From Mobula birostris (taxonomy: Eukaryota), in the NCBI RefSeq assembly GCF_030028105.1, contig NC_092373.1, positions 116,448,135 to 116,512,134 on the forward strand: a stretch of DNA of 64,000 nucleotides. Reading direction: 5' to 3'. The position numbers and the translations under genes are program-made. Below are positions 1 through 64,000 of this stretch, piece by piece; positions within the stretch are counted from its first letter, which is position 1, and each line of letters begins with the position of its first letter. The notes under the pieces were generated by a model. The model ran no database searches and had not been told where the DNA came from. It saw only the letters and a list, made by a program, of their open reading frames with translations.

Positions 1-318
1 GGAGGATCTTATTGAAAGGCACAGGTAGAGTGGGCATGAGCAGGGTGTTTCCAATAGTGTGAATCTAGGACCAGCCTCAGAATAGAACGATGTCCCTTTA
101 GACCAAAGATGAGGAGGTGAATTAACTAGATGATGGTGAATCTGTGGATGTCTGTGGAGGCCAAGTCATTGCGTATATTTAAAGCAGAGGTTGATAGATT
201 CTTCATTAGTATGGACATCAAAGGTTACAGGGAGAAATCAGGAGACTGGGGCTAAGAGGGAAAATAAATCAGCCATGATGGAATAGCAGAGCAGATGTCT
301 GCTCCCATGTCTTATGAT
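1..318 (+). mobile_element. CR1-clade LINE, degenerate 3' end
   Basis: Decayed GDLIE.../VVNLW RT C-terminal sequence followed by the ATCAGCCATGAT...GCTCC...TCTTATG 3' tail seen in other CR1 copies in this window. Confidence 0.75.
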
Positions 319-670
319 GTAAAGCTTATTGTTAACCAGCTAATACACATAAACAATGTTAGCCAATTCTGTGCAGGAAATCACTTAGAACCAAACAGGA
401 GAAACAAACTATTTCTAGAAAACAAGGGCAATTGATATTTTGGTAAACGTCTCTAGAATGGTACAATATAAACCCAATAATGACCTCTTACCGATTATAT
501 CCATCCTATTGCCATGCAATTTAGGCACCTAAGCATTCAGGAGAAGAAGTGTGGCCTGGGACAATTCAATGCAAGTATCCATAGACACATGGTCATGACT
601 TGCCTTCGAGCTCACTGATGAGGTTGTGCAGAAGAGATGGCAAGTGCACTCTTGGATTTAAGTTCTACAG

Positions 671-888
671 CAGGGGTTCCCAGCCTTTTCTATGCCATGG
701 ACCAATGCCAGGGCATCAAAGATTATGGTGAGAAGGCGGGGGAGTGGGACTAAATGGGAGAATGGATCAGCTCATGATAAAATGGCGAAGCAGACTCGAT
801 GGGCCGAATGGCAGACTTCTGCTCCTTTGTCTTATGGTCTTAATGCCGTGAAGCAAGGGATCCGTGGACCCCAGGATGAGAATCCCTG
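671..888. mobile_element. hAT-like MITE interrupted by a CR1 3'-tail fragment (710-841)
   Basis: Ends CAGGGGTTCCC...GAGAATCCCTG form imperfect terminal inverted repeats. The internal CR1 tail is flanked by a duplicated AATGCC (704-709, 842-847). No clean 8-bp TSD is visible. Confidence 0.5.
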
Positions 889-1396
889 GTAGAGAGGAGG
901 CTAAAAAGTAACTATTATCACAAAGCAACCATTTTGAAACATCGAAGAACAGAACTGATTGTCAGTCATATGCTATACAGAGGCCTGGCAAGATCAATTG
1001 TTTGATTTTACCTTTCTATCTAAGTTTCTTCAGGTTATGTGAACAGGCTGCTCATAAGAGAGTTAATAAGTTCAATAATGTTTTAAAACCTGTATCTTTT
1101 TATAAAAACATTCTCTTCAATTCCATAATTGAGTATGACACAAATTAGCCGTGTGCCCATTTCTAGCTGACAGTGATTCTGTAGCTCAGAGGGTTAGCTC
1201 ACTGACCATTCATTACTGCTTTTTAACTGCAATAGATTTCATTACTGTACAGAATGAAATAACTTAGACTTCATTCTTTTGCAGTAGCTTAGATGATGCA
1301 GCCCTTTACCCTTTAAAAACCTTAGCACCTTGATAATGCAGAACACGACAAAAAAAGAATAATTCTGATGTACAAAATTTGCTGAGCTGTTAATAA

Positions 1397-2169
1397 TATT
1401 GGACAACAATATTTTTTTTTCAAAAGTGCTGCTTCCTCAGAATTTTTTTTTTGTTTATGATAGACTGTATGAAGCTGAACACAAATATAATTTCAGTCCA
1501 CTTGTATCACATAGGAATTTGGAGAAACAAGAAATCAACTTTTTTAAAATTGCGGAGTGGTGCTGACGCTTTGCTATAGTTCAACTAAGCTAAAAATGTT
1601 ATGTTGATGATTTTTATTTGTACTCAGTCTGAGGCTTCTTGCTTTAAAGTCCAACAATAATCAGCCAGCCTCAATGAATTCCAGTCACCCTGACACCGTT
1701 TCTCCATGACCGCAATGACCTGGTGAAACCTTTCACCATGCTCATCACCAATGGTGATTTATAGGGAAGAAGTCTAAATGGGAATGCAGATAATGAATCT
1801 TTAGTGACATGTTGCACTTCATGGTTTTGTATGCTTGAAGCATGTTGTCAACCCGCTGCATATAATTTGGTACTCTGTAGTTACCAAGAAAGTTTTCAAC
1901 AACACCTTGAAAGCCTTCCATGCGATTTTCTCTGGTCCCACTGAAAGTTCTCAATGATGATCTGTTTGATTTGCAGATCAACAAATATGTTTTTGTTAAT
2001 CTTGGCATTGGTAATCCTGATGAATTATGAATTGAAATAACAAATATAGGCAATTCCAAAAATATGGTGCGTAATAGTGAAATTTCATGGTGATTTTCAT
2101 GATCAGCAGCTCAAAATCCGTAAGATACAACCAAAAGTATTCAGGAAGCAAAACTTCTGTTATCCAATG
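1397..2169 (-). mobile_element. Chapaev3-like (CMC) DNA transposon, internally deleted copy 1
   Basis: Minus-strand ORF 1745-2059 contains VENFLGNYR..NY...MLQAYKTMKCNMSLKIHYLHSHLDFFP. Degenerate CACTGGA(C/T)AACA-type ends with TWA flanks. Colinear with 57903-58690. Confidence 0.65.
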
Positions 2170-2278
2170 TTATTAATGAAAATGCATTTGTTTCAATTAA
2201 TCAGGGCCTTAATTAATATCTGCTAAACAAATGAAGTAAGCCTTAAATTATTTGATTGTACATTATTTTATTTATTAA

Positions 2279-2518
<240 letters not shown>

Positions 2519-2575
2519 TGACAACGAAGCTGTGTGTTATTTTCTAGTCTGCAACAAGTAGTGAACAGTTGTTAA

Positions 2576-2800
<225 letters not shown>

Positions 2801-5292
2801 TAAGTAAAAAAACTCTTTAAAAAATAGAGTACTCTAGATCCCAGTTAAACCTTTTAATTCCAATAACAGTAAAATATATATAATAATCATTTATCTTCTC
2901 ACTGTAACTTATGAAACAAGGTGAGAATTTACACTGTCTCTGACTTCACACAGCGCAATACTAAATGGAATCTTAAATCAAAGTTTTATCTAATGAGTTA
3001 GGTAAGAATTCTGGAAGATGACCATTTGGTCCAACAGACTAATGTTAATTGGTTATTTAATGAAGTCATTGACTGGCTCTGAAACACTTGGGACATCCAT
3101 AGGGTAGAAATTTATTAGATATGCAGATTCCTATTTCCATATCAAGTTTAATCCACTCTAATATTATTTGCCTGTTCATTGCAGTATATTTTAATTTAGT
3201 GCCGCTAACATAGATAATTATGCAGAGATAAATTTGCACTTGTCTTTAATAAAGGACTTGCTGTTGCCTGACCGAGCAAGGTTGTTAATCTCATGTCTGT
3301 TATTAAACACATTCAAGTTAAATCTTGATTGTGGATGGTCACTACCAGAATCTTTCCACTTAAAAGTTCATAGTTCAATGTCCAAATTACATTTCTTTTA
3401 TCAAAGTATGTATAAATTATACAACCTCGAGATTTGTCTGATTACAGGCAGCCACAAAACAAGAAACCGAAAATAACCCAATTTATAAAAGACCAACACC
3501 CATTGCGCAGAGAGAGGAAAAAACCACAAATCATGCAGACAATAAAAGCAAACAACAACATTCAGAATGAAAGAAGCCACGAAGCCTGGACTAACTGGAG
3601 CAGGCCCATAGGCTCAGCCTCAGTTTAACACACAGCAGGGCAAATCGTAATGAACCCTGAAGCCTGGAGCAGCCCTAGCAGAACTGACTCAACCTTCCCC
3701 TACACTGTGTTCTGGATGACCACATGACTGTGAGATATTTAGGCATGTCATGCTGTTTTGGCAATGACTGCGTAACCCCATCCCACCACATTATGTGACG
3801 TTGACTGCAATCCCACCATTTTTATCCCCTGCTTGTCCTACTCCCAGAGCAGTTATCACAGCCACCTCTGAGGGAAAGACTCTCGTGAGAAGAAAGAATC
3901 ACAGGGAAGATTGCATGCTGAGATGAACCTCCCACTCTATTGTCCCAGTATTGAAGATATCGGATGAGGTGATCGAGCATTAATGAGAAACGATGACTTG
4001 TAGAGGAAAGTGTAACATTCTGTTGAGCGGGTTCATTGTTTGCTGACTGAGTGAAATGTTCAAGTTCAACTTTATTGTCATCTGACCGTACACATATACA
4101 AACAAATGAAACAATGTTCCTCCAGACCATGTTTCACCCACAAAAGATATATCATACACAGCACATAAGCCAAAATATTACCATAAATACTGAAGATTAA
4201 TAAAATATAATTCAAAATGCATGTAATGCACAGAGCAGGTAAACAGTACAGTCTACAGTATAAAGCTCTCTGTCCTAGTGACAAGACCCCAGTGGTGGCA
4301 GTATGTTCATTAGTCTCACAGCCTGAAGGAAGAAGCTGTTCCCCTTTCGGCAGTCCTAATCCCAATGCTTCTGTACCTCCTTCCTGATGTTTTATATTCT
4401 GTGGGTATTTTTTTTTTGCCATTTGCATGATATGTTGGGTGTTTAATGTTTTACTTCCATAAGTTCCATGGTGTTTCTTTGTTTTGTAGCTGTCTGTGGG
4501 AAGAAGACTCTCAGGGCTGTATCCTGCATTTGTACTTTGAAAATAAATGTACTTTAGAAATTTGAACTTCAAGGCCATGTAGGGCACTTGGGGCCTGCCT
4601 GTGTCTCTTACATAAATCAGATTGCATTAATAAGGCATTTATATCTGAAAGAGAAATTACTTTCTTAAGTGCTCTGTAAATTCAAGATCTGAAAAGGAAG
4701 AAAATGGAAAGCATAGTAAATCAGTTTGTATTGATGAGCAGTTTATATCTGAAACACAGATTTGTTTTGAATTCAGTATTAAGCTTTTGAAATTAGATTG
4801 GTAAAATAAAATTCAAAAATTGGAAATCATACTAGGTTCAAAAAAGAAGAAAAATACAGTTTTAAAGTGAATTTGTATTTATAATACTTTAAGAATTATT
4901 AAAATCGGAAATGTGAGATCACATAATTGTAAAGGCTCCAAGAGAAGTTATTTTGGAGTAATTGTCCTACAATACCATTAAATGGAAAAGAAGGGTTCTA
5001 TTCAAAGTCCACATTCAATCCATGTTTGTAATATCAGTGCAGGAATTTTGTACCATTCAATATATTTGACTGGGAACCCAGTTATTATTTTTAAGCAGCT
5101 TATGGAGGCAAAGTAAGATGTGACAGACCACTTGTGGATTTCGCATCTAACTCCTCACGTCTGCTGAGAACTGCTCACCATGAACTGCCTATTCAGTTGT
5201 CCATAAATGTTCTCAGTTCCACTGCGTCTTTTCTAATGACTTTCAATCATATCTGGTCAGTTGATAAATCACCAAAAGAACTGCTTTACTGA

Positions 5293-5580
<288 letters not shown>

Positions 5581-6635
5581 TGAAATGTTAAGAACATTAT
5601 CAAATGAGAATCAAGAAAACGGCAGATGGTGGAAATCTGAAATAGAAGTTGAAATGCTCAACCAGTCAGGAAGAACCTGTGAAATGAGATACAGTTCAAC
5701 ATTCCATTCGACCTGGAGCATAAACACATTTTCTTGTCACAGATGCTGTCTGACCTACTGAATGCGAGCCTCTCGGGCTGCATCTCTACTTCTTACTTAA
5801 TGCAACACAAACTTTCCAGAGTGAGTGAATAGGAGATTTCATAAACACAAGAGATTTTGCAGATGCTGGAAATCCACAGTAACACAAGTACAATGCTGGA
5901 GGAACTCAGCAGGTCAGGCAGCATCTATGGAAAGGAATAAACAGTTGATGTTTGGAGCCAAAACCCTTCATAAGGAATGGGAACTTTGTCATTTCAAATC
6001 TTTGATAACTTTGTCTAATTTGACAACCTTTCTTGAGAGTTACTATAAACAACACCAGTTGTTTCTAATGCCAGTGAAAAGAATTTCAAATTGAAATCTG
6101 CAGACAACTGGTAATAGGTCAGTCTCAGTCCTGAGCAGTTTGGAACTACGAGCAAGCGTACACTTAATTCCAGTGTAAATGGGCATTATGTCATTCTAGC
6201 CTGTCCAGCAGCCACATTATAGAACTGGGTGGATAACTCTCAGGAACATTACCAAAACTGCATGAAAATTTGTAATGTTCTTACAAAAGCCGTCTTAAGG
6301 TATCCACTTTGTCAAAATGAAAATTTGCTACTGAGAGCTACATCTGTTTAGGATTCATAATTTTCTGAAGGAAGCACAAGGTCTATTAAGGCCTAGCTCA
6401 ACATGTCACTGATTTGAAACAATATTGCACCTATGAAACTTCCCTGCCCCTAAGATGTCTCATGGATGAATACATATAAGATGAAGACAACGAAACCTTG
6501 CAATATCTGACCAAATGTAAAACTTTATTGTGTGATCAGGTAGTGTTGTGAACAAATTGAGTCCTGTTGGTCACACTAGCTATTCTCCTTCTCCTCCAGC
6601 CACCTTTTTATTCTGTTGAACTCCCCCTTCCTTTT

Positions 6636-6673
6636 CAGTCCTGATGAAGGCTCTCAGCCCGAAACGTTGACTG
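6636..6673 (+). ncRNA. Minimal type I hammerhead ribozyme motif in a Penelope terminal fragment (~6585-6725)
   Basis: CAGTC-CTGATGA-A-GGCTCTCAGCCC-GAAA-CGTT-GACTG: stem I CAGTC/GACTG, CUGANGA and GAAA core boxes, stem II hairpin, palindromic ACGU helix III, GUU cleavage triplet. Confidence 0.7.
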
Positions 6674-7191
6674 TTTATTCATTTCCTGACCTGCAGAGTT
6701 CTTCCAGCATTTTGTGTGCGTTGCTTTGTACAATTATTTTGTCTCATTCCATAAGCTTGTTTGATCCTTTATATTTGACTCAATGGCAAATGTCCTTTAC
6801 ATCATTCTTGCAATTCTCTAATGAAGTATGCACAATAAAAGATCAAACGCTAGATCAAAATGTTTGAACATGATAGATCTGGACAATTTGGAATTATCTT
6901 AAGTTTAAAAAAAGGGCTCAGCCATCTGAAGGAACCCAGCAGCAAAGGTGTAAATAGAGAGACACCTTCACATAATCCGAAGAAAGAGAAAGAAAATATA
7001 CAAAGACGTACTGAGCCGCTGGCTAATGGGGTTGGCAATACTTTCAAAGATATGGCATTAAGTGTTTTATGTTACTGCTTCCACTGACAAGGGGAAAATA
7101 TTGGAAAGCAAAAGATAAGTTAAACATTACTTCAAACTGAAAGGTAAAATGTTGGAAAACGAGTGGGAAATCCAGAGAAAATTAGAAATGG

Positions 7192-7373
7192 AAACACGAG
7201 GAAATCTGCAGATGCTGGAATTTCAAGCAGCGCACATAAAAGTTGCAGGTGAGCGCAGCAGGCCAGGCAGCAGCTCTAGGAAGAGGTACAGTCGACGTTT
7301 CGGGCCCGAAATGTCAACTGTACCTCTTCCTAGGGATGCTGCCTAGCCTGCTGTGTTCACCAGCATCTTTTAT
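7192..7373. mobile_element. Fold-back (inverted) Penelope terminal fragment with 14-bp TSD
   Basis: Palindrome centred on CGGGCCCG (~7301-7308). Flanked by AAAATTAGAAAYGG at 7178-7191 and 7374-7387. The arms match the 3' end of the Penelope element at 41340-41457. Confidence 0.8.
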
Positions 7374-7680
7374 AAAATTAGAAACGGCCTGTGTTTGAAG
7401 CTATTTATACCAAGGGGTTTAACATATACAATAGGAGTTTGAGTAAAATATGGCTTTAACTTCTCTACCACTACAGCCTTTAGCAGTCCTATAGTCCTAG
7501 ATTTCTGACTTCTTGTTTAATCACTACTACCTCTGGGATTTGTACACCAAATTGTCTAGGTCTATGTTTTAATTTGGTCTCACTAAGTAATTTAGCTTTG
7601 TACACCCAGTTGTCTAGATCTATTGGAAATAATTCTGAAGACATGTAGCTCGGGTGGTTAATAGTTAGGTTGAGCTATTC

Positions 7681-7878
7681 TCTGATCTTGGCAATTTATT
7701 TGCAAGCATTTTGTTACCATACGAGGAGACATCGTCAGTGCGCTGTGATTGTGGAGTGCCCTCTGAATGCTTGGCCTTTATTATATAATTCAGAGGACAC
7801 GCCACAGTCAACAGCACACTGACGATGTCTCCTTGTATGGAGATGAAACGTTTGCAAGTAAATTTCCAAGACCGCAGA
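7681..7878. repeat. ~88-bp-arm inverted repeat, likely a second Penelope family terminus carrying a hammerhead motif (7814-7856)
   Basis: Left arm 7681-7768 is the reverse complement of ~7788-7878. The right arm reads CTGACGA-T-GTCTCC-TTGTAT-GGAGAT-GAAA-CGTT-TG. Confidence 0.65.
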
Positions 7879-8192
7879 CCAACGTAACCCAACTGTCTAG
7901 ATTTCTGTTTAACATGGTCTCACTAAGCCATTTAGATTTTCTATCTTTAAAACCCTTTTTAGTATTTATCTCTTTACCCACGCTTTTAAACAGATTCTTT
8001 GATTTGCCTAATATGATTTTGGTGAAGTAGCTTTTCAAGTTTTATGAAAACAAAACAGGTATGGTTGATCAGAACAGAGCAAGAATCCAAAGTTTTCCTT
8101 GAAAACAGTATTTGAAGTATAGCTGATGAAGAATTTAATACTGTACTTGCAAATTGAACAGTATGAAGCAACATTTGGACTTTTGCCAACAG

Positions 8193-8363
8193 ACCCCAGA
8201 ATTACATCTTCTGCCAAGGTGAATTTGTTCTCAACCCCTGTGTTAGAAGATGAGAATCTGTCCCAGTCTGAAGGCCACTCTTCCACTACCCGTTTCAATA
8301 AAGATAAGATTACTCCTGAACTCCAGCCAAGACCCACACTTGTGGCAGAGATAATGATATCAG
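8193..8363 (+). CDS. EGF: pro-EGF linker exon, (Y)PRITSSAKVNLFSTPVLEDENLSQSEGHSSTTRFNKDKITPELQPRPTLVAEIMIS
   Basis: cag acceptor, gtaatt donor, phase 1-1. Ends in the conserved LVAEIM(V/I)S motif. The exact acceptor is less certain than the donor. Confidence 0.85.
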
Positions 8364-10152
8364 GTAATTGCTGCTCTGATAAGCATTTACTTTTACCTAT
8401 TACTACACAGAAATAAATTACTTGTCCACTCCATTCCATACTAGCTTCGAGCAGAGCAACTCCATCAATTTCATTACCCATCTCCAACTTCCGTTAGCCC
8501 AACAAGTTGTTTGCACTTATATCTCCATTAATTACAGTTTAATTATTTTACCACATTAAACTACACTGTTAATGGATGGTAGTTATTTAACTGAATAAAG
8601 TGAGAGAACCCTTGCAATTACAGTCTCCAAAACATCTCCAGTCAGCATCAAACCCAGATCCCTAGAGCTGTGAGTTAGCAACGGTAAACTAATTGGGCAT
8701 TGTGCCACCAGGAGCAGACACAGTTAGGGATTTTCTAAAAAAAATAATGCAAACTTCGAAACTGCAACTTGTGAGAATGCAATCATTTAGGCTTTCATAC
8801 TTAAGACTAAAAGCTTTGACTATATTAATGCAAGCAACCTATGATTGGATCTTTATTCCTAACTATGATTGCATTTTACTCAATAGAATGGGGGTGATTA
8901 ACAGATTCACCAATTATAGCTTTCTTACTCATGCAGCTGTTTATACAACTTATTTAGCAATTAATATAATCCAGACTGAAAATTTAAAAATAGTCCCATG
9001 GAATTATCAAAAAGCTACACTAAATTCCATAACAAGAATTGGTCGTCTATTGAACAATAAACATTGCTCAGATAAAAGCAGATGAGAGAGGCCATTCAAG
9101 ACATTTATCAAATCAGAAGGAAACATTCAGACTTAGTCTGCACTAAATGTATGTAAGATTAATTCAGATAGACTCACTTTCCAGCACTTCCCCATAGCAT
9201 TATAATATAAGTATTTAGCCAGCATTTTGACCGACTCTGCCTCCATTACTCCTGGCAATGTATTTTTGGACCTAATCACCCGCTCTGCAAATATATTTTT
9301 GTCATGTCACTTTTGGTTCTTTTGTCAATGACCTCCATCTAATTTTCTTCATGTCACTGGAAACAGCTCTCTCTACTTACTGTGCCCAGAGCCTTTATGA
9401 TTTTAAATTAATCTATCATATCCCCTAACAAACTGCTCTGCCCCAAGGAAAGCAACCTCAGGTTTACCAAAGTCAACCACTCATGCTCTGAATTATTGTT
9501 CACATTCTCTTGAAAGCATCGCATCCTTCCTAAACTGCGCTGCTCAGGAATGTATACCACACTGCCGTTGTCATTAATTCAATGTTACATAAAGATTCAT
9601 TGTGATATACTTCCTCTTTGATCAGATTAAGATCAAAGTTCTTGTGGAAGTATTCCAAGGACAGTCCTCCCTTGCTCGAGTTCATTAACATAAAGTTGAT
9701 CAGAACTTTATTTGTTGCGTGTAGCACTTTGCAATCAGCCGGTGTCTGATACACAGCACCTAACATATTCCTCCAGGTTTCAGATTGTATTTACAAATGG
9801 AAATAATAATAATCACTCAAAAAGTACAAATTCTTTCACTTTCACAGTTACTTTGACTGTACTCTTCCGCTCATTCACAAAGCGCTAAATATACTTCCAT
9901 ATATGAAGTCTAGCCTTTCTCACTGTACCTGAGCCTAATAAACTGCAGAATGTGTCAGCCTGAAATGGGAGTAATTTGGACCAAGCTTGACTATTCCATT
10001 TGGTACTGAATATACTAATAGGGTACCTAGCCTCCACTTCCTTATTTCTGTCCTATTGTGCTAATTTGTATGTTTTTTTCTACACTTTCCTTAGAACAAA
10101 GATAATGCAAACACATTTATTTACCAAGTTGCCTTGATTTCCTTTTTTCAAG

Positions 10153-10269
10153 ATCAAGATGACTGTGGAATCTTGGAATGTGATCTCAATGCTCAGTGTA
10201 TAGTATCAGAAGGAATTGCGAGATGCCAGTGTTCGGAAGGATTTACTGGGCAAGGCAACATCTGCAATG
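10153..10269 (+). CDS. EGF: pro-EGF exon: EGF-like module, DQDDCGILECDLNAQCIVSEGIARCQCSEGFTGQGNICN
   Basis: ttttttcaag acceptor, gtaatg donor, phase 1-1, six Cys. Matches QDDC...C...A.C.....CQCLKGFAGDG..C. Confidence 0.95.
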
Positions 10270-10529
10270 GTAATGAGTTGAGTCTAATTATTAATTAGTT
10301 AATTAGTTACCTTGTGTTTGAGCTTTCAATTCTCCATGAAAGTGATTTCTTTTGAAGATAGGATGGAATGCAACCTTGTTGATTTTGTTCTTCTGTGACA
10401 TATTGATTATAGACTGGTTTTACACGGTTCATATTTTTTCAAATAATTTCCTAATCTGTGGAAATGTTATTCCATGTCCACCACCACTTCCAATCTTCAG
10501 TTTCTAGTCATATTGCCAAAATATTATTG

Positions 10530-12225
10530 TGCGTTGCATGGTGACGAGAGGGCGTACCAAATTGAGACATACCAGCTAGCTGTTGGTGTCACAGCAACAA
10601 CTTTGTATTCAACATCAGTAAGACCAAAGAGCTGATTGTGGACTTCAGAACGTGTAGGGTTAGGGAACATGAACCAATCCTCATAGAGGGATCAGAAGTG
10701 GAGAAAGTGAGCATTTCCAAGTTCGTGGGTGTTAATGATTAGTGGTGTTCTGCAGGGATTGGTGTTGGGACCACATCTTTTCATGTTATATGTCAATGAT
10801 TTGGATGAAGGAATTGATGGCTTTGTCTAGGTTTGTATACAACACGAAGATAGGTGGAAGGGCAGGTCGTGTGGAGAAAGCAAGGAGTCTGCATACGGTC
10901 TTTGACAGATTGGGAGACTGGGCAAAGAGGTGTCAGATGGAATATACTGATGGGAAGTGTATGCTCATGCACTTTGATAGAAAGAATAAAGATGTAGACA
11001 AAGGTTTTGGGGACATAGCCTCAAGATTTGGGGGAGTAGATTTAGGATGGAGATGAGGAGGAACTGCTTTTCCCAGAGGGTGTTGAATCTGTGGAATTCT
11101 CTGCCCAATGAACCAGTGGAGGCTACCTCAGTAAATATGTTTATATATTTAAGATAAGGTTGGATAGATTTTTGCATAGTAGGGGAATTAAGAGTTATGG
11201 GAATAGGCAGATAGGTGGAGATGAGTCCATGGCCAGATCAGCCATGATCTTATTGAATGGCGGAACAGGCTTGATGCACCAAATGGCCTACTCCTGCTCC
11301 TATTTCTTATGATCTTATTTTCTAAACGGAGAAAATTCACGAATCAGAGACGCAAAAGCACTTGGGGATCATCGTGCAGAATTCCCTAAAGGTTAATTTA
11401 CAGGCTGAGGTGGTGGTGAGGAAGTCAAATGCAATATTAGCATTAATTTCAAGATGAATAGAATAAAAGAAAAAGGATGTAATGCTGAGGCTTTATAAGG
11501 CATTGGTCAGACTGCACTTCTAATATTGTATGAAGTTTATCTAAGAAAAGATGTGTTTGCATTTGAAAGGGCCCAGGAGAGGTTTACAAGAATGATTCCA
11601 GGAATGAAGGTGTTATCATATGAGGAGTATTTGATGGCTCTGGACTTGTACTTGCTGGAGTTTAGAAGAATGAGGGGGGATCTCATTGAAATCTATCAGA
11701 TATTTAAAAGGCTAGATAGAGGGGATATTTGCTAGACTGGGGGAGTCTAGGACCAGAGGACACAGCCTCTGAATAGAGGACGTGTGCATGTGAGCTTGAC
11801 TTCAATGTTTAAAACAAGTTTGGATGGGTACCTGGATATTAGGAGTTTTGGTGTCTATGGTCTGGGTGCAGGTCAATGGGACTAGGCAGTTTAAATAGGT
11901 CAGCACAGAGCAGATGGGCTGAAAGGCTTGTTCCTGTGTTGTACTTTTCAATGACTCTATGACGTCAATTTAGAACAGAGATGAGGAAGAATTCCTTTAG
12001 CCAGAGAGTGGTGAATCTATGGAATTCATTGCCACAGATGACTGTGGAGCACAAGTCACACTTAAAGAGGAAGTTGATAGGTTCTTGATCAGTCAGGGTG
12101 TTAAAGGTTTTGGGGAAAAGGCAAGAGAATGTGGTTGAGAGGGATAATAAATCAGCCATGATAGAATGGCAAAGCAGACTCGATGGGCTGAATGGCCTAA
12201 TTCTGCTCCTTATGGTCTTATAATG
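10530..12225 (+). mobile_element. Nested LINE stack: Rex1/Babar RT fragment (~10530-10736) followed by a CR1 3' region interrupted by two further CR1 tails
   Basis: SKTKELIVDFR-type Rex1 motif, then CR1 RT motifs (ERAQERFTRMIPGMKVLSYEE...RGDLIE). One internal insert is flanked by GACGT at 11779-11783 and 11961-11965. Confidence 0.75.
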
Positions 12226-12491
12226 TAATAGCATTACGCTAACCGCTATGCTGTCCTGCTGCTCCTGGATTCAGAATGATTTTTTAAATATACAGTAAAA
12301 CCCTGTCATATTGTGATTTGTGTTCCCTAATGGCCTCTTACTGATAAGCCTCCACTGTATTCTGCAGCTGGCCAGATTATTTGAAACAAACAAGCTGCGT
12401 AATGGAAATTACTCATCTACCAGTCCCCAGGGTCTGAAGATTCATTGGAGCTGTTAGTTATTTCATGATGCAAAATGTTATTTCCTTATAA

Positions 12492-12616
12492 ATATTGAAG
12501 AATGCGTAACTACCTTTGCACTGTGCATTGAATGCATAGCAGACTGAATTAACACGGGGCAGCTCTGTTTGTAGATGTCATCCTGGTTACTGTAGTGATG
12601 GGCTTTTCTGTTAATG
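12492..12616 (+). pseudogene. EGF: Pseudoexon of EGF: dead calcium-binding EGF module, IEECVTTFALCIECIAD*INT(fs)GSSVCRCHPGYCSDGLFC(fs)N
   Basis: Acceptor reads TAA instead of TAG (12489-12491). In-frame TGA at 12545-12547 replaces Cys3. 2-nt deletion near 12557 and 1-nt insertion near 12612. gtgaaa donor at 12617. Cys spacing 4/11/18/27/29/40 and gene position match the module otherwise missing from this gene. Confidence 0.9.
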
Positions 12617-12689
12617 GTGAAAGATTTACTCATAGATGATGTTCTGCTGGTGGAAAGCATATGGTTTTGTGACTTTTTTTCTTGTAGCC

Positions 12690-15560
12690 TTTTAAAGAAA
12701 GGGGGAAAGGGAGTAACGAGGGTGGAGCTTAGTTTGAAAGATTAAGAACTGGAATTAGTTTGGACAAAGTTGGGAAATAGTATTAAGTAGGAAACATTGG
12801 AGGCATTTGTATGAAAGCACAGAAGCAACAGCAGCAATGCAGGAAATTGTGAAAATCATGGACTTAGAGTTGCATATTAATGCAATAATTATAAGGAAAC
12901 TGCAAAACATATAGAGATTCACACACCAAAGTAGTATTAATAGCGTAGAAAATAAAGTTATGTGGTTTATTAAAGATGTGTGTGTAGTTCAGTATGATCA
13001 GGAACCAACACCAGAACAGAATATTTTGTATGTGGTACTGTGTCATGAGAAAGGGTTCATCAAGGAGTTTGTCAATAAGGGGCCTTTAGGGAACGCTGAT
13101 CACAATCTGATGGGATTTGATATAAAAAATCATTCTAAATCTAACGTGTTAAACTTGAATGAAGCAAACTAAGAAGGCATGTTGCATGAATTGGCAATAG
13201 TACACTGGGAAACATTATTAAAAGATATGACCAAAACCAGCATTGGCGAATACTTAAAGAATTTTTACCTAAGTTATAATTCATAAATATCACACGCATA
13301 CACACACACGCACACACATGCACACAGCCTTGTTACCCTGCTGTCATCGCACTGAATGTGCACATACCTTCTCCAGTAAATTCTCATAATGTGCCCTAGA
13401 CTGAGCTGATACGTTCAGGTTGGCTTTATGGTACCTTTCCCACCATACAGAGCAGAATAATGGGGATGTGTAAAAATGTACCTGTTATTTGTATACTGTA
13501 CTTAAGGTAGATACTTCTGTTTATCTTATAATATAATTGTAGCTACTTTTTGGGGTGCATCATAACCCCACCTTTCAAAGCAAAAGTGCTCCGCCGGTGA
13601 AGTGGTGGAGCCTTGGTTACAGGAAGAAATTAAAAGTAACATTAGATCAAAGGGAAATGTTCATTTCATCTCCTGAAAAGCCAGTGAGCCAGGGGATTGG
13701 AATATTTCAGAATTTCAGCAAGAGAGGACTAAGGCACTCAAAAGGTAGGAGAATTAGAATATGAGGGTATTGTAGTAAGAAAAGTAAAATTGAGCTGTAG
13801 AAACTTCCATAGAAAAAGATTAATTAATGTTGATATGGATCCCTTACAGACCAAGGCAGAAAAATATGTATGCAGCTAGGAAATATATTAAATAAATATT
13901 TTATAATTGTTTTCCCAATAGATGGCACAGCAAAACCTTCTAAAATGTGCAGAACAATGAAATGAGTTCAAATAAATTGGTATTAGTAAAAATTAGTATT
14001 TAAGAAATTAGTGGAATGGAAAAGCATTAAATATCTAGAATCTGTTGATAACCATCCTAGAATTTAAGAAGTGGTGGCAGTGGAGAAAATAGACATACAA
14101 ATGACCATTTCCTGACATTTCAGAGATTTTAGAATGGTTCTTATAGATGGAAGGCGACAAATATAACCCTACTATTTAGAGGAGAATAACATCAGTTGCA
14201 GGGGAAATACCAGAATTTAGTATTAAAGAAGTGATAATAGGACACAGAAAATGACATTTCAATCGGACAAAATCTATGTGGATTTATGAAAGAGAAATCA
14301 GATTTGGTAAATCTCCTGGAATTGTTTTGAGTTTGTAGTTAGGAACATAATTAAGGCTGATGTAGCTGGGACAGTGCATTTGGACTTTTAGAAAGCTTTC
14401 CATGAGGCACCAAGCAAAAGATAGTTTTAAAAAGAATGAGCAATAACATAGATTAGGAATAATATATTGCAATGGATGAAGGATTGGTTACTAGGTAGAA
14501 AACAGAAGGAATAAATGGGTCATTTTGGGTTGGGAAGATGTGACCAGTGGGTAGCGTGGGGTTCACTGCTGGCATCCCTGTTGTTAACAGTCTATATTAA
14601 AGATTAGGATGAGGAGATCAAGTGCAATGTATCAAAATTTGCTGATGACACGAAGCAGAGTGACCATACTGACAGTGAGAAGGATGAGAAAGGTTTTAGT
14701 GTGATTTCCAAACAAGAGAGAATCTGCAGATGCTGGAAATCCAAGCAACACATGCAAAATGCTGGAGGAACTCAGCAGGCTAGGCAACATCTATGGAAGA
14801 ACAGTACTGTCGATGTTTCAGGCCGAAACCTTTCGGCAGTCCTGTACTGTACTTTTTTCCCGTGGATGCTGCCTGGCCTGCTGAGTTCCTCCAGCATTCT
14901 GTGTGTGTGTTGCTTAGTGTGATATACACAAGTTTAGTGAGTGGACAGGAAGGTAGCAGACAAAATAGGGTGCAGAAAGATTTAAGAAACAACTTTGGTG
15001 GAAAAATATAGAAAGATGGGGTATTTTTTGATTGATGAGAGCTTGAAAGGTGTTGAGGTTCAGAAAGGCCTAGGTGTCCTTTAGTATGAGTCAATAAAAA
15101 ATAACATGCACAGAAACGAACACTGGTTGACTAGTCTGATTCCTGGTCATAATGGGCTTGTCCTGTGAGGAGAGTTCAAGCCAAGTGGCTGTCTAACTGC
15201 TTGTATTTTGAAGAAAGAGTGATAATTGTTGAAAATGTAAAGTCCTTACCAGCATGGCAGTGTAGATGCAAACACAATGTTTCTGAAAATTAGGGATCAA
15301 CCTTTCGGAGATAAAAAGATTGGTTTCACCCTAAAAGGTCGTGAATCTTACATTTCTCTGCCTAAGAGGATCTCAATGGCTCGATTGTTGAATATATACT
15401 AGAAAGGCATAAATCGTTTTTTGGATACTAAGGGAACCAGGGGATGCAGGGCCACAGTAGTTCAGAAAAAAGGCATTGAAGAAAAGATCAATCAACAACA
15501 TCTGACTGAATGAGAGGGTAACAATAAGGGAGCCGAATGACCTGCTGTTCCTACTCCTCA
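12690..15560 (+). mobile_element. Old, heavily decayed CR1 LINE (endonuclease to RT to 3' tail) with internal insertions
   Basis: Remnant motifs QEPT..QNIL..VLC, GPLGNADHN, LDF.KAF, SKFADDTK. (CA)n at ~13289-13326. Confidence 0.65.
14706..14913. mobile_element. Fold-back Penelope terminal fragment inserted in CR1, 10-bp TSD
   Basis: Inverted arms (ATGCTGGAGGAACTCAGCAGG / CCTGCTGAGTTCCTCCAGCAT). TTAGTGTGAT at 14696-14705 and 14914-14923. Confidence 0.8.
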
Positions 15561-15763
15561 TCTCCCTATTTAAAATTTGTAAATTGGATTATTTTTCAGT
15601 CTTTGTCAAACTTGTTAAAACTGGTCATCAGTATAAATTACTGATACATTAAACGTATGTGTATGCATATAAATGAAGTGTATATATGAAACGAGATAGG
15701 AAGGTGATAATTATACGTCAGATTTATGGTGCGTTCCAACATGATTCTAATGTTGGTTTTCAG

Positions 15764-15886
15764 ATATTGATGAATGCAAAACTGGGGTGCACAATTGTGA
15801 TGAAAATGCTTTCTGCACGAATACAAATGGAAATTACAGCTGTACGTGTTACAAAGGATTTATAGGCACAGGATATCATTGTTTGC
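15764..15886 (+). CDS. EGF: pro-EGF exon: calcium-binding EGF module, DIDECKTGVHNCDENAFCTNTNGNYSCTCYKGFIGTGYHCL
   Basis: ttttcag acceptor, gtaagt donor, phase 1-1. DIDEC and C-x-N-x4-Y-x-C cbEGF signature. Confidence 0.95.
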
Positions 15887-15924
15887 GTAAGTAGACAAGC
15901 TTTACACTGAATGAGTCTCTTATT

Positions 15925-16160
15925 TTATTGAGATGTAGCGCGGAATGGGCCCTCACGGCTCTTCAAACCTCGCTGCCCAGCAATCCTCTGATTTTATCCT
16001 AGCCTAACCACAGACAATTTACAGTGACCAATTCGGTCTGTGGGAGGAGACCAGAGCACCCGGAGGAAACCCACGTGGTCACGGGGAGAACGTCCAAACT
16101 CCTTACGGGTAGCGGTGGGAATTGAACTCAGGTCACCTGCACTGTAAAGCATTGCAAGCC
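15925..16160 (-). mobile_element. tRNA-derived V-SINE (HE1-like)
   Basis: Reverse complement of the V-domain (GTTCTCCCCGTGACCACGTGGGTTTCCTCCGGGTGCTC) and a B-box-like GAGTTCAATTCC. Confidence 0.75.
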
Positions 16161-16614
16161 TCCAAACCCCACGACAAGGTTGTGGTCCTCTTGGAGCACT
16201 GGGAATGTTAGAAGAATAAAAATGGGATTAATGGCAGATAAGTATAAACAGATGGTTGATGGTCAGCATGGATCTGGAGGGAGGGCTAAGGGTCTTTTCC
16301 ACACGGTTTCTCTTGACGACTTTAAGTTCCACAGCGCCACCTATCGGGTATGCATCACCTGTAATACTTTCCACATCTCTGAGTCAAATCGTTGTGCCCC
16401 ACCCAAAATCACCATCAGAACATAGACTGCAAACATTCTGAATGTCACTCATTGTCACCTCCTCAAGAGCAGTCAGGGATAAGCCTCACCTCACACCTAT
16501 TTTACCAGCAAGAATATATTTAAGAAATGAAATACAGATGACCTTTTCTACCAGCAGTGTTGCTGCCTGTAACATCAAAGTGTTTAAGGTATGAAATGTT
16601 TCCAATTCATCCAG

Positions 16615-16798
16615 GTACAATCAGCTCTGCGGCACCCACTGAAAGTTTGACAGAAGCAACTGCCAGGAGCGTCATATCAGAGATACCGACACACAAACCG
16701 GAGAATCACATGGTGAACTGCCCATATTCACACGAAGACTTCTGTCTGAATGGAGGAATTTGCTTCCTTATCACCGAGATAACATCAATTTCATGCAA
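16615..16798 (+). CDS. EGF: pro-EGF exon: Ser/Thr-rich stalk plus N-terminal part of mature EGF, (R)TISSAAPTESLTEATARSVISEIPTHKPENHMVNCPYSHEDFCLNGGICFLITEITSISC
   Basis: ccag acceptor, gtaaat donor at 16799. The phase-2 intron between Cys4 and Cys5 is typical of ErbB-ligand EGF motifs. C-x7-C-x5-C-x10-C spacing. Confidence 0.93.
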
Positions 16799-17074
16799 GT
16801 AAATAAAAGCAATGATATGTGTACTGTTCACATTCCTGAGCATAAAATGTAAAATAGCCTACTGAGTGGCAGAAAGTAGAAAGTACAAAGGAATTAAAAT
16901 ATCCTACAAGTTTAATGCAAGGGAAAGGAATTCTTGAATTTATGTTTCCCATAACTCCGGAGTGATATTTTTGTAGTTTTGAAGTTGGAGATCTATCATA
17001 ATCCTGGTCAATATATAAACAGGGAGAACCTGTCAAAGATGTGAGATGATTTGTTGAATGACAAATATTGCATG

Positions 17075-17727
17075 TACTTCTGTGGAAAATGTTGCTGCTC
17101 TTCATTTACATCTTGTGACCATTTACATACACGTGAAACGTCCTCAGTATTAATCAAACCCACGAAGGACAGCTCCACAATCGTGCACTCAGTTCTCCTC
17201 GAAAAGCAGGACTTCCGGCAGCCAAACATTTCAATTCCAATCCCCAATCCCTTTCCAACATGTTGGTCCATGACCTCCTCGTGCCAAGATGAGGCACATG
17301 CAGCTCTTCCTCAGGCTGGAGAAGCACCTCATATTCCATCCAGGTTGCCTGCACATCAATTTCTCATTCCAGTAATTTTTTCCCTCCCCCTCCCCTCTTC
17401 TATTCTCCAATCTGGCCTCTTACCTCTTCTCACCTGGCTATCACTCCCCGCCCCCCAGTGCCCCTCCTTCTTTCCTTTCCCCCGGTCCACTCTCCTCCCC
17501 TATCAGATTCACTCCTCTCCAGCTCTTTATCTTTCCCACCCAGCTGGCTTCACCAATTACCTTCTCGGTAGCCTCCTTCCCCACATCCCAACCTTTTTAT
17601 TCTTTCGTCTTCCCCCTTCCTTTCCAGTCCTGATGAAGGAACTCGGCCTGAAACACCGACTGTTTATTCATCTCCACAGATGCTGCTTGGCCTGCCGAGT
17701 CCCTCCAGCATTTTGTGTGTGTTGCTT
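17075..17727 (+). mobile_element. Penelope-like element, decayed GIY-YIG end plus pyrimidine-rich 3' region with degenerate hammerhead (17625-17662)
   Basis: Colinear with 40880-41457 (HFNS...LLxCQDEA...LEKHLIF). ORF 17051-17875 is an out-of-frame read-through. Confidence 0.75.
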
Positions 17728-20700
17728 CAGCTCCCTTGTGATGGATTTGAATCAACAATATCCATGGCCCTTGGAGAACGTAACCAACTCGGTCACACCT
17801 GAGAACTGGAAGGAAGAGCCTCTCATTAGCACAGCATTACATCAGACGTGTGAAGTAATCACATACAAGTTATAAGAAACACAACTTGAACAAAAAAGAT
17901 TTTTTTTATTTTTGCAAGAAATAAAGTAGAGGTTGCAGAGGTTTGAAGACAGAATTAGGTAGAACTTTCATGATGAGGCATTTTGAATAGGAATCAAAGC
18001 TAAAGTAAGAAAGAACGAGCAGCAAATATACTAACCACATGAAATCAATGATAAGCGGTTGAAAGAGTAAATAATAATTGGGGAAGTCTTCAGTCAAGTG
18101 ATTTAGGCACAAAATAATTCTTGCTTCTGTTTTCCATATCCTTGCAGACTGGTCCAGGTTCTAATTTATCCAAATCGGCTCTAGCATCATAAAACTGGGC
18201 ATAGATCAGATTGCAAGATTGAAAATGATTACTGTGGCAAAACTGTGTTTATGTTTCTAGCAAGCAAAGCCACTCACTGGAAAGCTTCATAAATCTTGCC
18301 ATATCAAAATAATAGAAAGGAAATGACAATTAAAGGGCTTTTAAGTTCATATTAGTTTTTTTTAAATCAGGTTATTCACAGCCAATGGACTAGAGATTGT
18401 TACAAAGTAACTTATTTCAGGCAGTTTTCAGCTATGTGAAAAAAGATCCGCCAACTTGTGTTGAAATATGATTTCCCTACAGTACCAATACGTTATGAAA
18501 TTAATCTTTGGTGAATATTCCTTGCACTTTATAAGGGCAGTTAGAATATATCTGATGAACACTCACTTTAGATGTGTGGGGAGAGAGGGAGAGAGAAAGA
18601 GAAAGAGAGAGTGATACTAACTTGAAAGAGACTGTAAAGCAGGCAATATGGATTTAGCTTTGGATTCCATGGGAATGAAAAGCAGAGGTGATATCAGATG
18701 ACTGAATTAATCCACACCATCTTCAATCTGCAATATAACAACCACTTTAATATATTTTTTTAAACTCAGCTGCGTTTTTTTTGGAAGAATGGAAAGGAAA
18801 AAATAATGAGGACTTGCTGGATTTGGATCTAAAGTTTACCTTCATGCTTCACTTCTGTGGATGCTTACTAAAAGAAATTTACCGTTTTTTAAAAAAGGGA
18901 ATTTGCTGTAGAGGGCAGTGTTGCCACATGACATTTGTTTTAGTTGAGGGACATCAAAATCACCACATCTCAATCAGTGCTTCAATGCAGAAAAATGCCC
19001 AAGGCTTTCAACTAACTTGACAATAGTTAATGTAGCAAAAAGAAGTCCCAATGCTAAACAGGAGTGAGAATTAGTAACCAACTGATGTGGTTCAGGTAAA
19101 TTTAACCTACCCACTCTGTGCAGGAAATAACAGCAAAAAACTTTCAGACAGTGAAAGGACACCGGTCACCAGCTGAGGTTGAGCCACAGGCTACAAGGTA
19201 ATGTCATCAATCATATTCCTCTCTCCCCTAGCTTTACAGGGAAAGTTTAAAAAGATACTCAATATGTTTCAAACATCTTTAGCCTCAGATTGTCTTCTCC
19301 TATTCTGTAGCAACCAGGAAAACACTACTCTCTTGTAAGCTAGTCTATGCCCTCCTGGAGCATAGTCTATGCCTTTGAATTCCAATCAGTATATTTGGCA
19401 CCAGACCGCACCATCTTTGGACAAGGATCAAAAATGTCTGCTCCAAGATTTAACTTATTGAACTGCGAAGTTCAGTGTAGACATCGGCAGACAAGTGTCT
19501 CAGGATGAGTGGAAGTGCCAACCATTCTGCCATTTGCACCACAATGTCTGAGCTCTACCGATCTATGCACCACCAATTAAGAAATGAAAAGGAAAGAGAA
19601 CAGAGAAAGTGCAAAGGCATGAAAAGAAATTAAAGGAAAGGGAATAGATAGGGGTCATGTTTTCTGTTTTTCTGCTGTGACTTCAGGGAAAATGAATGGA
19701 ACGTAGAAAAAATGGTATACGTAGTACTGCCTCTAGGTCAAATAAAGAATTAAGTTATTGTGACACTTTTCACCTTCAATTCTATCATTTTATAGATGAT
19801 GAAATAAAATTTGAAACATAGTAGTGGCATAATATGAAAAACAATCTCACAGTCAGAAATACCACCTATCTGTTTTAATATTTTTGGTTCTAAGAAGATA
19901 GAACTCACACCCTATATATAAGATAATGGGTCTGAACATTGGAGTGAACTCCCTTTCTTCTTTGTGAAATGGTGTCATGGGATCTCCTACTTTCCCTGAG
20001 AGGGGAGAATGGACACGTTGTAACTTTCCATACAGAAGTCTGCAGGTCTGGCAGAGGTTAGCTTTTAGTGAACTCTACAGATACTTGTGATACCGCAGCG
20101 TCTTTAGTGCAAGTTAAAAGTACTGCTGGCAAACTGAAATAAGAGTTTTTAAAAATGCTGAAAACGGTCAGTAGGTGAGACATATCTGAGGGCAGGGAAG
20201 CAGTCAATGTTTCAGATCTGGAATTCTTCATCAGAACTGAGTAAGAGAGAAAACAAGTTAGTTTTAGGTAACAGAGAAGCTGAATAATAAATGGTAGAAC
20301 AAAGGGAATATCTCTGATAGGACGAGACCAGATGACATAATGCAGCTGTGGCACTAAGTAGCCCCTAAATTCAAATTGTTTAATGGCTCTGGATGATGGG
20401 AGAAACCACAGAAATCTAACGTATCACATATGTGATATATGCACACGTTTACATGTGGATAAACTCACCAGCCATGTTCCTATTCAAAACAGATATGAGG
20501 ATGCAAGGATACACTTATATTTTAAATATGTAAATCTGCTACATGATTATATGCATTATCCGAAGGAAATGGGCTGAATTAAGGATAAGTTTTCATTCTT
20601 GTGTGAGTGCAGAGAGCCAGCAACATTTTTCATACAGAGAATGCAAGATGACTTGATTGAACCTGCTTAGGTGACAAATGTGTTAGAAATGCGCCCAGGT

Positions 20701-21534
20701 GTGTTGATAGAGATAGCTACATGAGGGAGATAAAAGAGACTCTTAGAGAGGCACATAGATGAAAGAAAAATGGAGGTCTATGTGAGAGGGAAGGGTTAGA
20801 TTGACCCGGAGTAGGTTGAAAGATTGGCATAATATCGTGGGTCGAAGGGCAAGTGCCATGCTGGCCTGTTCTATGCTCTAAACTAGAAATGGGTTTCAGA
20901 ATAGGTATAGTAATGAGCTGGGCTGAACAGAGGACGTGGGTCTGATACCGGGACATCAGTAAGGCTGCTTTCCTCTGGCCATCCTTCCCGAACTTGACAC
21001 TGCCTCTGGCCCCAGCCACCTCTGATGGAAGTGCTGTGACTGTTCATTGGGGAGTAATCTCTGACATCTGCTGGTTCCAGTCTGGGCAGCACTCACAGAC
21101 AGGCAACAAGAGAGTAAGTGGGTGTGAGAGGGGCTGAAGGTAATGCCGCAGTCCAACCACTTGCAACAGTTCTGTGGAAACTGCCGTGCCTCCTGGCTCC
21201 CTGCATAAATTGGTAATCTAGTTTATTTTTATCTCACGGGATTTACAGGGAGAAACTCTGGCTTACAGGCCATCCACCACAGATTAGATCATCACATCAG
21301 TATATTGAGGTGGTATCAGGGAAAATCAATAACAGAATGCAGAATAGAGTGTTACAGTTTCAGAGAGAGTGCAGAGGAGGCCAACAGTACAATCCAAGGC
21401 CACGGCAACGTAGACAGTGAGGCCAAGGGTCATTTCTCATCCAAGGGGGCTGTTCAATAGTCTGACAACAGTGTGACAGAAGGCACAGGTATTCCACATC
21501 CTCTCTCCTCACCCATTTTCTGCTGCTTTTACAG

Positions 21535-21699
21535 CTGTCCTAAAGGTTATGTGGGGGAGCGGTGTGAGTACAGTGACTTACAATGGTGGGAACTGCGCCA
21601 ATTTGAGGAAGAGAAGAGGCGTAATGTGGTTATTGCCGCATGCATGATGGTGTTAATCTGCTTGTTGTCAGTGGGAGCTTGTGTTTCGTACCGCATTGG
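21535..21699 (+). CDS. EGF: pro-EGF exon: C-terminal part of mature EGF plus transmembrane helix, (N)CPKGYVGERCEYSDLQWWELRQFEEEKRRNVVIAACMMVLICLLSVGACVSYRI
   Basis: ttttacag acceptor, gtgagt donor at 21700, phase 2-2. GY.GERC.Y.DL.WWELR is diagnostic of EGF. Confidence 0.97.
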
Positions 21700-21869
21700 G
21701 TGAGTATAAACAGGTGATATCCACAGTAATTTGCATATAAATCGAAAAGCACAACACATCAAGCAGTTACTGTATATATTAATCCATGATTAGCAGAACT
21801 TAGGTTTCTGACCTGAAAAATCTCTCTCCCCACAGGTGTGTCCTAATTTGTTGAGCATAATGTCACTTC

Positions 21870-22270
21870 AACCCTTTAAGAATGGAGGGTGGCAAAAGAA
21901 AGGAAATTATAGTCCAGTTAGTCTGACTTCAATGGTTGGCAAGATGTTAGAGTCCATCAGGTTGTTGGGTACTTGGAGACACGCAATAAATTAGGCCGAA
22001 GTCAGCATGATTTTCCCAAGGGGAAACATTTTGAGGAAATAACAGGAAGGATAGACAAAGAAGAGTCAGTGGATGTTTTGATCTTCAGAAGGCCTTTTTC
22101 AATGAGTCTGCCCATGGTCTTATAGGAAAGATACTAGCTGGATAGGAGAATGGCTAACTCACAGAAGGCAAACAATGGAAATAAAGGAGGCCTTTTCATG
22201 TTGGCTGCAGGTGACTAGCGGTGTTTCTCAAGTGTTGATCTGGGGACTGCTCCTTTTCCTGTTATACACC
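21870..22270 (+). mobile_element. CR1 RT fragment, truncated at the Gypsy insertion
   Basis: NYSPVSLTSMVGKMLES and VTSGVSQ..I.G.LLF remnants. Confidence 0.65.
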
Positions 22271-23094
22271 ATCTATTTCCACAATTGCCACACCTCCTTT
22301 TCCATGGGTACGTCCTCATTTGAAATGCTTCTTGGCTACCAACCTCCACTGTGCCCCGTGAAGAGCCAATGATTAAGGTTCCGTTAGCTAGGGCCCTGGT
22401 TCACTGGTGTCGGAATGCTTGGAGGAGAGCGTGGAGGTCTATCCTAGCTGCTACCGTGCCTACTGCCACCAGGACAACCACCTGGCCTGGGACAGTGTTT
22501 GGCTGTCCACTCGAGATCTGCCCCCCATGCAATGACTCCTGCAAGCTGTCGTCACGGTTCTCTAGTCCCTGTCGCATCAACCTAATCACTGACCGTCTCC
22601 AGCCGCCATCGTTCCTCAGGATCACTCCTACTTTCCATGTGGTCCATGGACAATGGGCCTCAATCCCATTGTCCACGGACCACTCTACCCACCTGAGCCT
22701 ACACACCTGGAACCTAGGATGGTGGAAGGTGGTTCAGTGTACACTGTCCGCTGGCTGATGGATTTACGTCGTTAGGGGTGGGGTGTTGAGTACCTGGTCA
22801 ACTCGTAAGGTTATGGCCCAGAGGACAGATCTTGGGTGCCGTCCACTTACATCTGGGATCATTGCCTACTGAGGAATTCCAGCAGATAGTCCTGGGCCGT
22901 AGGGAGCTGGCCTTAAAGGGCTCCTGTCAGGACTGCACTTGCAGGCTCCTCCCAGTCTCCACCCACCTAACAGGGGTCACCTGCCGCTCATTTCCAACTC
23001 ATCACCTGCAGCCTATTTAAACCCAGCTCTCATCCACAATCCTTGTTCACTCATTGAACCAGCCAGCCTCAACCATTGGCTCCAACTCTTCAGT

Positions 23095-23684
23095 TTCAAA
23101 GTTACAAAGTTCATTATTAAAGTATTTAAACAGTATACAACCCTGAGATTCATCTCCCTACAGGCAGTCACAAAGCCAAGAAACACCATAAAATCCATCT
23201 AAAGCAAAGACCCACACAACGAAGACCATCAAACACCTAATGCAGGAAAAAAGAACAAATCACGCAGACAACAGACCATGAGCAAGTAGCACATGGAATG
23301 TTAATGTGGAGTTCCTGAAAGTGATGGCAGGCCGATGCAGAGGCAGTTCTGCGGCAAAGCAAATAGTAAGAAAGAGTAAACAAAAAAACATGAACCGCAG
23401 AGTCCACAAAAGTTAATCCACAGCTGTGGAGTATTCAGTGCTAAGAACTTTAAACGTCAAACTGCAGAATCCCCGAAAGCGAGCCCACGGCCATGGGCCA
23501 CCGACGCGATCGAACCTTGCAGTGTGAGACCCAAGACTCCTACACCAGCAGTGAGAGGGAGACCGGTCACACTCAGGCAGACAGCTCTGAACGCCAACTC
23601 ATTTTCTGCTCTTGTCCTCGTCCTTTTAACCTTGCTCCATGCTTTAATTGGCACAGAGTAAAGGAGCCAACCAGGGGTTCACGT
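23095..23684 (-). mobile_element. Non-LTR (SINE/LINE-tail) insertion inside the first LTR
   Basis: Absent from the second LTR. Begins with the reverse complement of a ...TAATGAACTTTG tail shared with 3361-3660 and 44113-44210. Confidence 0.65.
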
Positions 23685-25337
23685 TATCTTGTTGCCTGTG
23701 AGATTAGTATCTGTTCTCTCTTGTTCTGTGGCCTCTCGTGACTTGTTGATTTTGCAGTTGTTTATTAAATTTACTGGTCACTGCTAAATCATTTCTGCTG
23801 CTCTGCTTTTGGGTCAAGTGCCCTGTACGTTTCCTGACAGGATGAGTGAACCATCGATTGGCCCAGCAGAATAAGCTCACCTAAAGAAAGTTGTCTATTG
23901 ACATGAGCAATCGATCCAGGAGCAGCAGGAAATCCCTGACAATCTGCTCACCACTCTCTGTCTTGATACAGCAACCCCGTAACAGTCAACCTCTTCCCTC
24001 TGAGGCCTGGATACCAGTTCCCTATACGCTTTGACAGATCTCCAACCCAATGCCGCAACTTCCTGTCCCAGAGCATCTTACACTTTGAGCTGCCCCTGTC
24101 TCTGCTTTCTACACACTTCAGCGTCTCTCTCTCTTGACTGGGCAAGCCCTGACCTGGGCAAGCTGCTAACTGGGACAATAAACCCATGGTTTGCAATAAA
24201 TGTGAGGAATTCTCTGATGAGATGCTCCGGGAAATGGAAGAGGGATCGTGGATTGGATACATCACCTGTGTCAAGGCTCACGCTTGGTCCTAGATTTCAC
24301 TGTGGAATTCAGGACCCTCGCAGCGGAGTGGAGCTGAGATGTGAAAGTGCTGCCGGCCCATTACCATAACGGTTTCCCAAAGTGCCTCAAAATTGAGCTG
24401 TCTACCCGGGAGATGCCACTAACCTCAAAAGCCTCATCACTCCGGCCCTCTGAATTAATAGGTATCTTATGGAATGACCCTCCAGATCCTCAGCCAGACC
24501 CCATTTCCATTCCCAGAATCATCAACACCTCTAGAACCCATGCAGTTAGAGAGAGCTGCTTTAACCCCTCAAGAACATGATCATCGATGGAGGAACAACT
24601 TGACTGCACACTGCAGAGCAGTCAATCACCCGTGCATCAAATGCGTCCAGGAAATGGCACCACCGGGTAGAGCCTTCCATCTGAAAAGCTCCCCTGGCCC
24701 CTCATCCCAGTGTCATAGCTTGTATCTCTCTCTCTGTTTTCCTCCGGACCCTGATGGCTCTAAGTACATGAGAGGAACCTGCTGGATTCAGGCGCCGCAG
24801 GCAACTTTTTGGACAGGACCCCTTGTGTGCATCTTGGACTTAATTCCCAGCCTATCTTTCACCCCTTCTGCATCACAGCCACTGACAGACGTCCCTTGGG
24901 AGCTGGGATGTTCAGAGCACGCACACAGCCTTGCACATGAGCATCAGAGAGCACCGTGAGTCTATCTAATTCTTCCTGATCGACTCACCCATCACTCCTC
25001 TAATCTTGGGTTACCCCTGGCCCTCCACTCATGGCCCTTCCTTTGCCTTGCCACCCGGTTCAGCAGGGACCACTTGAGGGGTAACTGCCTGCAACATCAG
25101 TGAGCTTCACACCGTAGACCTGTGGAGACAGAGGAAACACCTGACCTCACCAAACTCCCACAGGAATACCACGGCGTGGCCAGCACCCTGCTACCTCATA
25201 GACTACACGGCCGGAGGTCATCTGTTCTCCCTCTGCCCTCCCGAGACCCGAGCCATAAATGACTACATTGCTGAAGCTCCACAGCACAGGTTCAGTCAAC
25301 GTTCCAGTCCCCAGCCAGTGGAAGGTTCTTCTTGATC

Positions 25338-25755
25338 GACGTCTCTTTCACCTCAGGCAACTGAAGAAGTTCGGCATGGGCCCCCAGATCCTCAAGACCT
25401 TCTACAGGGACACCATTGAAAGCACCTTGACTGGCTGTATCACTGCTTGGTATGGGAACTGCACCAACCTCAAACGCTGGGCACTTCGGAGAGTGGTACA
25501 GACAGCCCAGCTCATCTGTGGTTGTGAACTTCCCTCCATTAAGGAAATGTACAGCAGCAGGTGCAGAAAAAAGGCCCGGAAGATCATCGGGAACATCAGT
25601 CACCCCAACCATAAACTGCTTCAGCTGTTTCTGTTTGGCAAGCGCTACCGCAGCATTAAAGCCAGGCAACGGGACAGCTTCTTCCTACAAGCTGTTAGAC
25701 ATCTAAATTCACATGTCTATACATTGCAACAGAGTCACAACGCAAAGATTTTTCT
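25338..25755 (+). mobile_element. Rex1/Babar-clade LINE 3' fragment inserted in Gypsy pol
   Basis: RRLFHLRQLKKFGMGPQILKTFYRDTIESTLTGCITAWYGNC...HPNHKL...RDSFF, the typical RT C-terminal (DUF1891-type) sequence. Confidence 0.8.
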
Positions 25756-28700
25756 AAATCTAATTCTAATTCCTGAATTGACCATCATGGACTCAACAAA
25801 ATCACCAAACTGGATCTACAAAGTGCCCACAGCCTGATCTGTAGATGCCAGGGGGATGAGTGGAAGATGGCATTCATAACATCCACTGGTCACTACAAAT
25901 ACTTGGCGATGTTTTTTAGACTTTGCAACAATCCAGCCATTTTCCTTGTTATTATCAATGTGTTTCACTGAGACATGCTACACTGGTGTGTCTTTGTCTA
26001 CCTCGACAACATCCTCATCTTCTTCAAGGACCCCCAAGACCACATCTATAAACGTCTGATCAGTCCTTCAGCGTCTCCTGGAAAACCAACTGTACTGCAG
26101 ATAAGAAAAATGCTATTTCCACATCCCAGTTATTTCCTTACTGGGTTATGTCCTTTCAGGCCAAGGCGTGGACATGGACCCAGAGAAAGTGCACACCATC
26201 GTTGAGCGGCCCCGACCGCACTCCCTCAAGCAGCTACAGAGTGCTCCTTGGGCTTCTCCAACTTCTACTGCCGGTTTATCATAAACTGCAGCTAAATCAC
26301 CACTCCGCTCACCTCCCTCACCAAATCACCACCCTCACAGATAACCTGGTCTGTTGCTGTGGACCACGCTTTTGAGGAGCTCAAGAGATGCTTTACCACT
26401 GCTCTCATTCTCCACTATCCGAACCGCTCCAGACCTTTTGTGGTAGAGATGGACAACTGTGACGTGGGCACATGTCCCAGCGAGGACCGGACGAGAACAC
26501 ACACCCTTGTGCTGCCTTCCCGCACAAGCTTAATTCTATAGTGCACCGTTATGGAGTAGGAGACAGGGAGCTAGCTGCCATCAAATGGGCCCTGGAAGAA
26601 CGGAGACATTGGCTGACGGGTAACACCAAGTCCATTCTGATCTGGACTGATCACCTGAACCTCATGTCCATATAACAGACCTGTCAACTCAACCCTTATC
26701 AGGCTTGCTGGGCCCTCTTCATTGAGCAATTCAACCTCACCATCTCTTACCAATACAGCTCCAAGAACACCAAGGTGGATGCCCTGTCATGACAGTTTGA
26801 CCCAGCTGGAGATCCATCCTCCCAGATACTCACCCTGATTATCTGGGACATTGAGAACCAGATGTGCCAGGCCCAACTGCACAAGCCTGGTCCAGCTGAC
26901 ACACCTGACAACTGCATGTATATGTGGTGGCCTCTTTGGCCCACCAGTGTGCCCACCCCTCATCCCTCTCCAGCTACCCAGGTGCATGACATACTCTTGA
27001 CGCCAATTCTGGTGGACCACCATGATTGCAGATGTACGTCAGTTTGTCACTGCCTGCCTTCAACGCGCCCAGTCCAGTTCCTCCAGCCAACAGCCCTCTG
27101 GGCTCCTGTAGACCTGCCAGTTCCTTGACACCCATGGTCCCACATCGCCATGGATTTCATCACGAGTTTGCCTCCTTCCAATGGGGCTGCAGTGATCATG
27201 ACAGTGTGTGGATCAGTTCTCCAAGGTTCTCCACCATTGCTCTCCCCAAACATCCATCAGCTGTTGAGATGGCGAACCTGGCTTTCCAACGTCGTTCATC
27301 TCCACGGCTTGCCCCCAGAATATTGTGTTGGGTTGTGGCCTACATTTGTCTCACAGTTCTGCTGAGTCCTGCTCCCACCTCTACACCTCAGTGAGGTTGA
27401 CTTCCAGCTATCATCCACAGACTAATGGCCGGTCAGAAATAGTCAATCAGCAAGTGGAGAGATTTCTGTGATGTTTTGCTGCATCTGACCCTTCCACATG
27501 GAAGCATTGTCTGGTTTGTGCTGAGCTGTCCTACAATCTGCACACCTCCTCTACCGTGGTTATGTCATCCTTCGAACTGCTTCATGGCTACCAACCCCCA
27601 CTGTTCCCCACAGTAGTGCAAATGGTGGAGGTCCCATCCATTGAGCCCCTGGTTCACCACCGCCAGAATGCAGGAAGAAGGCACAAACAGCCATGACAAC
27701 GATGCCTACTGCCACCAGTAGCGCCCAGCCAGATTATTCCAGCCTGGCTCAGTGTCTACCTATCCAACTGTGATCTGTCCTTGTACACCACAAGCTCTCA
27801 CCCCAGTATTGGTCCCTTCAAGGTTATCCATTGCATCAATCCAGTCACTTACCCTTCTCCAGCTACCGCCGTCCCTCAGGATCAAACCTACCTTCCAGGT
27901 GTCCTGCCTCAAGCCTGTTGTCTATGGACTACTCAATCTGCCTGAGCCTGCACCTCTGGAACCTAGGGTGGTGGAAGGTGGTCCAGTGCACACAGTCTGC
28001 GGATTGATGGATACTCGTTGTCGTGGATGAGGTGTGCAGTATCTGGTCATCTGAGAAGGGTACGGCCTGGAGGAGAGATCTTGGGTGCCGTCCAGTTTCA
28101 TCTTGGATCCATCGCACATCAAAGAGTTCCACTGGATCACCCACCCAGTCTCACCCACTTAACAAGAGTCACCTGCCACTCATTTCCAACTCCGCACCTG
28201 CAGCCTATTTAAACCCAGTTCTCATCCACAATCCTGTTCACTCATACATACCAGCTAGCCTCAACCGGTAACTCCTAGTCTTCAGTAGCCTTATTGCCTG
28301 TGAGTTTAATATCTGTTCTTTCTTGCTTTGTGGCCACTTACGGTTTATAGATTTTGCAATTGATTATTAAAGTTATCAAAGTTGCCACGAACTGCTAAAT
28401 CATCTCCACTGCTCTGCTTTTCAGTCAAGTCTCCTCTACATTTCCTGATACCTATTCTGTAATATACCAGTTGCTTTATGCTTTGTGCCAGAAGTTAACA
28501 AAATATCAAGCAGTTGTTTTCTTTAATTCATGTGGCTGGTTAATGAATAGATGCTTTGACATAACGCATTGCAATCAATTTTGAACATTTCGATTGACAG
28601 AGTATCCTTGGCCTTTTTAGGCTGGGAAGTATTATCTCTTGCCACTTGTGTGAAAAATTGCTTGCTGAATGTATCCCTAAATAGCTGCACTCAAATTTTC

Positions 28701-28818
28701 ACAATCATGCTCCCTCATTTTTATCTTTCCTTTACTTTCCAAGTTAACAGTTCAAATGCTTCACTCACTGTTAATTGTACATGGAGCTTGGTTAATTACA
28801 ACAGGTTTTGTTTCCTAG

Positions 28819-28924
28819 ATTCCAGAAGCATTTCAAGAAGAGCCATTATCAGGAAGAAATGAGTCAAACAAGCTGCAGTAGCATTGACAATGTAACCGAA
28901 ACTTCAACAAACAATGAACAGCAG
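28819..28924 (+). CDS. EGF: pro-EGF first cytoplasmic exon, (G)FQKHFKKSHYQEEMSQTSCSSIDNVTETSTNNEQQ
   Basis: tttcctag acceptor, CAG/gtaatt donor, phase 2 to phase 0 compatible with the TM exon. Basic juxtamembrane stretch and Y-x-E-E resemble mammalian QKLLSK...PYEES. Confidence 0.8.
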
Positions 28925-29404
28925 GTAATTTCATTAAGGTTAAAATGGGTGCATGATAAAGCATGAAAATGCATGCACAAATTTCACCAGAGGGTATCAT
29001 TTGTAAAACTATTTCCAATGTTTAAAAGTAAAGAAAGGGTAATGCTGAAACTTCTCTGGGCCAGGTATTTACATTTAAAATTAACATTGTCTCTAACTTC
29101 AGTGCAAGGGAACTTGTTGATGGCAGGACCATGTTCAAAGAAAAACAGACATTATTTTTACAATATTTTTGCCTAAGTTGCTATGGAGCCCGCATTACAT
29201 TTTACAGGTTTAAACAGCAGTTTGAATTCAATTTCTGTATTTTTATTGAAATAATTTGCACAAACTTGAAAGTATTCAGTAATGTTTCTGCAGTCCAACT
29301 GAAGGTCAACAACATTACCGAACTTATGCACCTACAGGATAGATTGTATCTCAATCTCAATTCAGGGCGAATATAACAGAATAGACAACTCTATTAAACT
29401 TTCC

Positions 29405-29650
29405 AAACACGAGAAAATCTGCAGATGCTGGAAATCCAAAGCAACACACACAAATGCTGGAGGAATTCAGCAGGCCAGGCAGCATCTATGGAACAGAGTA
29501 AACATTCAACGTTTCGGACCAAGACCTTCATCGAGACTGTAACAGAAGGGGAGAAGTCCGAGTAAGTTCATACTCTGACTTCTCCCCTTCCTTTCCAGTC
29601 CTGGAAAAAAGGTCTCTGCCTGAAACATCAACAGATTACTCTTTTCTATT
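29405..29650. mobile_element. Penelope terminal fragments in inverted arrangement
   Basis: Minus-strand terminus (ACACGAGAAAATCTGCAGATGCTGG...) followed by a plus-strand CTTTCCAGTCCTG...GAAAC segment. Confidence 0.7.
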
Positions 29651-30832
29651 GAGCTTTGAAGGAGTGAAATCTCAAACTTTAGCAAAATGAAGCCTTAAGT
29701 AAATATGAAATTTGTTAGCCTTCAGGATCTTTTTTTCTTTTTGCTGACTATAGTGGTTGGAATTTATTTCACGTTGTTTACAACTGATGAGATAATTCAG
29801 TACAAAACAGGAGATGATTCTCAGTATTTGAGAACTAATTAATATCTAAATTCAAAAGTTCTATCCAGTCTATTTTACATACCAAAGCTTAATATATTCA
29901 TCATGCACTCCTCTGTGCACTTCTTATGGACCATCTTATTTTATATAATTTTAATAAATGGTATGGAACAAATAGAGAAAATAGCATGCAGAGATGCGAT
30001 ACAATAGCATTTTCTAAATTTTATCTTGATATGTTCTCCACTGGACATTGGAATATCTGCATGACTGTAAAATAAGGCAGTTAACCTGTGTTACAACACC
30101 AATCGAGCATCTTTGTGGCCCCAAGTTCAGCTGTGACTTTAATATTGGCAACAATTTATCGAGCCCTTGCAGAGTGAGATCCATAATTTAGAATATTTAA
30201 GTCCTGTATATACTTAGCTCTTGAATCTTGGTCGAAAAAAACAATTGGAAATATACAATACTGCCTAACCGTATACTGCCTAAACTGGCATAACCGTAGA
30301 TATCTCTTCAAATGATAATATAGCAAAAGGTTATTTCTTACATTTTCAGATGGTGGGGATTTGGTTATCCAATTTGTGCAGTAATTCAAAATTGGATGAG
30401 ATTTGCCAAAAAGTAGTAAGCCTACATGTGAGAATGGAAGAATATCTTCATACATTTGACATGAAAAATATGAGTAGTTTTATTTAAAAACAGGGATATT
30501 TATCACATTCATAGGATGTGGAAGTTACAATCCTAATACAATCTTAATAACTCCTAAATTAAATGGTTTGATGGCAGTAATGAGTCAGATCACTTTTGGG
30601 CAGAGATCCACTGATTAAGATGGAAGGTTTCCTTTGCTTTAGGATATTGGTGAGGCAGACAGACCTTTACAATTCAGTTACCTCTATTAGAACTGGATTC
30701 TTAGTTCACATTCATTTAAATCAATGAAGTTAAATAACATAGCTCTCATGGTGGTGGTCAAAACTATACTTCCAACATTAGTCATTGTCTTACGATGTTA
30801 TTGTTTTTTGGCTTTCAGTGGTACCTCAGCTT

Positions 30833-33800
30833 CAACTTCTATAGATGTACTGTAGAGAGCATTCTGACAGGCTGCAACACTGTCTGGTATGGGGGGGGCG
30901 GGGGGCTACCGCACAGGACTGAAAGATGCTGCAGAGGGTTGTAAATTTAGTTTGCTCCATCTTGGGTACTAACCTACAAAATATCCAGGGCACCTTCAAG
31001 GAATGGTGTCTCAGAAAGGCAGCGTCCACTATTAAGGACCTCAGCACCCAGGGCATGCCCTTTTCTCACTGTTACCATCAGGTAGGAGGTACAGAAGCCT
31101 GAAGGCACACACTCAGCGATTCAGGAACAGCTTCTTCCCCTCTGCCATCTGATTCCTAAATGGACATTGAACCTGTGAACACTACTCACTTTTTAAATAT
31201 ATATTATTTCTGGTTTTTTTGCACAATTTTTAATCTATTCAATATATGTGTATTGTAATTGATTGATTGATTGATTGATTTATTTATTATTGGTTTTTTT
31301 CCTTCTTCTATATTATAGAAACATAGAAACATAGAAAATAGGTGCAGGAGTAGGCCATTCGGCCCTTCGAGCCTGCACCGCCATTCATTATGATCATGGC
31401 TGATCATCCAACTCAGAACCCCGCCCCAGCCTTCCCTCCGTACCCCCTGACCCCCGTAGCCACAAGGGCCATATCTAACTCCCTCTTAAATATAGCCAAT
31501 GAACTGGCCTCAACTGTTTCCTGTGGCAGAGAATTCCACAGATTCACCACTCTCTGTGTGAAGAAGTTTTTCCTAATCTCGGTCCTAAAAGGCTTCCCCT
31601 CTATCCTCAAACTGTGGCCCCTCGTTCTGGACTTCCCCAACATCGGGAATAATCTTCCTGCATCTAGCCTGTCCAATCCCTTTAGGATCTTATACGTTTC
31701 AATCAGATCCCCCCTCAATCTTCTAAATTCCAACGAGTACAAGCCTAGTTCATCCAGTCTTTCTTCATATGAAAGTCCTGCCATCCCAGGAATCAATCTG
31801 GTGAACCTTCTTTGTACTCCCTCTATGGCAAGGATGTCTTTCCTCAGATTAGGGGACCAAAACTGCACACAATACTCCAGGTGTGGTCTCACCAAGGCCT
31901 TGTACAACTGCAGTAGTACCTCCCTGCTCTTGTACTCGAATCCTCTTGCTATAAATGCCAGCATACCATTCGCCTTTTTCACCGCCTGCTGTACCTGCAT
32001 GCCCACTTTCAATGACTGGTGTATAATGACACCCAGGTCTCGTTGCACCTCCCCTTTTCCTAATCGGCCACCATTCAGATAATAATCTGTTTTCCTATTT
32101 TTGCCACCAAAGTAGATAACTTCACATTTATCCACATTAAATTGCATCTGCCATGAATTTGCCCACTCACCCAACCTATCCAAGTCACCCTGCATCCTCT
32201 TAGCATCCTCCTCACAGCTAGCACTGCCACCCAATTCGTGTCATCCACAAACTTGGAGATGCTGCATTTAATTCCCTCATCCAAGTCATTAATATATATT
32301 GTAAACAACTGGGGTCCCAGCACTGAGCCCTGCGGTACCCCACTAGTCACCGCCTGCCATTCTGAAAAGGTCCCGTTTATTCCCACTCTTTGCTTCCTGT
32401 CTGCTAACCAATTCTCCACCCACAACAATACCTTACCCCCAATACCGTGTGCTTTAAGTTTGCACACTAATCTCCTGTGTGGGACCTTGTCAAAAGCCTT
32501 TTGAAAATCCAAATATACCACATCCACTGGTTCTCCCCTATCCACTCTACTGGTTACATCCTCAAAAAATTCTATGAGATTCGTCAGACATGATTTTCCC
32601 TTCACAAATCCATGCTGACTTTGTCCGATCATTTCACCGCTTTCCAAATGTGCTGCTATCACATCCTTGATAACTGACTCCAGCAGTTTCCCCACCACCG
32701 ACGTTAGGCTAACCGGTCTATAATTCCCCGGTTTCTCTCTCCCTCCTTTTTTAAAAAGTGGAGTTACATTCGCCACCCTCCAATCCTCAGGAACTAGTCC
32801 AGAATCTAACGAGTTTTGAAAAATTATCACTAATGCATCCACTATTTCTTGGGCTACTTCCTTAAGCACTCTAAGATGCAGACCATCTGGCCCTGGGGAT
32901 TTATCTGCCTTCAATCCCTTCAATTTACCTAACACCACTTCCCTACTAACATGTATTTCGCTCAGTTCCTCCATCTCACTGGACCCTCTGTCCCCTACTA
33001 TTTCTGGAAGATTATTTATGATCTCCTTAGTGAAGACGGAACCAAAGTAATTATTCAATTGGTCTGCCATGTCCTTGCTCCCCATAATCAATTCACCCAT
33101 TTTCTGTCTGCAGGGGACCTACATTTGTCTTTACCAGTCTTTTCCTTTTTACATATCTATAAAAGCTTTTACAGTCTGTTTTTATGTTGCCTGCCAGTTT
33201 TCTCTCATAATCTTTTTTCCCCTTCCTAATTAAGCCCTTTGTCCTCCTCTGCTGAACTCTGAATTTCTCCCAGTCCTCAGGTGAGCCACTTTCTCTGGCT
33301 AATTTGTATGCTTCTTCCTTGGAATTGATACTATCTCTAATTTCTCTTGTCAGCCACGGGTGCACTACCTTCCTTGATTTATTCTTTTGCCAAACTGGGA
33401 TGAACAATTGTTGTAGTTCATCCATGCAACCTTTAAATGCTTGCCATTGCATATCCACCATCAATCCTTTAAGTGTCATTTGCCAGTCTATCTTAGCTAA
33501 TTCACATCTCATACCTTCAAAGTTACTCTCTTTAAGTTCAGAACCTTTGTTTCTGAATTAACTATGTCACTCTCCATCTTAATGAAGAATTCCACCATAT
33601 TATGGTCACTCTTACCCAAGGGGCCTCTCACGACAAGATTGCTAATTAACCCTTCCTCATTGCTCAAAACCAGTCCAGAATAGCCTGCTCTCTAGTTGGT
33701 TCCTCGACATGTTGGTTCAAAAAACCATCCCGCATACATTCCAAGAAATCCTCTCCCTCAGCACCTTTACCAATTTGGTTCACCCAATCTACATGTAGAT

Positions 33801-35018
33801 TGAAGTCACCCATTATAACTGCTGTTCTTTTATTGCACACATTTCTAATTTCCTGTTTAATACCATCTCCGACCTCACTACTACTGTTAGGTGGCCTGTA
33901 CACAACTCCCACCAGCGTCTTCTGCCCCTTAGTGTTACGCAGCTCTACCCATATCGATTCCACATCTTCCCGGCTTATGTCCTTCCTTTCTATTGCGTTA
34001 ATATCTTCTTTAACCAGCAACGCCACCCCACCTCCCCTTCCTTCATGTCTATCCCTCCTGAATATTGAATATCCCTGAACGTTGAGCTTCCATCCCTGGT
34101 CACCCTGGAGCCATGTCTCTGTGATCCCAACTATATCATAATCATTAATAACAATCTGCACTTTCAATTCATCCACCTTATTACGAATGCTCCTTGCATT
34201 GACACATCAAAGCCTTCAGGCGCTCTTTTACAACTCTCTTAGCCCTTATACAATTATGCTGAAAAGTGGCCCTTCTTAATGCTTGCCCTGGATTTGTCGG
34301 CCTGTCACTTTTACTTTTCTCCTTAGTACTTGTTGCTTCTACCCTCACTTTACACCCCTCTGTCTCTCTGCACTGGTTCCCATCCCCCTGTTGTGAACTA
34401 ACCTCCTCACGCCTAGCCTCTTTAATTTGATTCCCACCCCCCAACCATTCTAGTTTAAAGTCACCTCAGTAGCCCCCGCTAATCTCCCTGCCAGGATATT
34501 GGTCCCCCTAGGATTCAAGTGTAACCCGTCCTTTTTGTACAGGTCACGCCTGCGCCAAAAGAGGTCCCAATGATCCAAAAACTTGAATCCCTGCCCCCGC
34601 TCCAATTCCTCAGCTACGCATTTATCCTCAACCTCATCGCATTCCTACTCTCACTGTCGCGTGGCACAGGCAGTAATCCCGAGATTACTACCTTTGCGGT
34701 CCTTTTTCTCAACTCCCTTCCTAGCTCCCTATATTCTCCTTTCAGGACCTCATCCCTTTTCCTACCTATGTCATTGGTACCTATATGTACCACGACCTCT
34801 GGCTCCTCACCTTCCCACTTCAGGATATCTTGGACACGATCAGAAATATCCCGGACCCTGGCACCAGGGAGGCAACCTACCATCCGGGTCTCTGGACTGC
34901 GTCCACAGTATCGCCTATCTGACCCCCTTACTATGTATTATTATGTATTGCATTGAACTGCTGCGGCTAAGTTCATAAACTTCACGACACATGCCAGTGA
35001 TAATAAACTGATTCTGGT
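30833..35018 (+). mobile_element. Rex1/Babar LINE 3' fragment split by a nested CR1; TSD TCAGCTT
   Basis: NFYRCTVESILTGCNTVWYG...LLPSGRRYRSLKAHTQRFRNSFFP. The 3' UTR resumes at ~34932. TCAGCTT at 30826-30832 and 35019-35025. Confidence 0.8.
31317..34931 (-). mobile_element. Young 5'-truncated CR1 LINE: partial ORF1 (SGNH esterase), frameshifted ORF2 (APE endonuclease plus RT), (CTATGTTT)n tail
   Basis: ORFs 34614-34883 (LPGA...VVVHIGTND), 33664-34176 (GITETW, VYRPP, MGDFN), 32075-33100 ([32 protein letters not shown]) and 31413-32234. Confidence 0.95.
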
Positions 35019-35181
35019 TCAGCTTGTTACCCAAACCCTGTCATAATCAATGAAAGGTGGCAGGATGCAAGTGGAATGCAAGTACAGCCTCCCATAGAGC
35101 TTATTACATATTGAAAGGAGAGTATAGAATAGCCTTCCCCTTGCCCCACCTTTTTATTCTGTTATCTTCCCCCTTCCTTCT

Positions 35182-35219
35182 CAGTCCTGAAGAAGGGTCT
35201 CGGCCTGAAACATTGACTG
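35182..35219 (+). ncRNA. Hammerhead motif variant in a Penelope terminal fragment (~35130-35303)
   Basis: CAGTC-CTGAAGA-A-GGGTCTCGGCCT-GAAA-CATT-GACTG; helix III has one mismatch. Confidence 0.5.
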
Positions 35220-36299
35220 TTCACTCATTTCCATAGATGCTGTCTGACCTGCTGATTTCCTCCAGCATTTTGGATTTCCAGCATCTGCAGACTTTCTCAT
35301 GTTTATGGAATATCTTAATTTTCCTTTCGTACTCTCTTGAAAGTCACCTCACTACTTCTCACTGAACTGCAATCTGCCATATTTGTGGTTAAATGCTTAA
35401 ACAGTTCTTTCTTAATTTACCAACTCTAGCTGCTAATCTTTTTTAAAAATCTTGCGGCTCCTTGTCTTAATATCATATTTTTTATTGCTCTTTAGGGGAT
35501 TACTCACTCTTGGTATCAATAGTGCCATTATTTTTAAATCAGGATAGTATTTAATTGGTAAAATGGATGATTGATACAACTACACAATTGACTGTATTCT
35601 TCACTGACATTACATAATCAGTTCAAGTAACTTTATGCCCAGCCTAATTGCTAAAGGTGTGGATAGACCACAAAAGAATTTGACCTGTTTACTTGGATCT
35701 TGATCTACCAACCAGTTAATAACAAAACAAACATTGTTGTATATTTTTACTTCCTCATTTATTGTGGAAAACTGACCCTACATTTGCTTCAGATGGTAAT
35801 TTAAGCAAGATAAGACATGCTCCTGGTCATACCAAAGAGTCATTGTGCAAGCTTGCTTAACTAGGAATGCAGTGTTAATTTTCTGCATTTTAACACACAC
35901 GAATCTATTTATACATGGTATTAACCCTTTTTTGACCCGTCTGAAATCACTGACCTTATAGCTTTTCTGTTGTACCACATTTATTTGATTTTACATTCTT
36001 TATTATTCTACATATATAAGGATGTGATATTATAAACCATAACATTTTCACTAGACAGATTTCCTCTCAACTCCTCCATTGCACAAATAGGTATCTCAAG
36101 GAGGATCTAGTACCCTACTGGAGTTTAAGTTAATGATAAGAAGAGTCTGTTAAAGAGTGACTGATTCACCATAATATGTTAATAAATTAGACAATTCACA
36201 CACAACTCTGCAGGGCACTTGGCAATAAGACCTGAGTGTTGATTTCACCTCCATATTTCTGAACTGATAACTATTAAAGAGATTTAGCATGAGCATCAA

Positions 36300-36725
36300 T
36301 TTCTTGAAGTTTCTGTAATTGCCTCCCACCCTCACCATTCCTCCACTCCTGTTTCCCTCCCTCTCCTATCTCCTTACCTGCCCAGCACCTCCCTCTGATG
36401 CTCCTCCCCCTTCCCTTTCTTCCATGGTCTTCTGTCCTCTCCTATCAGATTCCCCTTCTCCTGTCCTGCACCTTTTTCACCAATTAACTTCCCAGCTCGA
36501 CTTCACCCCTCCCTGGCCCCCTCCTGGTTTCACCTATCACCTGCCACCTTGTACTCCTTCCTCCCCTCCCCCCTTCCTCTTACTCTCATTTCTCCCCTTC
36601 CTTTCCAGTCTCAGCCCGAAACGTCGACTGTTTATTCATTTCCATAGATGCTGCCTGCTGGCTGAGTTCCTCCACCATTCTGTGTGTGCTGATTTTGATC
36701 TCCAGCATCTGCAGATTTTCTCATG
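36300..36725 (+). mobile_element. Penelope 3' region (pyrimidine-rich tract plus terminus, hammerhead core deleted)
   Basis: Matches 17340-17727 and 41200-41457; lacks the CTGATGA box. Confidence 0.75.
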
Positions 36726-38304
36726 AAAGAGATATAACTACAGGAGACATGATTTGCTCTGATTTTGAAGAGTATGTGATATTTAAGAAGTCTGCGAAGC
36801 TGGGAGAAGTTAGACAAGTGCCTCTATGAATTAATTAAAGCAATAAACGGGGATGAATAAGTTCAGGAAAGAGAATGCAGGTTTGCGAGTCAATAAGTCA
36901 CTTGTGGGAATGGTGTGCAGGCCTCCCTCTTTCCTGACTATAGCATATGACAGAGTATAAAATAAAAAGTAATGACAGCTTCTCAGAAAAGTCTGGCAGT
37001 AACCATGGAGAATTATAATCTATATAACGATTAGAAAATTCTGCAAAGGAAGCTCTGAAAGCAGTTCATGGAGCATTTTTGGCCCAGTACGTACTGGAAA
37101 CAAGCAGAGGGCAGGTTATACTAGACCTGATAGAGTGTGACGAGATAAAATTAATAAGCTCATTCTGAAGACTGCTCTGCGTGGCAGTGGTTGTAGTATG
37201 GATTTTACATTCAGTTTGAGTTAAATAATGAGCACAGACTTCACTTCAGACTGGCACAGAGCACTACAGAGCAGAGCTGACCCGGTTTTGTTTCTGCCAT
37301 GCTTTGAATCTTCAGCACTTTCTCTGCAGTGTGAGTTGATTGTAATTAATCTGAAGCATGATAATGATCTTTACTGAAAAGGCACTACTATTACAACACA
37401 TTCATAAAGCCACTTCTTTCCTTGTTTCTGCTATAATCAGCAAACAAGCGCAAACCTCACTGAAATGACACCTCCTATGTCAGTGACTGATTAGATAAAT
37501 GCCTGTGAGCTTACACTTATAAATATCCCAGTGCGAGTGGTTACAGGTATGGGTGACAGTAATGTTGTTCCTCAGCAAAGTCTTACTCTCCTTCAGTACA
37601 TCGAATCTAACTTTGTAAATGTAAGTTCCAAAACTTCTGGTGGAACCCAGGAAAGTAAGCAACTTCTTGCAGCATCATTATCAAAAATTGAAATGCTGTG
37701 ACTAACAATGTGGTATAATGGGTCCTTTAATGGGATCTTTTTTGAAAATACACTTCTACAGCTCATACCCGTTCCCTGATCACTGAATTGTCGTTTAAAA
37801 TATTGTTTTATCAAAGTACAGAAATTCATTCATTGTAAAGTTATTAGATTTGAATTTAGTTAACCAAGTAAGCTACCTTTGTAAAAAGACGTAATAATTT
37901 TCATACAAGAAGAGTTATTCTGATTTAAGCAGATTTTGCATATCTTCTTCCTAATGCCATACAATGTCAGAAGCCCATGTACTCCTTGCTCAGTGATGGT
38001 CCCATTTCATGTTTTAATGTTTGTTGCAGTCACAAAATAACTTCCCGTAATAGAATTAAAAATCAGTCAAAATGTAAAACAATCTGGCATTTTGTTTCTA
38101 CATTGTTCACTGTCATACAGAGTCAGTTACCTCTGTGTTTAATATGCAGATATTAACACGTTTCTCAGTGAAAACAATACGATTTATTAGAAGAATCCTT
38201 GCAACCATCGTTTAAGCATCTAGCGAGGAACTTTTTATCAAATATTTTAATCATCTATTAAATAAACAACATAGTTGCTTCCTTAACACTATCCCAGTTA
38301 CAAT

Positions 38305-38670
38305 CCACCTTCATGTTTGTTTGCTATGTGCTGTGTCGTATGACATGGCTAATCATGGTCTTAGCATGACCATGATTGTTCTTGGCAAATTTTTCTGCAG
38401 AAGTGGTTTGCCATTGTCTTTTTCTGGGCAGTGGTTTTACAAGATGGGTATCCCCAGCCCTTAGCAATATTCTTCAGAGGTTGTCTGCCTGGCGTCAGTG
38501 GTCACATAACCAGGGCTTGTGGTGTGACCATCCACCACCTGCTCGCATGGCTTTGTGTGACCCTGACCGGGGGTAAGGGTCTGAGCAGGTGGCCTGCAGG
38601 TTAGCAGAGCCAAGGAATGCCTTACACCTCCTTTGGGAGAGACGTCTCTCCACACCGCCACCCTATACCT
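38305..38670 (-). mobile_element. Probable RTE-dependent SINE
   Basis: GAAGTGGTTTGCCATTG motif recalled from RTE-type tails, and a 10-bp stem AATCATGGTC/GACCATGATT near its 3' end. Confidence 0.4.
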
Positions 38671-38906
38671 CCTATTTTCATTTTTGTCACACTGAAGCAC
38701 ACTAACCCATCATCACTTATCTGTTAGGTGTGTATAGAATATAGAACTGTGCAGCACTGGGCAGGTCATTCGGCCCATCATGTGGTGCCGGTCTTGATGC
38801 TAATTTATGCTAAATGTCTTCCAATGTATTAATCCACATCCCTCCATTCACTTCCTATTCACGTGTCTATTTAAAAGCCTCTTCAACCCCACCTGATTCC
38901 ACTACT

Positions 38907-41457
38907 CAGCTCCTGGGCCCTCAGAGGCTCCATCTTCCTCTCACCCCAACCATCCCCTCTCCACTGACACCCCCAGCCTCCCCCCTCCCCCCTCTGATCC
39001 CAGCTCTCATCCGTGCCGGGTCTTTACCATCCCCTCCGACCTTCAACTGTCGGAGGCAGAACGCTCTGTCCTCAGTAAGGGCCTCACCTTTGTCCCCCTT
39101 CGCCCACACCTCAGCGAGTTCCGTGTTCGCCATGATGCGGAACTTTACTTCTGCCGTCTCCGTCTCCAAGCCTACTTCTTCAGCAAGGACTCTTCTACCC
39201 CCACCGATGACCCCTTCTCCCGTCTTCAACCCTCCTCTTCTTCATGGACATCCCGCTCTGGTCTTCTGCCTGCTCTGGATCTCTTTATCGCTAACTGCCG
39301 ACGGGACATCAACCGTCTCAACTTCACCGCACCTTGTCCCCATTCCAACCTCACTCCTTCGGAACGCTCTGCTCTCCACTCCCTCCACACTAATCCTAAC
39401 CTTATTATTAAACCCGCCGATAAGGGGGGTGCTGTTGTAGTCTGACGTACTGACCTCTACCTTGCCGAGGCACAGCGACAACTCGCGGATACCTCCTCTT
39501 ATTTACCCCTCGATTGTGACCCCACTAAGGAGCACCAGGCCATTGTCTCCCACACCATCACCGACTTTATCCGCTCAGGGGATCTCCCATCCACTGCTAC
39601 CAACCTTATAGTTCCCACACCCCGCACTTCCCGTTTCTACCTCCTACCCAAGATCCACAAACCTGCCTGTCCTGGCCGACCTATTGTCTCAGCTTGCTCC
39701 TGCCCCACCGAACTCGTTTCTGCATACCTCGACACGGTTTTATCCCCCCTTGTTCAATCCCTTCCTACCTATGTTCGTGACACTTCTCATGCTCTTAAAC
39801 TTTTCGATGATTTTAAGTTCCCTGGCCCCCACCGCTTTATTTTCACCATGGATGTCCAGTCCCTATATACTTCCATCCCCCATCAGGAAGGTCTCAAAGC
39901 TCTACGCTTCTTTTTGGACCCCAGACCTAATCAGTTCCCCTCTACCACCACTCTGCTCCGTCTATCGGAATTAGACCTTACTCTTAATAATTTCTCCTTT
40001 GCTTCTCCCACTTGCTCCAAACTAAAGATGTAGCTATGGGCACCCGTATGGGTCCTAGCTATGCCTGCCTTTTTGTTGGCTTTGTGGAACAATCGATGTC
40101 CCGTGCCTTTTCTGGTATCTGTCCCCCACTTTTCCTTCGCTACATCAACGACTGCATTGGCGCTGCTTCCTGCACGCATGCAGAGCTCGTTGACTTTATT
40201 AACTTTGCCTCCAACTTTCACCCTGCCCTCAAGTTTACCTGGTCCATTTCTGACACCTCCCTCCCCTTTCTAGATCTTTCTGTCTCTGTCTCTGGAGACA
40301 GCTTATCCACTGATGTCTACTATAAGCCTCCTGACTCTCACAGCTATCTGGACTATTCCTCTTCTCACCCTGTCTCTTGAAAAAACGCCATCCCCTTCTC
40401 GCAATTCCTCCGTCTCCGCTGCATCTGCTCTCAGGATGAGGCTTTTCATTCTAGGACGAGGGAGATGTCTTCCTTTTTTAAAGAAAGGGGCTTCCCTTCC
40501 TCCACTATCAACTCTGCTCTTAAACGCATCTCCCCCATTTCACGTACATCTGCTCTCACTCCATCCTCCTGCCACCCCACTAGGAATAGGGTTCCCCTCG
40601 TCCTCACCTACCACCCCACCAGCCTCCGGGTCCAACATATTATTCTCCGTAACTTCTGCCACCTCCAACGGGAGCCCACCACTAAGCACATCTTTCCCTC
40701 CCCCCCCCCTGCATTCCGCAGGGATCGCTCCCTACGCAACCCCCTTGCCCATTCGTCCCCACCATCCCTCTCCACTGATCTCCTTCCTGGCACTTACGCA
40801 TGTAAGCGGAACAAGTGCTACACATGCCCTTACACTTCCTCCCTTACCACCATTCAGGGCCCCAAACAGTCCTTCCAGGTGAGGCAACACTTCACCTGTG
40901 GGTCGGCTGGGGTGATATACTGCGTCCGGTGCTCCCAATGTGGCCTTTTATATATTGGCGAGACCCGACACAGACTGGGAGACGGCTTTGCTGAACACCT
41001 ACGCTCTGTCCGCCAGAGAAAGCAGGATCTCCCAGTGGCCACACATTTTAATTCCACATCCCATTCCCATTCTGACATGTCTATCCACGGCCTCCTCTAC
41101 TGTAAAGATGAAGCCACACTCAGGTTGGAGGAACAACACCTTATATTCCGTCTGGGTAGCCTCCAACCTGATGGCATGAACATCGACTTCTCTAACTTCC
41201 GCTAATGTCAATCACCTGTCCAGCTCTTGGCTCTATCCCTCCCCCTCCTGTCTTCTCCTATCATTTTGGATCTCCCCCTCCCCCTCCAACTTTCAAATCC
41301 CTTACTCACTCTTCCTTCAGTTAGTCCTGACGAAGGGTCTTGGCGTGAAACATCGACTGCACCTCTTCCTAGAGATGCTGCCTGGCCTGCTGCGTTCACC
41401 AGCAACTTTGATGTGTGTTGCTTGAATTTCCAGCATCTGTAGAATTCCTGTTGTTTG
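38907..41457 (+). mobile_element. Penelope-like retroelement (RT plus GIY-YIG endonuclease), 5'-truncated and disrupted, 14-bp TSD
   Basis: KPADKGG, YLLPKIHK..PGRPI, MDVQSLYTSI, AMGTRMGPSYA, LRYIND, LPFLD, and VIYCVRCSQCGLLYIGET...FAEH. CTGATTCCACTACT at 38893-38906 and 41458-41471. Degenerate hammerhead at 41323-41358. Inserted in an older minus-strand CR1 tail (38730-41740). Confidence 0.93.
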
Positions 41458-41769
41458 CTGATTCCACTACTACCCACTTCAGGCTCCTGCCACCCTCTGG
41501 GTAAAAAACATTACCTCATGTTGCCTTTAAACTCCAGTCCCCCAACTTAAAAGCATGTCCTCTGGCCTTTGACATTTCTACTCTGGGGAAAGGATTCTGA
41601 ATGTCTACTTTAACTCTGTGTCTCATAATTTCAAAATCCTCTATCAGGTCTCCCTTCAGGCTCCGATGTTCTAGGGAGAACAACGTCAGTTTGTCCAGGT
41701 TTTCCTTGCAGCCCATATCCTCTAATCCAGGCGACATCACTCTGGGACCTCACTTGCTGCTCGTGAGGA

Positions 41770-42445
41770 TACAGCAGGCGGTGAAAAAGGCGAATGGTAT
41801 GCTGGCATTTATAGCGAGAGGATTTGAGTACAGGAGCAGGGAGGTACTACTGCAGTTGTACAAGGCCTTGGTGAGACCACACCTGGAGTATTGTGTGCAG
41901 TTTTGGTCCCCTAATCTGAGGAAAGACATCCTTGCCATAGAGGGAGTACAAAGAAGGTTCACTAGATTGATTCCTGGGATGGCAGGACTTTCATATGATG
42001 AAAGACTGGATCGACTAGGCTTATACTCGTTGGAATTTAGAAGATTGAGGGGGATCTTATTGAAACGTATAAAATCCTAAAGGGATTTGACAGGCTAGAT
42101 GCAGGAAGATTGTTCCCGATGTTGGGGAAGTCCAGAACAAGGGGTCACAGTTTGAGGATAAAGGGGAAGCCTTTTAGGACCGAGATTAGGAAAAACTTCT
42201 TCACACAGAGTGGTGAATCTGTGGAATTCTCTGCCACAGGAAACAGTTGAGGCCAGTTCATTGGCTATATTTAAGAGGGAGTTAGATACGGCCCTTGTGG
42301 CTAAAGGGATCAGGGGGTATGGAGGGAAGGTTCGTACAGGGTTCTGAGTTGGATGATCAGCCATGATCATACTGAATGGCGGTGCAGGCTCAAAGGGCTG
42401 AATGGCCTACTCCTGCACCTATTTTCTATGTTTCTATGTTTCTAT
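41770..42445 (+). mobile_element. Young CR1 3' fragment (same subfamily as 31317-34931)
   Basis: QQAVKKANGMLAFIARGFEYRSREVLLQLYKALVRPHLEYC, near-identical to the long copy; (CTATGTTT)n tail. Confidence 0.92.
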
Positions 42446-42599
42446 GTCAAAGCCCCAGCAATCTGCTCATTGGCCTCATTCAATATTCTGGAATACTGAG
42501 GATTCTCTCCTTAATGCTTTTCAGAAGACACAGCACTGCTTCCTCCTTAGTCCCGAAAATGTCCCCACATATTAATGTGCCCTACTCTGTTTTCAGAAT

Positions 42600-43345
42600 C
42601 CTCCAAATCTTGCCCCTTGGTAAACAGTGACATAAGGTACTCATTTAATGCTTCTGCCACTTGCACTGACTCCAAGCACAAATTCTCCACTGTATCCTCT
42701 ACGGACCTACCCTCACCTTAGTTATTCTATTTTTCTTAACCCAAATGTAAAATGCCTTGGGATTAGCCTTGATCCTGATAAGCAAGGTCCCTTTTGCTAT
42801 CTGTAATCCCGGTTTGAGGACTATCTTGCTGTTTTTATATTTAACAATAGCCCAGTCTGATTTCAACTTCATAACCTTATGTTTGCTTCTTGACTAAATT
42901 TAAGACCTCTTGCATCCAAAGTTCCTCGTCCTTACTCCTTCCCAGAACAGGCCAATTTGGAACTCTAGTCATCTGGTTCTTAAACAATTCCCACATGTCA
43001 GCCCAACAGCAGCTGCTCCCATTCCACTCCTCTTAGCTTCTGTATGATCCTGCCCTAATTTACTCTCTCCCAGTTTAGTATCTTCTCACATGATCCAGTT
43101 TCCTCCTTATAACTATCTTAAAACATCAGGAATTGTGGTCACTGCTCCCAAAATCAGTGTCAGTTCTATCATTCAGTGTGGCTCATTACCCAAAACTTGA
43201 TTGAGTATGTTCTCTCCTCTAGCTGGACTCTCCATATACCATTTCGTTAAACCCCTCTTGAATGCACTGAAGAAATTCTGCCCCATCTAAGCCTTTTGTG
43301 TTAAGGAAGTTCCAGTCAACACTAAGGAAGTTAGTGTCCCACTGT
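42600..43345 (-). mobile_element. Old CR1 ORF2 endonuclease-region fragment
   Basis: GLDGAEFLQCIQEGF...YGESS remnant in ORF 43219-43629 and downstream decayed CR1-like sequence. Confidence 0.55.
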
Positions 43346-43399
43346 TTTTTCTGTACCCCTCCATAGTAGTGTAAATCCTCCAACTCTTTTACCCTCCCC

Positions 43400-43916
43400 C
43401 CCACCCCCACATCACATCTTCCTCCCAGTAGACAGGCCCGAGTCCTCGGCTTTGCTTGTTGCTCGGCAGCTGGGGCATGGTCGATGGGCTCGGCAGAGGA
43501 TGGTGCTCGGAGATATTGGATCGGAGGGCTGGTCGGAGGCTCGAAGTTTTTGGACGGACTCAGAGTCCGCTGCGGTCGGATGCTTCCAATGGTACAGCAT
43601 TGGCAAGTTTGTGGCGCTTGGAGGTTCATGGCAGGGAGAGTTCCTCCCTTCTACCGTCTGCGTGAGATGATGAGGCTATCAGAACTTTGAGACTTTTTTT
43701 TTAAACCGTGCCCATGGTCTGCTCTTTATCAAATTATGGTCTTGCTTTGCACTGTTGTAACTATATGTTATAATTATGTGGTTTTGTCCATTTTCATCTT
43801 GGTTTGTCCTGTGTTTTCTTGTGATATCATTCTGGAGGAACGTTGTATCATTTTTTAATGCATGCATTTCTAAATGACAATAAACGAGGACTGAGTGTCC
43901 TCATAATCTAATCTAA
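43400..43916 (+). mobile_element. Short non-LTR element with GC-rich 5' part and AATAAA...(ATCTA)n tail
   Basis: CpG-rich head, T-rich 3' region, CAATAAAC, and terminal ATCTAATCTAAT. Confidence 0.5.
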
Positions 43917-45567
43917 TTTAAAACAGTGAAATCCAGAGCCCAGGGATGTTGAGCTGCTGGTCCTGTCCCTCGTGCAACCAGGTCTACGTAATAATGTTGT
44001 AATTCCATGTACTTATCTAGGCCCAAAGTTCATCCCCCTTACCCATAATAAACACATTGCAGCCCATCATTCCCAATGGCGTTTATCAGCAAACCCCTTG
44101 GTGTCCTTCCTTTCAAAGTTCAAAGTAAATTTTATTATCGAAGTACAAATATGTCACCACTTACACCCCTGAGATTCATTTTCTTGTGGGCATACGCAGC
44201 AAATCTATAGAACAGGGACACCAGTCACCATGACCATAAACTGGTGTCAGCTGCTTCTGTCTGACAAACGGTACCACAACATTAAAGCCAGGACCAACAG
44301 GCTACAGGACAGCTTCTTCCTACAAGCCATTAGAATTTTAAATTCACATGTCTCTACATTGCAACAGAGTCACAACAGAAAGATTTTTACCCCCTCACCT
44401 TGTGGGATGGATGTAAGATTTAAATAAATAGCAGAAAATTAATGAAAGATCGCCCAACTAGGGTGTCAAACCAGAGTGCTTGTATTACTTGTCATACTTC
44501 TCATCTCTATCACCCGTTGCCTTGCTATTGTGGTTCCCAGCCCTCTGCCACTCCAGTTTAAACCCTCACAAAGAGCTCAGTGAGGATATTGATTCCCGTC
44601 CAGTTCATATGCAAATCACCTTGTTCATACAGGTCTCATTGCCCTGGAAACGAGCCTATTGATCCATTTTATCATCTACCTAGCTCCTAGAGTCCCCCTC
44701 CAGGACCTCCTCCCCGCTCCTGCTTGTGCAATTTGTACCCAAGACAACCTCCCCTCTCAGAATGCTCTGTACCACTGTGAGACATCCTTCCCCCTGGCAC
44801 TGCACCAGGAAGACAATACACCACCCTGGAGTCTTGATAGTGGCCACAAAGAATGCGTGTTCGCTCCGCTTACCATCAAGATCCCTTTCACTATCATGCT
44901 GCCGGACCTCGCACTTCCCTTCTTTGCCTCACGGCTGGCTGCTGGTGCTGACGGTACAGGCTGTGCAAGGTTATGGCCACAGGAGGACTGTCTGCCTACT
45001 CCCCTTACTTCTCCAAGTGGTCACCCATACATCTGCAGCCCACCTCACTAGGTGTGACTGCCTCACCAACGTAATCATCTGCGATATCCTCAGCATCCCA
45101 GATGATCCTGAGTACATCCAACATTCCTGCCTTCTATGTTTCTAGCCTTGAAATTGACTCAAGCTCCAAAGCCTGCCTGCAGTGATTCAGTTATAGCATT
45201 TCGTACATTGTATGCATCTTTTCCAATTTATTGGTTGCCTTAGATGTCTTTATGGCAAGAGCACAGGAGGAAACCAAATTAAAGCTAAAAATCCTTTATA
45301 AAAAAACTATTAGTTTTGATGTTTTACTGCCATTGATGACAGAGACTGGAGCATTTCCTACTTCACCTACCTCTGACCTCAGCCACATGGAGTAAATAAC
45401 TAAGAGGTAGCTAGCAATTTCCACACAAGGACAGTAAACCAGAAAGACTGTCTTCTCCAATGACAAGAACAGAAACTGCTAGAAAAATGCAGCAGCTCAG
45501 GTAGCAAGTATGGAAAGACGAACAAAATATGAGATATCGCAAGTATGGTGACATGTTGAACCTGAAA

Positions 45568-45860
45568 TACATAGAAACATAGAAAATAGGTGCAGGAGTA
45601 GGCCATTTGGCCCTTCGAGCCTGCACCGCCATTCAGTATGATCATGGCTGATCATCCAACTCAGAACCCTGTACCAGCCTTCTCCCCATAGCCCCTGATC
45701 CTTTTAGCCACAAGGGCCATATCTAACTCCCTCTTAAATATAGCCAATGAACTGGCCTTAACTGTTTCCTGTTGCAGAGAATTCTACAGATTCTCCATTC
45801 TCTGTGTGAAGAAGTTTTTCCTAATCTCGGTCCTAAAAGGCTTCCCCTTTATCCTCAAAC
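45568..45860 (-). mobile_element. Young CR1 3' tail (third copy of the subfamily)
   Basis: Near-identical to 31317-31612. Confidence 0.9.
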
Positions 45861-46592
45861 CGAGACCTCAAACTTTATCCTCATACAAGCTCTTTTTCCA
45901 ACTCACAAGAGGCTGCCTGACTTGCTGGGTTTTGCCAGCATTTTCTGTTTTATTTCAGATTTCTAGCACCGACAATTTTGATTCTTACAGCTGGTAAACT
46001 CTGGCAGTGCACTATCACCAGGACGTTTACTATGTGTGGAGCTGTACAGTAGTAGAAAGTAAGCCAGCTGGGCCTTTCTGCACATTTTTTTTTGGTTCCT
46101 TTCACATAATCTTCCATCACACTCTGTACACAAGAGTGTCTCAAAATTCTTCTGTGACTGGAGAACAGATGCCATAGAGTCGTATATGCCTTCCAGACCA
46201 TTGAGTCACCCACTTCACATTCATCTTTCTCCTGGTCTTTCCAGAAACGTCCGTCAGGTTGTACTACTCAGCTACACACTGGGGCAGTTTACAGTTCACT
46301 TACCAACCTGCATGCCTTTAGGAATGGGATGAGACGGGAGCACCCCTAGGAGTCTCCTGCAGTCACAGACTGAACATGCAAACTCCGCACAGACAGCACC
46401 AGATGTTGTAGTTGTGTCGAGGAGATGGAGCTCTATTAGATAAGCTTGATTTACTTGTTGCTTGTGCATTGAAACATAAGGAGAATTGCATTGTTTGTGA
46501 AAAATCTGCAAGTGTCGCCACATTTCTGATGCCAATGTAGCAAGCCTTCAACTCACTAACCCTAACAGTACCTCTTTGGACTGTGGGAGGAA

Positions 46593-48775
46593 ACTGCAAC
46601 ACAGAGGAAACTCACGTACAAACCGGAGCACACGAGGAAACTCACGTACAAACCGGAGCACACGAAGAAACTCACATACAAACTGGAGCACACGAGGAAG
46701 CTCATGTACAAACTGGAGCAAACAAGGAAACTCACGTACAACCTGAGCACACGAGGAAACCCACGTACAAACCGGAGAACATGAGGAAACCGACGTACAA
46801 ACTGGAGCACACAAGGAAACTCACGTACAAACTGGAGCACACGAGGAAACCCACATACAAACCGGAGAACACGAGGAAACTCACGTACAAACCGGAGCAC
46901 ACGAGGAAACTCACGTACAAACTGGAGCACACGAGGAAACCCACGTACAAACCGGAGAACACGAGGAAACCGACGTACAAACCGGAGCACACGAGGAAAC
47001 TCACGTACAAACCGGAGCAAACAAAGAAACTCACGTACAAACCGGAGCACACGAGGAAACTCATGTACAAACAGGAGCACACGAGGAAACTCACGTACAA
47101 ACAGGAGCACGCGAGGAAACTCACGTACAAACCGGAGCACGCGAGGAAACCCACGTACAAACTGGAGCACACGAGGAAGCTCACGTACAAACTGGAGCAC
47201 ACGAGGAAACCCATGTACAAACCGGAAAACTTGAGGAAACTCACGTACAAACTGGAGCACACGAGGAAACTCACGTACAAACCAGAGCACACGAGGAAAC
47301 CCACGTACAAACCGGAGCACACGAGGAAAACCACGACCAAACCGGAGCACACGAGGAAGCTCATGTACAAACTGGAGCAAACAAGGAAACTCACGTACAA
47401 CCTGAGCACACGAGGAAACCCACGTACAAACCGGAGAACACGAGGAAACCAACGTACAAACAGGAGCACACGAGGAAACTCACGTACAAACTGGAGCACA
47501 CGAGGAAACCCACGTACAAACCGGAGCACACGAGGAAACTCATGTACAAACCGGAGCACACGAGGAAGCTCACGTACAAACCGGAGCAAACAAAGAAACT
47601 CACGTACAAACCGGAGCACACGAGGAAACTCACGTACAAACAGGAGCACACGAGGAAACTCACGTACAAACAGGAGCACGCGAGGAAACTCACGTACAAA
47701 CCGGAGCACGCGAGGAAACCCACGTACAAACTGGAGCACACGAGGAAGCTCACGTACAAACTGGAGCACACGAGGAAACCCACGTACAAACCGGAAAACT
47801 TCAGGAAACTCACGTACAAACTGGAGCACACAAGGAAACTCACGTACAAACCGGAGCACACGAGGAAACCCACGTACAAACCGGAGAACACGAGGAAACT
47901 CACGTACAAACAGGAGCACGCGAGGAAACTCACGTACAAACCGGAGCACGCGAGGAAACCCACGTACAAACTGGAGCACACGAGGAAGCTCACGTACAAA
48001 CTGGAGCACACGAGGAAACCCACGTACAAACCGGAAAACTTCAGGAAACTCACGTACAAACTGGAGCACACAAGGAAACTCACGTACAAACCGGAGCACA
48101 CGAGGAAACCCACGTACAAACCGGAGAACACGAGGAAACTCACGTACAATCCGGAGCAAATGAAGAAACCCACGTACAAACCGGAGTACACGAGGAAACT
48201 CATGTACAAACCAGAGCACACGAGGAAATCCACGTACAAACCGGAGCAAACGAGTAAACTCACGTACGAACCGGAGCACACGAGGAAACCCACGTACAAA
48301 CCGGAGTACACGAGGAAACTCACGTACGAACCGGAGCACACGAGGAAACCCACGTACAAACCAGAGCACACGAGGAAACTCACGTACAAACTGGAGCACA
48401 CGAGGAAACCCACGTACAAACCTGAGCAAACGAGGAAGCTCACGTACAAACTGGAACACACGAGGAAACTCACGTACAAACCGGAGCACACGAGGAAACT
48501 CACATACAAACCTGAGCACACGAGGAAACTCACCTACAAACCGGAGCAAACGAGGAAACTCACGTACAAACCGGAGCACACGAGGAAACTCACATACAAA
48601 CCTGAGCACACGAGGAAACTCACCTACAAACCGGAGCAAACGAGGAAACTCACGTACAAACCTGAGCACACGAGGAAACTCACGTACAAACTGGAGCACA
48701 CGAGGAAGCTCACGTACAAACTGGAGCACACGAGGAAACCCACGTACAAACCGGAGCACACGAAGAAACTCACAT
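46593..48775. repeat. 30-bp minisatellite, ~72 units, consensus CCGGAGCACACGAGGAAAC(T/C)CACGTACAAA, embedded in a minus-strand V-SINE (~46550-48845)
   Basis: 30-nt periodicity is directly visible. The left flank TTTGGACTGTGGGAGGAAAC and right flank GGAATTGAACC are V-SINE parts. Confidence 0.97.
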
Positions 48776-49024
48776 CCTTTCAGGCAGCAGCAGGAATTGA
48801 ACCCTGGTCTTACAGCTGGCGCTAGGAAGCGATTGTGCCAACTACTTCACATTAGTTGTGCTACTTCACTGCCCACTTTCACTTTCTTACCTTTCTCCCT
48901 CCCTCCTGACACGTTAAAGGTGCATCGTGTGGCAGATCAGCATAATGTCTGGCCAGTTCCACCACTGCAAAGTCCTCTTATGAACAAGTCCAAGTTACCC
49001 AGATAGAACACGAGGAGAATCTGT

Positions 49025-49560
49025 CCTGGGATCAGTGTGTAAATGCTCTTTCAAAGAAAGCATGGCAGCACCACTTCTTTCTTAGAAGTTTGCTCAGATT
49101 TGGCAAGTTATCTAAAACTATGACAAACTTCTATAGATGCACAGGAGAGTGTATCCTAGATGTTTGCATCACAGTCTGGTATGGAAATACCAGTGTCCAA
49201 GAATGGAAAAGCCTACAAGAAGTGGGGGATACAGCCCATTTCACCATAGGAAAAGCACTCCTCACATCTACGAAGAGTTATTACCCTACACCATCAGATT
49301 TCTAGGGTGGATAATTTCACTCACATCAACTCTGAACTGATTCTACAACCTACAGACTCACTTTCAAGGACCCTACAACTTATGTTCTCAGTATTATTTA
49401 TCTATCTATTTTTAATTTGCACAGCATGTCTTTTGCACATTGGTTGTTTGTCAGTCTATATTTATGTACAGATTATTATAATTCTATTATACTTTATTTT
49501 CCTGCAAATCCCTTCAAGAAAATTAATCTCAAGGTAATATTTTTGCTCTGATAATACGTT
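49025..49560 (+). mobile_element. Rex1/Babar LINE 3' fragment
   Basis: LRFGKLSKTMTNFYRCTGECILDVCITVWYGN motif plus T-rich 3' UTR. Confidence 0.7.
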
Positions 49561-50756
49561 CATTTTTTAAACTATATCAAACCAGAATCAAACCTGATTT
49601 TGATTCTCCATACTATGGCTATGGGTAAAGAAAATAAATTTAAAGGTAGAATGAAACCATTCAGTTCCTTCCAAAGAATGTATCAAAAACCCAGGAGAAC
49701 TACAGGATCATTTACAAGCCTGTAATTTAATTTTGTGCTCAGTTATAAACTGCTTAAACTTTGCTCTCTTCTTTCACTACCGCAGTGGCACTATTTCACT
49801 AATCACACCCAGGTGTCCATTTGTTCCAAACTATATAGAGAATTGTTTGTTCATTAACTAACATAGAGTGTAGAATAACTAACATCTAATAGATAATTCC
49901 TTAAAGCTCTGTCCCTGTGGTCTATTTTATGCTATTTAACTTGCCTTTTGTTCCAGTTTTTGGATAGCTTTCCTAATTGCTGGGTGAGCAAACATGTGTT
50001 ATGTCTAAGTACAGTGACTTTGAACATCACTTGCATTATCTGCATTGAGGTCCCTTGTCTAAGTTTTTTTTGGATTTTGATGGAATTTGCAAAGAGAAAA
50101 ATTCAACATTGATTGTTGGCAGATGCAAGACCATTGGATATCAATTGCAGACATTTATGCATATGTGCAGAGGTAATTGCAACCAACCACCATCATCTGC
50201 ATGAACATTCAGCACCAGTAATGTGGTTTTCAATTACCTTTGGGATCTGGATGTTGCTGACAGAGCCTGCATTTATTTCACATCTCTAATTGCCTTTTGA
50301 AAAATTGGGTACAATGAACCGAAGTGGAGGTACACCCAGAGTGCTGCTGGATAGGGAGTTCCATGAGCTGTATTTGCCATATCTTATTGGATCTAACATC
50401 TACTCCATTACTGTTCCAGTCTTTCACGGGAGTGGAATCTAATTGGAAGCTTGGAGACACAAGTATTGTCCACATTATCAGAGTTGAAACTCAGGACCAT
50501 GCTGCAGAATCAGGTTGGCATTTTCCCCCTTGCTTTCCAGTCCTGATGAAGGGTCTCGGCCCAAACATCACTGTTTATTCCTTTCCATAGATGCTGTCTG
50601 ACCCGCTGAGTTCCTCCAGCATTTTGTGTGTGTTGCTTTAGAAATTGTTTTTGAAGTTGGAATTATACGTGAGATTTCTAGGGTGGGATTGATTCTCTTT
50701 CTATTTTTTAGCTCATCATGTTTTGACCTAACAAGATAGGAAGCTTTTCAGCTTGC

Positions 50757-50889
50757 ATTGTGGGCAACATATTTTTTTTAAAAATGATGCATGATAGGGA
50801 AATTTCACAGTGATTTTCATGATAATCAGCCCAGAATCTATAAGATACACCCAAAAGTATTCAGTAAGTAAAATCTTTGTTGTCCAGTG
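50757..50889 (-). mobile_element. Chapaev3-like MITE-sized derivative (copy 2)
   Basis: Reverse complement of 57903-58012; ends TTTGTTGTCCAGTG. Confidence 0.65.
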
Positions 50890-51365
50890 TGACTTTTAAT
50901 CTTTAAATTTGTAATTAAAGTTTAATTAATGTTGATGTAAAAATGAAATGTAGGTATTCAATGTAGGAAAATAACATAATAACTCACACTAAATTACAAG
51001 ATAATGGATTTTGTTTCCCTTTAAATACTCTTGACAGATCTATATCTGTTTTTCCATTTGTAAAAGTGATAATTTTTTTGCATAATGTATTACAAACACA
51101 TTTGAGATTCTTTGCAATGAAGAAATAAATGTAGCATTACTAAAACTGGAGGAAATTATAGTGTAAATGATATTTTCAGATAATTTAAAAAAACATTGCC
51201 CACATAGACAGAGAATTGTAAAAATTCACACCACTGTGTTCACTTCAAGGATGCAATTAACAAGTCCAGATATAATGTCAGTCTGTTATAATTGAATTTT
51301 ATCAAATGTGATTGAAGTCCTATATTTCAATCTATCAAATAACCAACAAAAGGGAAAGACTTCAC

Positions 51366-52047
51366 AAAGCACTGGTGAGGCCTCACTTGGAGTATCGTGA
51401 GCAGTTTTGGCCCCTTATCTTAGAAAGGATGTGCTAAAACTGGAAGTCATTCAAAGGAGGTTCATAAAAATGATTCCAGGATTAAATGGCTTGTCATATG
51501 AAGAGCATTTGATGGCTCTGGGCCTGTATTCACCAGAATTCAGAAGAATAAGGGGAGACCTCTTTGAAACCTATCAAATAGTGAAAGGCCTTGATAAAGT
51601 GGCTGTGGAGAGGATGTTTCCTATGGTGGGAGAGTCTAAAGACCAGAGGACACAGCCTCATAATAGACGGGTGTCCTATTAGAACAGAGATTAGAAGGAA
51701 TTTCTTTAGTCAGAGAGTGGTGAATCTGTGGAATTCTTTGCCACAGGAGGCTGTGGAGGACAAGTCGTTATGTACATTTAAAGCAGAGTCTTGATTAGTT
51801 GCGCAAGGAGTGGCGCCCCACACAGACTTCCAATCTGCACCTTGTAAGGCATGAAAATGCCCGATGCAGGCCTCTTATGGTCTGAGTCGACATTCCCTCC
51901 CCTTGATTAGTCAGGGTATGAAGGGATACAGGGAGAAGGCAGGAGACTGAGGCTGAGAAGGAAATTGGATCAGCCATGAAGAAATGGTGGAGTAGACTCA
52001 ATAGGTCAAATGGCCTAATTCTGCTCCTATATCTTATGGTTTTATGG
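51366..52047 (+). mobile_element. CR1 3' fragment containing a 102-bp foreign insert (51800-51901)
   Basis: APYLRKDVLKLE..QRRF.KMIPGLNGLSYEE...RNFFSQRVVNLWNSLP. The insert is flanked by CTTGATTAGT. Confidence 0.85.
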
Positions 52048-52271
52048 TGTAAAATAAAGCTGAAAACTTCATTCATTTTGATCTTCTAAATAATACTATT
52101 GTTATTCGCCTTTAACCTATATCCAAACTACTAAAACCAATGAGGATAGCTATATTTTATTTTCGAGATGGAAATTTTTTACAATATTTGGAAATAGTAA
52201 TAAAAAGGAACTGTAATGATATGCATCATTCAATTTGACCCTAAACATACTTATTTCTATTGTGTTACCAG

Positions 52272-52498
52272 TACAACGTGGAATGCTTGCAGTGTGTCAC
52301 GATGGAGCTGGTTGTCATTTAAAGAAGATGAAAGGTCAATGTCTTCACCAACAAGTGCCATATAATTACATGAAAAAGTCAGCAACGTATCCTAGGCACA
52401 CCTCTACTGGATCCTCGTTATCACAAGAAGCCAGCCCTATTATCTCAGCAACCACCGGGATGACTTCACAGAACCATGAACCAAGGACATTCATTTAA
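52272..52498 (+). CDS. EGF: Candidate terminal exon of EGF (frame unresolved)
   Basis: Branch-like CCCTAAAC, T-rich tract and CCAG acceptor in unique sequence. The phase-1 frame is open for 75 codons; the phase-0 frame stops after 16. No recognisable homology. Confidence 0.3.
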
Positions 52499-54859
52499 GC
52501 AGAATCCATTAGGATGGAGAGTCTTCATGAAGACAATGAATAAGATTGCTGATTATATTCATTTATGTAAATTAAATCCTTGGGATATCACCTTTGGGAG
52601 TCATCCTGCTACAGATATTTTCCTTCATTTGCTGGTCAGTTCATAAACTAGTCTTCTCATCAGTTTTGCAATTTTTAAGGTTAAGTGCATTTATTCCGGC
52701 AGATTGCCAGTACTGTTGACAATAATGCTCACTGTTCTCCTAATGAATGTTCATGATTAGTAATTCAATTGTTTCTGGGACAAAGTGGGTGAAAGTATAG
52801 GCAGAACAAGGAGATTGTTCGCGATGTTGAAGAACAATGGGACTGGAAACAAACGCAAATACTGGTGGACACATTCACCAGGGTCAGAATCAGAATCGAC
52901 TTTAATATCACCGGCATATGTCATGTAATCTGTTGTCTTTGCCGCAGCAGTACAATGCAATACATAATAATAGAGAAAAAACCTGTGTATTGCAGTAAGT
53001 ATATAAATATATATATATTAAATAGTAAAATTAAATAAATAGTGCAATAATAAAAATGTTTTAAAAAGTAGTGAGTTAGTGTTCATGGGTTCAATATCCA
53101 AAATTCAGAAATCAGATGGCCGCATTTGTAGAGAAACAGCAGATTTCATGTATCAGGTCAAACGCCCCGTCAGAATAGGATGAGAGAAGAACTACAGGTT
53201 GTAAAAGGTACTTGCAAATACTGCTACCTCAAAGAAATATCATCCATTGCTATTCAAATGGTGTATAGAGTGAAATGATAGCTAGGTATATGGAAGTAAA
53301 TTTTCACCTCGACTGTCCATTGTGGAGATCTTCACATTTTCATTTCAGTAATTTGAAGGGAGTGGTAACTGGATTGACTACATAAAAACAGATTCCTTGT
53401 GTCCACTGGTGAAGCCAAATTATTTCTCCGGCTATTAGTGAAAATACATTACTAATTTTTGGTTTCAGTGAAAAATTCTTGGTCGAATTCAAAGATGTGA
53501 TCAGCCTGTTTCCATAGTTCATGGGTTGAACAATGACTTGTTACGATTGTATTGCTTGGTTATAAAAATGCAGTTTGTAGGTGTAGCACAAGCAGCGTAG
53601 CACATTAGGTCACGGTTTCACTGCAAGCAGCATTTTCATATTGTGCTGTTTATTTTGCTGAATTTAACCACCATCTTTGTCACTCTGCAGTCAAGGATAG
53701 GCAGACAAGATAGAAGCTCAAGTCCAGAGCTGCAGTGTGACACAAAAACAGTTAATTTTTAATATTAATCACATTTTTAAAGTTATAAATGAAACATCTT
53801 GGAGGAGAGTGTGCTTAGGAATAAGATGGCTAGACATCAAAGTTCTTTCCTGACCTGAATACTCTTATTTTCTTTCAGTACCACTTGTTGAAAAGTAATG
53901 CTACCTGTCAAACAAGTTTAATCCTTTATTATACATTGAAGAGCCCTTCCATTGTTTGGACTTCAAACTTGGTCTATGGTGAAACAGCTGATGGTAGCCA
54001 GTACACAAATTGCCTGCATCACTTTGGAGAGTGGAGAATAAAATGAGACAGATTCCTGACTGTGGCCAGGGCTTCAGTCCAAATCTCCATCCACGTCCAA
54101 CTATTCCAGTTGCCTTGCCAAATCCTGTCACTCTTCCACATTTTCCTTTTTTCGACTATTAGAGATTGTTCCCTGGTTGACATGAAGTATATTACAGTTT
54201 ATTAATAATGTTTATCTGATCCCAGGTATGTAAGTGGTTGCATGTAAAGGGTAGCTGTCTTGTTTTGCCACACCTCTATTAGTAGATCAGTATCACAGGG
54301 AAATACAGCCCTCATGGTGTCTTGTCAGAAGTACCATATGTACACAATAGTTTTACAGGAACGTCTAGTTCTTGAAAGAGATTATTGTGTGGCAATAAAA
54401 ATAGCCATTAGATTTTAGGACTTATGCCAGAAGCATTTACTTGTTCTGTCATTACCATGAATTAACAAAACTGATCTTTAGTTCTAATCATAAAGTGTAA
54501 TTGGACTAGCTGCAGGTATAGTTGATCTGAAAGAGTTTATGTATGAGAATAAAGTTGGCAAAGATATCTTGAATTAGTGATAAGCTACCATGTCTTCTTG
54601 CCCTAGTGCTTTGTATATTTATGTTCAAGTAAACAGTTAAACGGAAAAGAAATACTTTTCTGGCATCTTATAGTATAGTTTTTTATTTGATTTCAACAAG
54701 CGCTCTCTCTTTTATACATAAAAAAATTGGTTTTAAGATATTGCTGCCAAAGAAGAAAAGATTGAAGTAGGATAGTGCACAACACATAAATGCAGTGGGT
54801 GTTTATTTTTCATACATAGATGTTTTACTTATTTTCCATTGCTGCCTGGATTTTTGATA

Positions 54860-55140
54860 GTCAAAGCACCCATTGGAGTACAGTGCATGTTCTGGATGCC
54901 ACATCATGAGGAAGATGACACCCAGGAGAGGGTGCAGAAGTGGTTCACTAGAGTGTTGTCTGAGTTGGTGTGCTTCTATTGTATGGAAAGACTGATTAGG
55001 TTAAGTTTCTTTTCTCTGGAGGAGTTTAGACCGAATGAGGTCTTGACTGAGGTATACAAAATTATGAAGGAAATAGATATGGTGGACAGTAAGGAATATT
55101 TCCCCAGAGGACATAGATTTAAAGTTAGAGGTAAATGATG
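54860..55140 (+). mobile_element. Old CR1 3' fragment
   Basis: ERVQKWFTRVL...EVYKIMKEID...RGHRFKVRG. Confidence 0.7.
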
Positions 55141-56884
55141 GATTTAAAAGAGATTTTGTAATGTATGGGTATATTTCTTTTAGAGCAATGACTCCCCTTA
55201 GCACTATGTATGGACTGTTGTCTATGCATTCATCTTGTTCTCTCTGTATGTCTGTCTCTCTCTCTGTCTCACTGCAACGTGAATGCACCAGTTAAAGCCA
55301 TCTCCCGCATGCGTGCTTTTATTTAATTTGGTGTGTCTGTGCAACAAGTATGAATCACCATGGCATAGAAGGTTGCAGGTTAAGTACTGAAAACTGGGAT
55401 TAGTAAAGAATACTGGCATGAACTTGACAGCCAAAGGGCCTTTTTCTCAGTTGTATGATGATGTGACACCACAGAGCACAGAACTTTGATGTAAAACTCC
55501 TCAGTGAAGGCACATTTAGACGTTACGTCACTAATCCACTAAGTACAGATCATAACTTATTTTCCTTCTTTTAATACTATATTTATTACCATGTTAAAAA
55601 TCCAATAAAACATTACATTTGAAAGCTTTCTTTGTATTAATTAAAAGGGACCAAAACTTTTACTTTAAAATAATTTGAAAAGTTAATTCTTAGCTTTGCT
55701 TCAGTTTTCCAGGAGGTATTCTGTATGTGAGTCCTGTTTCCAATCTCTGTTCCCAGTAAAAAGAATACTCAAACTAGATAGGAATAGATCAAGGCCTTCT
55801 ATCACCCTGGTGATACAACTGTACTACAAGTTAGGTCTGTCTTGATATGACTGACATTTTGCACAACTGATTACAATAGTTAGCTCTTGCAAAATGTTAT
55901 ACTTTTGGCAGAAACTCAGTATAAAATAACATAGATTGCAAGTTCACAACTTGAAAATACTCATTGGAGATCCTCTTACTAATCCTGCCAGCTAGAATTA
56001 GTGATACCTGGTGTGGTTTTTTAATGAGGATCTCTTTAAAATGCATTTCTCACAAAAGGATCATTTATAAACAATGAAATATTTCTTTCTAGACCAATTA
56101 CACCTTGAGTATGAATCATTAGTTTCATTGATATATGAATCATTAGTATCATTAGTTTCTGATCAATTTGACTATTTCACTTGGAAGCTATGAAGTCATG
56201 TAACATAACAAAGGATAATTTATTTCAGTGTAGGTGAAGAAATACTCCCAGTTGGGGTTAGACAGCAAGAACCGCACAGAAATAATGTCTACAGCTCCTT
56301 CCCAGTTTATGAGACTTATTTACAACCAATACATACAAATATGCATTTGGGAGCCCGTTGGGTTGAATTTGCTATCTGTATTAGGCCGCACACAATTTCT
56401 GCCGTATGAGAACTCAGTTCACATTTGCTTTTTTGACTTGCAATCTGTTCAAATTATGAACAGTTCTCAAGAATGAGAACCCTGTTGAAACCTGCAAAGA
56501 CAAAGCAAGTGTATGTTCCCTTCACACATGCCAAGTGGAAGCTCCAATGACATACCCATATCATTTAAATAATAAGATAACATGCAAACTCACTTTGTTT
56601 TCTGAAATCCTACAGTCCTTCTTCATTTTTCCTCACCTCCCCAGCAAACACAACCACAATCATCCCACTTAATGCATCCTCTAAAGCTAAACCCATCACA
56701 GTCCTGTACTACTCAAAAACGGTCATTAGCAGGATCTCCTGAATAATTCTGCATTCCCTGGGGAATGGTGACATTCACTCCATGTATTTTCTTTGACGAA
56801 TGTGAAAAGAAGGTAAGTTGGACCTTATTACAGCACTATGCAATTAAGTTGCTGCATTCCCAGCATCGGGCCGAAGCTCACTCC

Positions 56885-57483
56885 ACATGGGGGGCTGCGC
56901 CAGGCCAGAGGTCACTCCCCACGGGAGGCTGTGTCAGGCCACAGGTCACTTCCCATGGGAGGCTACGTCAGGCTAGAGGTCACTTCCCACGGGAGGCTAT
57001 GTCAGGCTGGAGATCACTCCCCACGGGAGGCTGCGTCAGGCTGGAGGTCACTCCCCACGGGATGCTGCGTCAGGCTGGAGGTCACTCCCCACGGGATGCT
57101 GCGTCAGGCTGGAGGTCGCTCCCCACGGGAGGCTGCATCAGGCTGGAGGTCACTTCCCATGGGAGGCTACGTCAGGCTAGAGGTCACTTCCCACGGGAGG
57201 CTATGTCAGGCTGGAGGTCACTCCCCACGGGAGGCTGCGTCAGGCTGGAGGTCACTCCCCACGGGAGGCTGCATTAGGCTGGAGGTCACTCCCCACGGGA
57301 GGCTGCGTCAGGCTGGAGGTCGCTCCCCACGGGAGGCTGCGTCAGGCTGGAGGTCGCTCCCCACGGGAGGCTGCATCAGGCTGGAGGTCACTTCCCACGG
57401 GATGCTGCGTCAGGCTGGAGGTCACTCCCCATGGGAGGCTGCGTCAGGCTGGAGGTCACTCCCCACGGGAGGCTGCGTTAGGC
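56885..57483. repeat. 34-bp GC-rich minisatellite, ~17 units, consensus GCGTCAGGCTGGAGGTCACTCCCCACGGGAGGCT
   Basis: Direct 34-nt periodicity, with a 204-bp (6-unit) higher-order duplication. Followed by a SINE/LINE-like T-rich tail to ~57860. Confidence 0.95.
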
Positions 57484-57902
57484 CTCAGCAGATGAAGGCC
57501 CCATGGAAGGACTGAGTTCGATCCTGACGGAGGATGTTTTTGAACTTCTGAGACGTATGTGATTATTGTTGTGGACTGTACTTTATGTTGGTCTCTTACA
57601 GTTTTCTCTCTTGTTGCTGACTAACAGGTGGGCGATATGTTACCTTTTTAGCTGAGAGAGAGGTTGGGGTTTTGGGATTTGGAGTGTGAGTTTTGTTTCT
57701 CTTTCTTTTTTGTACCGGGGGTGGGGGGCGCGCTTGATGTCTTTTCTTTCAATGACTTCCATAATTTTTCTGTATTTCATGGCTGTCTGGAGAACATGAA
57801 TCTCAGAATTGTATTCTGTGTAAATACTTTGATAATAAATTGAATCTTTGAACTTTTTTTGAACTCAGTGATACATATTTCCTTTTTGTTTATCCTAAAT
57901 AA

Positions 57903-58690
57903 CACTGGATAACAAAGATTTTGCTTCCTGAATACTTTTGGGTTTACCTTATAGATTTTGGGCTGCTGATCATGAAAATCACCATGAAATTTCCCTATCA
58001 CACACCATTTTTCTGACATCACCTATATTTATTATTTCAATTCACAATTCAAGTTAAAGTAACTGATGCCAAGATTAAGGAAAGCAATTTTGTTGGTCCA
58101 CAATCAAACAGATCATCAATGACAGGGTAGTCAAAAAGCTTCTAGTGGGACTGGAGAAAATCACATGGAAGGCATTCAAGGATGTTGCTGAAAATTTTCT
58201 TGGCAACTGCAGAGCATCAAACTATGTGCAGCTTCAAGCATACAAAACTATAAAGTACACCATGTCACTAAAGATACATTTTCTGCATTCCCTTTAGACT
58301 TCTTCCCTGCAAATCATGGCACTGTCAGTGACAAACATGATGAGAGGTTTCACCAGGACATTGCGGTCATGGAGAAACAGTATCAGGGCAACTGGAATCC
58401 ATCAGTGCTGGCTGATTATTGTTAGATACTTAAGCAAGAAGCCTCAGACACTGAATACACATAAAAGTCATCAACAAAACATTTTTAGCTTTGTTGATCT
58501 ATTGCAAAGCAACAACAACATTATGCAATTAAACATGTTATTCAATAAAAGTTAATTTCTTGTTTCTCCAAATTCCTATGTGAAGCAATTAGTCTGAAAT
58601 TATATTTGTGTTCAGATTCAGGTGATCTATCATAATCTCAAAAAAATTCTGAGAAAGCAACATAGTCAAACAATTTTTTTTGGTCCGGTG
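57903..58690 (+). mobile_element. Chapaev3-like DNA transposon, internally deleted copy 3 with TAA TSD
   Basis: CACTGGATAACAAA...TTTTGGTCCGGTG ends. TAA at 57900-57902 and 58691-58693. Decayed DAKIKE..FVGPQ, MSLKIHFLHS, VSDKHDERFHQDIAVMEKQYQG.W, LADYC. Confidence 0.7.
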
Positions 58691-59012
58691 TAACAGCTGA
58701 ACTTTGTAGCATCAAGTTCACCGGTGAAAACAAGTAACAGTAGTAAAAGCTAAAAATTAAAAACATGCAGATGTTGGAAATCTAAAATAAAAACATAAAT
58801 TGCTGAGTATACTCAACAGGCCAGTTAATATTTGGAGAAAGAGTAAAAGACTTAATGTTTTAAGTCAGAGAATCTTTGTCAGAACGGGGAAGGAGACAGT
58901 TGAAGAGTATTTATCAGAGTTGGGTTGTCTCCTTCCCAGTTCTGATGAAGGGTTTTTAACTTGAAACATTAACTCTATTTCTCTTCTTACAGAAATATGA
59001 CCTATATATGCC

Positions 59013-59660
59013 CACCAGCGCCTTTACTTCCTGAGAAAACTAAAGAAATTTGGCCCGTCCCCTAAAACCATCACTAATTTTTATAGATGCACCATAGGAA
59101 ACATTCTTCTAGGGTGCATCACAACCTGGTTTGGAAGTTGTCCTCTCCAAGACCGAAAGAAGCTGCAGAAGATTGTGAACACGGCACAGCACATCACACA
59201 AACCAATCTTCCGTCCGTGGACTCACTTTACACCGCACGCTGTCGGAGCAGTGCTGCCAGGATGATCAAGGACACGACCCACCCAGCCAACACACTTTTC
59301 ATCCCTCTTCCCTCCGGGGGAAGTTTCAGGAGCTTGAAGACTGGAACGGCCAGAATTGGGAACAGCTTCTTTCCAACTGTGATAAGACTGTTGAACGGAT
59401 CCTGAACCGGATCTGGACCATACCCTCCAAATATCCAGACCTGCCTCTCGGTTTTTTTTTGCACTACCTTACTTCCCATTTTTCTATTTTCTATTTATGA
59501 TTTATAATTTAAATTTTTAATATTTACTAATTTTAACTATTTTTAATATCTTCAATATTTAATATTTGTAATCCAGAGAGTGTGAAGCGCAGGATCAAAT
59601 ATCGCTGTGATGATTGTACGTTCTAGTACCAATTGTTTGGCGTCAATAAAGTATAAAGTA
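59013..59660 (+). mobile_element. Rex1/Babar LINE 3' fragment
   Basis: QRLYFLRKLKKFGPSPKTITNFYRCTI...QDRKKLQKIVNTAQHIT...NSFFPTVIRLLN; AATAAAGTATAAAGTA tail. Confidence 0.85.
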
Positions 59661-60042
59661 TTTAAAGTATTAAATATTTTCAGAATTTTCTTTTTTTATT
59701 AAAGTAAAATCTGAAATTGCGGCAACAGCTTGTGTGGAAAGTTAAAGAATCCAACAGCCCACTATTTCCATAGCAGCAATTTAAAGCAGTTCTTGGACAC
59801 TGCAGTTTGTGCCTGTAAGAAATCTGTGCTTGCAATGCAATCTTATCTTAACGAACACCATTTCATCAGAAAAGCAAGAACAAGAAGCAATGGCAAGACT
59901 CTGGAGACAGGTATTGGCACCTGTTGTCACAAACACAGATTTGGCAGTGCAGATACAACAACTGCGCTCATGATTGTGCGTGTGTCAGCTTCTTATTATT
60001 TCATCTGATGGTACTTAACTCCATTCTTTTCATCATAGTGCT

Positions 60043-60326
60043 TGTCAAGACTTGAGTGAAGCACAGCAACGTTTCACTGCCTGCTTGCATTTGGCCTTGC
60101 CTGAGAAATCAGACCATCGAGTCAACTGACTCTGAAGACTAGCGGTATTTGTTTTATATTTAGTTGTTACTTTCAGCTGCAGTGTTGGCTCCGTTTTCCA
60201 TTTGAGAGTTTTAGTTGACAGTCCAGTTTGGCCTAGCGTTTATTGTTTTCTTTATCCCCTAACTCTGTTTCCATTAAAGTCTGTGTCTCTCGCTCCACAC
60301 TTGGGCCACATCTGAACGTTGTGACA
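60043..60326 (+). mobile_element. Possible solo LTR
   Basis: TGTCA...TGACA termini and ATTAAA about 50 bp before the end; no TSD found. Confidence 0.35.
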
Positions 60327-60379
60327 CTTGTAACATTACATTGTTATTGGATTCTGGGATCACTGAAAAATCAGCATCT

Positions 60380-61430
60380 TTTGCTTACGAATGCTAGGAG
60401 CAACCATCTGGAACAAGACTGTCAGTCATTCTCTTCAGCAAAGGCAGCAGAAATGCTGTTACAGAAAGATCAAAGTTAAAGGATGCAGTGATCCTCTACA
60501 AGGGCTTCTGATTGGCCACTGCTTCACAGGCAACCTGACAACTGCTAAGCAACAAGCACTATGCAGTATTCAGAGCATTCAGAAATCCTCAGTGATCAGC
60601 TCCTTAGACTCTTGGCTTCAGGACTAAAACTCACTAGCACTGCTTATTTTATTATGACCAGGATGTCTAGGGACTAATTTAATCCTTAACAGATGGTAAT
60701 ACTATAATGTCTTAAGGACGAACATGTAAATCGAAAAGACCCAGAAGGTCAATGTCCAATAAAAAACATCTAGAGCAGATGGTAGGTGGAAAGAGAACTG
60801 ATTATCTTCAATATGCCAATAATCACAATGATCACATGAATTGTTCCTCATTGTCAAGACCGTCCACAGCTCAGACACCAAAAGACCCACACCACTGAAA
60901 GCTAGGAGCAGAGGAAAGCTTATCAAGCTCAGAGGGGCAAGGAGTCCCATTGGAAAGAGAACTCCAAAGATTTCCTCAATTCTGTCTTTGACAAGAGTGA
61001 ACTTAAATGTATTCCTGTGGTCACTACAATCTTAGAATTTCCCAGCCTGTAAAAAAGCTGAAGAGACCATCTCCAAGAAAGATAAGTTAGATTAATTACA
61101 GATGTGTCTTTCTTCTGCTTGCCACAGGAAAAGTCATTGCCAAGGTCCTCTTAATCTTTTCCTCTGCATGGTCTAAGGGTTCCTCCCTAATTCAAGGGCA
61201 TTTTCCATCCATCAAGACATGACATTCACCACAGACCAAATCCAAGAAAATTGTAGGGAGCAACACCAGCTACGGCTTGCCTGCCTGCCTGGAACTCATC
61301 ACCTCCATTAACCAGGAGGAATGATGGTGACTCCTTCTCAGATTTGCCTCTCCCCAGAAACGTAATTCCATTTTATGTTCTAATAACAATATGTAAGGTG
61401 CAATCCCATGACCTGATCTCCGTGCAGACT
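60380..61430 (+). mobile_element. Highly decayed RTE-like LINE fragment
   Basis: Remnant NYRCVFLLLATGKVIAKVL and DMTF...QIQENCREQH, resembling RTE RT motifs. Confidence 0.45.
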
Positions 61431-62833
61431 AGAGATAAAAAGGGCTAAGAAGCAGATGTGAATGCAAAGGTGAAGGAAGCAATTACAAACATTAATTCCA
61501 AGGCATCTGTAAATTGTCTCATGCCAACATTCTACAGATATGCAACATCATTAATTTTGTTTTTCCTTTAAAACCTTTATAATATGACCTGACAACTTGA
61601 AATTTCAAAATAGAAAATAGAGAACAAAAGGTGACTTTTTTGTTGAACTTATAAATGTTAGTGCAGAAATCCTGAATATATGCATTGCAGTGGTAATTGG
61701 ACTATCACTTCACAAGTTATTGCTTTATTAATGAAAATAGTTATGCTTTATCATAGAGTATATTTTTCAATTCTGATAATCTTTAAGACGTCAGATAATT
61801 TTAAAAAGCTTCTAGTGGAAGGAAAAAGAGTGCAAACTGAAATTAAAATTTGGGAGTATTTCTGTGAGATATCAAGAGTTGAATGGGAGTTATTCCTTCT
61901 TCAGCATCAGAGACTTTAATTGAAATTATGTGTTTTCTTTATGGTCTGTGGAATAGTAAATTACCAAGCTCTTTCCTGTAAGTGTGGCTTCTTTGTGGCT
62001 TTGGTTCAGCTGTTCAGACTTAAAGTAAGGGATAAAGGTTAATCTATCGAAAAAGAATTGACCATTGCTCAGCTTGGCTTGCTACAGGAGCTCACATCAT
62101 TACTGATCACTCAAATAGCAGCAGTTGGCCTTAAGTGAGGGTTTTCTTTTCTCTCTCCTCAGTCTTCACAAATGATGTAGTAAAAAGGCTATTAAGTGTT
62201 CACTCAAAGGCTTTGTTTTGATCCTTGAGGTCATGGTCTGATCTCCTTGGCACCAACCTTTCAGCGCGTTCTAGCAGATGAACTAGATTTAGATAAAATA
62301 GAAGGAAGAAATTGTGTCCTAAAGATAATTCCACATATGGTAGGGAGAGATCTATTAGCCCATTCTTTTGGAGCCATAATATTGAACAGCTGATAAATGA
62401 TCACTAAATAGATATCCTTGTGTAAATATTTTAACATCTGTGGGATTTCAGGGGGCTTTCAAGTTGAGAAATTGAAAGGATAAATTAAGAAAATTGTTTT
62501 GTTCCCTTCTTTCATCGTTGCAGTGGATCTGGAACCTAGAATTTCAAATTCAAAACTAAAAATAATTGTTATTCTGTTTAGATATTTGTGCAGTAGTCAA
62601 TGTCAATGCAAACAATTGTAAGGGATATCCTTCAAGGCAGGTAATTTTGTACCTTGGGCTTAAGAATGACTTTCAAATGAATCAGTGCACTTTGAAGTAA
62701 CAAGCCCCTGTTCTATTTTAGACAACACTGCATTTCAAAAGGAAAATTTAGTAAAAACTGAGGCAAAATACTGCAGATGTGGGAAATAAAAACAGAAAGT
62801 GCCGAAAATACCCAATTGGTCAGTCGACATTTA

Positions 62834-63392
62834 GAGAACATAGAACATAGAACATCTTAGTACAGTCCAGACCCTTCGGCCCATGATGTTGTGCAGATCC
62901 TTAACCTACTCCAAGGTCAATCTAACCCTTCCCTCTCACATAAGCCTCCAATTTTCTGTCATCTATGTGTCTATCTAAAAGTCTCTTAGATGTCCCTAAA
63001 GTACCTGACTCTACCACCACCTCTGGCAGCACATTTCAGGCACTCACCATTCTCTGTAAAAAGTTTTACTCTGACATTCCCCACCCCCATACTTACCTCC
63101 AGCTATATTAAAATCATGCCCCTTCATATTAGCCATTTCCTCCCTGGGAAAAAGTCGCTGGTTGTCCATTCGATCTATGCCTCTTATCATCTGTCAAGTC
63201 ACCTCTCAACCCTCCCTTTGCTCCAAAGAGAAAAGACCAGGCTCGCTCGTCCTATCCTCCTAAGACATGCTCTCCAATCCAGTTTGCCAGTACATCTCTC
63301 TAAGTCTTCCACATCCTTCCTATAATGAGGTGATCAGAACTGAACACAATATTCCATGTATGGTCTAATCAGGGTTTTATATAGCTGCAGCT
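62834..63392 (-). mobile_element. CR1 3' fragment
   Basis: (AGAACAT)n tail on the + strand and reverse-complement CR1 RT C-terminal sequence. Confidence 0.75.
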
Positions 63393-63459
63393 CATGAACT
63401 CTTGAAATATACAGAGTTATAGCTTTGGGCTACTGATGGTCCCTCTGAACTTGGAAAAG

Positions 63460-64000
63460 TTAGAAGTATGAAGTTTAAAATACAGGGAAAAGTAAAAGGG
63501 AGGGAAAGACAAAGATAAAGATGGAATGTAGAAGGAATAATGATGCATATCAAAAGTGCAAGATAATGGACATCAAGCATTAAGCATTCTTTATTCTTTA
63601 CATAATGCATTGTGAGTTACATGGCATATGTAATCACGCTACCATGTATTTGCATGTGCCTTGCTTAAAGTAAAAATGAAACTAAGACACACATTCCTGG
63701 ATCCATGTTTCCCTTTCAATTGGTTTTATGTTGGAAGTTACAAAACATAACAGTGGCAACGAGTACATTTTGAAAATTAACCTGAGGCAGCTGCAGACCT
63801 GTTGAAGTATAGTGAGACATTCAAGTTAAAATGCAGCAAGATATTTGAGTTTTAAGCAAGTGCAGTGAGAAACCGTGAGAAAAACAGCGCAGTACGTGTT
63901 TCTTCGGGGAAGGGTCAGAAACAGTCGAGTTTAAAAAAAGGCAGGGAACATACAAATTCATGGGTGATAATAATCATAAATAAGTTTTAAAAAAGCAGAA
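63460..64000 (+). mobile_element. Possible 5' LTR, PBS and leader of a Gypsy element running off the window
   Basis: ...CATAACA followed by TGGCAACGAG (63754-63763), one mismatch to the TGGCGACGAG primer-binding site recalled from Gypsy elements. The LTR start is uncertain. Confidence 0.45.

Follow-up and report, generated by a model that had tools for sequence, protein, structure and literature searches.

The pro-EGF gene of a manta/devil-ray-type batoid very probably encodes an in-frame precursor that is one calcium-binding EGF module shorter than its ancestor, the exon for module 7 (M7) having decayed and being skipped in the mRNA. The window, as the whole 64,000-nucleotide stretch of DNA analysed here is called, carries the 3' half of this gene on the + strand. 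The relic of M7 sits inside a 5.5-kb intron between two intact EGF exons, exon A (module 6, M6) and exon B (module 8, M8). The case offers a view of domain shedding in a modular extracellular protein, with transcript proof that a phase 1-1 exon is skipped and rots in place. It also matters for annotation, given that ray pro-EGF is truly one calcium-binding module shorter and not mis-predicted. Knowledge of EGF signalling is unchanged by this finding, and the exons that encode mature EGF are intact. To our knowledge, no role has been established for the extra repeats of the EGF precursor.

The host gene can be followed across most of the window (Table 1). Exons were located from stop-free + frames and by local tblastn with fetched proteins. 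The ortholog set came from one search that started from the propeller exon and two that started from public pro-EGFs, with names following the NCBI/UniRef records. Annotated pro-EGFs give 10 colinear exon matches by tblastn between 2252 and 52495, as an ortholog of pro-EGF should, and the parts of the gene stand in colinear order: YWTD-propeller exons, EGF modules, mature EGF spread over two exons, a transmembrane segment, and a cytoplasmic tail. Per-stretch identity of the propeller exon is 41-53% with pro-EGF records versus 29-40% with long LRP-like proteins. The closest annotated protein is that of Mobula hypostoma (XP_062902420.1), with 88-100% identity per exon match, followed by Hemitrygon akajei and then Pristis pectinata. 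The exons in the window differ from the Mobula hypostoma protein at few residues, as befits a close relative, and the ray pro-EGFs match one another over their full length at 82-90%.

Table 1. Positions in the window of the pro-EGF exons, the relic of M7, and its lesions
Feature	Position	Strand	Evidence
YWTD-propeller exon	2281-2504	+	splice sites read; tblastn 50-73% identity to annotated pro-EGFs
Second YWTD-propeller exon	about 2610-2781	+	tblastn
EGF-like exon after the propeller	about 5389-5520	+	tblastn, six-Cys pattern
Linker exon ending ..LVAEIMIS	about 8195-8362	+	tblastn, 98% to Mobula hypostoma pro-EGF residues 825-880
Exon A, EGF module 6 (M6), QDDC...GNICN, intact, phase 1-1	10153-10269	+	Pfam, transcript contig
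Lost acceptor, TAA in place of an AG	12489-12491	+	aag| and cag| precede the intact exons A and B
Pseudo-exon, remains of the calcium-binding EGF module M7 (module 7)	12492-12616	+	sequence read, M7 tblastn matches
TGA in place of the third cysteine	12545-12547	+	under the invariant C of ..ADCINTEG.. in 15/15 orthologs
2-nt deletion, single G in place of the Glu codon of INTEG	12557	+	orthologs carry the Glu codon
TAATG, 1-nt insertion in the last codon plus split-codon G; TAA is a stop in the local frame	12612-12616	+	
Donor GT, still there	12617-12618	+	
Exon B, calcium-binding EGF module 8 (M8), DIDECKTG...YHCL, intact, phase 1-1	15764-15886	+	Pfam, transcript contig
Linker and N-terminal half of mature EGF	16617-16799, approximate start	+	tblastn, 95% to Mobula residues 962-1021
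C-terminal half of mature EGF and transmembrane segment	about 21533-21700	+	tblastn, 96% to Mobula and Hemitrygon
Three cytoplasmic-tail exons	about 28817-28924, 50396-50512, 52271-52495 (span 28817-52495)	+	tblastn

Both exons that flank the relic are recognized by Pfam. Exon A matches EGF_3 with 31.5 bits, above the cut-off of 28.5, and exon B matches EGF_CA with 37.7 bits and EGF_3 with 40.1 bits. Exon A ends as AAT G|gt at 10269 and exon B begins as ag|AT ATT GAT at 15764, so that both flanking introns are read from their borders as phase 1 and the split codon G+AT restores Asp. This bears out the proposal of an earlier note on this DNA that skipping of whatever lies between them is frame-neutral. 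The same note had ended exon B at 15887, which is one base too far given that the border reads TTG C|gtaagt at 15886.

The relic opens as AT ATT GAA GAA TGC... at 12492 and translates as IEECVTTFALCIECIAD up to the TGA that replaces the third cysteine, after which it continues as INT (12548-12556). Beyond the deletion, its second half reads GSSVCRCHPGYCSDGLFC at 12558-12611. Four lesions had been claimed for this exon, i.e., an acceptor changed to TAA, a third cysteine replaced by TGA, two nucleotides deleted at one place, and one inserted at another, and all four are found when the assembly sequence, which has no N anywhere in the window, is read. The one extra nucleotide of the insertion can be placed more closely than before: the preferred reading is a TAT codon with one base too many, because the residue after the last cysteine is Tyr in 3/3 skates and in most sharks. 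The length of the relic, 125 nt, equals 126 - 2 + 1. Disabling lesions thus lie in both the splice site and the reading frame, which is what marks a pseudo-exon.

The cysteine register of the relic (4/11/18/27/29/40) is that of the intact module of sharks and skates, with a stop at position 18. A single open frame with six cysteines is gone, the third cysteine being a TGA and the frame shifting twice, and two extra unpaired cysteines have appeared. Pfam finds no family for the piece at 12458-12544, and for the piece at 12540-12611 it gives EGF_3 at 21.1 bits, below the cut-off of 28.5. Calcium-binding EGF modules carry the N-terminal calcium-site motif D-x-D/N-E-C. The corresponding letters of the relic are (D)IEEC; their third residue, a Glu, is Asp in 13/15 orthologs and Asn in 2/15.

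The amino acid sequence of the relic suggests relaxed constraint relative to exons A and B. Constraint was gauged at columns that show one and the same residue in all three skates and in four or more of six sharks. The window differs at 6/27 such columns in the relic versus 1/25 in exon A and 1/25 in exon B (Fisher p = 0.019), so that replacements in the relic are about six times those in the neighbouring exons. They are D2E, A5V, G7T, H14C, K28R, and G37S, two of which create the extra cysteines. Overall identity to elasmobranch orthologs is 58-66% for the relic versus 68-82% for the neighbouring exons, which makes the relic only moderately more diverged.

Several comparisons indicate that the relic is the ortholog of the ancestral M7 of pro-EGF, colinear with a coding exon of other vertebrates. 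All 15 M7 queries from other vertebrates match it by tblastn (best E 4.3e-9), and the same queries have other matches within 10270-15763 only at E = 5 and 10. The tblastn check that the earlier note had suggested with the human or a shark module thus holds for the intact module of shark, skate, chimaera, coelacanth, paddlefish, and others, which falls on 12491-12611 in 15/15 cases. The order of the modules is also kept: in paddlefish pro-EGF, residues 829-875 match exon A, residues 876-916 match 12491-12611, and residues 917-957 match exon B. When it is aligned by MAFFT with each of its two breaks written as X, the relic needs no further gap to fit the pattern ..DIDEC..ALC....ADCINTEGS.VCKCHPGY.GDGL.C.. 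of M7, to which it is 63-66% identical in three skates and 58-63% in six sharks. Three scans (a six-frame search for the cysteine pattern, tblastn with exons A and B, and the 15 M7 queries) found no intact EGF exon on either strand of 10270-15763, in agreement with the claim that none lies between exons A and B.

A transcript contig joins exon A directly to exon B. The data are four small runs from one study, taken as RNA by a guessed label, and their contigs were mapped on 10100-15950. In run X1, of 119 million letters, contig record 1 is 4528 nt long at a depth of 47. Its positions 1376-1493 match 10151-10268 with 2 mismatches, and its adjacent positions 1249-1375 match 15763-15889 with 1 mismatch. 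The joint falls at GT..AG borders, the one-base shift being the shared G. On their outer sides the segments run two or three bases too far, through chance identity with the adjoining exons of the message. A unique molecule of 4.5 kb at this depth that lacks the 5.5-kb intron can only be spliced mRNA, and in size and in the position of the joint it agrees with a complete pro-EGF message. The junction from 10269 to 15764 that the earlier note had predicted is therefore seen directly, in one X1 contig from which the relic is absent and in which its flanking exons are joined. Depth over the bin 12452-12647 is 0 in 4/4 runs, with exons A and B covered in X1. A contig that bridges exons A and B is present in only 1/4 runs. 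Because rare variants are lost from contigs, the relic may still be included in a minor isoform.

A simple series of events best accounts for these features. The ancestral juxtamembrane ectodomain had three consecutive EGF modules, M6, M7, and M8, each encoded by one exon and all phase 1-1. With the acceptor AG of M7 gone, the spliceosome joins the M6 donor at 10269 to the M8 acceptor at 15764. The precursor would have stayed in frame because both introns are phase 1 and G+AT restores Asp, which recreates a Cys-x-Asp-Ile-Asp-Glu-Cys junction, and the neighbouring modules would thus have rejoined through an identical junction. The product would be an in-frame precursor with one calcium-binding module fewer, and this shorter precursor is presumably fully functional. 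The abandoned exon would then drift without selection, picking up the nonsense codon at the third cysteine, the -2 and +1 frameshifts, and the two unpaired cysteines. The first step was presumably either the disappearance of the acceptor AG or routine skipping of the exon, of the kind predicted for a skate isoform.

Other origins for the relic can be weighed against decay of the ancestral M7. Because M6, M7, and M8 are all EGF modules, the relic might be a decayed duplicate of a neighbouring exon, and its DNA does align with exon B at a score of 25, which only 1/500 shuffles attained. This origin is scarcely credible given the global BLOSUM62 scores of the relic read through its breaks, which are 90-143 against M7, 26-47 against M6, and 40-69 against M8, i.e., two to four times higher for M7 in 15/15 species. 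The relic also keeps strings specific to M7 (..ALC.. and ..INT.GS.VC.CHPGY..DGL.C) and lies at exactly the position of M7 in orthologs, and together with the M7 matches and the alignment these scores identify it as the ancestral module and not a copy of a neighbour. Could the exon be intact in the animal and broken only by assembly or sequencing errors? Indels are the commonest long-read error and the lesions were read from an assembly, but four separate lesions of three kinds, joined by six replacements at otherwise conserved columns, would have to be explained, as would an mRNA contig without the exon and the lack of the module in four other ray species that were annotated independently. We regard such errors as highly improbable.

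Decay would also be the wrong word if the relic still served as a regulated poison cassette exon, entered through a cryptic upstream acceptor and lowering pro-EGF output through its premature stop. The donor GT and the pyrimidine tract persist, a TAG stands upstream at about 12455-12457, and isoforms could be rarer than anything contigs can exclude. A retained role of this kind is nevertheless very unlikely, if slightly less so than an error in the assembly. Depth on the relic is zero in every run even where X1 covers both neighbours, its faster replacement and new cysteines argue for drift and not constraint, and no conservation data back such a role. Decay of a skipped M7 thus remains the preferred reading.

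The survey of chondrichthyan genomes that had been called for to date the loss places it within the batoids. None of the 11 gene models from non-skate rays includes M7 (Narcine bancroftii 0/6, Pristis pectinata 0/2, Hemitrygon akajei 0/2, and Mobula hypostoma 0/1). It is present in 4/5 skate models (Rhinoraja, Leucoraja, and Amblyraja X1 and X2 with the module, Amblyraja X3 skipping it), in 20/20 shark models from 10 species, and in the one model of the chimaera Callorhinchus. Coelacanth, paddlefish, reedfish, lungfish, alligator, and newt have it as well. The earlier note had described a loss in the pro-EGF of the window; that loss is real, but it is not private to this species, being common to all four annotated species of non-skate rays. 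On the evidence of these models, the loss of M7 is a clade-level feature of rays other than skates, one that public annotation already contains implicitly.

The four ray proteins (XP_062902420.1, Hemitrygon akajei XP_072899158.1, Pristis pectinata XP_051901423.1, and Narcine bancroftii XP_069782269.1) have the same exon order as the window. Their M6-M8 junction, ..GNIC[NK]D[IV]DECKTGVH.., is that of the window's spliced form. These records are proteins only, so the relic in the intron is visible in the window and not in them. In Leucoraja erinacea (XP_055501326.1), Heptranchias perlo (XP_067863226.1), and Callorhinchus milii (XP_007895185.1), by contrast, M7 is intact with the same cysteine spacing. 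What is a relic in the window is thus an expressed exon in skates, sharks, and the chimaera, and the ray precursor has one repeat fewer in the M6-M8 cluster than its skate and shark orthologs.

The age of the loss depends on how many times it happened. A pro-EGF tree of 16 species groups Pristis with Hemitrygon and Mobula, the latter two as sisters (support 98/97). The loss presumably dates back to the ancestor that sawfish and stingrays share, or earlier. One loss is the parsimonious solution and two are possible. Tentatively, M7 may have died once, in the ancestor of electric rays, sawfish/guitarfish, and stingrays after the skates had branched off, with the relic legible ever since. Intra-batoid dates would make such a relic perhaps well over 100 million years old.

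Alternatively, M7 could have been lost at least twice, once on the line to sawfish and stingrays and separately in the electric rays, which would make the relic younger than the batoid orders. Skipping of the M7 exon in frame is easy, so that repeated loss would be likely on this account, and module loss is indeed recurrent here, with Paramormyrops missing M7 and M8 and hemiscylliid sharks missing M8. The single-gene tree places Narcine weakly with skates (57/30) and not with the other rays that lack M7, the four M7-less species come together in only 8% of bootstrap trees, and shark and skate M7 still share 58-66% of their residues with the relic. The relationships of the batoid orders are themselves described as being in conflict in a passage of PMC11756912. 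Against this stand parsimony, with 4/4 non-skate ray species lacking M7 and 3/3 skate species having it, and the monophyly of the four, which is not rejected (p-AU 0.17). The persistence of so many identities is also less telling than it may seem, because cartilaginous fishes evolve slowly and an old relic can therefore stay legible; the abstract of PMC3692497 gives their rates as lower than those of tetrapods by a factor of at least 2.4. For scale, the split of sharks and batoids is put at about 270 Ma in a passage of PMC13023373 and at 306 or 261 Ma in PMC3692497. Independent losses are on balance rather unlikely.

The relic, by its presence or absence and by whether its lesions are shared, offers a cheap character for the branching of batoid orders and for calibrating neutral decay in slow genomes. 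If there was a single loss, any lesions held in common would count as a rare genomic change and back skates as sister to all other batoids, and the relic would serve as a natural clock by which to time neutral decay in the genomes of rays. The position of skates as sister group is a matter on which morphology and molecules conflict, as described in part of PMC11756912.

Module loss and skipping in this part of pro-EGF recur across vertebrates, which makes the loss of M7 less surprising. The exons of M6, M7, and M8 act as cassettes in predicted isoforms. Among the six predicted for Narcine bancroftii, X3 skips M6, X4 skips M8, and X6 skips both; predicted isoforms X3 and X4 of Pleurodeles skip M8, just as predicted isoform X3 of Amblyraja does with M7. 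Whole sets of models can also be affected, with M7 and M8 missing from 3/3 models of Paramormyrops and M8 missing from the lungfish model. In the hemiscylliid sharks Chiloscyllium plagiosum and Hemiscyllium ocellatum, M8 is absent from 4/4 models. In Chiloscyllium punctatum, 3/4 models (X1, X3, and X4) keep M8 with Arg for the third cysteine, and X2 skips it. These models point to a possible second, independent module loss in pro-EGF through decay of M8. It would be a parallel case in the same protein and in a neighbouring calcium-binding EGF exon, differing in the module and the lineage concerned and in that the exon is still annotated as coding in one species.

The architecture involved lends itself to such losses. 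Modules of the LDL-receptor/EGF-precursor type are encoded by symmetric phase 1-1 exons of one domain each, which can be dropped in frame, leaving a pseudo-exon. Relative to exon death in phase 1-1 modular proteins in general, the M7 case stands apart in being dated, clade-wide, and accompanied by transcript proof. Human proEGF has nine EGF-like repeats, the most membrane-proximal of which gives rise to mature EGF, according to a passage of PMC2138042. The overall architecture is the same, with the relic matching one of the repeats that immediately precede mature EGF. In the literature searched, no description of module loss in ray pro-EGF was found.

Other matches to EGF modules in the window were set aside. 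A possible second relic at 12401-12433 (NGNYSSTSPQG, found by tblastn with exon B) is due to chance, since unrelated places in the window score 25-33. It includes an exact 12-mer at 12401-12412 (+), about 80 nt upstream of the relic, that is shared with exon B at 15826-15837 and scores 24. Within an upstream intron, 12/15 M7 queries (best 24.3 bits) match the peptide ALGACLCLLHKSDCIN at 4584-4631 (+), which is similar to the first half of M7. It too is put down to chance, as 7/60 block-shuffled windows match as well.

The window also carries repeats of several kinds. In the intron between exons A and B, two stretches that flank the relic, 10492-12255 and 14608-14999, consist of high-copy transcribed repeats (transposable elements): the contigs that match them, at 90-99% identity, number in the thousands, and in each of the four runs their summed depths lie between 10^3 and 10^5. 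A long tandem array at about 46500-49000, in an intron between tail exons, is open in all three + frames (units like HEETHVQTGA / TRKLTYKPEH / RGNSRTNRST) and gives Cys-rich repeats on the - strand. A second tandem array at about 56750-57500 is likewise open in all three + frames, with units like GGCVRLEVTPHGRLRQAGGHSPREAASGWRSLPT.
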